Below are positions 1 to 64,000 of a DNA stretch of 64,000 nucleotides, one piece after another. How positions within the stretch are numbered: the first letter of the stretch is position 1; every line of letters begins with the position of its first letter. A program made the translations under genes and the position numbers. The notes under the pieces are model-generated. The model worked only from the letters and a program-made list of their open reading frames with translations, ran no database searches and was not told the origin of the DNA. Source of the stretch: an uncultured Actinomycetota bacterium (GTDB lineage Bacteria > Actinomycetota > Actinomycetes > JAHEKZ01); the NCBI GenBank assembly GCA_963829525.1, contig CAWHIJ010000003.1, forward strand, positions 2,496,001 through 2,560,000. Direction: 5' to 3'.

Positions 1-782
1 ACTTCGGAGTCGTGACTCACCTGCGGTACGCGCTGACGGAGGTTCCCGCGATGTTCGGCGGCCGCATGCGCTTCCGCGGCGGCGCCCTCCGCGACGCCAT
101 CCTCCGGACGTTCGAGGTCGAGGCTGCCGCGCCCGACGAGCTCGTCCTGGCGATCGTTGCGTGGCGCGACGAGGACGGCTCCCCGGCCATCTCGGTGAAC
201 GTCGGGTGGCGCGGCCACCCAGAAGGTGGCATGACTGCGGTTCGCGCGCTCACAACGCATCCGGCCTGCTACGAGACCGATCTCAAGCCGATGAACTGGC
301 TCCAGCAGCAGACCCTGTACCAGCCGATCCCATTCGGGCTCCGGCAGTACTGGAAGGGGCATCTCATCGGGCGGCTGGACGAATCGCTGGCCGACGCCTT
401 GATCTCGTCCGCATCGGAGGCGACGGATGAGTCGTTCGCGCTCGTCGAGCTCATCCACGGCAAGGCTCATCGCATTCCCGAGGCGCACGCCGCGTTCGGA
501 GGTCGGAGCGCCGTCGCGAATGCGACGGCCCTCGCAATCTGGGAGGACCCGGCCGGCGACGAGGCCGAGATAGCCTGGGCCCGCCGCTTTGCCGACCGGG
601 TTTCGCCGCTCTCCATCCGAGGCGGGGGTTACCTCAACTATGCAGAGCTGGACCAGACGGCGGCGCGCGTTGCGGCCGCCTATTCACCGGACTCGTGGGC
701 TCGACTTCAGCAGCTCAAGCGGCGCCTCGATCCCATGAACCGTTTCCGGTTCAATCCGAACATTCCACCCGAGGCTGCATGA
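1..782 (+). CDS. FAD-binding oxidoreductase with C-terminal berberine-bridge (BBE) domain, 5'-truncated by window edge
   Basis: C-terminal GGYLNY...RLQQLKRRLDPMNRFRFNPNI is the typical BBE ending; the reading frame appears to continue upstream of the window. Confidence 0.85.
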   Translation, partial: FGVVTHLRYALTEVPAMFGGRMRFRGGALRDAILRTFEVEAAAPDELVLAIVAWRDEDGSPAISVNVGWRGHPEGGMTAVRALTTHPACYETDLKPMNWLQQQTLYQPIPFGLRQYWKGHLIGRLDESLADALISSASEATDESFALVELIHGKAHRIPEAHAAFGGRSAVANATALAIWEDPAGDEAEIAWARRFADRVSPLSIRGGGYLNYAELDQTAARVAAAYSPDSWARLQQLKRRLDPMNRFRFNPNIPPEAA

Positions 783-1009
783 AGACGCGTCCTGCCCAGT
801 GATGCAACTTCGTTCCCGTGGCCCCCGGAGGTGGCCTGAGCCGACGGTCAACCTTCGTTGGGCCATTTCGCGTCCCACTCCCTTCGAGGTCGGGACTTAG
901 CCCGATCGCCCAGCAGGTCCGCGCCGCATAGCGCGGCCCAGTGAGCGAGCGCGAATGGCACCGATATTGCTCGCCCAGACGGCGTAGTTGGACCCTTCAG
1001 CGCACAAAC

Positions 1010-1040
1010 TGATGGGGTCCGACGGCGTCGGACCCCATCA
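1010..1040. terminator. Perfect inverted repeat / probable terminator
   Basis: tgatggggtccgac-ggc-gtcggaccccatca, 14-bp perfect stem followed by ttattt. Confidence 0.6.
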
Positions 1041-1084
1041 TTATTTCCGTGAACGGGTCACCGGGTACTCCGATAACCCCCCAA

Positions 1085-1105
1085 GTGGAGGTGGCGGGAA
1101 TCGAA
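1085..1105 (-). repeat. Displaced copy of tmRNA 3' end (att-like core)
   Basis: gtggaggtggcgggaatcgaa is identical to 4424-4444 (T-loop and acceptor 3' strand of tmRNA). Confidence 0.9.
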
Positions 1106-1117
1106 GCCTGCCGAACC

Positions 1118-1197
1118 GTCGGGACCCGTCGGATCCCATTGATTGCGAGCACAAGCCTTCGGGTTCCGTCGGGACCCTTCGGGTCCCTTTGGGTCCG
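1118..1197. repeat. Tandem degenerate 10-bp repeats next to the att core
   Basis: gtcgggaccc/gtcggatccc at 1118-1137 and ttcgggttcc/gtcgggaccc/ttcgggtccc/tttgggtccg at 1158-1197; another gtcgggaccc at 4326-4335. Confidence 0.7.
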
Positions 1198-1321
1198 GCT
1201 GTTGACGCGGTCAACACCCCCGTCAGCGCCCAGACAAGCGAGTCAGCAGTTCGCAGCTCGCGTCCAGGAGATCCCCGCCTCGGTACTATCTCCGTATGAC
1301 GAGCTGCCCTACGGGGCGAGG

Positions 1322-2278
1322 GTGAGGGCGTTCGTCTACGACCGTTACGGATCCCCCGACGTGCTCCACGTCGAGGATGTGCCACTACCCATCCCCGGCA
1401 CAAACAGCGTCCGGATGAGGGTCGCTGCGACATCGGTCAACCTCAGCGACTGGGAGTGCCTGACGGGTTCACCCGCCCACGCGCGGATCGGCGGGTTGCG
1501 TACTCCGGCTCACCGGACGCTGGGATCGGACATCGCCGGCGTGGTCGACAAGATCGGGCCTGACGTCACCCGCTTCCATCCCGGAGACGAGGTGTACGGC
1601 GACAACCTCGCGCTGAAGGGCGGGTTCGCCGAGTACGCGCTCGTGCCGGAATCCGCGCTGGCGCAGAAGCCGAGCCAACTCACGTTTGTTGAGGCGTCCG
1701 CCATCCCGCAGGCGGGCGCGATCAGCCTCCAGGGCACCAGATGTGTGGTGACCGGGAACCGTGTACTGATTAACGGCGCTGGCGGAGGTTCTGGATCCTT
1801 CGCGATTCAGCTGGCCAAGCGGCTCGGTGCGCACGTGACGGGAGTCGACAACGCCGCCAAGCAGGACTTCATGCGGTCGATGGGTGCCGACGACGTGATC
1901 GACTACGGCCGGGAAGACTTCACAGAAACGAACCAGCCGTACGACGTGGTCCTGGACCTCGTCGCTCATCGATCGGCGTTCGCTTACCGACGCGCGCTGG
2001 CACCCGGTGGCACGTATCGCTGCGTAGGGGGGTCGGTGGGCACGCTGCTGCGCGTACTCACCGTGGGCTCGGTCGTGGGGCGAGTCACCGGCCGCTCCAT
2101 CGGAGTGCTCGCGGTGAAGGAGGGGCCCGCCCAGTTCGAGCCGATTGCCGATCTGTGCGTTACCGGTGCGATGCGGATTCCCATCGACAGCACCTTCACC
2201 CTGGACGAGCTTCCCCTCGCTCTTGCGCGAGTCGGCGAGGGACTCGCCCTCGGCAAAGTCGTGGTCTGCATGTCGTGA
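1322..2278 (+). CDS. NAD(P)-dependent MDR-family (quinone) oxidoreductase
   Basis: GTG start RAFVYDRYGSPDVL; GSDIAG; VLINGAGGGSGSFAIQLAK nucleotide-binding motif; GKVVV end. Confidence 0.9.
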   Translation: MRAFVYDRYGSPDVLHVEDVPLPIPGTNSVRMRVAATSVNLSDWECLTGSPAHARIGGLRTPAHRTLGSDIAGVVDKIGPDVTRFHPGDEVYGDNLALKGGFAEYALVPESALAQKPSQLTFVEASAIPQAGAISLQGTRCVVTGNRVLINGAGGGSGSFAIQLAKRLGAHVTGVDNAAKQDFMRSMGADDVIDYGREDFTETNQPYDVVLDLVAHRSAFAYRRALAPGGTYRCVGGSVGTLLRVLTVGSVVGRVTGRSIGVLAVKEGPAQFEPIADLCVTGAMRIPIDSTFTLDELPLALARVGEGLALGKVVVCMS

Positions 2279-2450
2279 TGCGACGCGAACGCCCTGACCC
2301 GACAGGCCACCAGCGCTCTGACATGCCTGGTTCGGTGATGACCGTCAGCCAAATCGTCACGCTGTTCGTCGCTCGTGCAACCCTGCACTACGGCGGTCGC
2401 CAGACACGGGTGCGGTCCGACGTCGCATTGGGACCGAAGGGCGCGGATCG

Positions 2451-3485
2451 TCAGATCGTGATGACGAGCTTGCCGCGGACCTGGCCGGAGGCGAGCTGCC
2501 GCATGGCCTCCGGAGCCTCGCTGAGCGGGTAGGTGCGCTCCACGGTGGGAACGAGCGCGCCTTCCTCGACCAGGGCGGCGAGGCGCTCGAGGAACGAGTA
2601 GTGCTCCTTGGGCGGCACGAGCGCCATGCGCTGGCCGACGAACGGTGAGACAACCAGGGCTCGTAACTGGCGGTCCATGCCGCCGGTGAGCCGTCCGCCA
2701 TCTTCGCCGCCAACGATGACAGCCGTCCCGTCCGGGGTGAGCGCCCTGCGCAGGCGTGAGACCGACGGGTTGCCGGCGATGTCGATGATGACGTCGTAGG
2801 TCGTGCTCCCATCGGCGAAGTCGTCGCGGGCGTAGTCGAGGACGTGGACGGCGCCGAGGGAGCGCACGAGGTCGGCCTTGGACGCGCTGCACACTCCGGT
2901 GACCTCCGCGCCGAGCGCCGTGGCGATCTGGACGGCGTAGCTCCCGACGCCGCCGGAGGCGCCGAGGACAAGGACCTTCTGCCCCGCTTCCACCCGGCCG
3001 ACGTCGGTGACCGCCCGAAGCGCGGTCGACCCCGAGACACCCAGTGCCGCCGCCTGCTCGAAGGGGAGATTCGAGGGCTTGTGCGCGAGCTTGTCCTCGC
3101 GGACGGCTGCGAACTCGGCGTACGTGCCCTTGCCGATGCCGAACACATCGTCGCCGATCTTGAAACGCGTGACCCCGGTGCCGACCGCCACGACCGTGCC
3201 GGCCAGGTCGATCCCGGGGACCGCAGTCTTCGGCCCACGGAACCCAAGAGCGAGCCGCATGGCGTACGGCGTCCCGGTCATGAGGTGCCACGTGCCGCGG
3301 TCAAGGCCAGCCGCGCTCACCTTGACTAGCACCTGGCCCGCCTCGATCACTGGATGGGGGACCTCGTCGATCGTCCACGTGTCCGCCGTCCCGTACACGC
3401 TCTGGGTGATCGCGCGCATGGTCCGGGCCGGCATCGGCACCGGTGATGCGGCGTGGTTGGTGCTGCGGGGTGCTGAGGTCGTCAT
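2451..3485 (-). CDS. NAD(P)-dependent MDR-family (quinone) oxidoreductase
   Basis: PGIDLAG, VLVLGASGGVGSYAVQIA, RGKLVITI. Confidence 0.9.
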   Translation of the reverse strand: MTTSAPRSTNHAASPVPMPARTMRAITQSVYGTADTWTIDEVPHPVIEAGQVLVKVSAAGLDRGTWHLMTGTPYAMRLALGFRGPKTAVPGIDLAGTVVAVGTGVTRFKIGDDVFGIGKGTYAEFAAVREDKLAHKPSNLPFEQAAALGVSGSTALRAVTDVGRVEAGQKVLVLGASGGVGSYAVQIATALGAEVTGVCSASKADLVRSLGAVHVLDYARDDFADGSTTYDVIIDIAGNPSVSRLRRALTPDGTAVIVGGEDGGRLTGGMDRQLRALVVSPFVGQRMALVPPKEHYSFLERLAALVEEGALVPTVERTYPLSEAPEAMRQLASGQVRGKLVITI

Positions 3486-3527
3486 GTCGGGTCCCTTGAG
3501 TCGGTGAGCCCGGTCGGACTCCGCGTG

Positions 3528-3575
3528 CCTTACGGTGTAAGGTATTGCATGACACTGTAGTCGTACGTTGTAAGG
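3528..3575. promoter_or_regulatory. Probable TetR operators in the divergent intergenic region
   Basis: Near-palindrome ccttac-ggt-gtaagg (3528-3542) and related cgtac-gtt-gtaagg (3562-3575). Confidence 0.65.
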
Positions 3576-3623
3576 TTGTCAACGTCGAGCGGGCACACGG
3601 ACACGAGGCGGCGAGCGAGAGAC

Positions 3624-4322
3624 ATGGCGCGACAAGCGACGGGCAAGGCCCGCAAGACCCGCGAGCCGCTGACCCGGGACCGTGCGTTGAAGGCCGCGGT
3701 GGCCATCGCGGACGCAGAGGGCATCTCCGCGCTGACCATGCGCCGGTTGGCGACCGAGCTGGGGGTCGAGGCCATGTCCCTCTACCACCACGTTGCAAAC
3801 AAGGACGAGATCCTCGACGGCATCACCGACCTGGTGGTCAGCGAGATCGAGGTGCCTGCGAGCGGGACGGACTGGCGAACCGCCATGCGCGATCGCGCGA
3901 TCTCCGCGCACGAGGTCCTGGTGGCCCATCCCTGGTCCGCGATGCTGATCATGTCCCGGTTCAACATCGGTCCCGGCATGACCCGCTATCTGGATGCGAC
4001 CCTCGGGCGCCTGCGCGAAGGCGGGTTCTCGATCCATGGGGCCCTTGACGCCTGGCACACCCTCGACAGCCACATCTTCGGCTTCACCCTGCAGGAGCTC
4101 CAGCTCCCGTTCGACGCCGCGGACAACGCACAGGTGTCAGCCGACGCCATCGAGCTGTTCGACCCCATCCAGTTTCCCTACGTCATCGAGGTCGTCACCG
4201 AGATCAGCCAGACTGGTCGGGTCGAGCACTTCGAGTTCGGGCTCGACCTGATCCTCGACGGCCTGGAGCGAACCCTCGAACGCGAAGTCGTCGCAGGGAG
4301 GCGCCGCAAGCCGCGCAGCTGA
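3624..4322 (+). CDS. TetR/AcrR family regulator (TetR_C type)
   Basis: LTMRRLATELGVEAMSLYHHVANK HTH; FEFGLDLILDGL C-terminus. Confidence 0.93.
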   Translation: MARQATGKARKTREPLTRDRALKAAVAIADAEGISALTMRRLATELGVEAMSLYHHVANKDEILDGITDLVVSEIEVPASGTDWRTAMRDRAISAHEVLVAHPWSAMLIMSRFNIGPGMTRYLDATLGRLREGGFSIHGALDAWHTLDSHIFGFTLQELQLPFDAADNAQVSADAIELFDPIQFPYVIEVVTEISQTGRVEHFEFGLDLILDGLERTLEREVVAGRRRKPRS

Positions 4323-4356
4323 CGCGTCGGGACCCCGAATCGATGCCACGAAGCGA

Positions 4357-4392
4357 GAGGGTGGCCATCCGTTTCAACGGATAGCCACCCTC
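4357..4392 (-). terminator. Hairpin between converging tetR and ssrA
   Basis: gagggtggccatccgtt/aacggatagccaccctc; the single mismatch is a G-U pair on the minus strand. Confidence 0.7.
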
Positions 4393-4424
4393 AACATCTC
4401 CTGCGTTTCCGCATGTAACAGGGG

Positions 4425-4793
4425 TGGAGGTGGCGGGAATCGAACCCGCGTCCTTTGTCGTCCATACAGGGCTTCTCCGGGTGCAGCCTGCTGTGATTTT
4501 CTCGGCCCCGGCAGTCCCACAGGCAAGCTGTCGACGGGCTCAGTCACTGTTTGATGTTCCCGCGGGCCCCGTGACCGGGCTCTTGGGTTGAGCTTCCTAG
4601 TCGACGCCAGACACCGGATCGGAAGCACTTCCGGGCTGACGGATCTTCAGCTTCGCTTAGGCAGCGAGAGTGAGATCAGTGCGCGATGTATTGGCACTTA
4701 TTGGTTTCCAAGGAATGGTTAACGAGATCATCCAAGGCATCCTCGACCCGCTTCCCCTGGACAGTACGTCCAAAGTCGAAACCTTTCACCCCC
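4425..4793 (-). ncRNA. ssrA: tmRNA
   Basis: 5' GGGGGTGAAAGGTTTCGAC pairs with 3' CACCTCCA with an alanine-identity G3-U pair; GGTTCGATTCC T-arm; tag ORF 4695-4657 reads ANTSRTDLTLAA*; TAGAAT -10 box at 4811-4816. Confidence 0.97.
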
Positions 4794-4864
4794 TGTGCAG
4801 TTGTCCCGCCATTCTACGGGGTCAACGCTCCTAGGTCATCTTCGATTCCGGCGGGTCAGCCGGT

Positions 4865-5305
4865 TCACTGCTCAAGGAGCTCTGCGAGGCTTCCCAGATT
4901 CGCGCGGACGGTCCTGGCGAGCGCGCTGGTGACGAGGGGGTCGGACATCTTTCCGAAGACTCCAGCCAGACCCGACTCAGCTTCGATACGGTAGGTGAAC
5001 CGGGTGCCTTCGGCGGTGGGCTCAAGCTTGCTGGTAGCCGAGAACTTCAGCTTGCCGCCGACCGTCGAGTAGGTCGCTAGAGCATCCGGTTCGAAGGCGG
5101 TCACTTCCGACGTCCAGTCCAGACGCTTCCCCAGCAACTTGCTCACGCCTTTGGTGCGCGTTCCCAGCCCTGGTTCACCGCTTCCGATCTGCTCGGCCTC
5201 AATAGTCATCGAGTCCCAGATCGGCAGGTTCTCGGCATTCACGACGTAGGCGAACACTTCGTGGGGCGAGCGGGCAATCACGACGCTCTCTTCGACAACC
5301 GGCAT
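4865..5305 (-). CDS. SRPBCC (polyketide cyclase/START-like) family protein
   Basis: ESVVIARSPHEVFAYV...NLPIWD; EVTAFEP; C-terminal helix NLGSLAELLE. Confidence 0.85.
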   Translation of the reverse strand: MPVVEESVVIARSPHEVFAYVVNAENLPIWDSMTIEAEQIGSGEPGLGTRTKGVSKLLGKRLDWTSEVTAFEPDALATYSTVGGKLKFSATSKLEPTAEGTRFTYRIEAESGLAGVFGKMSDPLVTSALARTVRANLGSLAELLEQ

Positions 5306-5458
5306 GGGGCACCTCCCTAGGGGGGCGCGGCTCGCCCCGCGACTGCACGATGCCTCAGCCGGCGTCCCTAAATCGTTACGGCGAATCAGGATCTGGCAAG
5401 TGCCTGCGCAACTGCGTTCCGGCCACCCGTCCCGTGCACTCCCCCACCGAACGACAGC

Positions 5459-5902
5459 TCAACGCTCCCCCGTCACATGTGATTCCGCGGGCAGAAACAG
5501 CCCCAGACGGTCCAGTCCGGTCCGTAGGGCAGCGGCGAAGCGTTCAACACTGCCTACAGACCCCTCCACCGCATCCTCGTCGAGCACCAGCACCAGGCGC
5601 GGCAAGGCGACTCCCGGTTCCCGAACTCGGGCCAGCACGATCGGCGACCTGTCTCCTACCGCCGCTACCACGTGGGCGGAGCGCTCGTTGAGGTGGAGCA
5701 ACTCAAAGGGGATACCCAGGTCGAAGACCATGGCATCCCACGCATGCTTGCGGCGGACTCCTGAGTGGGTGACATCGCACAGCCCACAGTGAGCAGTGCC
5801 GCGCATCTTGCCAACCAAGTAGGTCAACTCACCGCGAAGGCCCCCATCGGCCCGGTAGACACCGACGAAGCTCTCGACAAAAGCGCGCCGGTCGGATTCC
5901 AT
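5459..5902 (-). CDS. Conserved hypothetical protein with CxxC motif
   Basis: GVYRADGG...HCGLCDVTH...FELLHLNE; ATG at 5902. Confidence 0.65.
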   Translation of the reverse strand: MESDRRAFVESFVGVYRADGGLRGELTYLVGKMRGTAHCGLCDVTHSGVRRKHAWDAMVFDLGIPFELLHLNERSAHVVAAVGDRSPIVLARVREPGVALPRLVLVLDEDAVEGSVGSVERFAAALRTGLDRLGLFLPAESHVTGER

Positions 5903-5979
5903 GCGTTCACCCTGACGCACATCAGGAACCGAGGCCAGCTGGCGTTCTACCGTGGACGCCATCAGGTCGACGTGGAGTC

Positions 5980-7395
5980 CTACGCCCTGGCGAGGACCTG
6001 CGCGGCCGCGTTCCAACCACCCATACCGTGCACTCCCCCGCCGGGGGGCGTCGACGACGAGCACATGAAGAGGCCGGGAACCGGCGTCGCCCAAGGAGAT
6101 CTAGACAACACCGGTCGCGCGATGAACTGCCGCCAGTCCGATGCCCCACCAGCGATGTCGCCGCCCACCTCGTTGGCGTTATGCGCCTCCAGGGCAGCTG
6201 TGTCCATCGTGTGGCGAGCCAGGATCCGATCCTTGAAGCCGGGTGCGAACCGCTCGATCTGCGCTTCGATCCGGTCTGTCATGTCGACCCGTGAGCCGTT
6301 CGGTACATGGCAGTACGCCCAGCCGGTGTGCTTGCCAGTGGGAGCTCTCGACGAGTCGGCCGTGCTCGCTTGGACGAACAGCACATACGGATGATCGGGA
6401 TGCTCACCTGCCGCCGTGGCCTTCTCGCTGAGAGCTACTTCGTCTGCCGTGCCGCAGACATGAACGGTGCCGGCACCTGCAAGGCGCTCATCGCCCCAGG
6501 GCACGGGACCATCCAACGCCCAGTCGACCTTGAACACCCCCGGTCCATACCGAAAGGCCTCGAGGCGCTTTCGATAACCAGTTGGCAGGACCTCCCGAGC
6601 AACCTCGGTCACCTGCCGTGGTGTGAGATCGAGGACGACGGTGGACTCCTTCAGCAGGTCAGTCACCGAGGTCACCCGCTGGCCGGTCACCACTTCGCCG
6701 CCCAGCGAGCGCAAGCGCGACACTAGGGCGTCGGCAATGCTCTGCGAGCCACCAACAGCCACCGGCCAGCCGACGGTGTGCGCGAGGCCTCCGAGGAGCA
6801 TGCCGAAGCCGGCCGTTGTCAGCGAGTTCAGCGACAACATCGAGTGAGCGGCCAGCCCGGCCAAGAGCGCGCGAGCTGGCTCCTCGCGGAAAGCCGCTCG
6901 CCCAACCCACCGTTCTGGCCAGGCTCCGACGCTGCCGTAGGCCGCCAGCGCCAGCGGCGCCTTGGGAGGGAAGTCCAGTGGTGACAGCAGACCATCGACC
7001 AAGGGCTCCCCACCACGGGCCACACCGCCAACGATCCGTCCCCAGGCAGCGCCGTCGCGGCCAAGCTCTGCAGCGGTACGATCGAGATCTTGGTAGACGA
7101 CTCCAGCGGTGTACTGGTCCACCGGATGTCCGAAGGCCGCTGCGGGTTGAGCAAACTCCAGACCATCACGTGCGAGGTCAATGGCTCGAAACGCCGGCGA
7201 CGCCAGCGCCAATGGGTGGACGCTTGAGCAGACGTCGTGGCGGAATCCGGGAAGGGTCAGCTCCTCGGTCCGCAGCCCTCCTCCCACCTGATCCGCCGCC
7301 TCGAGGACTGCCACCTTCTGACCAGCTTCAGCTAAGCGAATAGCCGCGACGAGACCGTTCGGGCCGGAACCGACCACAACGGTGTCAACGCCCAT
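5980..7395 (-). CDS. Phytoene-dehydrogenase-like NAD(P)/FAD oxidoreductase
   Basis: VVVGSGPNGLVAA FAD motif; HDVCSSVHP; STPPGGGVHGMGGWNAA. Confidence 0.9.
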   Translation of the reverse strand: MGVDTVVVGSGPNGLVAAIRLAEAGQKVAVLEAADQVGGGLRTEELTLPGFRHDVCSSVHPLALASPAFRAIDLARDGLEFAQPAAAFGHPVDQYTAGVVYQDLDRTAAELGRDGAAWGRIVGGVARGGEPLVDGLLSPLDFPPKAPLALAAYGSVGAWPERWVGRAAFREEPARALLAGLAAHSMLSLNSLTTAGFGMLLGGLAHTVGWPVAVGGSQSIADALVSRLRSLGGEVVTGQRVTSVTDLLKESTVVLDLTPRQVTEVAREVLPTGYRKRLEAFRYGPGVFKVDWALDGPVPWGDERLAGAGTVHVCGTADEVALSEKATAAGEHPDHPYVLFVQASTADSSRAPTGKHTGWAYCHVPNGSRVDMTDRIEAQIERFAPGFKDRILARHTMDTAALEAHNANEVGGDIAGGASDWRQFIARPVLSRSPWATPVPGLFMCSSSTPPGGGVHGMGGWNAAAQVLARA

Positions 7396-7444
7396 GCTCA
7401 ATGGTCATCCTCACGTTGTCTCAGGCATCGGCCTGACACGCGAA

Positions 7445-8656
7445 TCATCTCTCTCGCAACCAAAGGCCGGCCACTGAGGGTTGCATGGTGCGGCTCAGCA
7501 ACGCCAGTAGGTCTTGGGAGACGATATCCGGCTCGACCCGGTCGCGCAGTCGACGGGCGAACGACTGCACTGTCTGCTCTGCGTCATAGCGCGACCGGTT
7601 GAAGCGTCGATCAACGATGGCCCGCGTACGGACGAGCACCGGTCGGAAGGCGGCCGCCGCAGTGAGCGTGGCAACCGCGACGGACATCTGGTTGGGCAGT
7701 TGAAAGAGCGATGTTGCCACAGACACGATTCCGACGTAGACGGCGACAACGACTCCCGTCACTACGGCGTATGACGTTGTACGACTGACGACCTTGTCTA
7801 TGTCGTACAGGCGATGCCGCAGAACCGCGACGGCAATTCCCGCGGGAAGCGCAACTCCGGCCATCGACCACAACAGGCTGCCGTGCAGCACTCCGTCTGC
7901 GCTATTGATCGCGGCCAGTGCCCACTCAGGCAACTGAGCGGCGACCAGGATCAGCAGTGGCCCTGCGAGCCCGCCGGCCGCGACCCACATCACCTGCTGA
8001 CGCTCGAGGCCTTTGGCTCGGTACCAGCGGAGACCAAGGCAAAGTGGGGCGGCGACTAGCCCGAGCGTCACTAATGATCCCAGGCCCGTAAGGAACCCGT
8101 TGACCACCGACGCCACACCTGTCGGCTCGATGCCGGCGTCCTGCTCCTCTCGGAAGATCATCGCGTCGAGGGCCGCACTGACCACGCTGATCGCGGTCAG
8201 CCAGATCACCCACCGCCACCGTCGGGAAAGCGGACGACCCGTTGGCGCCAGCAGCAGGAGCACCACGACTCCCCCCACGAAGAGCACCTGGCAGGCGGAG
8301 GTGCCGGCGTACAACCAGTGCCCCGCTGATTCCGACAAGCTCAACTGGGCACTCGATGCGTCGACGGAACCGAACAGCCCTTGGAGTGCTCCGATCACGC
8401 CCACGACCAGCATCAGTGTGCCTAGCCGATTCCCTCTGTCGCGCGAGACGATCAGGTATCCCATCGCCCCGTAGCTGATTGCGCCGACACCAGTTTCGAG
8501 CCAGGTCTGGAAGGGTTCTGGCACTCCGCTGCGGTATTGCCAACCGGTCAGCAAGCTGGTGACGGTGACGCAACCTACGATCACGATCAAGGCGGTCAAT
8601 GCCGCAGGCGAAGGAACTCCCTCCGACTTCTTCTCCGGACGCGTCGGCGCGTTCAC
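7445..8656 (-). CDS. Multi-pass membrane sensor-like protein, paralog P1
   Basis: Many hydrophobic segments; RHRLYDID, VDRRFNR..YDA, TMQPSVAGLWLR; GTG start overlaps the P2 stop (GTGA). Confidence 0.85.
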   Translation of the reverse strand: MNAPTRPEKKSEGVPSPAALTALIVIVGCVTVTSLLTGWQYRSGVPEPFQTWLETGVGAISYGAMGYLIVSRDRGNRLGTLMLVVGVIGALQGLFGSVDASSAQLSLSESAGHWLYAGTSACQVLFVGGVVVLLLLAPTGRPLSRRWRWVIWLTAISVVSAALDAMIFREEQDAGIEPTGVASVVNGFLTGLGSLVTLGLVAAPLCLGLRWYRAKGLERQQVMWVAAGGLAGPLLILVAAQLPEWALAAINSADGVLHGSLLWSMAGVALPAGIAVAVLRHRLYDIDKVVSRTTSYAVVTGVVVAVYVGIVSVATSLFQLPNQMSVAVATLTAAAAFRPVLVRTRAIVDRRFNRSRYDAEQTVQSFARRLRDRVEPDIVSQDLLALLSRTMQPSVAGLWLRER

Positions 8657-9837
8657 GCCCGTCCTCCGGCAACCCACAGTCCCACACGTGATGGCTGCAG
8701 AGTCTTGTCCAGGATTCCCAGCACCTCTTCGGTGACCACGTCTGTGTCGACCTCGCGGGCAAGACGTTCGCTGAAGGCATGGACCGTGTTCTCTGCGTCA
8801 TATCGCGTCCGGTCAAAGCGACGATCCACCCTGGTCTGAGTCCACCGTAGAGCTGGTCGAAACACCGCGGCTGCCACCAGCGTTGCCAATGCGACCGGAA
8901 GCGTGTCCGAGACAGGCATGACGGCGCTAGCGGCAGCGACGACGACGAGATAGACCACAACCACGAGCGCTGTTACCAAAGCGTAGGACGTCGACCGGCT
9001 GATGATGCGGTCAATGTCATAAAGGTGGTAGCGAAGTATCGCTACCCCCACCGACAACGGGAGCAGCGACAGCACCACTGCCAACAGAACCGTGTCGCTT
9101 GCCGACCAGTTGGTGGACAGGGCCTGCACCATGAAGAGCGCCATCACAACACCTGCAAGAACAAGCCACTTGATCTGAGACTGCTCCCGGACATTCCCGC
9201 GACGGAAACGCACAGCCAGGGACCAGACCGAGAGCGCCATCGCGGCTATGAAACCAAGGGCCAGGAACTCAAGAGACTGGATGAATCCTGCGAGCCAGTC
9301 GGGTGCGTACGGATTTGGCTTCGATAGGCCAGCTGCATCGGTGTACTCCGCGTTTGAGAAGGCCACCACCAAGCTCCACGTCACTGCAACGACACCCGAG
9401 CCCCAGGCCACGGGCCGCCACCGCCGGCTCAGCAGGTGACCATCCGGGAAGAGCAGGAAGGGAAAGGTCAGCATCACACACAAGAACGGCGCCCAGGTCC
9501 AGTTGCCGAACCACTCCGCCGCGATCCCACCGAAGCCGCCAGGCCTCACGACCGTGGCCCAGGCGACGTAGCCATTTACGGCAACGCCAAGAGCAAGCCA
9601 GAGTCCGCATCCAAGGAAGATCCATCCGATGGGGTTGTCTCGACGCTTGGTGGAAATAAGTAGTCCGACGGATCCGATGGCCAGAGCCGGAAGCCCAAGT
9701 GGAAGCGAACTGAGCGTTTCGCTCCACCCCATCGTGCGAGCGTTGATGACTGTCATTGAAGCGCCCACGAGGAGGAGCACCACCGTCAGCATCCAAAGCA
9801 CCCGCGCCAGGACAGTCACCCATCGGGCCCGATTCAT
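8653..9837 (-). CDS. Multi-pass membrane sensor-like protein, paralog P2
   Basis: NPIGW, LLFPDGHLLSRRWR, QIKW, RYHLYDID, TLQPSRVGLW. Confidence 0.87.
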   Translation of the reverse strand: MNRARWVTVLARVLWMLTVVLLLVGASMTVINARTMGWSETLSSLPLGLPALAIGSVGLLISTKRRDNPIGWIFLGCGLWLALGVAVNGYVAWATVVRPGGFGGIAAEWFGNWTWAPFLCVMLTFPFLLFPDGHLLSRRWRPVAWGSGVVAVTWSLVVAFSNAEYTDAAGLSKPNPYAPDWLAGFIQSLEFLALGFIAAMALSVWSLAVRFRRGNVREQSQIKWLVLAGVVMALFMVQALSTNWSASDTVLLAVVLSLLPLSVGVAILRYHLYDIDRIISRSTSYALVTALVVVVYLVVVAAASAVMPVSDTLPVALATLVAAAVFRPALRWTQTRVDRRFDRTRYDAENTVHAFSERLAREVDTDVVTEEVLGILDKTLQPSRVGLWVAGGRA

Positions 9838-11087
9838 ACGTGGCTCATTTCTGTCGACGCGCTCGGCGGCACGCTGGCGCGGTCCTCGGCAGAGGGCACT
9901 AACCCGGCGCGCAGCCAGACACCGACGCCAGCAGGTTGGAATACCAACTGCACGACTGACTCCAGATCGGCCTGGACCACTCCCTCCTCGCTGCTCACCC
10001 GGAGGCGGTCAGCAAACTCTCCTATCGCCAACTCTGCGTCGTAGTGCTCGCGATCGAATCTGCGGTCCACTACTCGACGAACGCGTCTCAGCAGAGGCCG
10101 AAACGCCGCCGCTACGAGCAGCGTTGCCGCCGCGACGACGAGCGGCTGCCTACCGCTCACGAGTTCACTTGCAGTCGCAACCGTCACTGCATAGATGGCG
10201 ATCAACGAGCCGGTGACAAGGACATAGGAAGTGGTGCGGCTAATGATTCGATCGATGTCGTAGAGCCGATAGCGCAAGATCGCCACGCCGCAGGACACAA
10301 CGAAGAATGAGAGGACGAGCACCTCGGCGATTGAAGTGAGCGCTGGGGGGACAAAGCGGCCGAAGGTGGCTTCGAACGCGACGAGAAGGACGATCAGCGC
10401 GACCGCGAAGCCGAACCACCGCATCTGCTCGCGTTCGATCCCTCGCGAACGCCTTACCCGAAGGACCGAGGAGACGATGGACGCCGCCATCCCCGCCAGG
10501 AAAAGCAGGCCAAAGAACCCAGCGAATGCGGAGTCCTCGACGCTAGACACACTGGCCATGAAGGGTGGTGAGAATGGGTTTGGCGCTGACCGGGTGACCT
10601 CACCCGCCGATGAGTACTCCACTCCAACGGTTGGAACCATTGCCGCAACGAGGGTGATTCCCAGGGCGGAGAGCGTCGAGAGCCAGAGGACCGGGCGCCA
10701 TCGTGGGGACAGCAAACCAGATGGGAACAGAAGCAGCGTCACCGTGGTCAACAGGAAGAGCAAGGGGTACCAGGCCCATGCGGAGACCCACGCAGCCAGG
10801 AAACCCCACCAAGGCACTTCACCCGGTACCCGCGTCGCTAATGAAGTGGTCACGACCGCAAGGGACAGCGTTCCCGCCAGGGTGCCAATGCCGAGGAAGA
10901 CCCAACCCATCGGATTGCTTGGTCGCTGACGTGCCACCGAGGCGCCAACCACCGTCTCCGCGGCAACCGGGAAGAGCAGCAGGGGATTCTGCATCTCGCC
11001 AAATGTGAACGCGGCTGAAACGATCCCGATCGCCGCTGTCACCACCATCACCCACCACACGACGCGCAGCCCGACGTGCGCGTTCAT
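9834..11087 (-). CDS. Multi-pass membrane sensor-like protein, paralog P3
   Basis: NPMGW, LLFPSGLLSPRWR, QMRW, RYRLYDID, VFQPAGVGVWL. Confidence 0.87.
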   Translation of the reverse strand: MNAHVGLRVVWWVMVVTAAIGIVSAAFTFGEMQNPLLLFPVAAETVVGASVARQRPSNPMGWVFLGIGTLAGTLSLAVVTTSLATRVPGEVPWWGFLAAWVSAWAWYPLLFLLTTVTLLLFPSGLLSPRWRPVLWLSTLSALGITLVAAMVPTVGVEYSSAGEVTRSAPNPFSPPFMASVSSVEDSAFAGFFGLLFLAGMAASIVSSVLRVRRSRGIEREQMRWFGFAVALIVLLVAFEATFGRFVPPALTSIAEVLVLSFFVVSCGVAILRYRLYDIDRIISRTTSYVLVTGSLIAIYAVTVATASELVSGRQPLVVAAATLLVAAAFRPLLRRVRRVVDRRFDREHYDAELAIGEFADRLRVSSEEGVVQADLESVVQLVFQPAGVGVWLRAGLVPSAEDRASVPPSASTEMSHV

Positions 11088-12301
11088 GGCGTCTGCTCCG
11101 GTATCCAGACCGCCATGCTCGCGGGTTGTACGGTGGCACCGAGCACGGCGAGAAGATCCGAACGCACCTCTTCGCCCTCGACCTCGTCACGAAGCCTGAC
11201 CGCGAAGGCCTCTACTGCGCGCTCGGCATCGAACTGCTCACGGTTGAACCTCCGGTCCACCACCTGACGGGCCCATCGCAACACCGGCCGGAACAACCCG
11301 GCCGCAACCAAAGTCGCAACCGCAACCGCCCACGAGTCTGGCGCTCCCGTCGAACCAGACTCCGGAACCAACTGCGTTAACGACGTGACCACCACCGCAT
11401 AAACCGCCAGCAATACCCCAGTGACCAACGCATACGCCGTCGTCCGACCAATAATCCGATCAATGTCGTACAAGTGGTAGCGAAGAATCGCCACCCCACA
11501 AGTCAACGGAACCAGCATCATGATGAGCGTGAAAGTGACGTCTCCGAGCGCAGAGTCACGGAACCCCGGCGATACACCTCCGATCACCATGTGCAACGGA
11601 ATGAGCAGAATGGCGAACGCGAAGAGTCGCATCTGCAGCCGCTCGACGCCCCGAGACTGCCAGGTGCGCAGCACAACCGACCAGATCGATGCCAGCCCAC
11701 AAGCAACTGCCAGAAGGATCAGCCCCTGAACACCTGGAGAATCCAGCGAAGGGTCCGCTTCAACGATGAATGATGGAGCTAGCGAGTTGCTGACCACAAC
11801 AGCGTTGGCCTCGACACCTACCTCACCGATATCGATCGTCGGTGCCGTCGCAAATGCCAAGGTCAGCAATCCAGTGACCCAGGCAGATAGCCACAGCACC
11901 GGGCGCCATCGCGTCGACTTCAGCCCAGAAGGGTAAAGCAGCAGGCCGAACGTACAAATCAGCATCAATAGGGGCAGCCAGGCCCAGCTGTAGAACCAGC
12001 CGGCCAGCACCACCATGCCTTCGATGGGTGTTCCGGAATCCACGGCCGCCTGGACGACGGCCCCAGAGTCGATGCTGAGAATCAGGAGAAGGCCCACGCA
12101 CATCAAGAGCCAACCAAAGGGGTTCTTCGGCCGACGAAGCGCAATCAGGGCTCCGACACCGACGTAGCTGATAACGGTGAAGAGTAGGAAGAAGTTGTCG
12201 ATGTCGAACGATGGTGGCACCAGAATCTCGACGACGCAGGAGACCCCAGTCGCAGCAAGGATCAGCCACCAGACTCCTCGCTGAACGATTCGCGAACTCA
12301 T
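11084..12301 (-). CDS. Multi-pass membrane sensor-like protein, paralog P4
   Basis: NPFGW, LLYPSGLKSTRWR, RYHLYDID, TVQPASMAVW. Confidence 0.87.
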   Translation of the reverse strand: MSSRIVQRGVWWLILAATGVSCVVEILVPPSFDIDNFFLLFTVISYVGVGALIALRRPKNPFGWLLMCVGLLLILSIDSGAVVQAAVDSGTPIEGMVVLAGWFYSWAWLPLLMLICTFGLLLYPSGLKSTRWRPVLWLSAWVTGLLTLAFATAPTIDIGEVGVEANAVVVSNSLAPSFIVEADPSLDSPGVQGLILLAVACGLASIWSVVLRTWQSRGVERLQMRLFAFAILLIPLHMVIGGVSPGFRDSALGDVTFTLIMMLVPLTCGVAILRYHLYDIDRIIGRTTAYALVTGVLLAVYAVVVTSLTQLVPESGSTGAPDSWAVAVATLVAAGLFRPVLRWARQVVDRRFNREQFDAERAVEAFAVRLRDEVEGEEVRSDLLAVLGATVQPASMAVWIPEQTP

Positions 12302-13491
12302 GACGTCGGCTCCCGAAGCCAGACTGTGGTGCTGGCCGGCTGGACCGTTGCGCGGAGCACGGCCAGGAGGTCAGCACGAACCTGCCCGCTGTCGACCTCA
12401 TCGCGCAACCTCACCGCGAAGGCTTCCACCGCGCGCTCGGCGTCGAACTGCTCACGGTTGAACCTCCGGTCCACCACCCGTCGCGCCCATCGCAACACCG
12501 GCCGGAACAACCCCGCAGCAACCAAGGTGGCCACCGCAACCGCCCACGAGTCAGCCTGCCCCGTCGACCCTGACTCCGGGACCAGACTCGTCAACGACGT
12601 CACGACCGCCGCGTACACAGCCAACAGGACAGCCGTGACCAACGCATACGCCGTCGTCCGACCAATAATCCGATCAATGTCGTACAGGTGGTAGCGAAGA
12701 ATCGCCACCCCACATGCCAGGGGAAGCAACGACAACACCACTGCTAGAAGAACTGTGTCGCTCGATGTCCACTCCGTAAGCAAGGACTGCACCATGAAGA
12801 GAGCCGAGACGAGGCCCGCGAGGATCAGCCACTTGATCTGGGAACGCTCGCGGTATCCACCACCACGGAAACGCAGCACCAACGACCACACCGACAGTCC
12901 CAGGGTAAGGAGAAAGCCAAGAGCGACGAACTCGAGTGCGTCAACGAAATCGCGAAGGGCCTCCGGAGTGTAGGGATTCTGCTTCGGCCGGCCGGCCGCA
13001 TCGGTGTACTGCGTGCTTGAGAACGCAACACTCAGCGTCCAGATGACAGTGACCACCCCTGCGCCCCATGCGACAGGACGCCACCGTGCGTTCAGCAAGT
13101 GACCATCGGGGAAGAGTAAGAAGGGGAAGGTGAGGAACACCGCCAGAAGCGGTGCCCACGGCCAGTTGCCGAACCACTCGGAGGCCGTTCCGCCGAAGCC
13201 ACCAGGCCTCACCACGGTGGCCCAGCCGGTGTATCCGGTATTGGCAATCGCCACTGAGATCCATAGGCCGCAGCCGAGGTAGATCCAACCAATCGCGTTG
13301 TCCGTGCGCCTGGTGGCGATCAGCAAGCCAACAGTTCCCAGGGCAAGAGCAGGCAGACCCAGGGCAATCACGCTCAGCGTGTAACTCGAACCAATCGTGC
13401 CGAAATTGACTATGACGAGAACGCACCCGACGAGAAGCAGAGCGACCAGCAGCGACCACAGACCTCGAGCCAAGTAGGTTGCTCGCCTCAT
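12298..13491 (-). CDS. Multi-pass membrane sensor-like protein, paralog P5
   Basis: NAIGW, LLFPDGHLLNARWR, RYHLYDID, TVQPASTTVWL. Confidence 0.87.
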   Translation of the reverse strand: MRRATYLARGLWSLLVALLLVGCVLVIVNFGTIGSSYTLSVIALGLPALALGTVGLLIATRRTDNAIGWIYLGCGLWISVAIANTGYTGWATVVRPGGFGGTASEWFGNWPWAPLLAVFLTFPFLLFPDGHLLNARWRPVAWGAGVVTVIWTLSVAFSSTQYTDAAGRPKQNPYTPEALRDFVDALEFVALGFLLTLGLSVWSLVLRFRGGGYRERSQIKWLILAGLVSALFMVQSLLTEWTSSDTVLLAVVLSLLPLACGVAILRYHLYDIDRIIGRTTAYALVTAVLLAVYAAVVTSLTSLVPESGSTGQADSWAVAVATLVAAGLFRPVLRWARRVVDRRFNREQFDAERAVEAFAVRLRDEVDSGQVRADLLAVLRATVQPASTTVWLREPTS

Positions 13492-14726
13492 GGCGTGGGC
13501 TCCTTCAACCAGAGGCCAGTAGAGGCCGGTTGCACAGTCGACCCCAGCACCTTCAGCAGGTCCGACCGCACTTCCTCGCCCTCGACCTCGTCGCGAAGCC
13601 TGACTGCAAAGGCTTCCACCGCGCGCTCGGCATCGAACTGCTCACGGTTAAACCTCCGGTCCACCACCCGGCGCGCCCACCGCAATACCGGCCGGAACAA
13701 TCCAGCCGCGACCAACGTGGCCACAGCAACAGCCCACGAGTCCGCTTGTCCTGTCGAACCCGACGCCGGCACCAGACTGGTCAACGACGTCACCACGGCT
13801 ACGTAAACGCCGAGAAGCACGCCCGTAACAAGGACATAGGCAGTGGTCCGTCCAATGATCCGGTCAATGTCGTACAGCCGGTAACGCAGGATCGCCACAC
13901 CACACGAAAGGGGAATGAGCGCGAAGGCAACGGCCAGGAGGACGTAGCGCCCCGTGGAGTGTCCGTGCTCGGCCAAGTACTGAGCGGGCCAAAGAACCAG
14001 GATCAGCAAGGCGATGGCGGCTGCGAAGAGTCGCATCTGTAGGCGTTCAACGCCAGTCGAACGCCAGGTGCGACGTACGGCTGCCCCAACGGCCGCCACG
14101 ACGCACACTGCCATGAGCGAGATGAATACCGGAAAGATGAAGTCAAGGGGTCGGGCGTCCGGACCATCTGGGTGCGCCGACATGACCTGGCCAACGAAGT
14201 TCGGTGACATCGGATTCTCAAGCTCGACCTGAGCAGAACCAGTGCCAGGCAAGTCGACCCATACCGTTGGGGCGGTGACCCCGAGAACGAAGCTGGAAGC
14301 GATCAAGGCCCATGCCAGCCATAGGACGGGCCTCCACCTATGTGAAGGGAGGCCGGAGGGATACAGCAGAAAGGTGACCGCCGTCGAGAGGAGAATCAGA
14401 GGGAACACCAGCGCGATCCCCAACTGCGCCGGGATAGCCACATCGGGACCGTACGGGAGCCCGCCGGCCTGGGCACGCTCCGTCAGGGACAGCAATAGCG
14501 CGGTCAGCGACCCCAGGAGACCTACGAAGAGAAAGACCCAGCCGATCGCGTTGTCTGGGCGCCGATAGGCAATGACGGCACCCACCGGCGCGAAGACCAG
14601 ATAGGCGAGAAAGAGAAGGTCTTCTTCCCCGTAGCCGGGCTGCACAACGGTCTTGACGACCAGAACCACCATGATCGCGGCAAGTACTCCCCACCACACG
14701 GCCCGCTGCAGCCCCAGTCGGTTCAT
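13488..14726 (-). CDS. Multi-pass membrane sensor-like protein, paralog P6
   Basis: NAIGW, LLYPSGLPSHRWR, RYRLYDID, TVQPASTGLWL. Confidence 0.87.
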   Translation of the reverse strand: MNRLGLQRAVWWGVLAAIMVVLVVKTVVQPGYGEEDLLFLAYLVFAPVGAVIAYRRPDNAIGWVFLFVGLLGSLTALLLSLTERAQAGGLPYGPDVAIPAQLGIALVFPLILLSTAVTFLLYPSGLPSHRWRPVLWLAWALIASSFVLGVTAPTVWVDLPGTGSAQVELENPMSPNFVGQVMSAHPDGPDARPLDFIFPVFISLMAVCVVAAVGAAVRRTWRSTGVERLQMRLFAAAIALLILVLWPAQYLAEHGHSTGRYVLLAVAFALIPLSCGVAILRYRLYDIDRIIGRTTAYVLVTGVLLGVYVAVVTSLTSLVPASGSTGQADSWAVAVATLVAAGLFRPVLRWARRVVDRRFNREQFDAERAVEAFAVRLRDEVEGEEVRSDLLKVLGSTVQPASTGLWLKEPTP

Positions 14727-15919
14727 GTGATCGGCTCGCGGGTCCAGAGGGCAAAGGCGCCGGGCTGAACTGTCATCTCGAGAGTCGCAACGAGTTCTTC
14801 TGAGACGACCGCGGGTTGCACCTGGTGTCGCATCCGATCAGCGAACTGTTCCACCGCCATCTGACCGTCATACCTTTGTCGGTTGAAGCGCCGGTCGACG
14901 AAGCCCTGGACGCGCGTGAGAACTGGTCTGAAGAGTGCCGCCGCGGTCAAGGTGGCAACAGCCACAACCGGTCCGTCAGCCGTGTTGGGCAGGAGGCCAG
15001 ATGCGAGTGTGATCACACCCACGTACACCGCGATCAAGGTAAGGCTGACCAGTGCGTACGAGACCGTCCGACTAACGAGGCGATCTAGCTCATAGAGCCG
15101 ATAGCGGCTCACAGCAATACCAATCGCTACGGCAATCGCGTTCATCGGCAGTGCCCACAGGAGGTTCACCAGTCCGAACTGCAGGATCTCGTCAGCGCCG
15201 GTCGGCAGCAGTTCAAGCGTCGCGATGGTGGCCAGTGCCACCGCCACGCCGGCGATGAACCACCGGTACTGCAGCCGAACGATCCCAGTGCTACCCCTCC
15301 AACGAAGGGTCTGGCTGATCAGCGTGGCGAGAACGAGAGTGGGAACAACGAGGAAGCCGGGCCCTTCGATGAACCAGGTGCTAATCCCTTCCAGCATGCT
15401 CACCCGAAGTGGGTTGGGTCGCTCACTGTCGATCAGCCGTGGACCCACCAGGTTGAGGAACGTGATCCACACCGCCAGGGCACACAGGACACGAGACAGC
15501 ACCTTCGCTCCTCGCGTGGCTCCGAACCCCGAGGGGAATGCGATAACCACCCCGATGAGCCCGATCCAGCCGAGCGCCCCGGCGAGCATGCCGGGCATCT
15601 CCAGCAGCACCGGTCCACGCGGCGACGGGCGGAGAAGCAGATCGTGCGTTGCGGTCGTGATCGCCATGCAGGAACCGGTGAAGAGCAGCAGCCGTCCGAC
15701 TGTGTTAGCACGCCGGTGGAGCAGGATCATCATTCCGACGATCGGAAACCCGACCCAGGCGATTCCCCACCACGAGTCGGCCTGAGATGTCGATTCTGAA
15801 GCGTCCGCGAGGCCCAACTCGATGGCGACATTCCAAAGGAAGCCAGAGAGCAGCACTGCCGTGACGACCATCGCGGTCCCGACGAGTGCCGCCCTGCGAT
15901 AGCTCTCCCTCTCGCCCAA
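14723..15919 (-). CDS. Multi-pass membrane sensor-like protein, paralog P7 (start uncertain)
   Basis: NTVGR, AFPSG, QYRW, RYRLYELD, VDRRFNRQRYD, TVQPGAFALW. Confidence 0.83.
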   Translation of the reverse strand: MGERESYRRAALVGTAMVVTAVLLSGFLWNVAIELGLADASESTSQADSWWGIAWVGFPIVGMMILLHRRANTVGRLLLFTGSCMAITTATHDLLLRPSPRGPVLLEMPGMLAGALGWIGLIGVVIAFPSGFGATRGAKVLSRVLCALAVWITFLNLVGPRLIDSERPNPLRVSMLEGISTWFIEGPGFLVVPTLVLATLISQTLRWRGSTGIVRLQYRWFIAGVAVALATIATLELLPTGADEILQFGLVNLLWALPMNAIAVAIGIAVSRYRLYELDRLVSRTVSYALVSLTLIAVYVGVITLASGLLPNTADGPVVAVATLTAAALFRPVLTRVQGFVDRRFNRQRYDGQMAVEQFADRMRHQVQPAVVSEELVATLEMTVQPGAFALWTREPIT

Positions 15920-15929
15920 GGCGGGCCGC

Positions 15930-16676
15930 CTATCCGCTGGACCGCTGCGGACGGAGCATCCTGATCGGGGTCGTGACAATGTGGATCCCGGAACGGATTC
16001 CGGAGTTGTGCCACACGTTCCGCCAGTTCGACCACAACCGCTTGCGGTCGACGCAGATGGTCTCCTCGGACACCTTGGCGTCCACGACGCCGTAGTGCGC
16101 GGCCAAGTTCGTCAGCGTTCCCATCCAGAACTCGTCTTCTTTACGACGAGCCACGGGCCAGGCAAGCTCCCAGATCGGGTCGTTGGGCCTGATCAGAATC
16201 TTGATCTCCACTCGAGTCTCACCGGCGTCCTCCTCCGCGGAGAACGTGATCATGCCCGCGAACATGTGCCCCTCGGGCGTCATGAAGGTGAAAGATTCCT
16301 CGTCGGCGTAGATGACCAAGATCCCCGTGGCCAACTTCGGCCCGTGACTGGCGATACCCACCTCTATCGGCGTCACCGCACCGGGCTCGATCCCCGTCAA
16401 GCTGTTGTGGAACACGCTGCCAGGGGGCCAGTAGTCGCCGAAGTTCACCTTCCAGTCGCCGATGAGCGACTTGGCACCGACCACCGATCCGAGATTCGTC
16501 GAGTACGTGCGTTGCCAAAGCCGGCCGAAGCCCTGCTGTGGACCGGTGACCTTCTTACCGGTGATGTTGTACCCGACCTTTGACTTCTCATCGGGTGCCG
16601 CCAGCCTGTCGACCTTGGTCGCCCAGTTGCCCGCATCGCGCGGACCGACTGGGTCGTTCGTGCCTGGGGTGGTCAT
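15930..16676 (-). CDS. Conserved hypothetical soluble protein
   Basis: Protein-like, Trp-rich 248-aa ORF (GPQQGFGRLWQRTY, FTFMTPEGHMFAGMITF) with GAGGAG RBS, tightly packed in the operon. Confidence 0.75.
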   Translation of the reverse strand: MTTPGTNDPVGPRDAGNWATKVDRLAAPDEKSKVGYNITGKKVTGPQQGFGRLWQRTYSTNLGSVVGAKSLIGDWKVNFGDYWPPGSVFHNSLTGIEPGAVTPIEVGIASHGPKLATGILVIYADEESFTFMTPEGHMFAGMITFSAEEDAGETRVEIKILIRPNDPIWELAWPVARRKEDEFWMGTLTNLAAHYGVVDAKVSEETICVDRKRLWSNWRNVWHNSGIRSGIHIVTTPIRMLRPQRSSG

Positions 16677-16688
16677 CGCTTCTCCTCG

Positions 16689-17039
16689 TTACGCACTTGC
16701 GAGCGCGGTAGCAGCATCTGCGTGCAGTGCGATCGCCTCGTCGAGGCGGGTCAGCTCAAAGATCTGCCGGTAGTGATCGGTGAGGCCAACGGCAGCCAGC
16801 TTCTGCTGCTGACGGTTGGCGCGTACGAGCAAAGTGACGAGCATGCCGATTCCGCCACTGTTCATGTATGTGAGCCCAGTGAAGTCGAGGACGAGGAAGC
16901 GCGTTCCCGGGGCACAGGCCTCGTCGTACGCCGACATCAAAACCGGCTCGCACGCCGCGGTCACATCACCTGCGATCTCGATGACTGCTGTTCCGGCCTC
17001 GGGGAAGTGCACCGTCATGCTGACCTGTGGTTCTGACAT
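16689..17039 (-). CDS. STAS-domain anti-anti-sigma-factor-like protein
   Basis: LVLDFTGLTYMNSGGIGMLV with phospho-Ser position; IFELTRLD. Confidence 0.92.
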   Translation of the reverse strand: MSEPQVSMTVHFPEAGTAVIEIAGDVTAACEPVLMSAYDEACAPGTRFLVLDFTGLTYMNSGGIGMLVTLLVRANRQQQKLAAVGLTDHYRQIFELTRLDEAIALHADAATALASA

Positions 17040-17058
17040 GAGTTTCGTCCTTTCGCCG

Positions 17059-17409
17059 TTATGCGGTGGTGGCGCCGACCGCGGCGTCAACGTCGGAGAA
17101 GACCTGGATGAAGTCGGACAAGCGAGTGATGTCGAAGATGTGGCGGTAGTGCTCTGTGAGTCCAGACGCGTGGACCGCCCGCTTCTCGGCTCGCGCTCGC
17201 CCCAGCAGACTCACGATCAGCGCGATGCCCGTGGAGTTGATGTAGTCGACCGCATCGAAGTCCAGGACGACGGTCGCCGGGCTCGACAAAGCTGCCGTGT
17301 CGTAAGCCGCGGCGAGCAGCCCCGATGCGTCACGGTCGATCTGTCCGGTGAGGACAATCACCGCAGTCTCCGGGTCATGGCGGACGACGACTTCATATTC
17401 TGTTGTCAT
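17059..17409 (-). CDS. STAS-domain anti-anti-sigma-factor-like protein
   Basis: VVLDFDAVDYINSTGIALIV; IFDITRL; ATGA overlap with upstream gene. Confidence 0.92.
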   Translation of the reverse strand: MTTEYEVVVRHDPETAVIVLTGQIDRDASGLLAAAYDTAALSSPATVVLDFDAVDYINSTGIALIVSLLGRARAEKRAVHASGLTEHYRHIFDITRLSDFIQVFSDVDAAVGATTA

Positions 17410-19097
17410 GACGTGGCTCCGTCCTTCTCGGCTGGGTCAGCCGCTGATGGATCGACGTTGAGGACCAGCCGAACGGTGTGCCGCTCTTCCCTGGTGTGCT
17501 CTTCGCACTCGTCGACCATGTTCTCGATGAGGAACAGTCCCCATCCACGCGTTGTCTGCAGGCCCGCCAACTTCAGCTCGAGGTCGGGGGTGTCGGCGAC
17601 GGCGTCCTCGCCCCGTCCGCCGAGGTCGCTGATCTCGACAGCGATCCCCCGCGCGGTACGCAAGACCACCACGTCAACCGGAAGCTCGGCGCGATTGTGG
17701 TTGCCGTGCTCGATGGCATTCATCGCCGCCTCCGCGGAGGCCGTCTTGATGCGCTCGAGCTGGTCGGTGCTGAGCCCACTGTCTGCGACGATCTCGGCCA
17801 CTCGCGCTAGTACGAGCCGCTCATTCCCCGGTTCGCTGGGAACCGAGAACCTGGAGAGCACCTCCTCAGCCTCTGGTTGGGCCGGTCGAGCGGCTGCGCT
17901 CCGTTCCAGCGTCACCAGCGTGACGTCGTCCTCCTGCTCCAGGCCGCCGGAGAAGCGCTCCAACGTCGACACACATGCGTCAACGAGGGCGGGGCCGGAC
18001 TCCGCTTGCCCTACAAGGTCTTGGGTTCGGTCGAAGCCAAACATCTCGCCGTCATCGTTGTGTTGCTCCGTGATGCCATCGCTATAGAGCAGCAGGACCT
18101 CTCCTGGGTTGATGACCGCCTGCACCTCGTCGTAGGAACTCTCCGGCATCAGGCCAAGGGGCATTCCAGTCGCTCGCAGCTCGCGGACTCCGTCTCGACC
18201 CCGCACGAACGGCAAGTTGTGGCCGGCATTGGCCAACTGCACCTCGCCCGTGTCACGGTCGAAGACCAGCACCAGACAGGTCACAAACATGTGCGCTGGG
18301 ATGTCGGTGCAGAGCAGCTCGTTGACCCGTCCCAGAACCGCCGCAGGAGAGATGAGCCGCGGGCCGGCCTCGCGCAACAAGGCGTGGGTGCTGGCCATCA
18401 CCAGGGCCGCTGGCACACCTTTGTCCGTCACATCACCGGTGACCACCATGATGCGTCCGTCAGGAAGTTCCATGACGTCGTAGAAGTCCCCACCAACGGT
18501 GCGCGCCGGCAGATAGAAGGCTGACAGGTCCCAACCGGCCAAGTTCGGCAACGACTGCGGAAGGAACTGCTGCTGGATCAGCTGTGCGACGCGAAGCTCT
18601 TGCTCGATGCGCTCACGAACTCTCGCTTCGCCTTGCTGCTGACGTACCATCTGCCCAAGCCGCAGGGCCGGAGCGGCATACCGAGCGAGGGTGTCGAGAA
18701 GTCGTCGGTCGTCATGGGAGTACCCGCGCTCCGACAGGCGTTGGCCTAGCGCCAGCAGCCCCACCATTTCTCCCGAGGCAACGAGCGGTACGACCAGCTC
18801 GACGCCCGACTCGCGCATGTCGATGACGGCGGGTGAGTCTTGCGGCAGCGTCGTCACGTCCACCGGCCCTGACGCTCCCTGGAGGAAGGCCAGGACTGGG
18901 TCGTTGGGTGCGATGTCCAGGGTGAGGGTCTCGGTCTTCGAGGTGGCCAGCTCAACGGTCGGAGCCACCTCATCTGTGGCGCGGGGCCGGCGCCACCAGC
19001 GCCTGGTTCCGGCCGTCCCCTGTGCGGCCGGAGCCGGCGACGTGGAACCCTCGGGCCGATCCTCAGCCAGAGTCCGGGGCCGCGACGTCGAGCTCAA
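17406..19097 (-). CDS. Partial-GAF + SpoIIE/RsbU-type PP2C phosphatase + RsbW-like HATPase kinase fusion (start uncertain, TTG 19097 or frameshifted GTG 19110)
   Basis: PP2C motifs GGDFYD, GDVTDKG, NAGH, YSDGITE, EDDVT; GHKL motifs EAAMNAIEHG, SDLG, GWGLFLI; GAF-type tail VVPLVASGEMVGLLALG...YSHDDRRLLDTLA. Confidence 0.92.
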   Translation of the reverse strand: MSSTSRPRTLAEDRPEGSTSPAPAAQGTAGTRRWWRRPRATDEVAPTVELATSKTETLTLDIAPNDPVLAFLQGASGPVDVTTLPQDSPAVIDMRESGVELVVPLVASGEMVGLLALGQRLSERGYSHDDRRLLDTLARYAAPALRLGQMVRQQQGEARVRERIEQELRVAQLIQQQFLPQSLPNLAGWDLSAFYLPARTVGGDFYDVMELPDGRIMVVTGDVTDKGVPAALVMASTHALLREAGPRLISPAAVLGRVNELLCTDIPAHMFVTCLVLVFDRDTGEVQLANAGHNLPFVRGRDGVRELRATGMPLGLMPESSYDEVQAVINPGEVLLLYSDGITEQHNDDGEMFGFDRTQDLVGQAESGPALVDACVSTLERFSGGLEQEDDVTLVTLERSAAARPAQPEAEEVLSRFSVPSEPGNERLVLARVAEIVADSGLSTDQLERIKTASAEAAMNAIEHGNHNRAELPVDVVVLRTARGIAVEISDLGGRGEDAVADTPDLELKLAGLQTTRGWGLFLIENMVDECEEHTREERHTVRLVLNVDPSAADPAEKDGATS

Positions 19098-19185
19098 GTG
19101 GCTGAACCACTTCGCCTCCTGGTGCTGTGCCCCCTTGCGGGGTCGGACCTTCGTACGGCTCGAGCATCGCGCACCTCCCGTTCCG

Positions 19186-19249
19186 AAAGCGTTACGGCAA
19201 CGGCCCACTTTGAAGAGTTTGGACGCTAGCGCAGTTAAAAGCGTTACGG
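19186..19249. promoter_or_regulatory. 12-bp direct repeat in the divergent promoter region
   Basis: aaagcgttacgg at 19186-19197 and 19238-19249. Confidence 0.6.
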
Positions 19250-19256
19250 TTCCGGC

Positions 19257-21971
19257 GTGAACGAACTCAGGCTGCGGCTGTTCGGCGCCCCCGAGCTCTC
19301 GGTGGCAGGATCCCCGATCACCTTCGACACCCGCAAGGCTGTTGCGCTCATTGCCTACCTGGCGGTCACCGGCCGCCCACAGCGCCGCGAGAGCCTGGCC
19401 GCCCTCCTGTGGCCCGAGTCCGAACAGGGACGCGCCAGGGCGTCGCTGCGCCGAACTCTCTCAGCAGCTGCTGGGGCTGGTCCGGCTCTGATGATCCGTC
19501 GCGGAGAGATCGAGCTCGACACGAAGCAGATCTGGTGCGACGTGGCAGAGTTCGAGGCCCTTGCCTCCAGCGACAGGGCGTCTGCGCTCAGGCAGGCAGC
19601 AGCGTTGGCACCCGAATCCTTTCTCGCCGGGTTCACGTTGCGTGACAGCGCCGAGTTCGACGACTGGACGGCCACCACCGGCGATCGGCTGCGCGAACGC
19701 TTGGTCACGGTGTTGTCACGCGTTGCAGACATCGAAGCCTCCGCTGGCCAGCTCGACGATGCCATCGAAGCTGCCCGTCGGTGGGTCGACCTCGACCCGC
19801 TGAGTGAGGGAGCTCATCGTGCACTCATGCGGCTGTACACCTGGGCTGGTGAGCGTCCGACGGCGCTCAAGCAGTACCGCCAATGTGTTCGCAACCTTGA
19901 CCGAGAACTCGGTGTTGCGCCGCTGCCGGAGACGACTGAGCTCTACGACGACATTCGGGCCAACCGCCTCGATCCCCCGCTTCGGTCGACGACCACGACG
20001 GAGCGTCTCGACCCGCCACCTGCGGGAAGGGTCGCGCTGCCTTCCGCCCAAGTTGTTGCGGGCAGGGATGAAGACTCCGATGCGCTCGAAGCAGCGTGGC
20101 GGTCGGCTTCCCAAGAGGGGGCGAGCGCACTTCTCGTTGGCGCACCGGGGCTCGGACGTACCACGCTTTCGGCTCAACTTCGCAGAAACGTTGAGGACGC
20201 TGGCGGTGCAGCCATCTCACTGCGTGGCCATGCGGCCGAACTGGGACTCGCCTACGCAACGGTCATCGATCTCACGAGGGCACTTTCCGAACGCGACTCA
20301 GAAGTTGCCGATTCCCTGGGCGCCGTCGGCCAGGCTGTCGAGTCACCGGGTGAGCGCGCCCGGCTGTTTGACCTCGTGCGCGATGCCGCCAGCCGGGCAT
20401 TGCGCGGCCCAGTTGCCGGCCTCTTGGTCGTCGACGATGCCCATTGGCTCGACCCCACCTCGTCCGACCTCCTGGGTTACCTACTGCGAAGGCCGCCGGC
20501 TGGGGTGCTGGTGCTTGCGACCCTGCAGAGCGAGGCCTTCGAAGGCTCTACCCTCGATGAGATCGCGACCGTGGTGACTCTGAAGGAGTGGGATACCGAA
20601 CAGACGCGGGAGGCGCTCGTCGCACTCGACGCAGAATCCATCGACCCAACCGAGGCCCATCGGCGCACAGGTGGCAACCCTCGCCTCCTGACCGAGTACG
20701 TCCTGGCCTCTCGCGAAGTCGGTGGCTCTCCCTCAGGTCCGTTCCACGAGCTGGTTGGCGCGCGCTTGAACGCCGCACCAGCCGCCACCCGCCAGACCCT
20801 GGGGTCCACTGCCGTCCTTGGGACCGTGGCTGATCCAGACCTCATTCGGCAGGTAAGTGGGCGCGATGAGGTCGAGACCGTCCAGGCCCTTGAGGACGCC
20901 GTGGCCCGCGGTCTGCTCGTCGAGGATCCCGAACAACATGGATACGACTTCCCGCACGACGCCCTGCGCAACATGGTCATCGAGCGTGTCGGTCTCGCTC
21001 GCCTCCGCCTGCTCCACGGTCGCGCAGCGGACGCGCTCGTGCGGCAGCCTGCCGTCGATGGCGGGGGTGCCCCTGCTGGTCGTGTTGCCCGGCATCTTGC
21101 CCTCGCAGGCCGAGAGCCGGAGGCACGGGACTGGTACTGGATCGCCGCGCAGCAGTCCATCACCCTCTACGCACATCGCGAGGCCCTCGAGCACCTTCGG
21201 TCGGCACTCGCACTCGGTCACGACCCGGCCGTCAACCACGCGGCGACCGGTGACGCGCTTACCTCGCTGGGCCGGTACGACGATGCCCTCACCGCATACG
21301 AGGCGGCGGCAGCTGCAATCGGAGTCGATGACCCGAACCAGCTGGCCGTGGTCGAACACAAGCTGGCCGAGGTGCACGACCGCCTCGGTGACTGGGACGT
21401 GGCCCGCGCGCACCTGGAAAGCGCCGCCGAGCTGCTCGAGCCCAAGGGTGGTCTGGCCATGCGGGCGCAGGTCGCCGCCGACCTAGCCCTGGTGAGTTAC
21501 CGGCAGGGTGACCCAGGCGCAGAGAGGATCGGCGGGCAGGCACTGCACCTCGCGGTGGAGAGTGGCGATGCAGTCTCGATGTCACAGGCCAAGAACGTCC
21601 TAGGGGTACTGGCTTGCGCCAGAGGCGACTGCGACACAGCCGTCGGCTACCTCCAGGAGAGCAGGGACCAAGCGCACGTTGCCGGCAGCACCGAGCTCGA
21701 GGTGGCAGCACTGAACAACCTTGCGCGGTTACACGCGCAGGAAGGCGACCTCGACAAGGCCCTCGAATCAGCTCAAGCGGCCCTGCAGCTCGGACTTGCT
21801 CAAGGAGATCTGCACAGGGCGGCAGCTCTGCACGATCACGTCGCCGACCTCTATCACCGAGCAGGCAGAAATACAGATGCCATGGAGCACCTCAAAGCGG
21901 CCGCCTCGGCCTTCGGGGCGGTCGACGAGGCGCGGGTACGCCCCGAGGTGTGGAAGTTGGTGTCCTGGTAG
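19257..21971 (+). CDS. SARP/AfsR-like regulator: wHTH-BTAD + AAA ATPase + TPR
   Basis: LRLFG...RKAVALIAYLA...LAALLWP; LDPLSEGAHRALMRLY...ELGVAP BTAD; GAPGLGRT and VVDDAHW; TGGNP; TPR-like helices. Confidence 0.9.
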   Translation: MNELRLRLFGAPELSVAGSPITFDTRKAVALIAYLAVTGRPQRRESLAALLWPESEQGRARASLRRTLSAAAGAGPALMIRRGEIELDTKQIWCDVAEFEALASSDRASALRQAAALAPESFLAGFTLRDSAEFDDWTATTGDRLRERLVTVLSRVADIEASAGQLDDAIEAARRWVDLDPLSEGAHRALMRLYTWAGERPTALKQYRQCVRNLDRELGVAPLPETTELYDDIRANRLDPPLRSTTTTERLDPPPAGRVALPSAQVVAGRDEDSDALEAAWRSASQEGASALLVGAPGLGRTTLSAQLRRNVEDAGGAAISLRGHAAELGLAYATVIDLTRALSERDSEVADSLGAVGQAVESPGERARLFDLVRDAASRALRGPVAGLLVVDDAHWLDPTSSDLLGYLLRRPPAGVLVLATLQSEAFEGSTLDEIATVVTLKEWDTEQTREALVALDAESIDPTEAHRRTGGNPRLLTEYVLASREVGGSPSGPFHELVGARLNAAPAATRQTLGSTAVLGTVADPDLIRQVSGRDEVETVQALEDAVARGLLVEDPEQHGYDFPHDALRNMVIERVGLARLRLLHGRAADALVRQPAVDGGGAPAGRVARHLALAGREPEARDWYWIAAQQSITLYAHREALEHLRSALALGHDPAVNHAATGDALTSLGRYDDALTAYEAAAAAIGVDDPNQLAVVEHKLAEVHDRLGDWDVARAHLESAAELLEPKGGLAMRAQVAADLALVSYRQGDPGAERIGGQALHLAVESGDAVSMSQAKNVLGVLACARGDCDTAVGYLQESRDQAHVAGSTELEVAALNNLARLHAQEGDLDKALESAQAALQLGLAQGDLHRAAALHDHVADLYHRAGRNTDAMEHLKAAASAFGAVDEARVRPEVWKLVSW

Positions 21972-22131
21972 GTCTTGATGGCGACGAGTCAGCCTGGTGG
22001 CCAGCAAGGAAGGAGTCGTGCCGAACGGAGTGCCCATCGGCACATCTGCGCACCGCGGAGCGGCAAGCTATCGGCGCTTCGCGCGCGGTTGCCCGAACCG
22101 GAGCCACGGACTCGCGGAGTGAGCGCAGGGG

Positions 22132-22890
22132 TCACACGTGAGCGAGCGCAGTCCAAGCCGTGGCATTGGTGCGGAACGGCGCGGTAGGCAGAATCTGCCG
22201 ACACCGGTCGCGCAAGGCGTCACAACCGGCATCGTCCAGTCCTGCGACGTAGGCACCGGCAGGCCCGACTCCGAGGGTGAACGGATCCCACCAGTCCTCG
22301 AAGCTTGGGTGCTCGACAGTTACCGTCAACGACGAACTGGCGACGTCGGTGAGACCAGCCGTTGCGAACAGTTCCGCCAGGTGGCCTTCGGCCACTCCTG
22401 GAAGGTCGGACTCGTCGGGGGCGGAGGGGTCCAGTGAGCGCGCCGCCGACCAGAACGCCGAGAGCGGACCCTTGTCTCCGGCGTGGTCCCACACGCTTGC
22501 TGCCACGAACCCGCCAGGAGCGGTCGTGCGAGCCATCTGCGTGATACCGCGCACCGGATCGGCCATGAAGTGAACGACCAGCTGCGCTAGGACCACGTCG
22601 AACGATCTGTCCGGAAAGGGTAAGGACTCGGCATCCGAGCGTTGAACGTCCATCGACGGGTACGCGGTTCGCACCACCTCGACGAACGACTCTGAGGGGT
22701 CGACCGCGGATACCCCCTCGACACCGACACGGCTCACAAGAACCTCCGTCAAGGCCCCGGACCCGCAGCCGACATCCAGAACACGCTGGCCAGGCTCGAC
22801 GCCTACCAGGTCGACGAACTGCTCGGCCAACGGCCGGGAGAACCGGCCCATGAACCGACCGTATGCATCAGCACTCACCTCGAACGACAT
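22132..22890 (-). CDS. Class I SAM-dependent methyltransferase
   Basis: VLDVGCGSGALT; AESLPFPDRSFD. Confidence 0.9.
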   Translation of the reverse strand: MSFEVSADAYGRFMGRFSRPLAEQFVDLVGVEPGQRVLDVGCGSGALTEVLVSRVGVEGVSAVDPSESFVEVVRTAYPSMDVQRSDAESLPFPDRSFDVVLAQLVVHFMADPVRGITQMARTTAPGGFVAASVWDHAGDKGPLSAFWSAARSLDPSAPDESDLPGVAEGHLAELFATAGLTDVASSSLTVTVEHPSFEDWWDPFTLGVGPAGAYVAGLDDAGCDALRDRCRQILPTAPFRTNATAWTALAHV

Positions 22891-23236
22891 GTCGCCCATG
22901 TTGCCGTATGCGCTGTCATGCAACAGGTACTCCGGGCATATCGCTAGGACCCTCAGCGGCGCACGCTATCGGCAGGGATGTTGAATCGGCGTACTCCCGC
23001 AAACGTCGGTGAACGAATCCACCAGCTTCGCCGGACCTCACCGGCCGAGCTAGGTCGTCCAGCATCGAGGTCGACCGGCAAAGGCTGTGGACGTCGTCGG
23101 CCATGAACTCCAGCGCCGAGCGCCGGATCAGCCCCTCGACTTTCCCTCTGCCCTCGTCGACCTGGAGCGATGACCGCTCCCTCCGCGTCAACCAGCGTCT
23201 CCTGCGCGCGGAACGAAGACCGGACCTTCCCGGTCG

Positions 23237-24479
23237 TCATCCTCGTACTTCAGCGAGGCGATCCTGAAGAAAGGCCCGCTCAACATCGTTGTCGACAAGC
23301 TCGATCGCCTGCTCGTAGGACCTCGCCGCCTCGCTACGACGGTTCAGCCGCCGCAGAAGATCGGCGCGCGTCGCCGGTAGATAGGCATAGCGGTCCAGCT
23401 GGCCGTCAACCTCAATCCCATCGACGATTGCCAGCCCCTCCTCCGGCCCGCGCATTTCAGCAACGACGACAGCCCTGTTGAGCTCAACCACCGGAGACGG
23501 CCACACTCTCAGCAACACGTCGTACAGGCCCAAGAGTTCAGCCCAGTCGGTCTCCCCATACGACGGCGCCCCCGCATGTACAGCGGCGATAGCCGCCTGC
23601 AGCGCGAACCGACCAGGGGGTCTGCTCATCAGAGCCAGGGCCACGAGAGACCTCCCCTCGTCGATCTGCGCCGCATCCCACCGAGATCGATCCTGGTCCC
23701 TGAGCAATACCAGGCTCCCGCCCGGATCAACCCTCGTCTGCCTTCTGACATCGGTCAGCAGCAGCAGAGCCAGCAAGCCCTGCACCTCTGACTGATACGG
23801 AAGAAGCTGATACAGCATCCGCGCAAGGTCGATCGACCGTTCGACAACTTGGGCATCGACGAGCTCATCTCCGCTGCTCGCCGTGTGACCAGCGGTGAAG
23901 AACAGGTGGATGACGGTGAGAACCGTGTCAAGTCGCTCGGGTAGTTCCGACTCCGCCGGGATGGCAAACGGGATCCGGGCGACCTCGATCTTCTTCTTGC
24001 CTCTGGTGATCCGAGCGGCCATCGTCGACTCAGAAACCAAGAAGGCGCGTGCAATGCGCGGGGTCGAGAGCCCACACACCAGTCGCAGCGTCAGCGCAGC
24101 CTGTGTCTCTGCAGAGAGCGCGGGGTGGCAGCAGGTGAAGACCAGCCGGAGCCGGTCGTCGGTCACCACGCTGTCCTCCAGGACGGTCCGCGGGATCGGG
24201 TTCGTTGACCTCGGGCTCAATCAGCAGGGGGAGTTTGCCGCGAAGAGCCTTATCCCGTCTCAACTGATCCAGGGCTCGGCGGCGGGCCGCCGTGGTCAGC
24301 CACGCGCCGGGGTTATCGGGGACGCCTCGCTCGCCCCATGCCGTGATAGCGGCGACGAAAGCGTCCTGAACACACTCCTCCGCTACGTCAAGACTGCCGG
24401 CGACGCGTACCGTCGCGGCAAGCACGAAGGCCCACTCGCGCCGGTACGCGTCGTCAAGTGCAACAGCGAGCTGGTTCAC
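23237..24479 (-). CDS. ECF42-type sigma factor with C-terminal TPR-like extension (frameshift near 24195)
   Basis: Region 2 AEECVQDAF...NPGAWLTTAARR in one frame; DDRLRLVFTCCHPAL, QDRSRWD, LQAAIAAVH in the next; adjacent DGPF protein. Confidence 0.88.
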
Positions 24480-24835
24480 CCGCCGGATGTGTCGATCACG
24501 GGGCGAACCTCGACGCCACCGCTCGTCGGCAATATCTTGGCGAAAGCGATGGCCTGGTCGAGGTCCTTGGCGTCAATGACGTAGAACCCTCCGAGCGCCT
24601 CCTTGGTCTCGGCAAACGGTCCGTCTGTGACGGACGGCGATCCTGTCGACTGGCCGCGGACCGTTGTCGCCGTCGGCGTCGGCGCCAGTGCCTCCCCGTG
24701 TGAGATCGTCCCGCCAAGCTTGGTGACCTGCTCCGCGAACTCGTTGTGGGCCTTCATCATCAGCGCCCAGTCCTCCTGGGTGGCGTTGGCCATCTCGGAC
24801 TCGTCGCCGAAGATCAGATACATGTACTGCGCCAT
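24476..24835 (-). CDS. YCII-related DGPF protein
   Basis: TDGPFAETKEALGGFY; VEVRPV. Confidence 0.93.
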   Translation of the reverse strand: MAQYMYLIFGDESEMANATQEDWALMMKAHNEFAEQVTKLGGTISHGEALAPTPTATTVRGQSTGSPSVTDGPFAETKEALGGFYVIDAKDLDQAIAFAKILPTSGGVEVRPVIDTSGG

Positions 24836-24874
24836 GGGGTGCTCCTTGGGTATGTGGTGACCTTTCACCACTAC

Positions 24875-24901
24875 GACGAACGAGTCTGCCTTGAATCGAC
24901 A
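24875..24901 (-). promoter_or_regulatory. ECF42-type promoter
   Basis: TGTCGA-N17-CGTC on the minus strand, about 40 bp upstream of the DGPF gene start. Confidence 0.7.
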
Positions 24902-25011
24902 GCTTCCAGAAGTCCCCTGACGTTCGCCTCTTCTGCCGGCGGCTGGAACGAGAGATGCTGATGGTGGTGGTGGATGCCCGTTCCATCACCCGGGGCGGGG
25001 AGGTGAGTTCG

Positions 25012-25434
25012 ATGACAACCACCCTGAAACCACAGACCCAAATCACGCCCGAGCCCGCGACGACTTTGGAGCACGTGGATATTCACCGGGCCCTCGATAT
25101 CCCGACAAGCCCGCCGGTAGCGGCTGAGCCGCCTCGGCGTCGCTGGGCGGGCAAGACGCTTGCGGTCGGGCTGACTGCGGCCCTGCTGGGGCTGGCAGCC
25201 GGGTACGGCGCAGCAGCCTGGAACTACAGCGACCAGATCGATCGCCTGGAGAACCAGACCCAGTTGATGACCCAGGTGCCGTTCGGTGGGTTCGGTTCCG
25301 AGTACGGCGCTGCGCGCGAACATGTCGCGCAGGCTGCGATAGTTGCCGCCCGCACGCCTCAGAGCTTTACCAACGAGTACAGCGCTCCTCGTGAGCACCT
25401 CGTGCTCGCTGAGATCATGGAGGCGAGGGCGTAA
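25012..25434 (+). CDS. Hypothetical single-TM protein with duplicated EYxAxREH motif
   Basis: GGAGG RBS; RRRW then hydrophobic segment; SEYGAAREH and NEYSAPREH. Confidence 0.65.
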   Translation: MTTTLKPQTQITPEPATTLEHVDIHRALDIPTSPPVAAEPPRRRWAGKTLAVGLTAALLGLAAGYGAAAWNYSDQIDRLENQTQLMTQVPFGGFGSEYGAAREHVAQAAIVAARTPQSFTNEYSAPREHLVLAEIMEARA

Positions 25435-25449
25435 GCGCCTATCGACGTC

Positions 25450-25475
25450 GTGGCCGGGAGTTGACTCCCGGCCAC
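25450..25475. terminator. Hairpin between convergent genes
   Basis: gtggccgggagt-tg-actcccggccac. Confidence 0.7.
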
Positions 25476-25487
25476 CGTCGGTCCCAC

Positions 25488-26699
25488 CTACTGGCGGAAC
25501 GGTCCGGTGATCTCGAAGGTCATCCCGTGGACGCCGTCCAGCCCCCGTTGGGAAGTCATGTAGAGCCGGCCGCCATCGGGGCTGAACGCCAGGCCGGTGA
25601 TCTCCGACTCGGGCTTCCAGCTGGACGCCGTGACGACGTCGCCGTCCTGGCCGGGAGAACCGGTTTCGCCGTTGCCGTGACCGACCAGCTGCATAAATGG
25701 CGCAGCCACCCGGTTGCGCTCCCCGTCGGCCAGCAGCACCAACTGCAGGTCATCAGCGTCCTCGCCGACATAGATGTCGCCCGAGGTGTGGTGCACGGTG
25801 ATGCAGTCGGGGTCTCGTAGCGGGGCCGCGTCGCCAAGCTCAGCGGCATCGTAGATGACCTCGATGGCGTCCGTTGTGGCATTGAGCGCCCAGACCTTGT
25901 CGTCACCTGTCGTCGTGAAGTACACGTAGCCGTCCGAGAAGTAGGCACCCTCTCCCCGGTTGAACTCCGTGGTGGCCGACGAGCGCTCCGGCTGCTTGGT
26001 GCTGACCTCGACCCACGAGACCTTGTCGCCGGCACGGTTCACCTTCGCCGCCTCAAGCACACCGGACGACAGGTCGCCGTACTCGTCAGGACGGAAGCGG
26101 TAGAGCCGACCCTTACCGGCGTCCTCGGTGAGGTAGACCCATCCGGTCGCCGGGTCGACGACGGCGGCCTCGTGGGCGTAGCGCCCCAACAGCTTGCGCG
26201 CCACACCCTGGCCCGGCTTCGTTGGGTCGCACTCCCACACGTACCCCTGGCGGAATTCCTCGCCCGAGAGCCAGGTGCCCCAAGGAGTAGCACCTCCCGA
26301 GCAGTTCCACTTCGTACCACCAAGGATCCGGTAGGCGTCCTCGATCTCACCGGCTGCGGAGAACCGGATCGCCGCCACTCCGCCTCCGGTGCCGTTGACC
26401 TCGGAGTTGGCCGTGTAGATCCAGCCGCCGTTGCGCAGCGAGAAGCAGGCAGCCCCGTCCGGCTCGCGGACCCATGGGAACGTGGTCCCGGGGACGAGCT
26501 CATCGGAGTAGCCGATCAGTTTGGCCTTGAAGCCCTTCGGCAGGCGGACGCCATACTGGTCCGCCGCGCCGAGCGGTCCGTAGGGACCGTCCCCGACGAC
26601 CGCCGGCTTGGCGAACGCCTGGCGCCAGAAGCCGAGGCTGAAGGTGAGGGCGGTTGCTCCACCCACGGTCAGTGCTGTGCGACGCGTCATCTCAGTCAT
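25488..26699 (-). CDS. Tat-secreted PhoX/DUF839-like alkaline phosphatase
   Basis: TRRTAL twin-arginine leader; PDG, NSE, NCSGGATPWGTWLSGEE, GRYAHEA, SEITGLAFSPDG..LY.TSQR. Confidence 0.87.
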   Translation of the reverse strand: MTEMTRRTALTVGGATALTFSLGFWRQAFAKPAVVGDGPYGPLGAADQYGVRLPKGFKAKLIGYSDELVPGTTFPWVREPDGAACFSLRNGGWIYTANSEVNGTGGGVAAIRFSAAGEIEDAYRILGGTKWNCSGGATPWGTWLSGEEFRQGYVWECDPTKPGQGVARKLLGRYAHEAAVVDPATGWVYLTEDAGKGRLYRFRPDEYGDLSSGVLEAAKVNRAGDKVSWVEVSTKQPERSSATTEFNRGEGAYFSDGYVYFTTTGDDKVWALNATTDAIEVIYDAAELGDAAPLRDPDCITVHHTSGDIYVGEDADDLQLVLLADGERNRVAAPFMQLVGHGNGETGSPGQDGDVVTASSWKPESEITGLAFSPDGGRLYMTSQRGLDGVHGMTFEITGPFRQ

Positions 26700-26839
26700 G
26701 GGCGAACACTATTTCGTCTACCTGAACGTGGTCTGACATCTCGCCAATATCGCCCCAACGCATCAGGAACGAGTGAGCCTGAATGACTAGTCAGGTACCT
26801 GTGGCGACATCCTGTGGCTACCCGGCCGTCGATCTGAGG

Positions 26840-28709
26840 TCACCAACCGCCACCGCCACCGCCTCCGAATCCACCACCGGAGAACCCGCCACCCCCGGAG
26901 AACCCGCTATGAGAGCTCGCCGCAGCTGCCGAGATCGAGCCTGACGTGTTGACCGAGAATGCCGTGACCGACGAACCGAAGTCGCCGTAGCTGAACGGAT
27001 GTACGCCGACATACCAGCCGACCGCCGGCATCGTGGCCGCCGCGCCACCAGCAGCCGCTAAGGATGCGAACACCTTGGCCCAGCGCTCAGCTTCGCCGAA
27101 CACGATGGCGTAGGGCAGGTAGCGCGAGAAGACGTCGGTGCCCTCCTCGAAACGGATCTGCCCAGCCTCGGCGGTCCCGAGGTAGCGGCGGAACCCGAGG
27201 GTGCGCGCCAAGACAGCGCTCCCCTGCCCGGTTCGCGCCGGCATGGCCCGCGCCGCGAAGAAGACCGCAACGGCGCCAACGATGAGAGCTAATCCGGCAA
27301 TCCCGAAACTGGTGTACCGAGCAAGCAGGTACGTCACACCAATCGCCGCCGCGATCACCGTCAACCCGACAACGCCCCATGCGGTTCTCGTCGAGTCGGG
27401 ACGACGCCGGTACCACTTGCGGTAGACCAGTTCGTCGTAGAGCGAGTCCTCAACTCTGGAAAGGTCATCAGCGAAGGTCCTCTTCAGTTCGGAGAGAAGC
27501 ACCTCGTTGCGCCCCGCGAAGAGCGCGGCGAACAGTTTCTGCTCATAGTCCAACAGCTCGGTGTCGCCACCCTTCAGCTGGACGAGTTGCCAGTCGCGGC
27601 TACTGAAGAGCCCCTCATCCGGTATCTCATCGAATCCGCAAGTACCCGCGAACAGCCAGGTCGACGATCGTGGCGGTGACGTCGAGAACATTCGCCTGCT
27701 CGTCGATCAGAGTTCCGAGGAGCCCAGGTCGCAAGTCGTCGGGCGGTGACCACTCCACAGGGCCTTCTCCGGAGTCACCGAAGGGGCGAACCTCTTCGGC
27801 CATATCTCCGCCGGCGACCGGCGCCAGCCCGGGGATCTGCCCGACATACCGTCGGTCTCGTCCACGTCTGACGAACCAGAAGACGACAGCAGCCCCCGCG
27901 ATGAGCAGCCCCACTGCCGCTCCAATCGTGGCCGGAGTCACAGCAAAGGCCCGCTGCAGCGACCACCGCTGTTCGTACACCGGCGGCGGGACGTCGACCG
28001 CGCCAGAGGGGAGCGCGACGACTACCGAGACGCCAGCGCCGTCGCCGACGCCGTTTTGCCCTGCCTCGACGGAAGTCGACCGGACCAGCAGATCGTCGCA
28101 CTTCTGTGTGCTCCCCAGGTAGCCGGTGAAGCACCGAGCATCCTGCACCGCAGGCGCGTCCACCCGAACCGTCGCCTGCTGGATTGGCACCTTCCACTCA
28201 GTACCGATTGCGTCCCAGTAGAGCTCGTCGTAATTGTCGTACGCGGTGAGAGCCCCTTCGACGCGGTACGTGAGCAGATAAGTCTGGGGTCCCCGGACGG
28301 TCACATCGGGGTCGCCGACGCGAATAGATAAGACGCTGCCTTCCTGTGACACCTCCAGATTGGACGGGGCACCCGAGGGACTCGTCACGTTGATGTCTTC
28401 GATCGCCACGATCCGGTCGTAGCTTTGGTCGATCTCCGTATCAGAGCTGGCGGGCGTGAAGGGCTCTGTCACCGGAAATCGGTTCGGAATGATCCGGTAG
28501 ATGCCGTGGCTGTCATCGGTGAACGTGTAGTCGATCCGTTCGGCGACGTCGAGCGAACCGTCCTGGTTAATCTCGATCGACACCTCGTACTGGTCGATGT
28601 AACCGTCGCCTGCTGCGGCGAACGCCGCAGGGGTGAGCGTCAGAGAGGTGAGAGCGGACCCCACAAACAGGAGCGCCAGTGCAGCAGGCCCAAGTGCTCG
28701 ACGCCGCAT
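26840..28709 (-). CDS. DUF2207 membrane protein (frameshift near 27635)
   Basis: ELYWDAIGTEW; ATIVDLAVRGYL; YLPYAIVFG; Gly-rich GGGFGGGGGGGW end; split across two ORFs. Confidence 0.88.
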
Positions 28710-28723
28710 GACACTCCTCTCGC

Positions 28724-29197
28724 TCAGTCGCCGCGACCCCGGCGGGCCATGGCGCGGTCGGCGTCTCGCTTGGCCTCCCGCTCCGCCAACGAGTGTCGCT
28801 TGTCGTATGACTTCTTCCCGCGCGCAACGCCGATCTCGACCTTGGCGTGTCCGTCCTTGAAGTAGAGCGCCAACGGCACGATGGTCAGGCCGCTCTCCTG
28901 CGTCTTGGCGTTCAGTTTCCGGATCTGGTCGCGATGCAACAGCAACTTGCGGACGCGTCGAGGCTCGTGGTTGGTCCACGTTCCCTGCGTGTACTCGGGA
29001 ATGTGGACGTTATGGAGCCAGACCTCGCCCTCCTTGACGGCCGCGAAGCCGTCTACAAGGGACGCCCTACCCTCGCGCAACGACTTCACCTCGGTACCGG
29101 TGAGTACGAGACCGGCTTCGTAGGTGTCATCGATGTGGTAGTCGTGGCGGGCTTTGCGGTTCTGGGCGACGAGAACCCGCCCCTTTTCGCGGGACAT
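28724..29197 (-). CDS. smpB: SsrA-binding protein
   Basis: [38 protein letters not shown]. Confidence 0.98.
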
Positions 29198-29199
29198 GA

Positions 29200-30357
29200 C
29201 TAACCCTCGTCAGCGAGCGGAAGTGCCGCGGTCAGCCCGCGCAGCACCTCAAGAGCTCGCTGCTCGGCAACCTCAGGAGTTGAGGTCGGGTCAACCAGAA
29301 CGTCCGGCTCAATGCCACGGCCGTCGATAATGCGGCCGGCTGGAGTCAGGTAACGCCCGATGGTGAACTCGATGGCAGAGCCGTCCGGAAGAACGATCGG
29401 CTCTTGAACCGAACCCTTCCCGTAGGTCCGTGACCCGACCACCACAGCTCGGTTACGGTCCTGCAGGGCGGCAGCAACGACTTCGGCTGCGCTGGCCGTT
29501 CCCCCATCTACAAGCACAACCACGGGGACGGTGGTATTCCCGTTACTCAAGGCTTGGAGTACTCGATCGGGGGCGTCGCGCTGCTCGTACGACACCACGG
29601 GGCCACCATCGAGGAACGCCGAAGCCACCTCGACCGACTCATCGAGCAGGCCCCCGGGGTTGCCGCGGAGATCCAGCACGACGCCACCCGCATAGGTGCT
29701 GGGGTCGGCGGTCATAGCCTCGCGGACGCTGCGGCCCACCCCACGGGTGAAGGTCCTGATGTCAATGCGCGTCACACCGTCAGCGAGCTGCTCGATCGAG
29801 ACGTCGGAGGTGGTGAGAACCGAGCGGGTCAGTACCAAGTTCGACATCACCCCGCCGCGCAGCGCCCCGATCGAGACAGTGCTGCCACTTGGGCCCCGTA
29901 GCCGCTGAACGACCTCGCCCACCGAGCCACCCGAGGTGGGCCAACCGTCGACCGAAACGATCACATCGCCGGGAACGAGGCCAGCATCGGCAGCCGGTGA
30001 CTCGGATTGGACGCTGGACACCACCACACCTGTCCGACCGGCTCGCACCCAGAGCCCGACGCCTGAGTAGCGGCCTTCGAGAGCGTCTTCAAACGACGCG
30101 TACTCACTCGGGTCGTAGTACGAAGACCATCGGTCACCTAAGGACTTGAGCATCCCTTCAACCGCCGCGCGCTCAAGCTCTGAGCGGTTGACCGGCTCAG
30201 CCGCCGACTCTTCGATCCGGTCGGCGGCGGCATCGATCACACCATCGCTCGATGACGAGCTGCCAACCACACCGGTGACGACGCCGGCACCGTACGAGGC
30301 GCCGACGGCCAGCACGGCCGCAGACGCGACGACGATGCGGCGGGACAAGGGGGACAT
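29200..30357 (-). CDS. S41 carboxyl-terminal processing peptidase with PDZ domain
   Basis: [23 protein letters not shown]. Confidence 0.92.
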
Positions 30358-30452
30358 GCGGGCAAGTCTACGGTCGGGGTCGATCGGTTATCGACCACGC
30401 ACAGGGTGAGGCCCGTTTCTGGTCATTCCTCACCATCAAGTGAAGGGTGAGC

Positions 30453-31724
30453 CTACGGGCAGAACTCGGACTGAGGGGTCTTTGCGCCGCCGAACCAGCC
30501 CATCGGGTCGTGCGGCACTCCGTTGATGTGGACCTCAAAGTGCAGGTGGGGGCCGGTGGCGTACCCGGTCTCGCCCACGTAGCCGATGACATCGCCCTTC
30601 TGGACCCGCTGCCCGGGAGAGACGTTGAACGAAGACTGGTGGGCGTAGAAGGTGGAGAGGCCGTCACCGTGGTCGATCAAGGTGTTGTTGCCGTAAGGAC
30701 CTGAGAGCTCAGCCTTGGTCCAGATGACCACGCCTCCGCGAGCCGCCAAGATCGCAGTTCCCGAGCCGGCCGAAAGGTCGATGCCCGTGTGACAACTGCG
30801 GTACCCGTAGACCGGGTGAGTTCGCCAGCCCACGCCCTGGACCATTGGGGCGCCCGGTACCGGCCAGATCAATGCGCCAGATGGCAGACCCGCTCCACTG
30901 GATGCGGCATTGGCGATCTGTGCGGCCAGCGCATCTTGTGCTGCCTGAAGGTCCGCGAGCCGGTTCTCCTCCGCCTGCTTCTCCTCCTGGGCGACGGCCA
31001 AAGCACTGGAGCGCTGAGCAATCAAGGACTTGACCTCGCGCTGAGCGTCACGCGCCTCGCCGACGAGCCCTTTCAGGTCTTCAACCTGCTTCTCGGCCTC
31101 TGCCTCGGTCGCAGCGATGGCCTCCTCTGTCACCTGCATCTGCTGCTCACGGGCTGCGAGGACGGACTTATCGGCGTTCAGCCGATCGATGATCTCCGAC
31201 TGCGAGTCCGTAACCGACTGGGTGGCCATCACGCGCTGGACGAAATCAGTGGGTGATTCGGCATCGAGCACGACTTGCAGTTCGGCGTAACCACCCGTCT
31301 GGTACTGGTAGCGCACGATCCGTGCGATGAGGGTCTCGGAGCGAGTGATCCGCTTCTGAGCCTCGGCAATCTCCCTCTGGACCTTTTCTTGCTGCGCTTG
31401 AAGCTCGCGGAGGCGTTGGCGGATCAATGCGAGCCTGTCTCGGGCACTCGACAGGCGTCCGACAGCTGCGGCATAGACCGCTCGGGCGGAAGGCAACTTT
31501 GCTTGGGCTTCTTCGAGATCGGCCGCGGCCTGCCGCAGTCGCTTGGATGCACCCGCAAGCGCTGACTCGGTTTGGTTGATCTGCTGATCGAGCTGATCTG
31601 CCTTATCGATGAGGTCATCGGCCGAAGCGGGCACCAGGACCCCAGCCAGGAGGGCAGCCATCACCATGCCAGCGGCAACCAAAGCACGCGCTCGCACGAT
31701 CGACACCCTCCTTCCCCTTGTCAT
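30453..31724 (-). CDS. Coiled-coil M23 peptidoglycan endopeptidase (FtsEX partner)
   Basis: Signal peptide, long coiled coil, HTGIDL, YAHQS, TGPHLHFEV. Confidence 0.93.
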   Translation of the reverse strand: MTRGRRVSIVRARALVAAGMVMAALLAGVLVPASADDLIDKADQLDQQINQTESALAGASKRLRQAAADLEEAQAKLPSARAVYAAAVGRLSSARDRLALIRQRLRELQAQQEKVQREIAEAQKRITRSETLIARIVRYQYQTGGYAELQVVLDAESPTDFVQRVMATQSVTDSQSEIIDRLNADKSVLAAREQQMQVTEEAIAATEAEAEKQVEDLKGLVGEARDAQREVKSLIAQRSSALAVAQEEKQAEENRLADLQAAQDALAAQIANAASSGAGLPSGALIWPVPGAPMVQGVGWRTHPVYGYRSCHTGIDLSAGSGTAILAARGGVVIWTKAELSGPYGNNTLIDHGDGLSTFYAHQSSFNVSPGQRVQKGDVIGYVGETGYATGPHLHFEVHINGVPHDPMGWFGGAKTPQSEFCP

Positions 31725-31750
31725 CGGATCAATCCCCGAGGGACTTCACA

Positions 31751-32668
31751 TCACACTCGAAGGTACTTCAACAAGGTGAGATACGAGACGACAATGGAAA
31801 CGAGCAACCCGATTGACATGACAATCCCGCAAGTCACGAAGACGTGACTCCACTGGATCCAACTCGCCTCGTTGAAGGCAAAGGACTCCCGGAAGAGCCG
31901 GTCAATGAGCAGGTACTTGCCAAACATCAGGGCCACACAGGCAAGCAAGCCGCCGACAAATCCGGCAAAGGCCCCTTCGATGAGGAACGGCAGCTGGATA
32001 TAGAGATTCGAGGCCCCCACCAAACGCATGATGGAGGTCTCGCGCCGTCGACTGAAGGCAGCGACCCGAATTACCACCACGATCAGTAGCACCGTCGCAA
32101 TCAGCGCAACGAAGGCGATCCCGAGAGCTCCCACCTGGAAGCCGTTGAGAACATTGAAGACGGTGTCAAAGAACGAACGCATATCCACCACGTTCTCAAC
32201 GCCAGGCCGCCCCTCAAATGCGCTGGCCACGATGTTGTAGTCCTTCTCAGGATCTACCAGCGTCGCTCGGAACGACTCCTGCAGGTCGTCAGCACTGATG
32301 TTGTCGGCTATCTCAGAGTTTGCGAACTGCTCCTGGAAGCGCTCGTACGCGTCCTGCTTTGACTCGTAGAAAACCTCTTTGACCTGCGGGAGAGCCTTGA
32401 GGTCTTGCTGGATCTGGATCCGCTGGGCGTCGGTGATGGCACCGTCGGGGCAGGTGGCCCTGTCGCTGTCAATATCGCGACAGAGAAAGAGCGAGACCTC
32501 CACCTTGCCGAGCCAGAACTTCTGCATTTCGTTGATCTGCTGGCGAATCAGATTTGCTGTGCCCAACAGGGCTAGAGCGATGCTGATCACCAGAACCGCA
32601 GCGACGGTCATGGTGAGATTGCGGCGCAGGCCGGTAGCGGCCTCACTTACGACAAGACTGATGCGCAT
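31751..32668 (-). CDS. ftsX: Cell division permease FtsX
   Basis: GLRRNLTMT; RRRETSIMRLVGASN..IQLPFLIEG; follows ftsE. Confidence 0.95.
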   Translation of the reverse strand: MRISLVVSEAATGLRRNLTMTVAAVLVISIALALLGTANLIRQQINEMQKFWLGKVEVSLFLCRDIDSDRATCPDGAITDAQRIQIQQDLKALPQVKEVFYESKQDAYERFQEQFANSEIADNISADDLQESFRATLVDPEKDYNIVASAFEGRPGVENVVDMRSFFDTVFNVLNGFQVGALGIAFVALIATVLLIVVVIRVAAFSRRRETSIMRLVGASNLYIQLPFLIEGAFAGFVGGLLACVALMFGKYLLIDRLFRESFAFNEASWIQWSHVFVTCGIVMSIGLLVSIVVSYLTLLKYLRV

Positions 32669-32683
32669 GGTGTCCTTCCGACC

Positions 32684-33373
32684 TCAGCGGGCGTAGCCGT
32701 AGACGCCGCGCGACTGGTCACGCACGAGGAGGCCGCGCTCGAGCTCGATCACTCGGCGCCGCATCTGGTCGACGATGTCGGCGTCGTGGGTCGCCATCAC
32801 TACGGTCGTGCCGGTTCGATTGATCCGATCGAGCAGTTTCATGATTCCGACGCTGGTATGAGGGTCGAGGTTTCCCGTGGGCTCATCGGCGATGAGAATT
32901 GCTGGTCGGTTGACGAAGGCTCTCGCGACGGCCACGCGTTGCTGCTCGCCACCAGAGAGCTCACCGGGATAGCGATCCTCCTTGCCGGCAAGACCAACGA
33001 GCTCGATCACCTCGGGCACCACCTTCGCAATCAGGTGGCTGGGGCGCCCAGTGACCTCCAGAGCAAAGGCGACGTTCTCGTGGACGGTCTTGTTCGGCAA
33101 CAACCGGAAGTCCTGGAAGACAGTGCCTATCTGTCGACGAAGCTGCGGCACCTTCCAGTTCGACAGGCGGGCGATGTCTTTGCCCGTGACGAAGACCTGG
33201 CCCGACGTCGCCCGCTCCTCGCGCAACACGAGACGCAGAAGCGTGGACTTGCCCGACCCCGAGGCGCCCACGAGGAAGACAAACTCCCCCTTGTCGATCT
33301 CCAAGGTCACATGGTCCAAAGCGGGGCGCGCCTGACTGGGATAGACCTTGGTGACGTCATCCAACCTGATCAT
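32684..33373 (-). CDS. ftsE: Cell division ATP-binding protein FtsE
   Basis: [34 protein letters not shown]. Confidence 0.97.
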
Positions 33374-33550
33374 GGAGTGGCCCGGCCGGGTCGGGGACAG
33401 GGGGAAGACGGGCACGAGGGCCCGGGCGACCGGGATGCTTAGTCTACGGGCCGCCAGTGGCTAGGTCAGTCACCCCCGGCGCCTGCGCGTGGCGACCGGC
33501 AGTGTCTGACTCGCCGTTCAGCGCGATGGCATGGTGAGCGCGGAGGGAAG

Positions 33551-33584
33551 GTGAAGGGGTGCGACCGAAGCCGCACCCCTTCAC
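33551..33584 (-). terminator. Hairpin downstream of LPXTG protein gene
   Basis: gtgaaggggtgcg...cgcaccccttcac. Confidence 0.7.
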
Positions 33585-33603
33585 ACGCTCGTTCGTGGAG
33601 CGC

Positions 33604-34674
33604 TTAGTGCTTGCGGTGATACCTAGCGGGCATCAGGCGACCGGGTCCGAGAAGCAGCAGGACGCCGATTCCGATGAGCAGCAGGGAGATCCCGACAGCA
33701 CCGGCCACCGGGGTGCCAGATCCGGTCTGCGGAAGCGCACCAGCTGAACTCTGGGTTTCGATGACCTGTGGCGCGGCGCTCGACGGCGGGTTGCCTCGCT
33801 CCTTCGTCTCAGTGTCGGAAGGCTTCGGCGCCTTCGTCGTCTTCGGCGGCTTTGTGGTGGTCGGAGGGGTGCTCAAGGACGTGCTCGGCGAAGCTGATCC
33901 GGTGCTCTCCGTCTCGCTCGGGACCGTAACGAAGCAGTCCTTCTCATAAAGCGCGATTCCCTCGGGAGTCCAGTTCAGACCGTCGTGGGCGCCCGTGATC
34001 GGCGGGATGATGTCGCCCCATTCGTCCCCACTGAACGGTGGCTGGTAGTCGGCCTCCGGGTCAAACAGCGGCCCGTCGTGCTCTAGGTAGTGGTCTCCCC
34101 GGCCGTTGTCGTTGGTAGCGTCCCCGTCTGCCGCACTGACGTTGACGGTGATCCGAACGTACGGCTTGGTGAGCGACCTGGTGCGATGGCAGAGCGTGAC
34201 CTTCTCTTCGACCGGCGGGCTTGAAGTGACCGGGATACTCGACTCGGACTCGCTCGGCGACGGCCCAGGCACGTTGCAGTCGTTGTAGTAGATCGCCATA
34301 CCATCGATAGTCCAGTTCAGACCCTGATGGACGCCCTCGATCGGCGGGATGATGTCGCCCCATTCGTCCCCGCTCATTGGCTTGGGGTAGTCAGCTTCGG
34401 GGTCGAAGACCGGCCCGCGGTGCTCGGCATAGTGATCGCCACGGCCTTTGTTGTTGCCCAGGTCACCGTCGACCGATGACTGCGCGACCCTGATCACGAC
34501 GTACGGGTTGCTCACCGAGTTTGTCCGGTGGCAGATGGTGACCTTCGAGTCGTTGCCGGGCTGACCGCCTGGGTTCGCCACAGCTGTGCCCATCCCCAAC
34601 CACGGCAACGGTGCGAGAGCGACCAGCAGTGCTCCCCCCCACCGAGCCGCCCGGGTGTGCCGGGAAATACTCAT
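33604..34674 (-). CDS. Secreted LPXTG-anchored protein with two tandem Cys/His-containing domains
   Basis: Signal peptide; two KVTxCHRT...GDHYxEHxGP..GDEWGDIIPPI..LNWT..DC repeats; S/T/P stalk; LPQTG, TM helix, basic tail. Confidence 0.85.
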   Translation of the reverse strand: MSISRHTRAARWGGALLVALAPLPWLGMGTAVANPGGQPGNDSKVTICHRTNSVSNPYVVIRVAQSSVDGDLGNNKGRGDHYAEHRGPVFDPEADYPKPMSGDEWGDIIPPIEGVHQGLNWTIDGMAIYYNDCNVPGPSPSESESSIPVTSSPPVEEKVTLCHRTRSLTKPYVRITVNVSAADGDATNDNGRGDHYLEHDGPLFDPEADYQPPFSGDEWGDIIPPITGAHDGLNWTPEGIALYEKDCFVTVPSETESTGSASPSTSLSTPPTTTKPPKTTKAPKPSDTETKERGNPPSSAAPQVIETQSSAGALPQTGSGTPVAGAVGISLLLIGIGVLLLLGPGRLMPARYHRKH

Positions 34675-34933
34675 GACCGATCCCTCCCTCACGCCGGGCC
34701 GGTCTCACCTCTCGCTCCCCGTGACCACTGGGCGAGTCGCGCCCGGGGTGACCGTAACGCGGCCACGGATCAAAGCTTCCCTGCCAGAACAGTACCGAGA
34801 TGCCCTCACTCAAAGTTAGGGCCCTTCGGCCAAGGTCACCCATTTGCCCGGGTGACCTTGCTAACTCACAGTAGTGGGGGCAGACACCCTCACCAAGGAT
34901 TTGGGAAATGTGTTTCCCAGATCCGGGTCAGGC

Positions 34934-36055
34934 CTACGTCGATGCGCTCAAGTTCTCCTGCTGCTTACGCCACCGGATCCCCGCCTCAATGAAGGCGTCA
35001 AGGTCACCGTCGAGTACCGCGTCGGGGTTCCCCACCTCGACCTCGGTCCGCAAGTCTTTGACCATTTGGTACGGGTGCAGGACGTATGAGCGCATCTGGT
35101 TGCCCCAGGACCCACTGGTCTCGCCCTTGAGGGCGGCCATCTTGGCCCGCTCTTCCTCGCGGCGCTTGGCCAGCAGTCTGGCCTGAAGCACACGAAGCGC
35201 CGCAGCCCGATTCTGAATCTGAGACTTCTCGTTCTGACAGCTGACAACGATCCCGGTCGGCAGGTGGGTGATACGCACGGCCGAGTCAGTGGTGTTGACG
35301 CTCTGGCCGCCCGGGCCGCTGGAACGGAAGACGTCAATCCGCATCTCGGACTCGGGAATCTCGATGTGGTCGGTCTGCTCGACGACCGGGAGCACCTCGA
35401 CCCCGGCGAACGAGGTCTGACGGCGCCCCTGATTGTCAAACGGCGAGATCCGCACCAGCCGGTGCGTCCCCTGCTCAACGCTCAGAGTTCCATACGCATA
35501 GGGAGCCTTGACCGCGAACGTGGCCGACTTGATGCCAGCCTCCTCGGCATAGGAGATCTCATAGACCTCGGTGGGGTAGCCGTGCCGCTCGCACCAGCGT
35601 AGATACATGCGCATCAGCATCTCGGTCCAGTCGGCTGCGTCAACTCCCCCTGCCTCGGCGCGGACGGTCACCAGCGCCTCGCGGAGGTCGTACTCGCCCG
35701 AGAGCAGCGTGAGCGCCTCTTGCTCACTGACGATCCTGGTCAGGTCGACCAGCTCAGCCTCAGCCTCGGCCAGCGCATCGGCGTCGCCTTCAGCCTCGGC
35801 GAGCTCGAACATGAGCGACAGGTCATCGACTCGTTGTCGAAGACCGCCGACCCGGCGCAGCAACCCTTGCACGGCCGAAAGCCTGCTGGTGACCTTCTGC
35901 GCGGCTTCTTGGTCGTTCCAGAGGTCGGGCGCAGCTGCCTGCTCTTCCAGGGCCGCGACCTCGGCACGGAGCTTCGGAAGATCGAGCACGCTCTCGATGC
36001 TGCCCAGCGTCGTCTGGAGCTGGGCAATCACCTCGGAACTCTCGGGGCTGGCCAC
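34934..36055 (-). CDS. prfB: Peptide chain release factor 2
   Basis: RISPF (SPF), [16 protein letters not shown]. Confidence 0.98.
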
Positions 36056-36201
36056 GTCGCACGAGCGTACGTGATCGTGCATTGGGGGCGGATGGTGGCC
36101 ACTGCAGTAGCCACCATCATTGGCGGTGATCGGTGTACCTCAGAGGTACATCAGACGCCGCGAATGGCGCATCGGCCCCTAGGGTCGGAGCGGAGGTGGA
36201 A

Positions 36202-37269
36202 GTGATCAAGTACCTGGGGTCCAAGCGGACCCTCGTCCCGGTGCTCGGCGCAATCGCCAGTGCAGTCGAGGCAGAGACTGCGGTCGACCTCTTCAGCGGC
36301 ACCACCCGCGTTGCCCAAGAGTTCAAGCGCCGCGGCATCGAGGTGACGGCAGCCGACATCGCCACCTACAGCGAAGTTCTGGCCCAGTGCTACGTCGCGA
36401 CCGATGCGCGTGACATAAGCGGTGAGGAACTCGCCGACGCCCTCGCTGAGCTTTCCAGCCTCCCCGGGCGGCGGGGCTACTTCACCCGCACGTTCTGCGA
36501 GGAGTCGCGGTACCTGCAGCCCAAGAACGGCGAGCGCGTGGATGCCATGCGCGACTACCTGGCGGACCGCTACGCCGGCTCTGCGCTTTTCCCGGTCTTG
36601 CTCACCGCAGTGATGCTGGCCGCCGACCGCGTCGACTCAACGACTGGCGTGCAGATGGCCTACCTCAAGCAGTGGGCTCCGCGAGCGGAGCGCGACCTCG
36701 AGCTGCGTGTTCCCGAGCTCATCCCGGGGTCCGGAACTGCGGTGCGCGGCGATGCCTTCGACCTGGTCAAGACGCTTCCCCACACCGACTTGGCCTATCT
36801 GGACCCGCCCTACAACCAGCACCGCTACTTCACGAACTACCACGTGTGGGAGACGTTGGTGCGGTGGGATGAGCCCGACCACTACGGGATCGCCTGCAAG
36901 CGAATCGATGCGCGCGACGAGTCGACCAAGAGCGCTTTCAACCGCAAGCGTCAGATGCCCGATGCGCTGCGTTCGGTCATCGTCGGCACCAAGGCCGATG
37001 TCGTGGTGGTCAGCTACAACGACGAGTCGTGGGTGACGCCTGATCAGTTGATGACGTGGCTTGGCGAAGCGGGTCATGATGACGTGCGCCTTCTGTCCTA
37101 CGACAGCAAGAGGTATGTGGGTGCACAGATCGGAATCCACAATCCCTCCGGCCACAAGGTCGGAACGGTGAAGCGGCTGCGCAACACCGAGTACCTGGTT
37201 ATCGCTGGTGAGGCGGCACGCGTTGCCGCAGCGGTGGTGGCCGCAGAACACCCCATGCTCAAGGTATGA
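36202..37269 (+). CDS. Orphan DNA adenine methyltransferase
   Basis: IKYLGSK, DLFSGT motif I, YLDPPYN motif IV. Confidence 0.88.
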   Translation: MIKYLGSKRTLVPVLGAIASAVEAETAVDLFSGTTRVAQEFKRRGIEVTAADIATYSEVLAQCYVATDARDISGEELADALAELSSLPGRRGYFTRTFCEESRYLQPKNGERVDAMRDYLADRYAGSALFPVLLTAVMLAADRVDSTTGVQMAYLKQWAPRAERDLELRVPELIPGSGTAVRGDAFDLVKTLPHTDLAYLDPPYNQHRYFTNYHVWETLVRWDEPDHYGIACKRIDARDESTKSAFNRKRQMPDALRSVIVGTKADVVVVSYNDESWVTPDQLMTWLGEAGHDDVRLLSYDSKRYVGAQIGIHNPSGHKVGTVKRLRNTEYLVIAGEAARVAAAVVAAEHPMLKV

Positions 37270-37717
37270 CCGCGGTCCGAGCCGTCGCTGAGGCCGATAC
37301 CTCGGCGGAGCCCGATGCGCCCGCAGTGACTGCGCTGGCCACCGGTAGCTGCAAGCGCGCCGCTAACCCCACCGACACTGTCGTCGCCGAGGTCGAGATG
37401 CTCACCTCGAACTCCCCAGTGACCAGACCTGCGTCAGACAGGTACTCGCGGACAGCTCTTTCGGCGGCAACCTGGTCGAGCGGGACCGGTCCGCTGGACG
37501 GCAGACCGTTTTGATAGACCGACTCCTCGTCCACGGCTTGCGCACCGGCCAAAGCGGCACCGTCAGCCGCAGCGACTAGTTCGCGACGCTCAAGGTATAG
37601 CGCGCTGACGTCAGTAACCACAGCCACAAGCAGCGCAGCGACCACCACGAGCCCGATGATCAGCAGCAGCACGGTGCCCTCGTCACTCCGCGCAGACGAC
37701 CGAAGGAACCCACTCAC
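37259..37717 (-). CDS. TadG-like pseudopilin
   Basis: DEG prepilin site + hydrophobic helix; AADGAALAGA. Confidence 0.8.
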   Translation of the reverse strand: MSGFLRSSARSDEGTVLLLIIGLVVVAALLVAVVTDVSALYLERRELVAAADGAALAGAQAVDEESVYQNGLPSSGPVPLDQVAAERAVREYLSDAGLVTGEFEVSISTSATTVSVGLAARLQLPVASAVTAGASGSAEVSASATARTAVIP

Positions 37718-38145
37718 GGGCGCACTTCGCTGTACTGGTCCACGGTTTGAGTGTGCGAGGCCGTAACCGGAACGCTTGCGAGCTCATGTGACCCAAACTT
37801 CGGGAGAAACGGAAGGTTGACCGTTGTCCGGTAACTGAACCTCACCGTCGCTCCCGGTGTGAGGCAAGGAGTCGTTGAGCAGGAAATGGTCAGGTCGCCC
37901 GGTTCCAGCACCAAGCCGTTGTCCGCCAGGGTGACGCCGGCTGCGGCCGTTGCACGCCGTTCACCCTCGAGAGTCGACGGGGCGCGAACGAAGACCCTGG
38001 CCGCCTCTCGGGTAGCAGCGCTGGCGCCAAAGGCCGCTCGCTGCACGTCAAACACCGCTAACACCAGGTAGCAGAGGGGTACCGCCAACGCCACGGCTAG
38101 GACGATGAACTCGACCATGGCGGCCCCATCGTCGTCGTTGTTCAC
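37714..38145 (-). CDS. TadE-like pseudopilin
   Basis: DDGAAMVEF; ATREAAR. Confidence 0.82.
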   Translation of the reverse strand: MNNDDDGAAMVEFIVLAVALAVPLCYLVLAVFDVQRAAFGASAATREAARVFVRAPSTLEGERRATAAAGVTLADNGLVLEPGDLTISCSTTPCLTPGATVRFSYRTTVNLPFLPKFGSHELASVPVTASHTQTVDQYSEVRP

Positions 38146-38528
38146 GACTCCTCCATCGCGTGGCCTGTCACGCGTAGCACACCCGAGGGGCCAAGCCAGC
38201 CGAAGACCGGTAAGTCGGCCCGTACTTCGACCTCGACGGTGCGCACGCCGCCGACGACTTCGTAGCTGGAGAAGACCTGATCTGCATAGGAGTCGGGCAA
38301 ACTCTGTCGGATCAAAGCACGGGTGTGCTCGGCTCCGTCCTCTGGATATCGGTCCGCGGCGGCCGCAAATCGAGCCCCTTCACCGGCAGCCGAGATAAGT
38401 GTGTTCCGAATGTGCAACGCCATCCCGAGTTGTACGACGGCCAACAAGAGGGCCACGACAAGGACTGACACCAGCACGAACTCAACGACGGCCGAGCCCG
38501 CGTCCTGGCCCTCACGGACCTGTGACAC
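38142..38528 (-). CDS. TadE-like pseudopilin
   Basis: GSAVVEF; AAGEGAR. Confidence 0.85.
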   Translation of the reverse strand: MSQVREGQDAGSAVVEFVLVSVLVVALLLAVVQLGMALHIRNTLISAAGEGARFAAAADRYPEDGAEHTRALIRQSLPDSYADQVFSSYEVVGGVRTVEVEVRADLPVFGWLGPSGVLRVTGHAMEES

Positions 38529-38700
38529 GGCCCAACGCCGATGTGAAGATGGAACGCAGCTGGTCGTCGGCTACCAACCACAGGGCTGTGACCAGACCCG
38601 CAGTCATCACCGTCACCAGCACCCACCCAGGTACATCTCCGCGATCGTCGCGCATCCGCTGAAGGCGTCGCCAGAGCGCGCCCGTTGCTTGGTGGTACAT
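38512..38700 (-). CDS. Flp-type pilin
   Basis: DDRGDVPGWVLVTVMTAGLV short actinobacterial pilin signature. Confidence 0.8.
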   Translation of the reverse strand: MYHQATGALWRRLQRMRDDRGDVPGWVLVTVMTAGLVTALWLVADDQLRSIFTSALGRVTGP

Positions 38701-38723
38701 GAATCCTCCCGTTGTCGACACTG

Positions 38724-39644
38724 TCAGGAACCCAAAGAAAGCCCGTAGAAGCCCGGAAAGAGGACGAAGAGCACCGAGAGCGGTAGCACCAGAAAGACAA
38801 CGGGGACCATCATCCCGATCTCTTTGCGGCCCCCCGCTTCGATCAGGGCTCGACGAGCGGCCTCGCGGGCGTCGGCTGCCTGAGCAGCCAGCACATCCGC
38901 AAGTGGCGTGCCGCGCTCAACAGCCACGACGACCGCATCTACGAAACGAGTCACTTCACTCAGTTCATTGCGGGTAGCTAACCGCTGGAGGGATGGCACC
39001 AGTGGAAGCCCGACGCGGGTGTCATCGAGGACGCGAGTGATCTCCCCAGCTACGACGCCGTGACCCACTCCGCTCACTCGCTCCAGGGCGGCAGTGAGAC
39101 TCGCACCAGCACCGACCGCCATGGCGAGCATCTCGATGATCGTCGGCAACTCTGTCCGCATACGCTCGGTGCGCCCCTTGACTGCACGGGTGAGCGCGTG
39201 GTCGCGAGCGAGAACCCCAGCCCCTGCGGCTAGGCCCACCAAGAGCAAACCTGGAATCCAGTTCTCGAAAGAGTTGCCGCGCAGGACGAGGAACGCTCCA
39301 GCCAGGACTGCCGACACCGCTCCCCAGCCGACCTGCTCGAGGCGAAAGAGTTCCACCGAGTGCTCAGGCCCCAGCGCATCCAGCCGGCGTCGAGCACTGC
39401 CATCCCCTCCTGTGATCCAGGCAACCCGCCGCGCGGCGGCTTCCACGAGCGCGAGGGTCCAGCGTGGCAGCCATGTCGCACTAAGACCGGAGGCACCTTC
39501 GTCCCGCCAGACAGCCTCTACCCGGCCGAGATAGGGCGTCACACGGCTGCGCAGGGGTGGAGCCAGCGGGCTAGGGATGCCCTGCACGACGAGCCAGACG
39601 CCGAGTGAGGACGTCCCCATGAGAACTACTTCGACGCCGCTCAC
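38724..39644 (-). CDS. tadC: TadC / type II secretion F family protein
   Basis: ELPTIIEMLAMAVGAG; ERGTPLADVL; MMVPVVFLVLP. Confidence 0.85.
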   Translation of the reverse strand: MSGVEVVLMGTSSLGVWLVVQGIPSPLAPPLRSRVTPYLGRVEAVWRDEGASGLSATWLPRWTLALVEAAARRVAWITGGDGSARRRLDALGPEHSVELFRLEQVGWGAVSAVLAGAFLVLRGNSFENWIPGLLLVGLAAGAGVLARDHALTRAVKGRTERMRTELPTIIEMLAMAVGAGASLTAALERVSGVGHGVVAGEITRVLDDTRVGLPLVPSLQRLATRNELSEVTRFVDAVVVAVERGTPLADVLAAQAADAREAARRALIEAGGRKEIGMMVPVVFLVLPLSVLFVLFPGFYGLSLGS

Positions 39645-40495
39645 CGAAGCACCCTCGTTTCGGTTGGCAGGCGCCCGATCCGCATCATCAGCCGATACGC
39701 CCCCATCGAGACGAGGGCGCCGAAAAGCAGGACTCCCGCCCCGGCAGGGGTGTTATAGGCAGCAACCGCAGCAGGGCGCGTACCGAGCAGCAGCAGGAGA
39801 ACCCACGGGGCGGCCACGGCAAGTCGTGCCGCGTTGACGGTCCAGCTCTGTCGACTCTCGAGCTCCCCCCGGACCCGGGAATCATCCCGCAAGAAGGTAG
39901 CGAGCGTCCGTAGCAGCCTCCCAAGGTCAGTGCCGCCCACTTCGCGCGCCAACCGGAGCGCCTCTACGACTCGGTCGCCAACGGGATCGGAGAGGGCAAG
40001 CTTCAGGGCGTCCAAAGACTCAGAAAACCGCCCAGACGATCGGTAAGCCGCAACGAAGGAGGCGAAGGCCGGCCTCAACTCCTCAGGCCCGGAATCACTG
40101 AGCTGTCCAACGGCCTCCGGAAGGGCCAACCCAGCCCTGATCCCTGAGGCCAAGTGCTCGATAGCATCTGGCCAAACCTGCCTCAACTCAGCCTGACGTC
40201 TGCGTTGCACATGGCGGACCCATGCAATCGGTAGAGGAGCAACCACTCCGCCGATCGCGATAGCGACAACTGTCGACTCGGACATCGCAAAGACGACCAG
40301 CCCAACGACGCCCCCAACTGCGCCGCAGACCAACACAAGTCGAGACGAACTCACGTGAGCCATTCCCGCCTCAGACAACAGCTCGGTAAGCCGTGAACGC
40401 CGCGGCTCAAGCATCAACTGGGGAGCGACAGCAGTCCACAGCGTGAGCGAGAGCCCTAGTCCGAGAGCCAGGGACAGACTGAGTTGTGTCACCAT
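39641..40495 (-). CDS. tadB: TadB / type II secretion F family protein
   Basis: WPDAIEHLASGIRAG; AREVGGTDLG; RQSWTVNAARLA. Confidence 0.85.
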   Translation of the reverse strand: MVTQLSLSLALGLGLSLTLWTAVAPQLMLEPRRSRLTELLSEAGMAHVSSSRLVLVCGAVGGVVGLVVFAMSESTVVAIAIGGVVAPLPIAWVRHVQRRRQAELRQVWPDAIEHLASGIRAGLALPEAVGQLSDSGPEELRPAFASFVAAYRSSGRFSESLDALKLALSDPVGDRVVEALRLAREVGGTDLGRLLRTLATFLRDDSRVRGELESRQSWTVNAARLAVAAPWVLLLLLGTRPAAVAAYNTPAGAGVLLFGALVSMGAYRLMMRIGRLPTETRVLR

Positions 40496-41727
40496 GAACG
40501 ACCCTCGGCAAGCAGTGACATGAGGTCGATGCCTCGTTCCTGAAAGCGGTCGGCATGCGGCGGTAATCCGGAGCCCCGAATCAGGGAGCCATCGCGCCAT
40601 CGGAAGAGGTGCTCCAGCTCAATAACGTCACCTTCCGCGCGCCCGGGGACACCGACAACCTCACGAACCCTGCGACGTCCCAGTGCGTCGTTCATCACAT
40701 GCACCACTACGTCGACGGACGTCGCAACAGTGGGAACGACGAAAGAGTGGCCGACATTTTCTCCGGCAAGCAGCGGCAGCGTACACAGCTTTGTCACCGC
40801 CTCCCGCGCGGAGTTTGCGTGCAGCGAACACATACCAGGCAAGCCGCTATTCAACGCGATCAGAAGATCCAGGCACTCCTCTTGACGGACCTCTCCCACA
40901 ATGATTCGCGAAGGACGCATCCTCAACGCCTCCTTGATTAGGCGTCGCAGCCGAATTTCACCCGTTCCCTCAAGACTGGCCTGACGGGTCTGCAAGGCCA
41001 CCACGTCAGGCAGCGGAACTTGCAGCTCGAATACTTCTTCCACCGTGATAACTCGTTCGTCTGGCGGGATCGCCGCAGCGAGGCAGTTGAGCAAAGTGGT
41101 CTTACCGGCCTGAGTACCTCCAGCGACAATGATGTTGAGGCCAGCAACGACGCAGGCTTCGAGGAACTGGGCTGCATGCACAGTGAGCGTCCCAAATCCC
41201 ACGAGTTGGTCAAGACGTTCCGCTTTGACGACGAACTTTCGGATGTTGACCGCCCAATGCTCCCGAGTGATGTCCGGGATCACCACGTGGATCCGGCTTC
41301 CATCGGGCAACGTCGCGTCAACGAAGGGCGAACTGAGGTCCACCCGCCGGTTGGACGGCTTGAGCATGCGCTCGACGAGGTCGCGCACCTGTTCGCCCTT
41401 CAGCAGCGTCGGGGTGAGTTCGCTCCGCCCACCTCGTGCCACGAACACTCGACCCGGGGAGTTGATCCAGAGCTCTTCGACGTTGGGATCATCGAGGTAC
41501 TGCTGCAACGGCCCCAGCCCCGCAACCGCGTCGATGACGTCGCGCGCCAGTTGGTCCGCATCAGCGATGGGTACTACGTGGCTTCCGAGGCTGCGTTGCT
41601 CGTAGTCGGCTAGCACCTCGTCGACAACAACGCGCACCGACCGTGGGTCCGTGAGCGGGTCGATTCCCCGCACTCGGACCCTGTTGCGCACCTCGGTCTC
41701 CACCACCGATGCAGAATCCATCCCCAT
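40489..41727 (-). CDS. cpaF: CpaF/TadA pilus assembly ATPase
   Basis: GGTQAGKTT; ALRMRPSRIIVGEVR; HANS. Confidence 0.93.
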   Translation of the reverse strand: MGMDSASVVETEVRNRVRVRGIDPLTDPRSVRVVVDEVLADYEQRSLGSHVVPIADADQLARDVIDAVAGLGPLQQYLDDPNVEELWINSPGRVFVARGGRSELTPTLLKGEQVRDLVERMLKPSNRRVDLSSPFVDATLPDGSRIHVVIPDITREHWAVNIRKFVVKAERLDQLVGFGTLTVHAAQFLEACVVAGLNIIVAGGTQAGKTTLLNCLAAAIPPDERVITVEEVFELQVPLPDVVALQTRQASLEGTGEIRLRRLIKEALRMRPSRIIVGEVRQEECLDLLIALNSGLPGMCSLHANSAREAVTKLCTLPLLAGENVGHSFVVPTVATSVDVVVHVMNDALGRRRVREVVGVPGRAEGDVIELEHLFRWRDGSLIRGSGLPPHADRFQERGIDLMSLLAEGRSW

Positions 41728-41970
41728 CCCACACTCCCCTCGGGTTGCGGGAGCCTAGGGATGACACAGCCCCTGCTCAACCTCTTCGACGAAACTGGGG
41801 ATAACCTCCGCCCACAAGGCCGAACTGCATCACCCAGCACAACTGGACCCTCACCGAACGTGTCACTACGCGCGGTGACCTCTCCGCCGTGATGAGTGAC
41901 AAGGGACTCTGGCAATCGCCTGCCGAGCACGCCAGAGTGGTCGGCACGGACGTTGTCACTGGGAGGGCTC

Positions 41971-42801
41971 ATGTGCCGTTGGATGGCGTACTCCGGATCA
42001 CCGGTGCTGCTCGAAGACCTGCTCTACCGGCCGAAGCACTCCTTGATCGACCAGAGCCTGCACTCCAGACTCGGCGCTGAGACCACCAACGGCGACGGCT
42101 TCGGTGTTGGCTGGTACGGCATCGGCGTGGAGCCAGCGGTGTTCCGCAGCATCGAACCGGCATGGAACGACCGCAACCTCCGCGAGCTCTCTCGCCAGAT
42201 CACATCGCGTCTCGTCTTCGCACACGTGAGGGCGTCCAGCGGCGGCGCGATCCAGCAGACGAACTGCCACCCGTTTCGACATGAGAACTGGCTCTGGATG
42301 CACAACGGCCTCATCTTCGACTTCGGCCTGCTGAAGCGCGACCTGATCCTTCAGATCGAGCCCGACCTCTACCCGAACATTGAGGGGTCAGCCGACTCAG
42401 AGGTCTTCTTCTATCTCGCGCTGTCCTTGGGGTTGCGCGAAGACCCGCCCACGGCAGTCGGCCGTGCGGCCGGCCTCATCGAAGAGGTGGCTCGCCAGCA
42501 CGGGGTCAAGAACCCACTGCAGATGTCGGTTGCCACCTCTGACGGATCGACGATCTGGGCGTTCCGGTACTCCAGCGACGGCAAAGCGCGATCGCTCTTC
42601 TACAGCACCGACGAGGAGACCTTGCGCCGCATGTATCCCGACAACGAGGTTCTGCAGCAGCTCAGCGCAGAGTCACGGTTGGTCGTTTCCGAGCCGCTGA
42701 CGGACCTTCCCGGCGTCTGGAACGAGGTTCCCGAGTCGTCGTATGTCGTTGTGCGTGGTGGCCACGACAACTTTCTTCCGTTCGTCCCCATCGCTGGGTG
42801 A
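41971..42801 (+). CDS. Class II glutamine amidotransferase (EgtC/YafJ-like)
   Basis: N-terminal MCRW Cys; NGDGFGVGWY; AHVRAS; NCHPF; HNG; DSE. Confidence 0.9.
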   Translation: MCRWMAYSGSPVLLEDLLYRPKHSLIDQSLHSRLGAETTNGDGFGVGWYGIGVEPAVFRSIEPAWNDRNLRELSRQITSRLVFAHVRASSGGAIQQTNCHPFRHENWLWMHNGLIFDFGLLKRDLILQIEPDLYPNIEGSADSEVFFYLALSLGLREDPPTAVGRAAGLIEEVARQHGVKNPLQMSVATSDGSTIWAFRYSSDGKARSLFYSTDEETLRRMYPDNEVLQQLSAESRLVVSEPLTDLPGVWNEVPESSYVVVRGGHDNFLPFVPIAG

Positions 42802-42807
42802 CGGCAG

Positions 42808-44001
42808 TCAGACGGTCATCAGGAAACGCTCTACGTCCGCGGCATTGCTGTAGTGAGAGAGACTTACTCGGACCGCACTGCCCGAGTCACGGATGCCGAG
42901 CGCACGGGTGACCTCGTATGCGTAGTTGTGGCCATGCCAGGCGTTGATGTCGGCATCGGCGAGACGCTGTGCCGTCTGCTCGGGGCTTTCACCGGCCACT
43001 CGGAAGTAGACCGTCGCGGTACGGCTCTTCGGATGCCCATAGAGCGTTATCCGCTCGTCACCCGCAAGAGTGGCCAACATCTGATCAAGAAGCTGTGTCT
43101 CGTGCTCATGCGCCGCCCCGAGCGAGGTGACCAGACGCTCCCGACGTGAACCTCGGGCCTCCGCGTCGAGCGCGGCCAGGTGGTCGACGGCAGCCGTCAC
43201 GCCAGCGAAGTTGGCGTATGACGGCGTGCCCCACTCGAAGCGGTCGGGAACATCGTTCGAAGACGACGCCAGCTTGAAGGGAGAGATCTGCTCGAGCAGC
43301 CGCGGGTCCGCGATCAGACACCCCACATGCGGACCATCCCACTTGTACGCGCTCGTGACAAAGATGTCGGATCCGAGCTCTGCAACATCGACCACACCGT
43401 GTGCGGTGGAGTGCACCCCGTCCACGTAAGCCAAGGCACCAACGGCATGGGCAACGTCGGTGATGGCGCGCACATCGGGCCGGGTACCTAGCACGTTGCT
43501 GGCCCCAGTGACGGCCACAAGGCGTGTCCGTTCGTCGACCAGCTCGCTGTACTGGTCAGCCGGAAGCTCGCCTGACTCCACATCGACCCGGGCCCACCTG
43601 ACCTCGACGCCGGACGCCTCAGCCCACTGGACCCACGGACGCACGTTGGCGTCGTGGTCGAGCTCGGACACCACTACGTTGTCGCCCTCTTTCCAGCCAC
43701 GAGCGAGGGCCTGCGCGAACCGGTAGGTCAAGGTGGTCATGTTCGGTCCGAGGACCACGCCGCGCGGCTCACTCGCTCCGACAAGATCGGCGACTGCCGA
43801 CCGCGCAGCCGCCGCGTACTCGTCCGCAGCACGGCTGCTTGCAAAGACTCCCCCGCCATTGCTAGTTCCCGAGCGGTATGTCTCGGCAATCGCCTCGATC
43901 ACCGACGTCGGCGACTGAGTGCCGGCGGCACCATCGAGCCAGACGCGATTGCCCGCGAGAGCCGGGTAGAGCGCCCGGATGCCTTCGACGTCGTAGCTCA
44001 T
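42808..44001 (-). CDS. Cysteine desulfurase-like class V PLP enzyme
   Basis: DGAAGTQ; LDHDANVRPW; SAYKW; RVSLSHY. Confidence 0.9.
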   Translation of the reverse strand: MSYDVEGIRALYPALAGNRVWLDGAAGTQSPTSVIEAIAETYRSGTSNGGGVFASSRAADEYAAAARSAVADLVGASEPRGVVLGPNMTTLTYRFAQALARGWKEGDNVVVSELDHDANVRPWVQWAEASGVEVRWARVDVESGELPADQYSELVDERTRLVAVTGASNVLGTRPDVRAITDVAHAVGALAYVDGVHSTAHGVVDVAELGSDIFVTSAYKWDGPHVGCLIADPRLLEQISPFKLASSSNDVPDRFEWGTPSYANFAGVTAAVDHLAALDAEARGSRRERLVTSLGAAHEHETQLLDQMLATLAGDERITLYGHPKSRTATVYFRVAGESPEQTAQRLADADINAWHGHNYAYEVTRALGIRDSGSAVRVSLSHYSNAADVERFLMTV

Positions 44002-44002
44002 C

Positions 44003-47000
44003 TCATGCCCTACTTCCTGCCGTTGCGACCAAGGTACGGACAACTCGCAGGGCTACCGAGAGGGTGGCCAGGTCGAAGCTGTCACTCGAGGCAATCTCGT
44101 GCAGAGTGTTTCCCGCCCTGCCAAGACCCTCGGCATTGGCGTTCTCCCAGTCGGTGATTCGCTCCTCGGGGCTGCCACCTTCTGGCGTCAAGGTGAGGAC
44201 GTTCGACGTCAATCCGGCGAGTGCACCATAGAGGTCGTACCTTAGAGCCATTCGCGCCAGCGCGTGCCACCGCTCATCACGTGGAAGCTCGGTAATCCGA
44301 TTGAGCATCTTGTCGACCTCAAAGCGGTCAGAGAGCGCGAAGTAGACGAACCCTACGTCGTCGGCTTCTTCGCCGGTGGCATTGGCCAACTCGACGATAT
44401 CGAGCAGTGAGAAAGCGTCGAGGTGGGCAGCGGTGACAAGAGCCAGCTCGTCAGGCACACCCTGCCCGGTGTACTCCGCCACACGACGCAGGAGTCGCTC
44501 CTGCTCAGCGCCCCGAAGCATCTGCGGAATTTCAGTGATGAGACCCTTCACCTGCGAGAAGTGCTCGATCTCAGCGTCGATCTCGAGCAGTGAACGGCGG
44601 CTCTGCAAGAGCCACCGTGACGCCCGGTCGAGTAGGCGTCGGCTCTCGAGATAGAGCCCGGACTGGGCTCGAACAGGGACGCGGTTATCGAGCTCAGCAA
44701 CCCGTGACCAGAACTCGTCAAGCCCGAAGACCTCGCGAACCACCGTGTGAGCCCTCGCGATCTCGACCGGAGTGGCACCCGTCTCCTCCATGGCCCTGAA
44801 GCCAAAGGTGATTCCTCCCCTGTTGATGATCTGGTTCACGACAACCGTCGTGATGATCTCGCGGCGGAGGGGATGCCCAGCTAGCCGATCGGCGTAGCGA
44901 GAACTGATCGCAGACGGGAAGTATGACTCCAGTACCCGCTGGAAGTACGGCTCGTCCGGAAGGGGGCTGTCGAGCAGGTCGTCAGCGAGAACCATCTTGG
45001 AGTAGGCCACCAGCACCGAGAACTCAGGTGACGTCAGACCACCCCCTAGTGCGTCGAGTCGGTCGATCTCGGCATCGGACGGCAAGAACTCCAGTGACCT
45101 GTTGAGCTCATCACGCTCCTCGAGCCATCGCATGAAACGCTTGTGAACCGGGAGCATCGAGTGACTTTGCGCTCGTGCGTTGGCCAGCAAGACGTTCTGC
45201 TCGTAGTTGTGACTCAGCACATGCTCGGCGACGTCATCGGTCATCTCCGCCAACAGCTCATTGCGCTGCTTCTGCGTCAGATCGCCTGACCGCACCACGG
45301 AGTCGAGCAGGATCTTGATGTTGACCTCGTGGTCGGACGTATCAACTCCAGCCGAGTTGTCGATTGCATCGGTGTTGATGAGTACCCCTGCTCGCGATGC
45401 TTCGATGCGACCAAGCTGGGTGAAGCCGAGGTTTCCGCCCTCGCCGACCACGCGGACTCGCAGGTCGGCCCCGTTGATACGGATGGCGTCATTGGCTTTG
45501 TCGCCGGCCTCCGACGACGACTCCGAGGTGGACTTGACATAGGTGCCGATCCCGCCGTTCCAGAGCAGGTCTACGGGGGCGCGGAGGATCGCCCGCATCA
45601 GCTCCTGTGGGGTCTTTGAACCGATGTCCTCGGGAAGTCCAAGCACCTGCGCTACCTGCGGGCTGACCGGGACGGCTTTCAGAGTGCGCGCGTAGACGCC
45701 TCCGCCATCTGAAAGCAGAGACTGGTCGTAGTCCTCCCAACTGGACCGAGGAAGCTCGAACAACCGCTTGCGCTCCGCGAAGGACGACGCGACATCAGGG
45801 CTTGGGTCTAGGAAGATGTGTCGGTGGTCGAACGCTGCCACGAGCCTGATGTGCTCGGAGAGCAACATTCCGTTCCCGAACACGTCTCCGGACATGTCGC
45901 CGATGCCAATGACCGAGAAATCGTCGGTCTGGGTGTTCAAGCCGAGCTCGCGGAAGTGGTGCGCAACCGACACCCACGCACCACGCGCGGTGATCCCCAT
46001 CGCCTTGTGGTCGTAGCCCACTGACCCACCGGATGCGAAAGCGTCGCCGAGCCAGAAACCGTAGCTTTGTGCAATGCCGTTGGCGATGTCAGAGAACGTG
46101 GCGGTCCCCTTGTCAGCAGCTACCACAAGGTAAGGATCGTCACCGTCACGGCGCACGACATCAGCCGGCGGTACCACCGAGGACTCCACCAAGTTGTCGG
46201 TGATGTCGAGGAGCGCGCTGATGAACGTGCGGTAGGAGGCAACTCCCTCGGCCAACCACGCCTCACGGCCGTCAATCGCCGGGTCGGGAAGTCGCTTGGG
46301 AAGGAAGCCACCCTTGGCCCCGACTGGAACGATGACTGCATTCTTCACTGCTTGCGCCTTCACCAGACCCAAGATCTCAGTCCGGAAGTCTTCCCGACGG
46401 TCAGACCATCGGAGCCCGCCTCGTGCGACAGCTCCAAAACGTAGATGGACACCCTCGACTCGCGGCGAGTAGACCCAGATTTCGAACTTCGGGCGGGGAA
46501 GTGGCAGGTCAGGGATGGCAGCCGGATCGAGCTTGAAGGATACGTACGACTTAGGTCCACCATCCTCACTGACCTGGTAGTAGTTGGTACGGAGAGTGGC
46601 GTTGATGAGCGATAGCAGCGATCGAATAATCCGGTCCTGGTCGAGGCTACTGACCGCGTCCAGGCCCTCACGCACCTCTGTGGTCAGCTGCTCAGCGGTG
46701 CCCTCGCGGTCACCGGGGAACTTCGGATCAAACCGAGTCTCAAAGAGCCGAACAAGCAGTCGCACGAGCTCGACATGCGCGGCCAGCGACTCCTCGATGT
46801 ACTCCTGGCTAAAGGTCGCCCCAGCTTGCCTCAGGTACTTGACGTAGGCCCGCAGCACCATCGCTTGCCGCCAGTGGAGGCCGGCCGAGACGACCAACCC
46901 GTTGAACCCGTCGGACTCAGCCAGCCCTGACCAAACCGCGCCAAATGCGTCCTGGAAGAGCACCTTCAGCTGTTCGGTGGCGGTAGTTACCTGACCAGAG

Positions 47001-48868
47001 GCCACGCCACGGTGGTAGAGCCCGAAGTCGTAGAGCCAAATCCTGGTGCCGTCGGCGAGGTCGACCTCGTACGGTCGCTCGTCGAGGACCTCCACCCCCA
47101 TGCGTTGCAGGTAAGGAAGCACCTGCGACAGCGAGATCTCCGTTCCGACGCGGTAGATCTTGAACCTGAGCTCACCAACTTCTGCGCCAAGTGGCTCGTA
47201 GAGGTTCATGCCAAGTGGTCCGTCCGGCCTAAGCGCCTCCATGCGCCGGATGTCGGCAACAGCAAGCCGTGCAGGGAAGTCCTCCTTGTACGCCTCGGGA
47301 AATGCATCCGCGTACTTCTTGAGCAGTACGACAGCGTCGGCCTCACCGAGCTGGTCCAGGAGGGCATCGGCCAAGTCGTCATCCCAGGTGCGTGTTGCCT
47401 GCGTGAGCCGAGCTTCGAGAATATCGGCATCAACTTTCGGGATCGTGCTTCCAGCTGCACCGCGGACGACGTAGTGCAGGCGGGCGAGCACCGACTCAGA
47501 GACGCGCGCCGTGTAGTCGGCGCTTTCGGCACCGAAAACTTCCAGCAGGATCGACTCCATCGCCAGGCGAACTTGCGTTGTGTAGCGATCCCGTGGCAGA
47601 TAGACAAGGGCCGATGCGAAGCGGCCATAGACGTCGTAGCGCAGGAAGAGTCGGACTTGGCGGCGCTCCTGGAGGTGCATGACACTGACCGCGATAGGCA
47701 TCAGCTCATCGACGTCCATCTGGAAGATCTCGTCGCGCGGATACGTTTCGAGGATCTGCAGCAGGTCCTTGCCGCTGTGGCTCATGGCCGCAAAACCGCT
47801 GGTCTCGAGAATCGACTTCACCTTGCGACGGAGCACGGGGATACGGGTGACACTCTCGCTGTAGGCGGAGGTCGTGAACAGGCCGAGGATTCGCCGCTCA
47901 CCCGTGACGTTGCCTTGCGCGTCGAATGTCTTGATGCCGATGTAGTCAAGGTAGGCGGGCCGATGAACCGTTGAGCGGCTGTTGGCCTTGGTAAGAATCA
48001 AGAGCTGCTTCTCGCGGGCCTTGGCCCGCACCTCCGGCGGCAGCTTGCTGAAGGCCGACGACTCAGTGTGGTCCCTGCGCAAGAGTCCCAGCCCGGTTCC
48101 CGCCTTGGTGACGAGAACATCCTCACCGTCGTGCTCCCGCAGCTCGTACTCGCGGTAGCCGAGGAACGTGAAGTGCTCGTCGATCAGCCACCGAAGCAGT
48201 TCCCACGCGTCGGCGACCTCTTCGGGAGGCAGCGGTGGCGGTGACTCGTGCAGCTCATCTGCCAACCGCTGGGCGGCCTCACGCATCTTCGCCCAGTCCT
48301 CGACGGCATCTCGCACGTCTCGTAGCACATCGGAGAGACGACGTTCAACTGCACGCAGTCGATCCGGATCAGAGATCCGGTCAACTTCGAAGTGCATCCA
48401 TGACTCAGAAACCACACCTGGGCCCTGTCGCTCTTCACGGGTGAGGAGCATGCGTCGCAGCTCACCCACCAGACTGCGCTCGACAGTGAACTGCGGGTGC
48501 ACCACGAGATGCAGGGAGAGGCCCTCCTGCGCCAGAGTCGAGGTGACCGAATCGACAAGGAAGGGCATGTCGTCGGTGACGATCTCGACGACGGTGTGGG
48601 GAGACACCCACCCGTGAGAGTCCAGCGTCGGGTTGAAGACGCGAACCTGTGCCGTTCCCACCGGCCGTTCAGCAGCGAGTCTCCGCTGCGACACTGCTGC
48701 ACCGAAGACGTCAACCGGGTCTCGTCCGACCAGACCCTCGTCCGACACGTGGCGGTAGTACGCCCGGAGGAATTCCGGCAGATCGGGCAGGTCTTCGACC
48801 GAGCGCTCGGCTTCAACGACAGCCCGGCTGATCAAATCTGACTTGGCAACACCTGCGTTGCTCAGCAT
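44003..48868 (-). CDS. gdh: Large NAD-specific glutamate dehydrogenase
   Basis: 1621 aa; ARGGLRWSDR, KNAVIVPVGAKGGF, VVAADKGTA, GIGDMSGDVFGNG. Confidence 0.96.
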   Translation of the reverse strand: MLSNAGVAKSDLISRAVVEAERSVEDLPDLPEFLRAYYRHVSDEGLVGRDPVDVFGAAVSQRRLAAERPVGTAQVRVFNPTLDSHGWVSPHTVVEIVTDDMPFLVDSVTSTLAQEGLSLHLVVHPQFTVERSLVGELRRMLLTREERQGPGVVSESWMHFEVDRISDPDRLRAVERRLSDVLRDVRDAVEDWAKMREAAQRLADELHESPPPLPPEEVADAWELLRWLIDEHFTFLGYREYELREHDGEDVLVTKAGTGLGLLRRDHTESSAFSKLPPEVRAKAREKQLLILTKANSRSTVHRPAYLDYIGIKTFDAQGNVTGERRILGLFTTSAYSESVTRIPVLRRKVKSILETSGFAAMSHSGKDLLQILETYPRDEIFQMDVDELMPIAVSVMHLQERRQVRLFLRYDVYGRFASALVYLPRDRYTTQVRLAMESILLEVFGAESADYTARVSESVLARLHYVVRGAAGSTIPKVDADILEARLTQATRTWDDDLADALLDQLGEADAVVLLKKYADAFPEAYKEDFPARLAVADIRRMEALRPDGPLGMNLYEPLGAEVGELRFKIYRVGTEISLSQVLPYLQRMGVEVLDERPYEVDLADGTRIWLYDFGLYHRGVASGQVTTATEQLKVLFQDAFGAVWSGLAESDGFNGLVVSAGLHWRQAMVLRAYVKYLRQAGATFSQEYIEESLAAHVELVRLLVRLFETRFDPKFPGDREGTAEQLTTEVREGLDAVSSLDQDRIIRSLLSLINATLRTNYYQVSEDGGPKSYVSFKLDPAAIPDLPLPRPKFEIWVYSPRVEGVHLRFGAVARGGLRWSDRREDFRTEILGLVKAQAVKNAVIVPVGAKGGFLPKRLPDPAIDGREAWLAEGVASYRTFISALLDITDNLVESSVVPPADVVRRDGDDPYLVVAADKGTATFSDIANGIAQSYGFWLGDAFASGGSVGYDHKAMGITARGAWVSVAHHFRELGLNTQTDDFSVIGIGDMSGDVFGNGMLLSEHIRLVAAFDHRHIFLDPSPDVASSFAERKRLFELPRSSWEDYDQSLLSDGGGVYARTLKAVPVSPQVAQVLGLPEDIGSKTPQELMRAILRAPVDLLWNGGIGTYVKSTSESSSEAGDKANDAIRINGADLRVRVVGEGGNLGFTQLGRIEASRAGVLINTDAIDNSAGVDTSDHEVNIKILLDSVVRSGDLTQKQRNELLAEMTDDVAEHVLSHNYEQNVLLANARAQSHSMLPVHKRFMRWLEERDELNRSLEFLPSDAEIDRLDALGGGLTSPEFSVLVAYSKMVLADDLLDSPLPDEPYFQRVLESYFPSAISSRYADRLAGHPLRREIITTVVVNQIINRGGITFGFRAMEETGATPVEIARAHTVVREVFGLDEFWSRVAELDNRVPVRAQSGLYLESRRLLDRASRWLLQSRRSLLEIDAEIEHFSQVKGLITEIPQMLRGAEQERLLRRVAEYTGQGVPDELALVTAAHLDAFSLLDIVELANATGEEADDVGFVYFALSDRFEVDKMLNRITELPRDERWHALARMALRYDLYGALAGLTSNVLTLTPEGGSPEERITDWENANAEGLGRAGNTLHEIASSDSFDLATLSVALRVVRTLVATAGSRA

Positions 48869-48969
48869 CGACGAGCTGCTCCCGTTCCGTCGGTCGGCCG
48901 GGGCCTCAGCCTACCGCCCGCGAGCGGTCAGTGCTTGATCCGGGTGCCCGGCCGAGCGCGCCGGTCCCA

Positions 48970-50631
48970 TCAGACGAATCTGTCGGTCTGGCTGTCCCTG
49001 CTGCCGTGTCCGAAGTACGCGCCGCCGGCGACCTTTGGCGGCACCATCGTCTCCTTGATCGCTCGCGGGCTGACCCACCGCATCAAGTTCAGCGGACTGC
49101 CAGCCTTGTCGTTGGTCCCGCTGGCTCTCGCGCCGCCGAATGGCTGCTGGCCAACGACGGCACCGGTCGGTTTGTCGTTCACGTAGAAGTTGCCAGCGGC
49201 GAATCGGAGTTTTTCGGCGACCTTCGCCACAACGCCCCGGTCACGAGCGACGACTGATCCGGTCAGGGCGTAGGGGCTGATCCCCTCCATCTGGTCGAGC
49301 ATGGTGTCGAAATGGTCATCTTCGTATACATGGATTCCCAGGATCGGCCCGAAGTACTCAGAACGGAAGATGTCATGTGTTGGATCGGCACTCACAAGAA
49401 CTGTCGGTCGAACAAACCATCCTTCGGCATCATCAGTTGTCCCCCCCGCAAGAACCTCCACGTCAGGATCGGAGGCGGCGCGCTGGAGCACATCTGCATG
49501 CTTGGCGAAGGCCCGTTGGTCGATTACCGCTCCCATGAAGTTGGAGAGGTCGGTGACATCACCCATCGTGAGACCGTCAACATCGGACGCGAGTGCGTCT
49601 CTCAACTCGCCCCAGAGGCTGCGGGGGACGTAGGCGCGCGAGGCCGCAGAGCACTTCTGTCCCTGATACTCGAAGGCACCACGGACCAGAGAGGTGCGCA
49701 GTACGTCGATGTCAGCAGACGAATGCGCGACCACGAAGTCCTTCCCTCCCGTCTCTCCCACCAGCCGCGGATAGGAGCGGTATGACGTGAGGTTCTCGGC
49801 CATCCGCTTCCAGAACGACTGGAACACCGGAGTTGATCCGGTGAAGTGAATTCCGGCCAGATCGCGGTCGGCAAAGACCACGTCACTGGTCTGTGTGCCG
49901 TGGCCAGTCACCATGTTGATCACTCCGGGTGGCAGGCCAGCCTCCACCAGCAGCTCCATCAGCAGCGAGGCCGCGAACTGCTGGGACGACGCTGGTTTCC
50001 ACACAACGGTGTTACCCATGAGCGCCGGGGCGGTTGGCAGGTTCCCGGCGATAGCAGTGAAGTTGAACGGTGTGACGGCGTAGACGAATCCCTCAAGCGG
50101 GCGATGGTCGAGCCGGTTCCAGACCCCAGGGGATGAAATCGGCTGCTCGCCCAGCACCTGCTTCCCGAAGGCGACGTTGAAGCGCCAGAAGTCGATCAGC
50201 TCACAGGCAGCGTCGATCTCGGCCTGAAAGGCGGTCTTGGACTGCCCGAGCATCGTCGCCGCGTTGAGCCGGTCTCGCCACGGTCCGGCAAGCAGGTCGG
50301 CGGCGCGCAGCAAGATCGCGGCCCGGTCGTCGTAGGAAAGCGCACGCCACTCGGGAGCTGCAGCCTTTGCCGCCGCCACAGCGTTGCTGGCGTCCGCAGC
50401 GGTGGTGTCCCGAAGTCGACCAAGAATGTGATGTCGGTTGTGTGGCTGCACCACAGCCATCTCGTCGCCCGACCCCATCGTCGCCCGACCGCCGATGACC
50501 ATCGGCAGTTCCCGCTCGGCCCCTGCGAGGTCCTTGAGGGCAGCCTCCAGGCTGGCCCGTTCGGCCGCCCCCGGCTGGTAGACCCGAATCGGTTCGTTGC
50601 GCGGGAGTGGAACCTGTGAGACAGCGTCCAT
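48970..50631 (-). CDS. pruA: L-glutamate gamma-semialdehyde (P5C) dehydrogenase
   Basis: PFNFTAI, FTGST, ETGGKD, EYQGQKCSA, NDKPTGAVVGQQPFGG. Confidence 0.95.
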   Translation of the reverse strand: MDAVSQVPLPRNEPIRVYQPGAAERASLEAALKDLAGAERELPMVIGGRATMGSGDEMAVVQPHNRHHILGRLRDTTAADASNAVAAAKAAAPEWRALSYDDRAAILLRAADLLAGPWRDRLNAATMLGQSKTAFQAEIDAACELIDFWRFNVAFGKQVLGEQPISSPGVWNRLDHRPLEGFVYAVTPFNFTAIAGNLPTAPALMGNTVVWKPASSQQFAASLLMELLVEAGLPPGVINMVTGHGTQTSDVVFADRDLAGIHFTGSTPVFQSFWKRMAENLTSYRSYPRLVGETGGKDFVVAHSSADIDVLRTSLVRGAFEYQGQKCSAASRAYVPRSLWGELRDALASDVDGLTMGDVTDLSNFMGAVIDQRAFAKHADVLQRAASDPDVEVLAGGTTDDAEGWFVRPTVLVSADPTHDIFRSEYFGPILGIHVYEDDHFDTMLDQMEGISPYALTGSVVARDRGVVAKVAEKLRFAAGNFYVNDKPTGAVVGQQPFGGARASGTNDKAGSPLNLMRWVSPRAIKETMVPPKVAGGAYFGHGSRDSQTDRFV

Positions 50632-50721
50632 GCGATGACCTCTCACGAATCGTCGTGACCAGTGATGTGGTCATCGTGGCACGGGCCGATCACTTGCGAC
50701 AGACTGCCCGCAGCCCAGCCC

Positions 50722-52113
50722 CTATACGTCGATGCTGGCCAAGAGCTCGTCGAGCGCGTCGTGTAGGCATTGGCCAAGTACGTCGAGGTCGGGCATCGCG
50801 TCGCGGTCTCCGAACAACCCGAAGAAAACTTGACCGTCGTAGGAGGTCACGCCAATGCTGAGCGCCTGCCCCTTTGACAATGGAGATACGGGGTAGGCCT
50901 CGAGCAGGCGAGCCCCGGCCAGGTAGCGAGGCTGCTGAGGGCCGGGAGCATTGGTGACGAGAAGGTTGAACATCCGGTGTGAGAGTCCGGCCGCCATTCG
51001 TGCACCCGCAGCGTGCAACGTGGGCGGCGCAAACCCAGCAAGCCCGGCCAGTCGCTGGGCACTCACGGCTCGCCGGTCCTCCAGGCCGGCACGCATGGCG
51101 TAGGCAACCTGGTGAAGTCGCACGACCGGTGACGGCTCGCCGACGGGCATCTCGATCAGAACGGTGGCCAACGACGTTTCTTCACCGTGCTCGTTGATGC
51201 TGACAGGAACGAGTGCTCGAACCGTCGACCTTCCAGTCACCGGCTCGCCGCGCATCTGCAACCAAGCACGGAGTCCGCCGGTCACCGTGGCGAGCACGAC
51301 GTCATGGATGTTCGTGTCGTAGTGCTGACGGAGGCTACGGAAGTCCTCCAGGGGCGCTGCTGTGGTGGCAAAGCGACGCGCTTGGCCGATGTCGACGTTC
51401 AGGGGTGAGCTGGGCGCGGTGCGGGCGACCGTCCTGGCCATCCGTAGCGCGCCACCAGCCGCTGCACCCAGCCGGCCCACCGTCCGACTGAGATCGGCAA
51501 TTTCGTGTCGTACGGTGTCGACGAGGACACTTGGGCCTCCTACTACGTCAACAACCGCATCGGTGACCAGCCGCGCGGTGGAGGGTCCACGGCGCGGAAG
51601 CCAGGCGCTGCTGAGTCCCTGGTCGAGATCGGAGTCGTCTGGGCCGTCGTCGAACAGGACCTCCCCGATCTCGATCGCACCGACTCCGTCGACGAGGGCC
51701 TGATGTGTCTTTGTCACGAGGGCGATCCGACCGTCGGCCAATCCCTCGACGAGGTACATCTCCCACAAGGGCCGGCTGCGGTCAAGCGGACGGGAGAGGA
51801 CCCGAGCCACGAGCTCGTGAAGCTGATCGTCGTTTCCTGGACGCGGCAACGCCGTGCGACGTACGTGGTAGCCAAGGTCAAAGGCTTCGTCGTCGATCCA
51901 GACAGGTGCTGCGATCCCGCCTGGGACCTGTCTGACCCGCTGGCGATAGCGCGGAACGAGGTCGAGACGGGATGCCACGAGCTCGGCCAGTTGCGACGTG
52001 TCGAATGGACCTTCTGGGGGTGCGAATACCGCCAAACCGCCGAGGTGCATGGGCGTCGCAGTCTCCTCGAGATAGAGGAAGGACGCATCAAGCGGCGTCA
52101 GGCGGTCGATCAC
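50722..52113 (-). CDS. Wax ester/triacylglycerol synthase O-acyltransferase
   Basis: LDASFLYLE..TPMH; PLDRSRPLWE; HQALVDG; TNAPGPQ. Confidence 0.92.
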   Translation of the reverse strand: MIDRLTPLDASFLYLEETATPMHLGGLAVFAPPEGPFDTSQLAELVASRLDLVPRYRQRVRQVPGGIAAPVWIDDEAFDLGYHVRRTALPRPGNDDQLHELVARVLSRPLDRSRPLWEMYLVEGLADGRIALVTKTHQALVDGVGAIEIGEVLFDDGPDDSDLDQGLSSAWLPRRGPSTARLVTDAVVDVVGGPSVLVDTVRHEIADLSRTVGRLGAAAGGALRMARTVARTAPSSPLNVDIGQARRFATTAAPLEDFRSLRQHYDTNIHDVVLATVTGGLRAWLQMRGEPVTGRSTVRALVPVSINEHGEETSLATVLIEMPVGEPSPVVRLHQVAYAMRAGLEDRRAVSAQRLAGLAGFAPPTLHAAGARMAAGLSHRMFNLLVTNAPGPQQPRYLAGARLLEAYPVSPLSKGQALSIGVTSYDGQVFFGLFGDRDAMPDLDVLGQCLHDALDELLASIDV

Positions 52114-52158
52114 TGACCGATCGTCTCACGACGCAAGCCGACTGCATTTGGCTGCCCG

Positions 52159-52809
52159 TTACCCGGCGAGGGAACGACCGAACAAGGCCTCGAGCTCTGC
52201 GGCGGTCTGCTCGTACTCCTGGTGCCACACTGCGACCAGTCCCAAGGCAGCCGCCGCTCGGATGTTGGCCTGGTGATCATCGACGAAGACGCAGGAGCCG
52301 GAGGGGAGGCCCAACTCAGCGAGGGTGTACTCAAAGATCGCTGGCTCGGGTTTGCGCATGCCGACCTCGCCAGAGATGACGACGACGTCGAACATGTCCT
52401 GCCATCCGTCTCTCAAGTACTGGTCGCCCCACGAGTTCGACAGCAGCGCGGTTCGGATTCCGGAAGCCTTTGCCCGGTGTACAAGGCCGGTCATGTCCGC
52501 AGCGTGCGCGAAACGGCTGAACATCCGCCCGACCAAGCCCTCGGCCAGGGGCGGAGTGCCGTCACGTCGGGTCAGGCGCCGCGCCAGCTCAGCCTCGAAG
52601 TCCGGCACCTCCAACTCGCCGCGTTCGAGGGCATGAACCGGGTTGAACCGCGCTTCAAAACCCCCGAAGTCACCGAACCACTCGGACATGGCGTCCTGGA
52701 AGTGTCCGTAGTCGATCTCGTCGAGGTCAGACCACGCCCGCATCGCTGTGTCGATGCCGTCGGTGAGGACCCCGTAGAAGTCGACGATTAGACCGCGCAA
52801 CTCGTCCAC
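52159..52809 (-). CDS. HAD-superfamily phosphatase
   Basis: DFYGVLT, LSNSW, KPEP, FVDD. Confidence 0.9.
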   Translation of the reverse strand: MDELRGLIVDFYGVLTDGIDTAMRAWSDLDEIDYGHFQDAMSEWFGDFGGFEARFNPVHALERGELEVPDFEAELARRLTRRDGTPPLAEGLVGRMFSRFAHAADMTGLVHRAKASGIRTALLSNSWGDQYLRDGWQDMFDVVVISGEVGMRKPEPAIFEYTLAELGLPSGSCVFVDDHQANIRAAAALGLVAVWHQEYEQTAAELEALFGRSLAG

Positions 52810-54055
52810 GGGACTGATAGTACGAACCCTCGGTGCTCAAGACCTGAGCTGCCAGGTTGTCGACACCTGCAGCGAATGGCGAGCGCGGGCTGTGCTCGAA
52901 AACCGCCACTCCTCGTGCAACGGCTCCCGCCACCCCTCCAACATCCTCGGGCAGCTCAACGGCGACCGAGAAGACCGACTCCTCGGCCATCACCTCCCGC
53001 ACGCGACGGGCTTGGGCTGAGGATCTGAGCTGGTTCAGCGCGACCAGCTGGTGTGCCGTGGGGGCCAGGTCTCGCACCTCCGGTAGACCCCGGAGGAACC
53101 GAGTCAGCCCGATCGGGTCCGGCCGACCGACACAGACGAGCACGTCAGCGGTGGCCAGGGTCGCTCGCGAAGCGCCGTAGCGGACCGGAGCACCTGGGTC
53201 TGCCCAGTCGAGATCGCTCCCTTCGACCCCGAAGCCGACGTCAACAACTGTCCATGCCACGGTGCCACGTGCACATTGCAGCAATGCATCGACCGACGCC
53301 GGACGCAGCTCTGTCCACCTATCGGCGGCTGGCAGCCCGACCAGCACTCGTGGACCTCCAGGCACTGAGACGGCCAACCCGGACAGACCCACCGGGTCGA
53401 GCCGACCCCGTGCGGCGTTCCGCACCGCAGCTGAGAACCCAGACGTGTCGTCGATCAGTCCCAACTGTTGGGCCACAGAAGGTCCGACCGTGTCCGCGTC
53501 GATCAGCAACACATCCTGACGATGTCGAGTGAGTGCAGCAGCCAGTTCAATCGCGACAGTTGTTCGCCCCGGAGCGCCGGCTGGTCCCCATACCGCCACT
53601 ATGCGCCCAGATGGAGCACAAAGGTCAGACGGAGCGACCACAGGAGTCGTCACACCAATGCCCTCGCCACGCAATGCTGCATCTAGCCCGGTCAGGCCCC
53701 GGTCGATGACAGCCGAGGCACCCATCGCACGCAGCGCGTCATCGCCTTGGTCGGCGACGACAATGCACCGGACACCGGTCGCGGCCAGTGCTGCTACAAC
53801 ATCGCGGTCAAGCCCCCGAAGTCCACCGTCGACGACGGCGACGTCAATCTGGGAGGTCGCCGCGACGGCACGGAGTTCGACGATGTCCCGGCAACGCCGG
53901 ACGACCGTGGCCGCACCAGGGGAGTCGTTGACCGCATGCACAATCGCTGACTCAGCTGATGCATCAGTCAACGCGGTCGCGACGCGCAGTGCCGCGCTGG
54001 GTGTCGCGCCGGGCGTCTCGCTGGGTGTCGCGCTGGGGGTCGCGCTGGGTGTCAC
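52727..54055 (-). CDS. CpaE/MinD-like ATPase with degenerate receiver domain
   Basis: VWGPAGAPGRTT; LIDAD; VVDVGF. Confidence 0.82.
   Translation of the reverse strand: MTPSATPSATPSETPGATPSAALRVATALTDASAESAIVHAVNDSPGAATVVRRCRDIVELRAVAATSQIDVAVVDGGLRGLDRDVVAALAATGVRCIVVADQGDDALRAMGASAVIDRGLTGLDAALRGEGIGVTTPVVAPSDLCAPSGRIVAVWGPAGAPGRTTVAIELAAALTRHRQDVLLIDADTVGPSVAQQLGLIDDTSGFSAAVRNAARGRLDPVGLSGLAVSVPGGPRVLVGLPAADRWTELRPASVDALLQCARGTVAWTVVDVGFGVEGSDLDWADPGAPVRYGASRATLATADVLVCVGRPDPIGLTRFLRGLPEVRDLAPTAHQLVALNQLRSSAQARRVREVMAEESVFSVAVELPEDVGGVAGAVARGVAVFEHSPRSPFAAGVDNLAAQVLSTEGSYYQSRGRVARSNRRLLRGPHRRHRHSDAGVV
53996..54055 (-). repeat. 12-bp tandem repeat encoding TPSA-like units
   Basis: gctgggtgtcgc-type unit x5 at the 5' end of the CpaE-like gene. 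Confidence 0.8.
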
Positions 54056-54732
54056 GAGGACCCCACCGGGACATCGACCAATGTCACCGTTCCGCGAGCC
54101 TGGGCGTCGACGACCGACGCGACCTGGTCCTCTGGCACCGATAACGCCACACCCATCTCCAGGCTCGCGCCGCCGAACGCACCGCCGTTGTCATCGACAT
54201 CAGCAACGGCCGCACCCGCCAGCACCATCCTCGGAGATCCGTCTGGCTCGCCAGCTGAACCCCGCTCGACGACGTACACGTCGACGCGATCGCCGACCTT
54301 GAGGTTCGCTGGCATTTGATTCCGGAGCACCGGGAGCGTGACCACTCGAACCTCACGGGAATCACCGACGCGATCGAGGCCCACCGCGGTCAGCAGCTCC
54401 CCCGAGGCGAAGTCCCGTCCGGCAACCATGCCCTGCGGAACGGGACTTTCAGCCGAGAGGTACGGACCGAGATCTGGCAACTGGACGCTGACCGCGACAA
54501 CGTCACCCGCGGAAACGGGACTTCCAGATGGCAAGTCGTCCTTGACCGACCAGACCGCGATCGTGTCGTCGGACGCGCCGATGACCCAGGCCATTCCGGT
54601 GACCGACGCCACCACGAGGACAACTCCGACGATCAGCCGCGGGTCGCGCCAGCGTCGACGTGCAAGTCGAGATCCCATCGGACTCGGCGGCATGGCCGAC
54701 GCTGCCAATGGCCCCGGTGATGTCATGGTCAT
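54052..54732 (-). CDS. SAF-domain / CpaB-like protein
   Basis: RRWRDPRLIVGVVLV; GDRVDVYV. Confidence 0.78.
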   Translation of the reverse strand: MTMTSPGPLAASAMPPSPMGSRLARRRWRDPRLIVGVVLVVASVTGMAWVIGASDDTIAVWSVKDDLPSGSPVSAGDVVAVSVQLPDLGPYLSAESPVPQGMVAGRDFASGELLTAVGLDRVGDSREVRVVTLPVLRNQMPANLKVGDRVDVYVVERGSAGEPDGSPRMVLAGAAVADVDDNGGAFGGASLEMGVALSVPEDQVASVVDAQARGTVTLVDVPVGSS

Positions 54733-54885
54733 GTCGACTCCCCCACGCTCGGTCGCGACGGCGATGATGCCCGACTTGCGACGTCCGAACCCTGATGTCC
54801 ACAACCCTTCCCCTCCAGCGGAGCAGCCATCAACACAAAGAGCGACCCTTCGTCACCGAACGCAGTGAAGTGACAGACTGGAGGG

Positions 54886-55170
54886 GTGACTCACCGCTTC
54901 CTCACTCTCGCCGATGTCGCAGAGATGCTGAATGTCTCTGCGTCACAGGCATACGCATTGGTGCGGAGCGGGGATCTGCGCGCCATCAAGATCGGTGGCC
55001 GCGGCCAGTGGCGCATTGAGGAGTCCGAACTCGAGCGCTTCATCGCCGAGCGTTACGAGCAGACCGAGCGGTTCATCGCCGAGCATCCGTTCGCGCGCGG
55101 GGATGAGAGCGACGCAGATGCCGACGCTGGCGGCGCCGAACAACGCTCGTCGCCTAGCGTTCGTCGGTGA
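54886..55170 (+). CDS. Excisionase-like HTH DNA-binding protein
   Basis: RFLTLADVAEMLNVS...YALVRSGDLRAIKIGGRGQWRIE. Confidence 0.88.
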   Translation: MTHRFLTLADVAEMLNVSASQAYALVRSGDLRAIKIGGRGQWRIEESELERFIAERYEQTERFIAEHPFARGDESDADADAGGAEQRSSPSVRR

Positions 55171-55699
55171 AGCGATCTCCTACGATCCAACGCACAGCTG
55201 TGCTCGGAATGGTGAGTGAGCCTCCGAGGCCACCATCGAGCCTCAGCGCGAAGGCGTCGGACAGGACCTCGACCACCACGCCCGTCCGACTCGAGCCGTC
55301 GAGCAGCCGCACAGTGACGGCACACCGCATCTGGCCCCAACTGCGCAGCACCGCCCCCATGCGAGGGCGCGCGACCGGATCTGGATTGGCTCGGCGAAGT
55401 CCGGTCACCGTCAACACCTGACCGATCGGGACCAGGACGGCTCTACCGCCGGACTCGAGCAGGCACCAGTTGTCCCCTACCTCTGCAACCGTGCCACGGT
55501 GCCCGATCCCGTCACCGGTGACGATCTCCACGGCGCAACCAATGGAACCCGCGAGCAGGGCGCTCCATGGGGTCGCGGCCCGTTCGACCTGGACGCGTTC
55601 GGTGACGCCGGCGTCGTCGTCTCGGCGTTCGGACTCCACAGCCACCAGCTGGGCATCACTGGGATCACCTCGCTCGGCGCCCCATGGGTGGGAAGTCAT
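55154..55699 (-). CDS. Conserved hypothetical protein (two Sm-like beta units)
   Basis: GTVAEVGDNWCLL and TGVVVEVLSDAF repeats; usual neighbour of the HTH gene. Confidence 0.65.
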   Translation of the reverse strand: MTSHPWGAERGDPSDAQLVAVESERRDDDAGVTERVQVERAATPWSALLAGSIGCAVEIVTGDGIGHRGTVAEVGDNWCLLESGGRAVLVPIGQVLTVTGLRRANPDPVARPRMGAVLRSWGQMRCAVTVRLLDGSSRTGVVVEVLSDAFALRLDGGLGGSLTIPSTAVRWIVGDRFTDER

Positions 55700-55883
55700 C
55701 TGCGAAAGGTAGTCACCGAACGCGTCATATGTGGGGCCAAAGCAGTTATCCACACCCGCGCAGAGCTCTGGCCAAGGGCCCTCCACCGTGCTTTGGTTGG
55801 CACCAGCAAATGAACGTTATCGCAAGCAAACATACGTTAAAGGCATCAAAGACACAAAGGCTCGATGGCCAAGGAGGCTGCTC

Positions 55884-56480
55884 GTGACCATTCCCGCTCC
55901 TCTCACCGCACCTTCGGAAGCCGACCACCAAACCACTCCACGAGCCGACGCCGGCGCGCGCTCGCCAGAGAGCCCGACTCACCGCCTGCGCCTCGTCGCC
56001 CCTCCAGTCTGGGCGGACGCAGCCCCGGCCCAGACCGCACAAATGCCCGGCCAGCAGACCCTTGGCCTGGAGTTTCTGCTGCCCAACGGCCTTCCAGCGG
56101 TCCCCCATGTCCCGGCCGCCATCGAAGAGTCGACGGGAAAGGAAGGGGCCGACGTCTCGCCGTGGGCGGCTCGCCTCGCTCAGGCCGTGCTCGAGGTCGA
56201 GGCTGCTGAGCGACCGGTCATGCAGCTGGGGCAGTGGGTGCTTCCATCGATCTATCGACGCCTCGACAGGCGTCAGAGACTGCGCGCCCGGCAGATAGAC
56301 CCTCGAAGTCCCCGCATTCGGTGCCCCGAGCACGTCCGGTCGGTGCACGTGTGTCAGCTCGCCCCCGACGTCGCCGAGGTGTCGGTCGTCACCGCCGGCG
56401 CCGACCGGTGCCGGGCGCTGGCCCTGCGGCTCGAACGTCGCAAGGGCCGGTGGATGTGCACGGCCCTGGACTGGGCCTGA
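55884..56480 (+). CDS. Rv3235 family protein
   Basis: LAQAVLEV..ERPVMQLGQW; AEVSVV; RALALRLE..GRWMCTAL; next to secA; AAGGAGG RBS. Confidence 0.85.
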   Translation: MTIPAPLTAPSEADHQTTPRADAGARSPESPTHRLRLVAPPVWADAAPAQTAQMPGQQTLGLEFLLPNGLPAVPHVPAAIEESTGKEGADVSPWAARLAQAVLEVEAAERPVMQLGQWVLPSIYRRLDRRQRLRARQIDPRSPRIRCPEHVRSVHVCQLAPDVAEVSVVTAGADRCRALALRLERRKGRWMCTALDWA

Positions 56481-56502
56481 GGAAGTCCCCTCACGTCAGA
56501 AC

Positions 56503-56541
56503 GTCGTTGACCCCCGGGGCCAGGCCCCGGGGGTCAACGAC
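56503..56541. terminator. Perfect 18-bp hairpin between convergent genes
   Basis: gtcgttgacccccggggc-cag-gccccgggggtcaacgac. Confidence 0.8.
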
Positions 56542-56575
56542 TCTGTCCCCGAATCAGTACTTGAGGTGCACCCAA

Positions 56576-57092
56576 TCAGGAGGCAGGCTGCCAAACCGTG
56601 TTGTTCAGCGGGCATCCCAAGTTGTTGTAACCGTCAAGCACGGTCGCGAGCGTCAGCATCTGGTCGCGGTTGCCACTGGCAAGCGCGGCGTTGACATCAG
56701 CCTGAATCGTGCCCGGCTCCCTGAAACGACGTAGTGGGTAGCCCACTCCTTCGTGCGCAGCGTTCAAGAAAGCCGCGGTGGAGGCGCGCATGAGAATCTC
56801 AAAAGCGCCGTTCAAGCCGGGGCCACCTTGGAAGCTCAGCGCGTCGCCGAAGGTGGCCGAGCCGTAGGTGGCCGAGAACTGGCCCAACTGGAAGGCCTTC
56901 CCCGGATCTGACAGCGACTGCAGAGGCGTTTCCGGCCTGTACTCCTGCCAGTTGTTGACGTGGTTCTTCCAGTAGCCGGGCGTACAGCCCTCGTTACTAC
57001 CGATGTTGGTCGCTGATGCCGGCGTGGCCAGCATCATCCCTGCAGCCATCGCGAGTGCAGCACGCGGCCGCGGCGATCTTGGTGAAACGCAT
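56576..57092 (-). CDS. Secreted hypothetical protein with GCTPGYWKNH motif (probable frameshift in signal peptide near 57062)
   Basis: RBS + ATG MRFTKIAAAA in one frame continues as LAMAAGMMLATPASA in another; AAFLNA; NNLGCPL. Confidence 0.7.
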
Positions 57093-57288
57093 TTGTCCCC
57101 CCTCGGGAGCGTGAACGATTGAACGCTGCCCATCTTGATTGCTCTCCGTAATCAGAGCAATGCCCCATCCAGCGTTCGAGCGTCTGCTCATGACGACTGC
57201 ACAGCGGGAAGGAGGACTCATTGGTTCTGCTGGCGACGTTAGGGGGCCTTTGTGCACTGCTGCGAATCGCCAGGAACCATCGTTGACG

Positions 57289-60060
57289 TCAGGAGCGCCC
57301 CGGCGCGCCGTGACACTTCTTGTACTTCTTTCCGGAGCCACAGGGGCAGGGGGCGTTGCGGGGGGTCCCGGAGTACTCACCACCACTGCTCGCATCGGCC
57401 ACGACGGTCGGTCCGCCCCCACCACCATCCAACGTCGGCGCGCTGTACTGAAGCGGTTGCTCGCGGTGCTCCTCGTCCAGGCCCTTTGCGTGGATCTCTG
57501 GTGCCACCGCAAATGGCATAGACGCATCCGGCTGTACTGCAGCCGGTTGCTCGGGGGCTTCCTCGACCTCTACCTCGAGGTTGAAGACGAAACCAACCGA
57601 CTCTTCCTTGATTCCGTCCATCATGGCCGTGAAGAGATCGAAGCCCTCACGCTGGTACTCAACGAGGGGGTCGCGCGCAGCCATCGCACGCAGCCCAATT
57701 CCCTCACGGAGATAGTCCATCTCGTACAGGTGCTCGCGCCACTTGCGGTCTAGGACGGAGAGAACCACGCGACGCTCGAGTTCACGCATGGCGTCATGAC
57801 CGAGCTCCCCTTCCCTCGCCTGGAGTGCTTTGCCGGCGTCATCGCCGAGCTCGCTGATGATGAAGTCAGCTGACAACCCCGCACGATCGCCGCCAGAGGC
57901 TTGTTCCATTTGCTCCACGGTGACGCCGACCGGGTAGAGCGTCTTCAGCGCCGTCCAGAGCTGGTCAAGGTCCCACTCTTCGGGATACCCGTCTGACGTC
58001 GCGGCTTCAACATATTCCTCGACGGTGTCCGAGAGCATGTGCTCGATCTGGTCATGGATGTCTTCACCTTCGAGGACGCGCCTCCGCTCGGCGTAGATGA
58101 CTTGGCGCTGGCGGTTGAGTACGTCGTCGTACTTGAGGACGTTCTTGCGGGTCTCGAAGTTTTGCGCCTCAACCTGGCCCTGGGCGCTCTTGATGGCGTT
58201 GCTGACCATCTTCGCCTCGATGGGAACGTCATCGGGGATGTTGAAACGGGTTAGGAATGCGTCCACGACGTTGCCCTTGAACAGACGCATGAGGTCGTCC
58301 TCGAGCGAGAGGAAGAACCGCGTCTCTCCGGGGTCACCTTGACGCCCTGATCGACCTCGCAGCTGGTTGTCGATACGACGAGACTCATGGCGCTCGGTAC
58401 CGAGGACGTACAGGCCCCCGAGACCGACCACCTCTTCGTGCTCGGCCGCAACCGATTTCTTCGACTTCTCAAGAGCGTCGGGCCACGCTGCCTCGTACGC
58501 CTCGGCATCTTCAGCCGGTGACAGGCCGCGCTGGGCCAACTCTGCTGTTGCCATGAACTCAGGGTTCCCGCCGAGCATGATGTCGGTCCCGCGTCCAGCC
58601 ATGTTCGTGGCGACGGTGACCGCTCCTTTGCGCCCGGCCTGTGCGACGATTTGCGCCTCGCGCTCGTGGTTCTTGGCGTTGAGCACCTCGTGCGGCACCC
58701 CTCGGCGCCGCAGTTGACCCGAAAGTGTCTCGGACTTCTCGACGCTCGTGGTTCCGACCAGGACCGGCTGGCCCTTTTCATGACGCAAGACAAGGTCTTC
58801 GATCACGGCGTTGAACTTGGCGTCCTCGGTGCGATAGACGAGGTCAGGTTCGTCGGCTCGAACCATGGGGCGATTGGTCGGGATCGGCACGACGCCGAGT
58901 TTGTAGATCTGGTGGAACTCGTTCGCTTCAGTCATGGCCGTTCCGGTCATGCCGCCGAGCTTGTCGTACATGCGGAAGTAGTTCTGCAGCGTGATGGTCG
59001 CGAGCGTTTGGTTCTCGGCCTTGACCTCGACGCCCTCTTTGGCCTCGATCGCTTGGTGGAGCCCCTCGTTGTAGCGGCGTCCGGCCAGCATGCGCCCGGT
59101 GTGCTCGTCGACGATGAGAACTTCGCCGTTCATGACGACGTAGTCCTTGTCTTTCTTGAAGAGCTCTTTCGCGCGGATGGCGTTGTTGAGGTAGCCGATG
59201 AGGGGGGTGTTCACCGACTCATACAGGTTGTCGATCCCGAGATAGTCCTCGACCTTCTCAACACCCGCCTCGAGGATTCCGATCGTTCGCTTCTTTTCGT
59301 CGACTTCGTAGTGCTCCTCAGCGCGAAGTCGCTTCACCAGCTGGGCGAAGTCGCCGTACCACTTCGAGCTGGCGTCGGCAGGCCCGCTGATGATCAGCGG
59401 TGTACGCGCCTCGTCGATGAGGATTGAGTCCACCTCGTCGACGATGGCGTAGAAGTGACCGCGCTGGACGAGGTCGCCCTTCGACCACGCCATGTTGTCT
59501 CGCAGGTAGTCGAAACCGAACTCGTTGTTGGTGCCGTAAGTGATGTCGCAGCCATACTGGACGCGCCGCTCAGCCGGTCGCATCTTCGCCAGAATGACGC
59601 CCGTCTCGAGTCCGAGGAACCGGTGCACGCGCCCCATCCACTCCGAGTCGCGCTCGGCGAGGTAGTCGTTGACGGTCACGATGTGCACGCCTTCGCCCGC
59701 AAGTGCGTTGAGGTAGGCCGGCAACGTGGAGACCAGGGTTTTGCCCTCACCGGTCTTCATCTCGGAGATGTTGCCCAGGTGGAGCGCCGCGCCCCCCATG
59801 ATCTGGACGTCGTAGTGGCGCTGCCCCAAGGTGCGCTTAGCAGCCTCGCGCACAGCGGCAAATGCCTCAGGAAGCAGGTCGTCCAGCGTCTCACCGTCGG
59901 CAAGACGACGCTTGAATACGTCGGTCTCCTCGCGCAGCTCAGCGTCAGTGAGGCTAACGAAATCTTCCTCGATGGCGTTGACCTGATCGGAGATGCGGGC
60001 GAGGCGCTTGAGGATCTTGCCTTCGCCAGCGCGCATGAGCTTGTCAAAAAGAGCAGGCAC
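57289..60060 (-). CDS. secA: Preprotein translocase ATPase SecA
   Basis: [53 protein letters not shown]. Confidence 0.99.
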
Positions 60061-60195
60061 GCGTGATCTCCGTGGTCGAGAAGGCAGGCATGGAACCGGC
60101 CCGATGGGACCAGGGGCCTGCAACGACCGCGGTGGCCGTCAAGGCTCATCGTAATCAATTGGTGACCTGGCGCTGCCCTGCGGCAGGCTGGGGTC

Positions 60196-61343
60196 GTGGA
60201 TGACGCCATCGAGCCGGTCGAGCTGCGCGCAGGTGACCTGCTGCTGCGCCCCTTCCGGCCTGGCGACGCCGACGCGGTGTTCGACGCCTGCCAGGACCCC
60301 GAGATCCAACGCTGGACCACTGTTCCGTCGCCCTACCCACGGGAGAGCGCCGAGTGGTTCGTGGCGTCCTGTGCCGACTTCTGGGCAGCCGAGACCCCCA
60401 CATTTGCCTGCGTCGACGCAGGCACCGGACAACTCCTCGGCGCGTTCCACCTTGAGGACTGTGCATCTGACGAGGGGCCAATGGTCGGTTTCTGGGTCGC
60501 ACCGGAAGCCAGGGGCCGCGGGGTGGCCCGGGACGTCACCCGTCGACTGGCCCGATGGGCCTTCGGCGACCTCGGACTCGCCAGGCTGCGCTGGGCGGCC
60601 TATGTCGGCAACACCCCAAGCCGCAGGGTTGCCGAGTCAGCCGGCTTCGTGATCGAGGGGACCGCACGACAAGGTCTGGTGCAGCGGGGCGATCCGGCGC
60701 GACGCCTGGGTCGGGTCGATGCTCCCCGAAGACCTGGCGCTGGCCGAGGCCAGGCCACGACCGCGGCCCAACCGCGTTCCCGACTGGCCGTATGCACCGG
60801 TCGAGCTGCGTACCGACGCGACTACTGCTGCGCGGCTTCCGTGACGAGGACGCCCCGGCGCTTCTGGCGTACGCGAGGGACCCGGAGGTGGTCGCCTGGG
60901 ACCACGAGCACACACCGGACCTCGACGCAGCCGTCGCCCGAGCCCGCAACCGCGCCGACTGGTCGTCTGGTCGGCTAGCTGCGTGGGCCATCGCCGACCT
61001 CGGCGACCACGAGGTGCTCGGTGGCATCGTGCTCTCCGACGTCGACGCGGTGGCCCTGTCCGCCGAGGTCGGCTACGGATTGATGCCCGACGCCCGCGGT
61101 CACCGGTACACCGCCGAGGCACTGCAGCGGGTCACCGAGTGGGCGTTCACCGAGACTGGCCTGCATCGCATCGAGCTGCGCCATGCGATCGGGAACCCTG
61201 CGTCGTGCGCCGTCGCCCGCACCGCAGGTTACGAGATCGAGGGAACGATGCGTCAGTCGTATCGCTTCGGTGACGGTCAGCTGCACGATGAGCACCTGCA
61301 TGCCCGCCTCCGCACCGACCCGGCGCCGCCGGCAAGTCGCTGA
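60196..61343 (+). CDS. Tandem-domain GNAT (RimJ/RimL) acetyltransferase (frameshift near 60690)
   Basis: Two GNAT domains (GFWVAPEARGRG; GYGLMPDARGHR) in different frames; LVQRG continues as RRDAWVGSMLPEDL in the second frame. Confidence 0.8.
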
Positions 61344-61547
61344 GTACTAGCCGACCACCGGCTGACCCCGAGACCGATCGCCAACTGCTTGTCGAGTGCA
61401 CATCAGGTTGACGTCGCTGCTCGTCGAGTGCACCTTTGGGTGACGGATTTGGGCGTTTAGTGTGAAGTGAGGTGGGTCGAGTTTCGGCAGGCTGTGCCTG
61501 GGGAAACTCGATCCGTCTTGTCGGTGGTGGCTGGCAGAGTGTGGTGC

Positions 61548-62955
61548 ATGAACTCCTCGTTGGTTGCGCTGGTCGAACAGGTTGATCACCTGCTCGACGC
61601 TGCCACCCACGCCGTCACCGGCGATGCGAGGAACGACGCCGTCAATGACGGTGACACTGGCCAGGCCGGTGGCCTGTCCGATGAGCAGCTACGCCAGGTT
61701 CTGGTCAGGTTGGAGCAGGTCGTCAACCGGGCACAGGCGATTCAGGCTGACGCGATGGTGCAGATGGGGGTCCGGGCGCGGGCCGCTGACCAGGCTGAAG
61801 TGGTTGCCGGTGGTGGGCCGATGTGGTCGCAGCAGTGCCGCGAAACGTATGTTCCCGATGAGATCGGGGTGCTGCTGGGGTGGACGAAGATGGCTGCGAA
61901 CGTCCGGTACGGCACTGCCTGCCAGGCCGTCCAGATGCCGGTGGTGGGCCGGGCGTGGCGATCCGGACTGCTGGACATCCGGAAGGTCGCGACCATCTGT
62001 GAGCAGGTCAGCCACCTCGACGCTGCTGACGCCCAGGCGTTGGCTGCGGACGGGGTCGGGTATGCCACTGACCCCGGCAGGTCCCGGACGGCCCCGCAGT
62101 TGCGGGAGTGGCTGCGCCGCCGGGTTATCGCGGCCAACCCTGAAGCGGCCGAGGTTCGCCGGCAACAAGCCATGGGGGACCGGCGGGTGGTCATCACCCC
62201 CGGTGAGGACGGCATGAGTGAGCTGTGGGCGCTGCTCCCCTCGGTGCAGGCCAGACAGATCCAGACAGCGCTGACCAGCTGCGCCCAGCAGATGGGCGCA
62301 GCCGGTGATGCGCGGAGCATGGACCAACGCCGCGCCGACACGATGGTCGACCTGCTCCTCGGACGCGCCGAGCCCACCGGCGGTGAACCTGCAGGTGATC
62401 GTGCCCGCCGACACGATCACCGGAGACAGCGACTAACCCGGCTGGGTGCCCGGACTCGGCCCCGTCACCGCCACCGAAATCAACGAGCTCATCGCAACCG
62501 GTGCAGGAACCGGTGACCGTGAAACGGCTGGTGACGAGCGGCGGCGTGTTGGCGTCGGGGTCGGATCCCAGGTGACCTTCCGTCGGCTGTTCACCGACCC
62601 GACCACCGGGATCCTGACCGACCTAGCCGAGAAACGCTACCGGCCGTCGGCAGGGCTGGACCGGGCCGTCCGCGCCCGGGATGTGACCTGCCGGTTCCCC
62701 GGCTGCCGCCGCTCCGCCGACAGCTCCGGCACCGACCTCGACCACACCGTGCCCTGGCCGCAAGGCCCCACCGCAGCGACCAACCTCGCTGTCCTGTGCC
62801 GGCGGCACCACCGCCTCAAACACACCCCCGGATGGAACGCCGAACTCCACCCCACCGGCACCATGACCTGGACCACCCCCACCGGACGCGAAGCTACCTC
62901 ACCCAACCCTGGCAATACACCAACCCCGACCCACCACCCCGTGATTAGCGCGTGA
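61548..62955 (+). CDS. DUF222 / HNH endonuclease (Rv1128c, REP13E12-like), frameshift near 62375
   Basis: DARSMDQRRADTMVDL; ARDVTCRFPGC...DLDHTVPW..GPT...NLAVLCRRHHRLKH. Confidence 0.88.
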
Positions 62956-62974
62956 GTTTCGCTACCGTCGCTTC

Positions 62975-63541
62975 ATGCCCGCCGTTCCCGCGCTCGCGGT
63001 GCCCGAACTCACGGTGCCCGGACTCGCCGAGGGACGCATCGTGCTGCGCCAGTGGCGCCTGACCGATGCCGATCTCACTGCGGTCGTCCGGGCTGCTCGC
63101 GATCCCGACATCGCCCGCTTCTCCAGCGTCGGGTCAGCGACCAGCGCAGAGCTCGCGGCTGCGTGGGTGCAGGCCCGCGATGAGTGGGACCGGCTCGACT
63201 GGGTGATCACGACACCCACCGAGATTTTGGGCAGGGTCAGCCTCCGGCAGATCGACCTTGCGGACGGGGTCGCTGAGGTGGGCTACTGGCTGCTGCCCAA
63301 GCACCGCGGTCATGGCATCGCAACAGCGGCCGTCGGAAGCGTCGAACAGCACGCCTTCGGTCATCTGGGCCTGGGGCGGCTCGTCATTCGCCACGAACCG
63401 CAGAACGACCGATCGTGCCTATTGGCTCAACGATGTGGGTACGTGGTCGAGGGAACTCAACGGGGAGCCTTTGAGCGTGAAGGCAAACGGCGAGACCTGC
63501 ATGTCCATGCGCGGCTGGCTACGGATTCGCCGGTGCTGTGA
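62975..63541 (+). CDS. GNAT (RimJ/RimL) acetyltransferase
   Basis: [17 protein letters not shown]; [13 protein letters not shown]. Confidence 0.88.
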
Positions 63542-64000
63542 TCGCCTCACCGAGGCCGAACGCGAGGTTGCCCGCAGGCCGGACGATCACGCTGGCGAGC
63601 CCCAGCCAGTCAGCCAGGCGGTGCAGTTCAGCGGCGAGCCGCACAGCCGTCTCGGCAGGAGCGTCCGGTTCGCTCCAGGCGCTCTGCACGAGAAGTACCC
63701 CGCTCTGGCGATCGGCCTTGAGGTCGACGCGCGCCACCAGAGAGTCGTCGAGCAGGAACGGAAGCACGTAGTAGCCATGCACCCGCTTGGGTGCGGGCAC
63801 GTAGATCTCGATCCGGTACCGGAAGCCAAACAGCCACTCGGTGCGACCTCGCTCCCATACGACGGGATCGAACGGCGAGAGCAGTGCCGCTCGGCTGATT
63901 CGACGCGGAAACGCGGCAGCTGGGTCGAGAAAGGCGGGGGACTTCCACCCCTCGACAGCAACCGGCAGCAGATCACCGGCCTCGACCAGCTCAGGGATCC
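63519..64000 (-). CDS. YcaQ/AlkZ-like winged-helix protein, 5'-truncated by window edge
   Basis: LLSPFDP..WER...[36 protein letters not shown]. Confidence 0.87.

Follow-up and report, generated by a model that had tools for sequence, protein, structure and literature searches.

We consider it fairly likely that the genes at 7445-19208 of the window (the whole 64,000-nt stretch of DNA analysed here) encode a naturally split receptor, composed of a transmembrane domain, a GAF domain, a PP2C phosphatase and an RsbW-like kinase, which is cut in the GAF loop after strand beta1 and whose sensors share one enzyme. Architecture, split point, the conservation of that point and synteny are shown directly by the data, and gene fission inside the GAF domain is well supported. 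The docking models suggest that several sensors probably plug into the enzyme by completing the GAF fold between two proteins; docking in trans, like signalling from many sensors to one enzyme, is a prediction from modelling. A sequence-only reading had already proposed such a split receptor, and our data support it: fused homologs, profile coverage, co-occurrence and predicted docking were examined as points on which the idea could have failed, and none went against it.

The cassette consists of 11 densely packed genes, all on the minus strand and mostly sharing 4-nt overlaps with their neighbours, namely a PP2C/HATPase_c_2 enzyme, two STAS proteins, a DUF1990-like protein and seven membrane paralogs, so that the gene content first described from the sequence, with its paralogs and half-GAF enzyme, was confirmed (Table 1). 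The closest Atlas clusters of the DUF1990-like protein are hypothetical or DUF1990, and 70 of 71 loci have a homolog no more than 4 kb away, making it a conserved fourth cassette gene.

Table 1. Features of the cassette, in window positions.
Feature	Position	Strand	Remarks
Enzyme ORF	17406..19208	-	600 aa listed, true start doubtful; leader, half-GAF, helical linker, PP2C (SpoIIE), HATPase_c_2 (RsbW-like kinase)
Low-complexity leader	18939..19208	-	basic cluster RRWWRRPR; 1-nt insertion near 19075 vs close relatives
Half-GAF, ~residues 91-185	18654..18938	-	partial GAF profile matches; element order taken from fused model
Helical linker, GAF C-terminal helix to PP2C	18465..18653	-	single unbroken helix, fragment residues 139-189 of fused model
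PP2C/SpoIIE phosphatase domain	17901..18464	-	PF07228, profile positions 1-191/192
HATPase_c_2, anti-sigma-factor-type serine kinase domain	17463..17840	-	PF13581, positions 2-126/127
STAS protein 1, 116 aa	17059..17409	-	PF01740, E 7.4e-13; 4-nt overlap with enzyme gene
STAS protein 2, 133 aa	16689..17090	-	PF01740, E 8.2e-13
DUF1990-like protein, 248 aa	15930..16676	-	21.8 bits, slightly below cut-off of 23
Membrane paralog 1, 418 aa listed	14723..15979	-	tail 14726-14899
Membrane paralog 2, 412 aa	13488..14726	-	tail 13491-13664; used in models
Membrane paralog 3, 397 aa	12298..13491	-	tail 12301-12474
Membrane paralog 4, 405 aa	11084..12301	-	tail 11087-11260
Membrane paralog 5, 417 aa	9834..11087	-	tail 9837-10070; 26 residues past Trp
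Membrane paralog 6, 394 aa	8653..9837	-	tail 8656-8829
Membrane paralog 7, 410 aa listed	7445..8677	-	tail 7448-7615

In the Pfam search the enzyme matched SpoIIE at residues 249-436 (E 2e-49) and HATPase_c_2 at residues 457-582 (E 1.7e-20), the kinase domain also matching the SpoIIAB and RsbW models weakly, and the GAF matches of the enzyme were limited to the C-terminal part of the profiles (positions 84-127 of 129 in GAF_3, 91-135 of 136 and 82-133 of 133). By comparison with the fused model, the half-GAF runs from a short strand TLTLDI through a helix, a strand, a helix and the beta hairpin VELVVPLVASGEMVGLLALG to a C-terminal helix. Only two 19-residue windows of the enzyme are hydrophobic, and since one falls in the GAF hairpin and the other in the PP2C core, the protein has no membrane segment, as had been noted. 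The leaders of its homologs differ in sequence and length, and conservation starts about four residues ahead of DIAPNDP. Close relatives start at an ATG matching 19166. In the window, a single additional G near 19075 leaves that codon out of frame; judged from the sequence, the start of the 600-aa ORF at 19208 is doubtful, and this 1-nt insertion leaves the N-terminus, and possibly the expression, of the enzyme uncertain. The indel, together with the fact that many of the comparison records are metagenome bins, might suggest that the split is an assembly or gene-calling artefact or that the genes are decaying pseudogenes. However, the ORFs are intact with close homologs 87-97% identical, each of the genome's 11 tails has a clean end, and of the 65 loci with a membrane gene, drawn from many assemblies, 64 show the same split, which makes this explanation hardly credible.

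The paralogs each have about 10 helices, and a Pfam search returned no family above cut-off for any of the seven, bearing out the absence of an output domain. Paralogs 2-7 are 29-33% identical to paralog 1, and the majority of the invariant columns lie in the tail (V361, D362, R363, R364, F365, R367, D371, F379, R382, Q405, P406 and W412 in paralog 1 numbering). The shared tail motif reported earlier is present in all seven, with small departures from its wording (paralog 1 has YDG for YDA and RMR for RLR, paralog 6 has RLA); VDRRF stands exactly 51 residues ahead of the last Trp in every paralog, and the stop does follow the Trp shortly, after 4, 6, 6, 6, 6, 6 and 26 residues. The count of seven sensors holds for the cassette but not for the genome, which has 11 tails, every one at an ORF end with a clean stop, and a single significant half-GAF (E 2.6e-45, the next best being 0.028); four of the 11 paralogs are distant from the enzyme gene. 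Paralog 3 is a mosaic with paralogs 6 and 2/4. The AF2 model of paralog 2 (pLDDT 86.5) shows about 10 helices, the final one extending into the tail, whereas the last 15 residues (398-412), including beta1, are coil at pLDDT 64-69 when the paralog is modelled alone.

The sequence-only reading had pointed to relatives carrying both parts in one chain, and these do exist, fused either to PP2C (P0010, L010) or to a histidine kinase (P0012, P0015), which allowed the split point to be mapped. In the 910-aa P0010, residues 51-393 align by BLASTP with a membrane paralog up to the paralog's last residue, the enzyme match begins at residue 402, and the C-terminal 496 residues are 54% identical to the enzyme. 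In L010, where the fused gene is located within a STAS-STAS-DUF1990-like cassette, one ORF reads ...VSVWLRDQTKVGAEALADIAPNDP... across the junction. A full HMMER scan found the junction spanned in one aligned stretch by 67 of 150 cluster representatives, and in the alignment of the 53 of these that have the GAF-end motif, 'QP....WL' and 'I..DDP' are linked by about 0 to 45 unconserved residues. GAF profiles are covered at near full length only on fused forms (GAF_3 positions 1-127 of 129 on L010; PF01590 positions 3-133 of 133 on P0157 and 2-132 of 133 on the kinase relative P0015), and on the window enzyme just their C-terminal part is matched. When the fused sensor region was modelled with AF2 (pLDDT 89.4), the sole weak block, of mean 63, lay at the split loop, and the top Foldseek matches of this model are all GAF domains (probability 1.00, E down to 1.8e-6 and TMq 0.44-0.57 among the best 13 listed). 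The cut is thus located in a variable, low-confidence loop behind strand beta1. On a quick unrooted tree the fused/split state changes at least 19 times, part of which may be gene-call error in metagenome data, and fused forms are nested inside split clades.

Stand-alone paralogs and half-GAF phosphatases are kept together in 46 of the 48 loci having at least 5 kb on each flank, the exceptions (L008 and L026) having no membrane paralog within 10 kb. Overall, 65 of 80 loci hold at least one full membrane-module gene, mostly on the same strand; the paired loci are distributed over Actinomycetota and Chloroflexota, and arrays reach 8 scored copies, with nine matches in L013. In many loci the enzyme gene has its own Shine-Dalgarno-like sequence and ATG directly past the stop of the last paralog. 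A rival reading would have the two halves united in cis, either through recoding (frameshift or readthrough) or through a DNA rearrangement that puts a paralog before the enzyme gene. Paralog and enzyme are in the same frame with a single stop between them in 11 of the 43 upstream-type junctions listed, and tail DNA is repeated through the array. However, frames mostly differ at upstream-type loci, a Shine-Dalgarno-like AAGGG(A/G)G and an ATG stand ahead of the conserved enzyme N-terminus, and the window array lies downstream of the enzyme, beyond three other same-strand genes, so neither recoding nor simple recombination can fuse the window halves; we regard joining in cis as very unlikely.

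The tail of paralog 2 was predicted to dock on the half-GAF with ipSAE of 0.68, 0.67 and 0.68 in three runs, compared with 0.00 for the best of three controls. In the calibration of the tool, 58 of 80 solved complexes reached the mark, as did 2 of 110 mismatched pairs, counts that hold just roughly here because custom alignments were supplied. The runs shared at least 96% of contacts, with partner pLDDT of at least 73. Modelled with the tail, the enzyme piece reached a pLDDT of 68, which dropped to 47-48 once unrelated partners took its place, the only pointer to whether the half-GAF can fold by itself; the tail reached 73-74 beside the enzyme and 45 beside an unrelated chain. The lowest-error contacts set tail residues 400-407 antiparallel to enzyme residues 149-155, so that in the model the tail strand pairs with the last GAF strand of the enzyme, and the predicted interface on the enzyme comprises residues 92-99, 134-136, 142, 148-159 and 163-190. 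The complex model predicts binding through the strand pairing of the fused fold, although the score may pass for split halves because the model learned whole GAF domains from solved structures.

Should the products of the fission no longer meet, the half-GAF would be self-sufficient, perhaps assisted by the leader, and the paralogs would work alone or with another partner through their helical tail. Soluble half-GAF phosphatases are indeed very numerous (1495 matches at E <= 0.001) and have their own start signals, the two well-flanked loci without nearby paralogs and the four unlinked paralogs of this genome would fit, and covariation between tail and half-GAF gave no signal (both residues in the interface for 6 of the 30 top pairs, compared with an 18% background; 314 pairs, effective number about 119). 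However, few parts of the protein are conserved as well as the tail (2.7-2.9 bits per column compared with 1.8-1.9 in the sensor part), and stand-alone tails (241 distinct) are conserved column by column like tails within a whole fused GAF (71; r 0.84), the corresponding value for the half-GAF being r 0.70. The close synteny throughout two phyla, the nesting of fused forms among split clades, the tail strand left unstructured in the lone paralog and the predicted docking with clean controls also argue against a relic without docking, which we judge unlikely.

It is also rather unlikely that the tails dock and the paralogs are not sensors, acting instead as anchors in the membrane, as scaffolds or as competing sinks, which would determine the place and free amount of the enzyme with no ligand-specific input. 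The docking evidence would be identical, the paralogs have no recognisable ligand-binding domain, no solved structure resembles their membrane domain convincingly (best TMq 0.32), and the basic cluster of the leader could itself favour the membrane. Nevertheless, the paralogs have diverged strongly in their N-terminal parts (most pairs at 22-37% identity) and the docking ends are kept or homogenised, which fits diversified inputs on a common output, and the same membrane domain is fused in relatives to GAF and histidine kinase, a sensor architecture.

Our literature search found no paper on the fused or split form of this receptor. The fused receptors (P0010, P0157, P0160 and L010, all uncharacterised) consist of membrane domain, GAF and PP2C, with or without HATPase_c_2, and share with the window proteins the membrane module, the DRRF...QP....W tail, the GAF remainder, the linker and the enzyme; unlike these, they hold the GAF in one chain, with the variable loop where the window proteins are cut, and pair one sensor with each enzyme, as opposed to 11 sensors and one enzyme in this genome. 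Membrane GAF histidine kinases (P0012, P0015 and many 722-756-aa matches) likewise have the membrane module and tail, after which come a whole GAF, HisKA_3 and HATPase_c, but their output is a histidine kinase in a single chain. The PrsK model weakly matches a paralog at positions 4-346 and the enzyme at 409-461, which is resemblance only, since the scores of 17-19 bits are far under the cut-off of 300.

The Bacillus subtilis stressosome pathway comprises a set of RsbR paralogs, with RsbS, RsbT and the phosphatase RsbU. As in that pathway, several sensor paralogs that differ in their sensing ends and have the output end in common would converge here on one PP2C phosphatase acting on a STAS protein. 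However, RsbT, RsbS and the RsbU N-terminal domain are absent here, the sensors are integral membrane proteins and the kinase is fused to the phosphatase; in the stressosome a folded kinase binds, whereas the contact proposed here is fold completion by strand insertion. Passages of PMC12143880 describe how RsbU is turned on when a partner protein binds to its N-terminal region and linker, and treat the role of helical linkers in RsbU-type phosphatases. Compared by description, the GAF-regulated PP2Cs of partner-switching systems C. difficile RsbZ, S. coelicolor OsaC and M. tuberculosis Rv1364c, the last with a fused anti-sigma-type kinase (in the same passages of PMC12143880), have a similar order of sensor domain, helical linker and PP2C. 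Also by description, all three differ from the split GAF here in carrying a complete GAF or PAS in one soluble chain. Donor-strand complementation in pilus subunits and engineered split proteins are cases in which one polypeptide provides the strand that another lacks; unlike the natural split here, these are structural assemblies or laboratory constructs, and the known engineered split phytochrome reporters have their break between PAS and GAF rather than within GAF.

In the split receptor, each paralog would retain the multi-helix membrane domain and the first GAF elements, that is, a helix running on unbroken from the last membrane helix, then another helix and then strand beta1 with the conserved Trp at its end, and the enzyme would retain the remaining GAF strands and helices, the helical linker, the phosphatase and the kinase. 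Beta1 of the tail would insert beside the last GAF strand of the enzyme and the tail helices would pack on the GAF C-terminal helix, rebuilding, at the membrane, a whole GAF out of two chains. The membrane domain could then pass its state to the linker, thereby setting phosphatase versus kinase activity on the two STAS proteins. The downstream target may be the conserved DUF1990-like protein, given that no sigma factor gene was noted next to the cassette. Because the genome has 11 tails and one half-GAF, the diverged sensors would share or compete for a single enzyme, giving many inputs and one partner-switching output.

The cluster comprises 11 genes that lie head to tail, mostly with 4-nt overlaps. 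Over the full length of its SpoIIE profile (PF07228, 1-191/192) the enzyme scores 168.6 bits against a cut-off of 25, and it matches HATPase_c_2 (PF13581) at 73.8 bits against 27.4. The Asp columns D241, D244, D259, D377, D427 and D428, putatively metal-binding, are invariant in an alignment of 87 enzyme homologs. The SpoIIAB and RsbW equivalog models stayed far below cut-off (36.5 vs 135 and 28.7 vs 145 bits), and the kinase part is therefore placed in the domain family only, not with those named proteins. Both STAS proteins match PF01740 (48.6 and 48.5 bits vs a cut-off of 22.6; E about 1e-12) and carry YINSTGIA and YMNSGGIG, with Ser/Thr at the presumed phosphorylation loop, which we take to be the location of the phospho-serine motif. 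The DUF1990-like protein falls in Atlas clusters called hypothetical or DUF1990 only, the nearest having 10% of members with DUF1990, and a search of PDB sequences gave no relative (best E 0.16, to antibody chains); it may be a candidate regulated target of the cassette. A gene for a sigma factor was not seen next to the cassette. Membership of the stressosome (RsbR/RsbS/RsbT/RsbU) was rejected, RsbT, RsbS and the RsbU N-terminal four-helix domain being absent among the 11 genes, and the stressosome is thus a functional analogy only.

Features of the cluster, its neighbour and the distant paralogs
Feature	Coordinates	Strand	Basis or remark
Whole cluster, in order of transcription: enzyme ORF, STAS, STAS, DUF1990-like, seven membrane paralogs	7445-19208	-	Gene calls
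Enzyme ORF, 600 codons	17406-19208	-	Pfam: SpoIIE/PP2C (E 2e-49) and HATPase_c_2 (E 1.7e-20)
Enzyme leader	18939-19208	-	Start doubtful
DUF1990-like protein, 248 aa	15930-16676	-	PF09348, 21.8 bits, just under the cut-off of 23
Membrane paralog 1	14723-15979	-	
Membrane paralog 2	13488-14726	-	Modelled whole and as tail
Membrane paralog 3	12298-13491	-	Mosaic
Membrane paralog 4	11084-12301	-	
Membrane paralog 5	9834-11087	-	
Membrane paralog 6	8653-9837	-	
Membrane paralog 7	7445-8677	-	
AfsR/SARP-like regulator, 904 aa	19257-21971	+	Divergent neighbour; BTAD, AAA_16 and TPR domains
Four further stand-alone paralogs	G000:C3:190952-192205, 2873250-2875819, 1454982-1456550		Regions L081-L083, far from the enzyme gene

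The seven membrane paralogs (394-418 aa) share 29-33% identity with paralog 1, and none of them matched a Pfam family above its cut-off. Most of the invariant columns of their alignment sit in the tail, and by per-column conservation the tail together with the last helices is the best-conserved region. From VDRRF to the last Trp there are exactly 51 residues in all seven, and the chain ends 4 to 26 residues beyond the Trp. The sequence-only reading had described seven membrane proteins with a common tail and no output domain, next to an enzyme free of transmembrane segments, and this was borne out apart from small departures from the motif; the enzyme lacks membrane segments, and of its two hydrophobic windows one belongs to the GAF hairpin and the other to the PP2C core. 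The model of paralog 2 (pLDDT 86.5) predicts about 10 transmembrane helices, with a beta hairpin (residues 154-170) separating helix 5 from helix 6, and a last membrane helix continuous with the tail, of which the final 15 residues, the would-be strand beta1, are modelled as coil (pLDDT 64-69). A search of the PDB with the modelled membrane domain gave no convincing fold match, the best being GPCRs (TMq <=0.32, rmsd about 8-12 Å). Membership of HisKA_7TM (PF16927) was rejected: one paralog of the seven scored 17.3 bits, below the gathering cut-off of 28.6. Precomputed matches to this family are present in a few database relatives. Kinship with the 5TMR/S-component-like receptors, as passages of PMC11109136 present them, could not be established, and these were set aside. 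The stand-alone family counts at least 4867 matches at E <= 1e-5, and the best 120 of these at least 4867 relatives are about 240-420 aa long (mostly 385-420) and nearly all called hypothetical. Two tandem membrane modules occur in single ORFs of ~780-980 aa (the database proteins P0001-P0005 and, among the comparison loci, L058:14072-17011), the first tail of P0001 being without the Trp; they may have arisen by fusion of adjacent paralogs or through errors of gene calling.

The enzyme matches only the C-terminal parts of the Pfam GAF models (82-133/133 in PF01590, 91-135/136 in PF13185 and 84-127/129 in PF13492), and the Pfam scan gave no GAF match in the seven paralogs. Weak matches to the PrsK model (TIGR02916), of a paralog to positions 4-346 and of the enzyme to positions 409-461, hinted at one interrupted architecture; membership of PrsK itself was rejected, at 17.3 and 19.1 bits, respectively, against a curated cut-off of 300. 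A search for longer paralog relatives yielded P0010, a fused homolog of 910 aa with GAF, SpoIIE and HATPase_c_2 domains. By BLASTP, a paralog aligned through its very last residue to positions 51-393 of P0010, and the enzyme, from its residue 99, to positions 402-897 with 54% identity. When P0010 was scanned by HMMER against the full set of 1.84 billion cluster representatives, 67 of the best 150 matches spanned the junction in one stretch, so that the fused homologs anticipated by the sequence-only reading were indeed found. We aligned the junction in 53 of the 67 spanning representatives, leaving out 14 that were without the GAF-end anchor motif, and the segment between 'QP....WL' and 'I..DDP' proved to be unconserved and ~0-45 residues long in these 53 proteins, coinciding exactly with the cut site of the window proteins. 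A further alignment took in 48 of these fused proteins, and an alignment of stand-alone paralogs used one per locus from 53 loci together with the seven of the window. Neither the enzyme nor any of the seven paralogs matches a whole GAF profile in one chain, and natural fused homologs do: residues 378-500 of L010, the fused gene in a cassette, cover GAF_3 1-127/129, and residues 371-491 of the database protein P0157 cover PF01590 3-133/133.

The AF2 model of the fused L010 sensor region (216 residues, 49-row alignment) has a mean pLDDT of 89.4 and is ordered as two helices, a Trp-bearing strand (55-59), a loop, a helix/short strand/helix, a hairpin (112-128) and a long helix (139-189); a 10-residue block in the loop after the Trp-bearing strand averages pLDDT 63. 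When it was compared with the PDB by Foldseek, the top matches were all GAF domains (phytochrome, PDE2A, PDE5A, KdpD, Lcd1 and others), with E down to 1.8e-6 and TMq of 0.44-0.57 for the top 13 listed. Since the predicted fold of the fused protein is that of a GAF, the paralog tail would supply its helix, helix and beta1 and the enzyme the remainder. The GAF fold, an antiparallel sheet with flanking N- and C-terminal helices, appears in the fused model and, for the window chains, in the docking model only. Fission inside the GAF, as the sequence-only reading had proposed, is established by comparison, the GAF being partial on the enzyme and whole across the junction of the fused homologs. Full-text searches of open-access papers and preprints turned up no account of a GAF that is naturally split in bacterial signalling.

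An HMM search of all six-frame ORFs of the 2.96-Mb assembly found 11 tails, each at the end of an ORF, and one significant half-GAF (E 2.6e-45; next best 0.028). The figure of seven sensors therefore stands for the cluster and has to be raised to 11 for the genome as a whole. In two of the four distant paralogs the conserved Trp is replaced by Tyr. The same search gave no fused form, and thus this genome holds no protein of the family with a whole GAF in one chain. For the enzyme ORF the listed start, 19208, is doubtful. Close relatives open with MLEPYEG at an ATG corresponding to 19166, behind GGGAGG; in the window this ATG is out of frame owing to an additional G near 19075 that is absent from the close relatives at L001 and L002. 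The frame broken by the extra G (MLEPYEG...VVQPLELD...) is the one used by homologs such as P0037; this means either a frameshift in the leader of this genome or an indel of the assembly. The extra base is confined to the unconserved leader and leaves the half-GAF and the catalytic domains intact; among enzyme homologs the leaders vary, and conservation begins about four residues before DIAPNDP.

In order to evaluate how far the two gene types keep together, we compared 80 loci with enzyme relatives, drawn from species-representative genomes of Nanopelagicales-like and other Actinomycetes, Thermoleophilia, Gaiellales, Acidimicrobiia and Chloroflexota. The seven-paralog HMM detected one or more near-full membrane-module genes at 65 of the 80 loci and at 46 of the 48 having at least 5 kb on both sides, which agrees with the co-occurrence expected beforehand; the 15 loci without such a gene mostly have cut flanks, the true exceptions being L008 and L026. 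The paralog arrays hold up to 8 scored copies (nine matches in L013), almost always on the strand of the enzyme, and are placed either immediately upstream, where 40-200 nt separate the last stop from the conserved enzyme start, or, as in the window, downstream of the enzyme after the STAS and DUF1990-like genes. At the upstream junctions of L011-L076 the enzyme gene starts right after the stop of the last paralog. Among the 71 loci with at least 1.5 kb downstream, a DUF1990-like gene lies within 4 kb of the enzyme gene in 70, and two STAS matches were found at 57, one at 12 and none at 2. Soluble half-GAF enzymes gave 1495 matches at E <= 0.001, and per-column conservation is correlated between 241 distinct stand-alone and 71 fused tails (r 0.84), as it is for the half-GAF (r 0.70).

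In the upstream type, a Shine-Dalgarno-like AAGGG(A/G)G and an ATG belong to the enzyme gene itself, and the N-terminus that follows, M..LTRTFRRV.GR, is basic and conserved; the split is therefore a real pair of cistrons. A fusion in cis by recoding, which would join the two reading frames into one chain, fits the data poorly and was rejected, and the same goes for an artefact of assembly, by which a fused gene would only appear to be cut; a truly fused locus is found only once, at L010, among the 80. The basic motif may serve in membrane binding or docking. The leader of the window enzyme has RRWWRRPR in its place.

The history of the split was followed on a quick, unrooted FastTree phylogeny of 177 half-GAF + PP2C segments (106 split, 71 fused); left out were representatives lacking a complete N-terminus and segments shorter than 300 residues. 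The split or fused state requires at least 19 changes on this tree, whereas 500 label shuffles averaged 55.6 and never fell below 47. Split forms make up large clades with a few fused forms nested within them (P0010/P0157/P0179, L010, P0166/P0198), and some of the lone 'split' rows inside fused clades may be cut gene calls. The sensing part of paralog 3 shares 67% amino acid identity with that of paralog 6, and its last helices and tail share 87% with those of paralogs 2 and 4, the third-codon identity at this docking end being 49-65% vs roughly 30-40% for most other comparisons. The paralogs are thus mosaics, their docking ends having been exchanged or homogenised between copies, which points to recombination or gene conversion.

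Modelling of enzyme residues 60-245 (87-row alignment) with residues 345-412 of the paralog 2 tail (60-row alignment) gave ipSAE values of 0.68, 0.67 and 0.68, against 0.00 for the best of three controls, so that the binding looked for by complex modelling was predicted. When the tool was calibrated, 58 of 80 solved complexes scored at or above the ipSAE mark, as did 2 of 110 mismatched pairs; these counts are a rough guide here, since our own alignments were used. The runs have at least 96% of their contacts in common, with partner pLDDT of at least 73, and the lowest-error contacts place tail residues 400-407 antiparallel to enzyme residues 149-155. The tail helices are predicted to lie on the C-terminal helix of the GAF, the same arrangement as in the fused L010 model. 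Without the true partner, the modelled pLDDT drops from 68 to 47-48 for the enzyme piece and from 73-74 to 45 for the tail. The score counts as model support only, as halves of a known fold can pass by their likeness to solved GAF domains. This predicted docking speaks against the rival explanation that the two genes are a relic of fission whose halves make no contact. Covariation, calculated as MI with APC between 78 tail and 101 half-GAF columns for 243 split and 71 fused pairs, too few and too related to be decisive, was not enriched at the predicted interface, where 2/10, 3/20, 6/30, 10/50 and 16/100 of the top pairs fell vs a background of 18%. One of the top ten pairs (tail 405, enzyme 151) is a predicted contact. 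Conservation and covariation, two lines independent of the docking model, give a mixed picture.

Passages on RsbU in PMC12143880 describe how binding of a partner brings order to a helical linker and activates the PP2C dimer. By analogy, the enzyme's GAF would be completed by a tail at the membrane. The membrane domain would then signal its state along the continuous last helix and, by way of the rebuilt GAF, to the linker, and this would tune phosphatase against kinase activity towards the two STAS proteins, one enzyme being common to eleven diverged sensors. A rival explanation would grant the docking predicted by the complex model and have it serve only to anchor or sequester the enzyme. 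We consider completion of the GAF in trans with many-to-one wiring to be the best reading, and a reasonably probable one. It is possible, and we put this forward more tentatively, that a sensor domain is split between chains such that one shared phosphatase-kinase has its fold reversibly completed by a library of diverged membrane sensors (11 in this genome and, elsewhere, up to 8-9 per array), with folding-on-binding as the signal and the sensors in competition; new inputs could then evolve by recombination of sensing and docking ends with the output untouched.

The window system is a novel form of membrane GAF-PP2C partner-switching receptor, in which a GAF is cut in a loop, with the halves kept adjacent in two phyla and one of them multiplied into arrays. 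A signalling domain is usually regarded as indivisible, and many-to-one wiring is thought to require folded adaptors (e.g. RsbT) or phosphotransfer. Should the halves never meet, this would still be a clear and widespread gene fission inside a domain. If docking proves true, receptors would here be assembled on a new principle, and if the halves reassemble, natural fold complementation would be used for signal integration. The 68-residue tail and the soluble enzyme would then offer a system for signal transfer from GAF to linker to PP2C, the large and unannotated membrane family (at least 4867 relatives, mostly 'hypothetical') would gain a role, and a link to partner switching would emerge for the conserved DUF1990-like gene.
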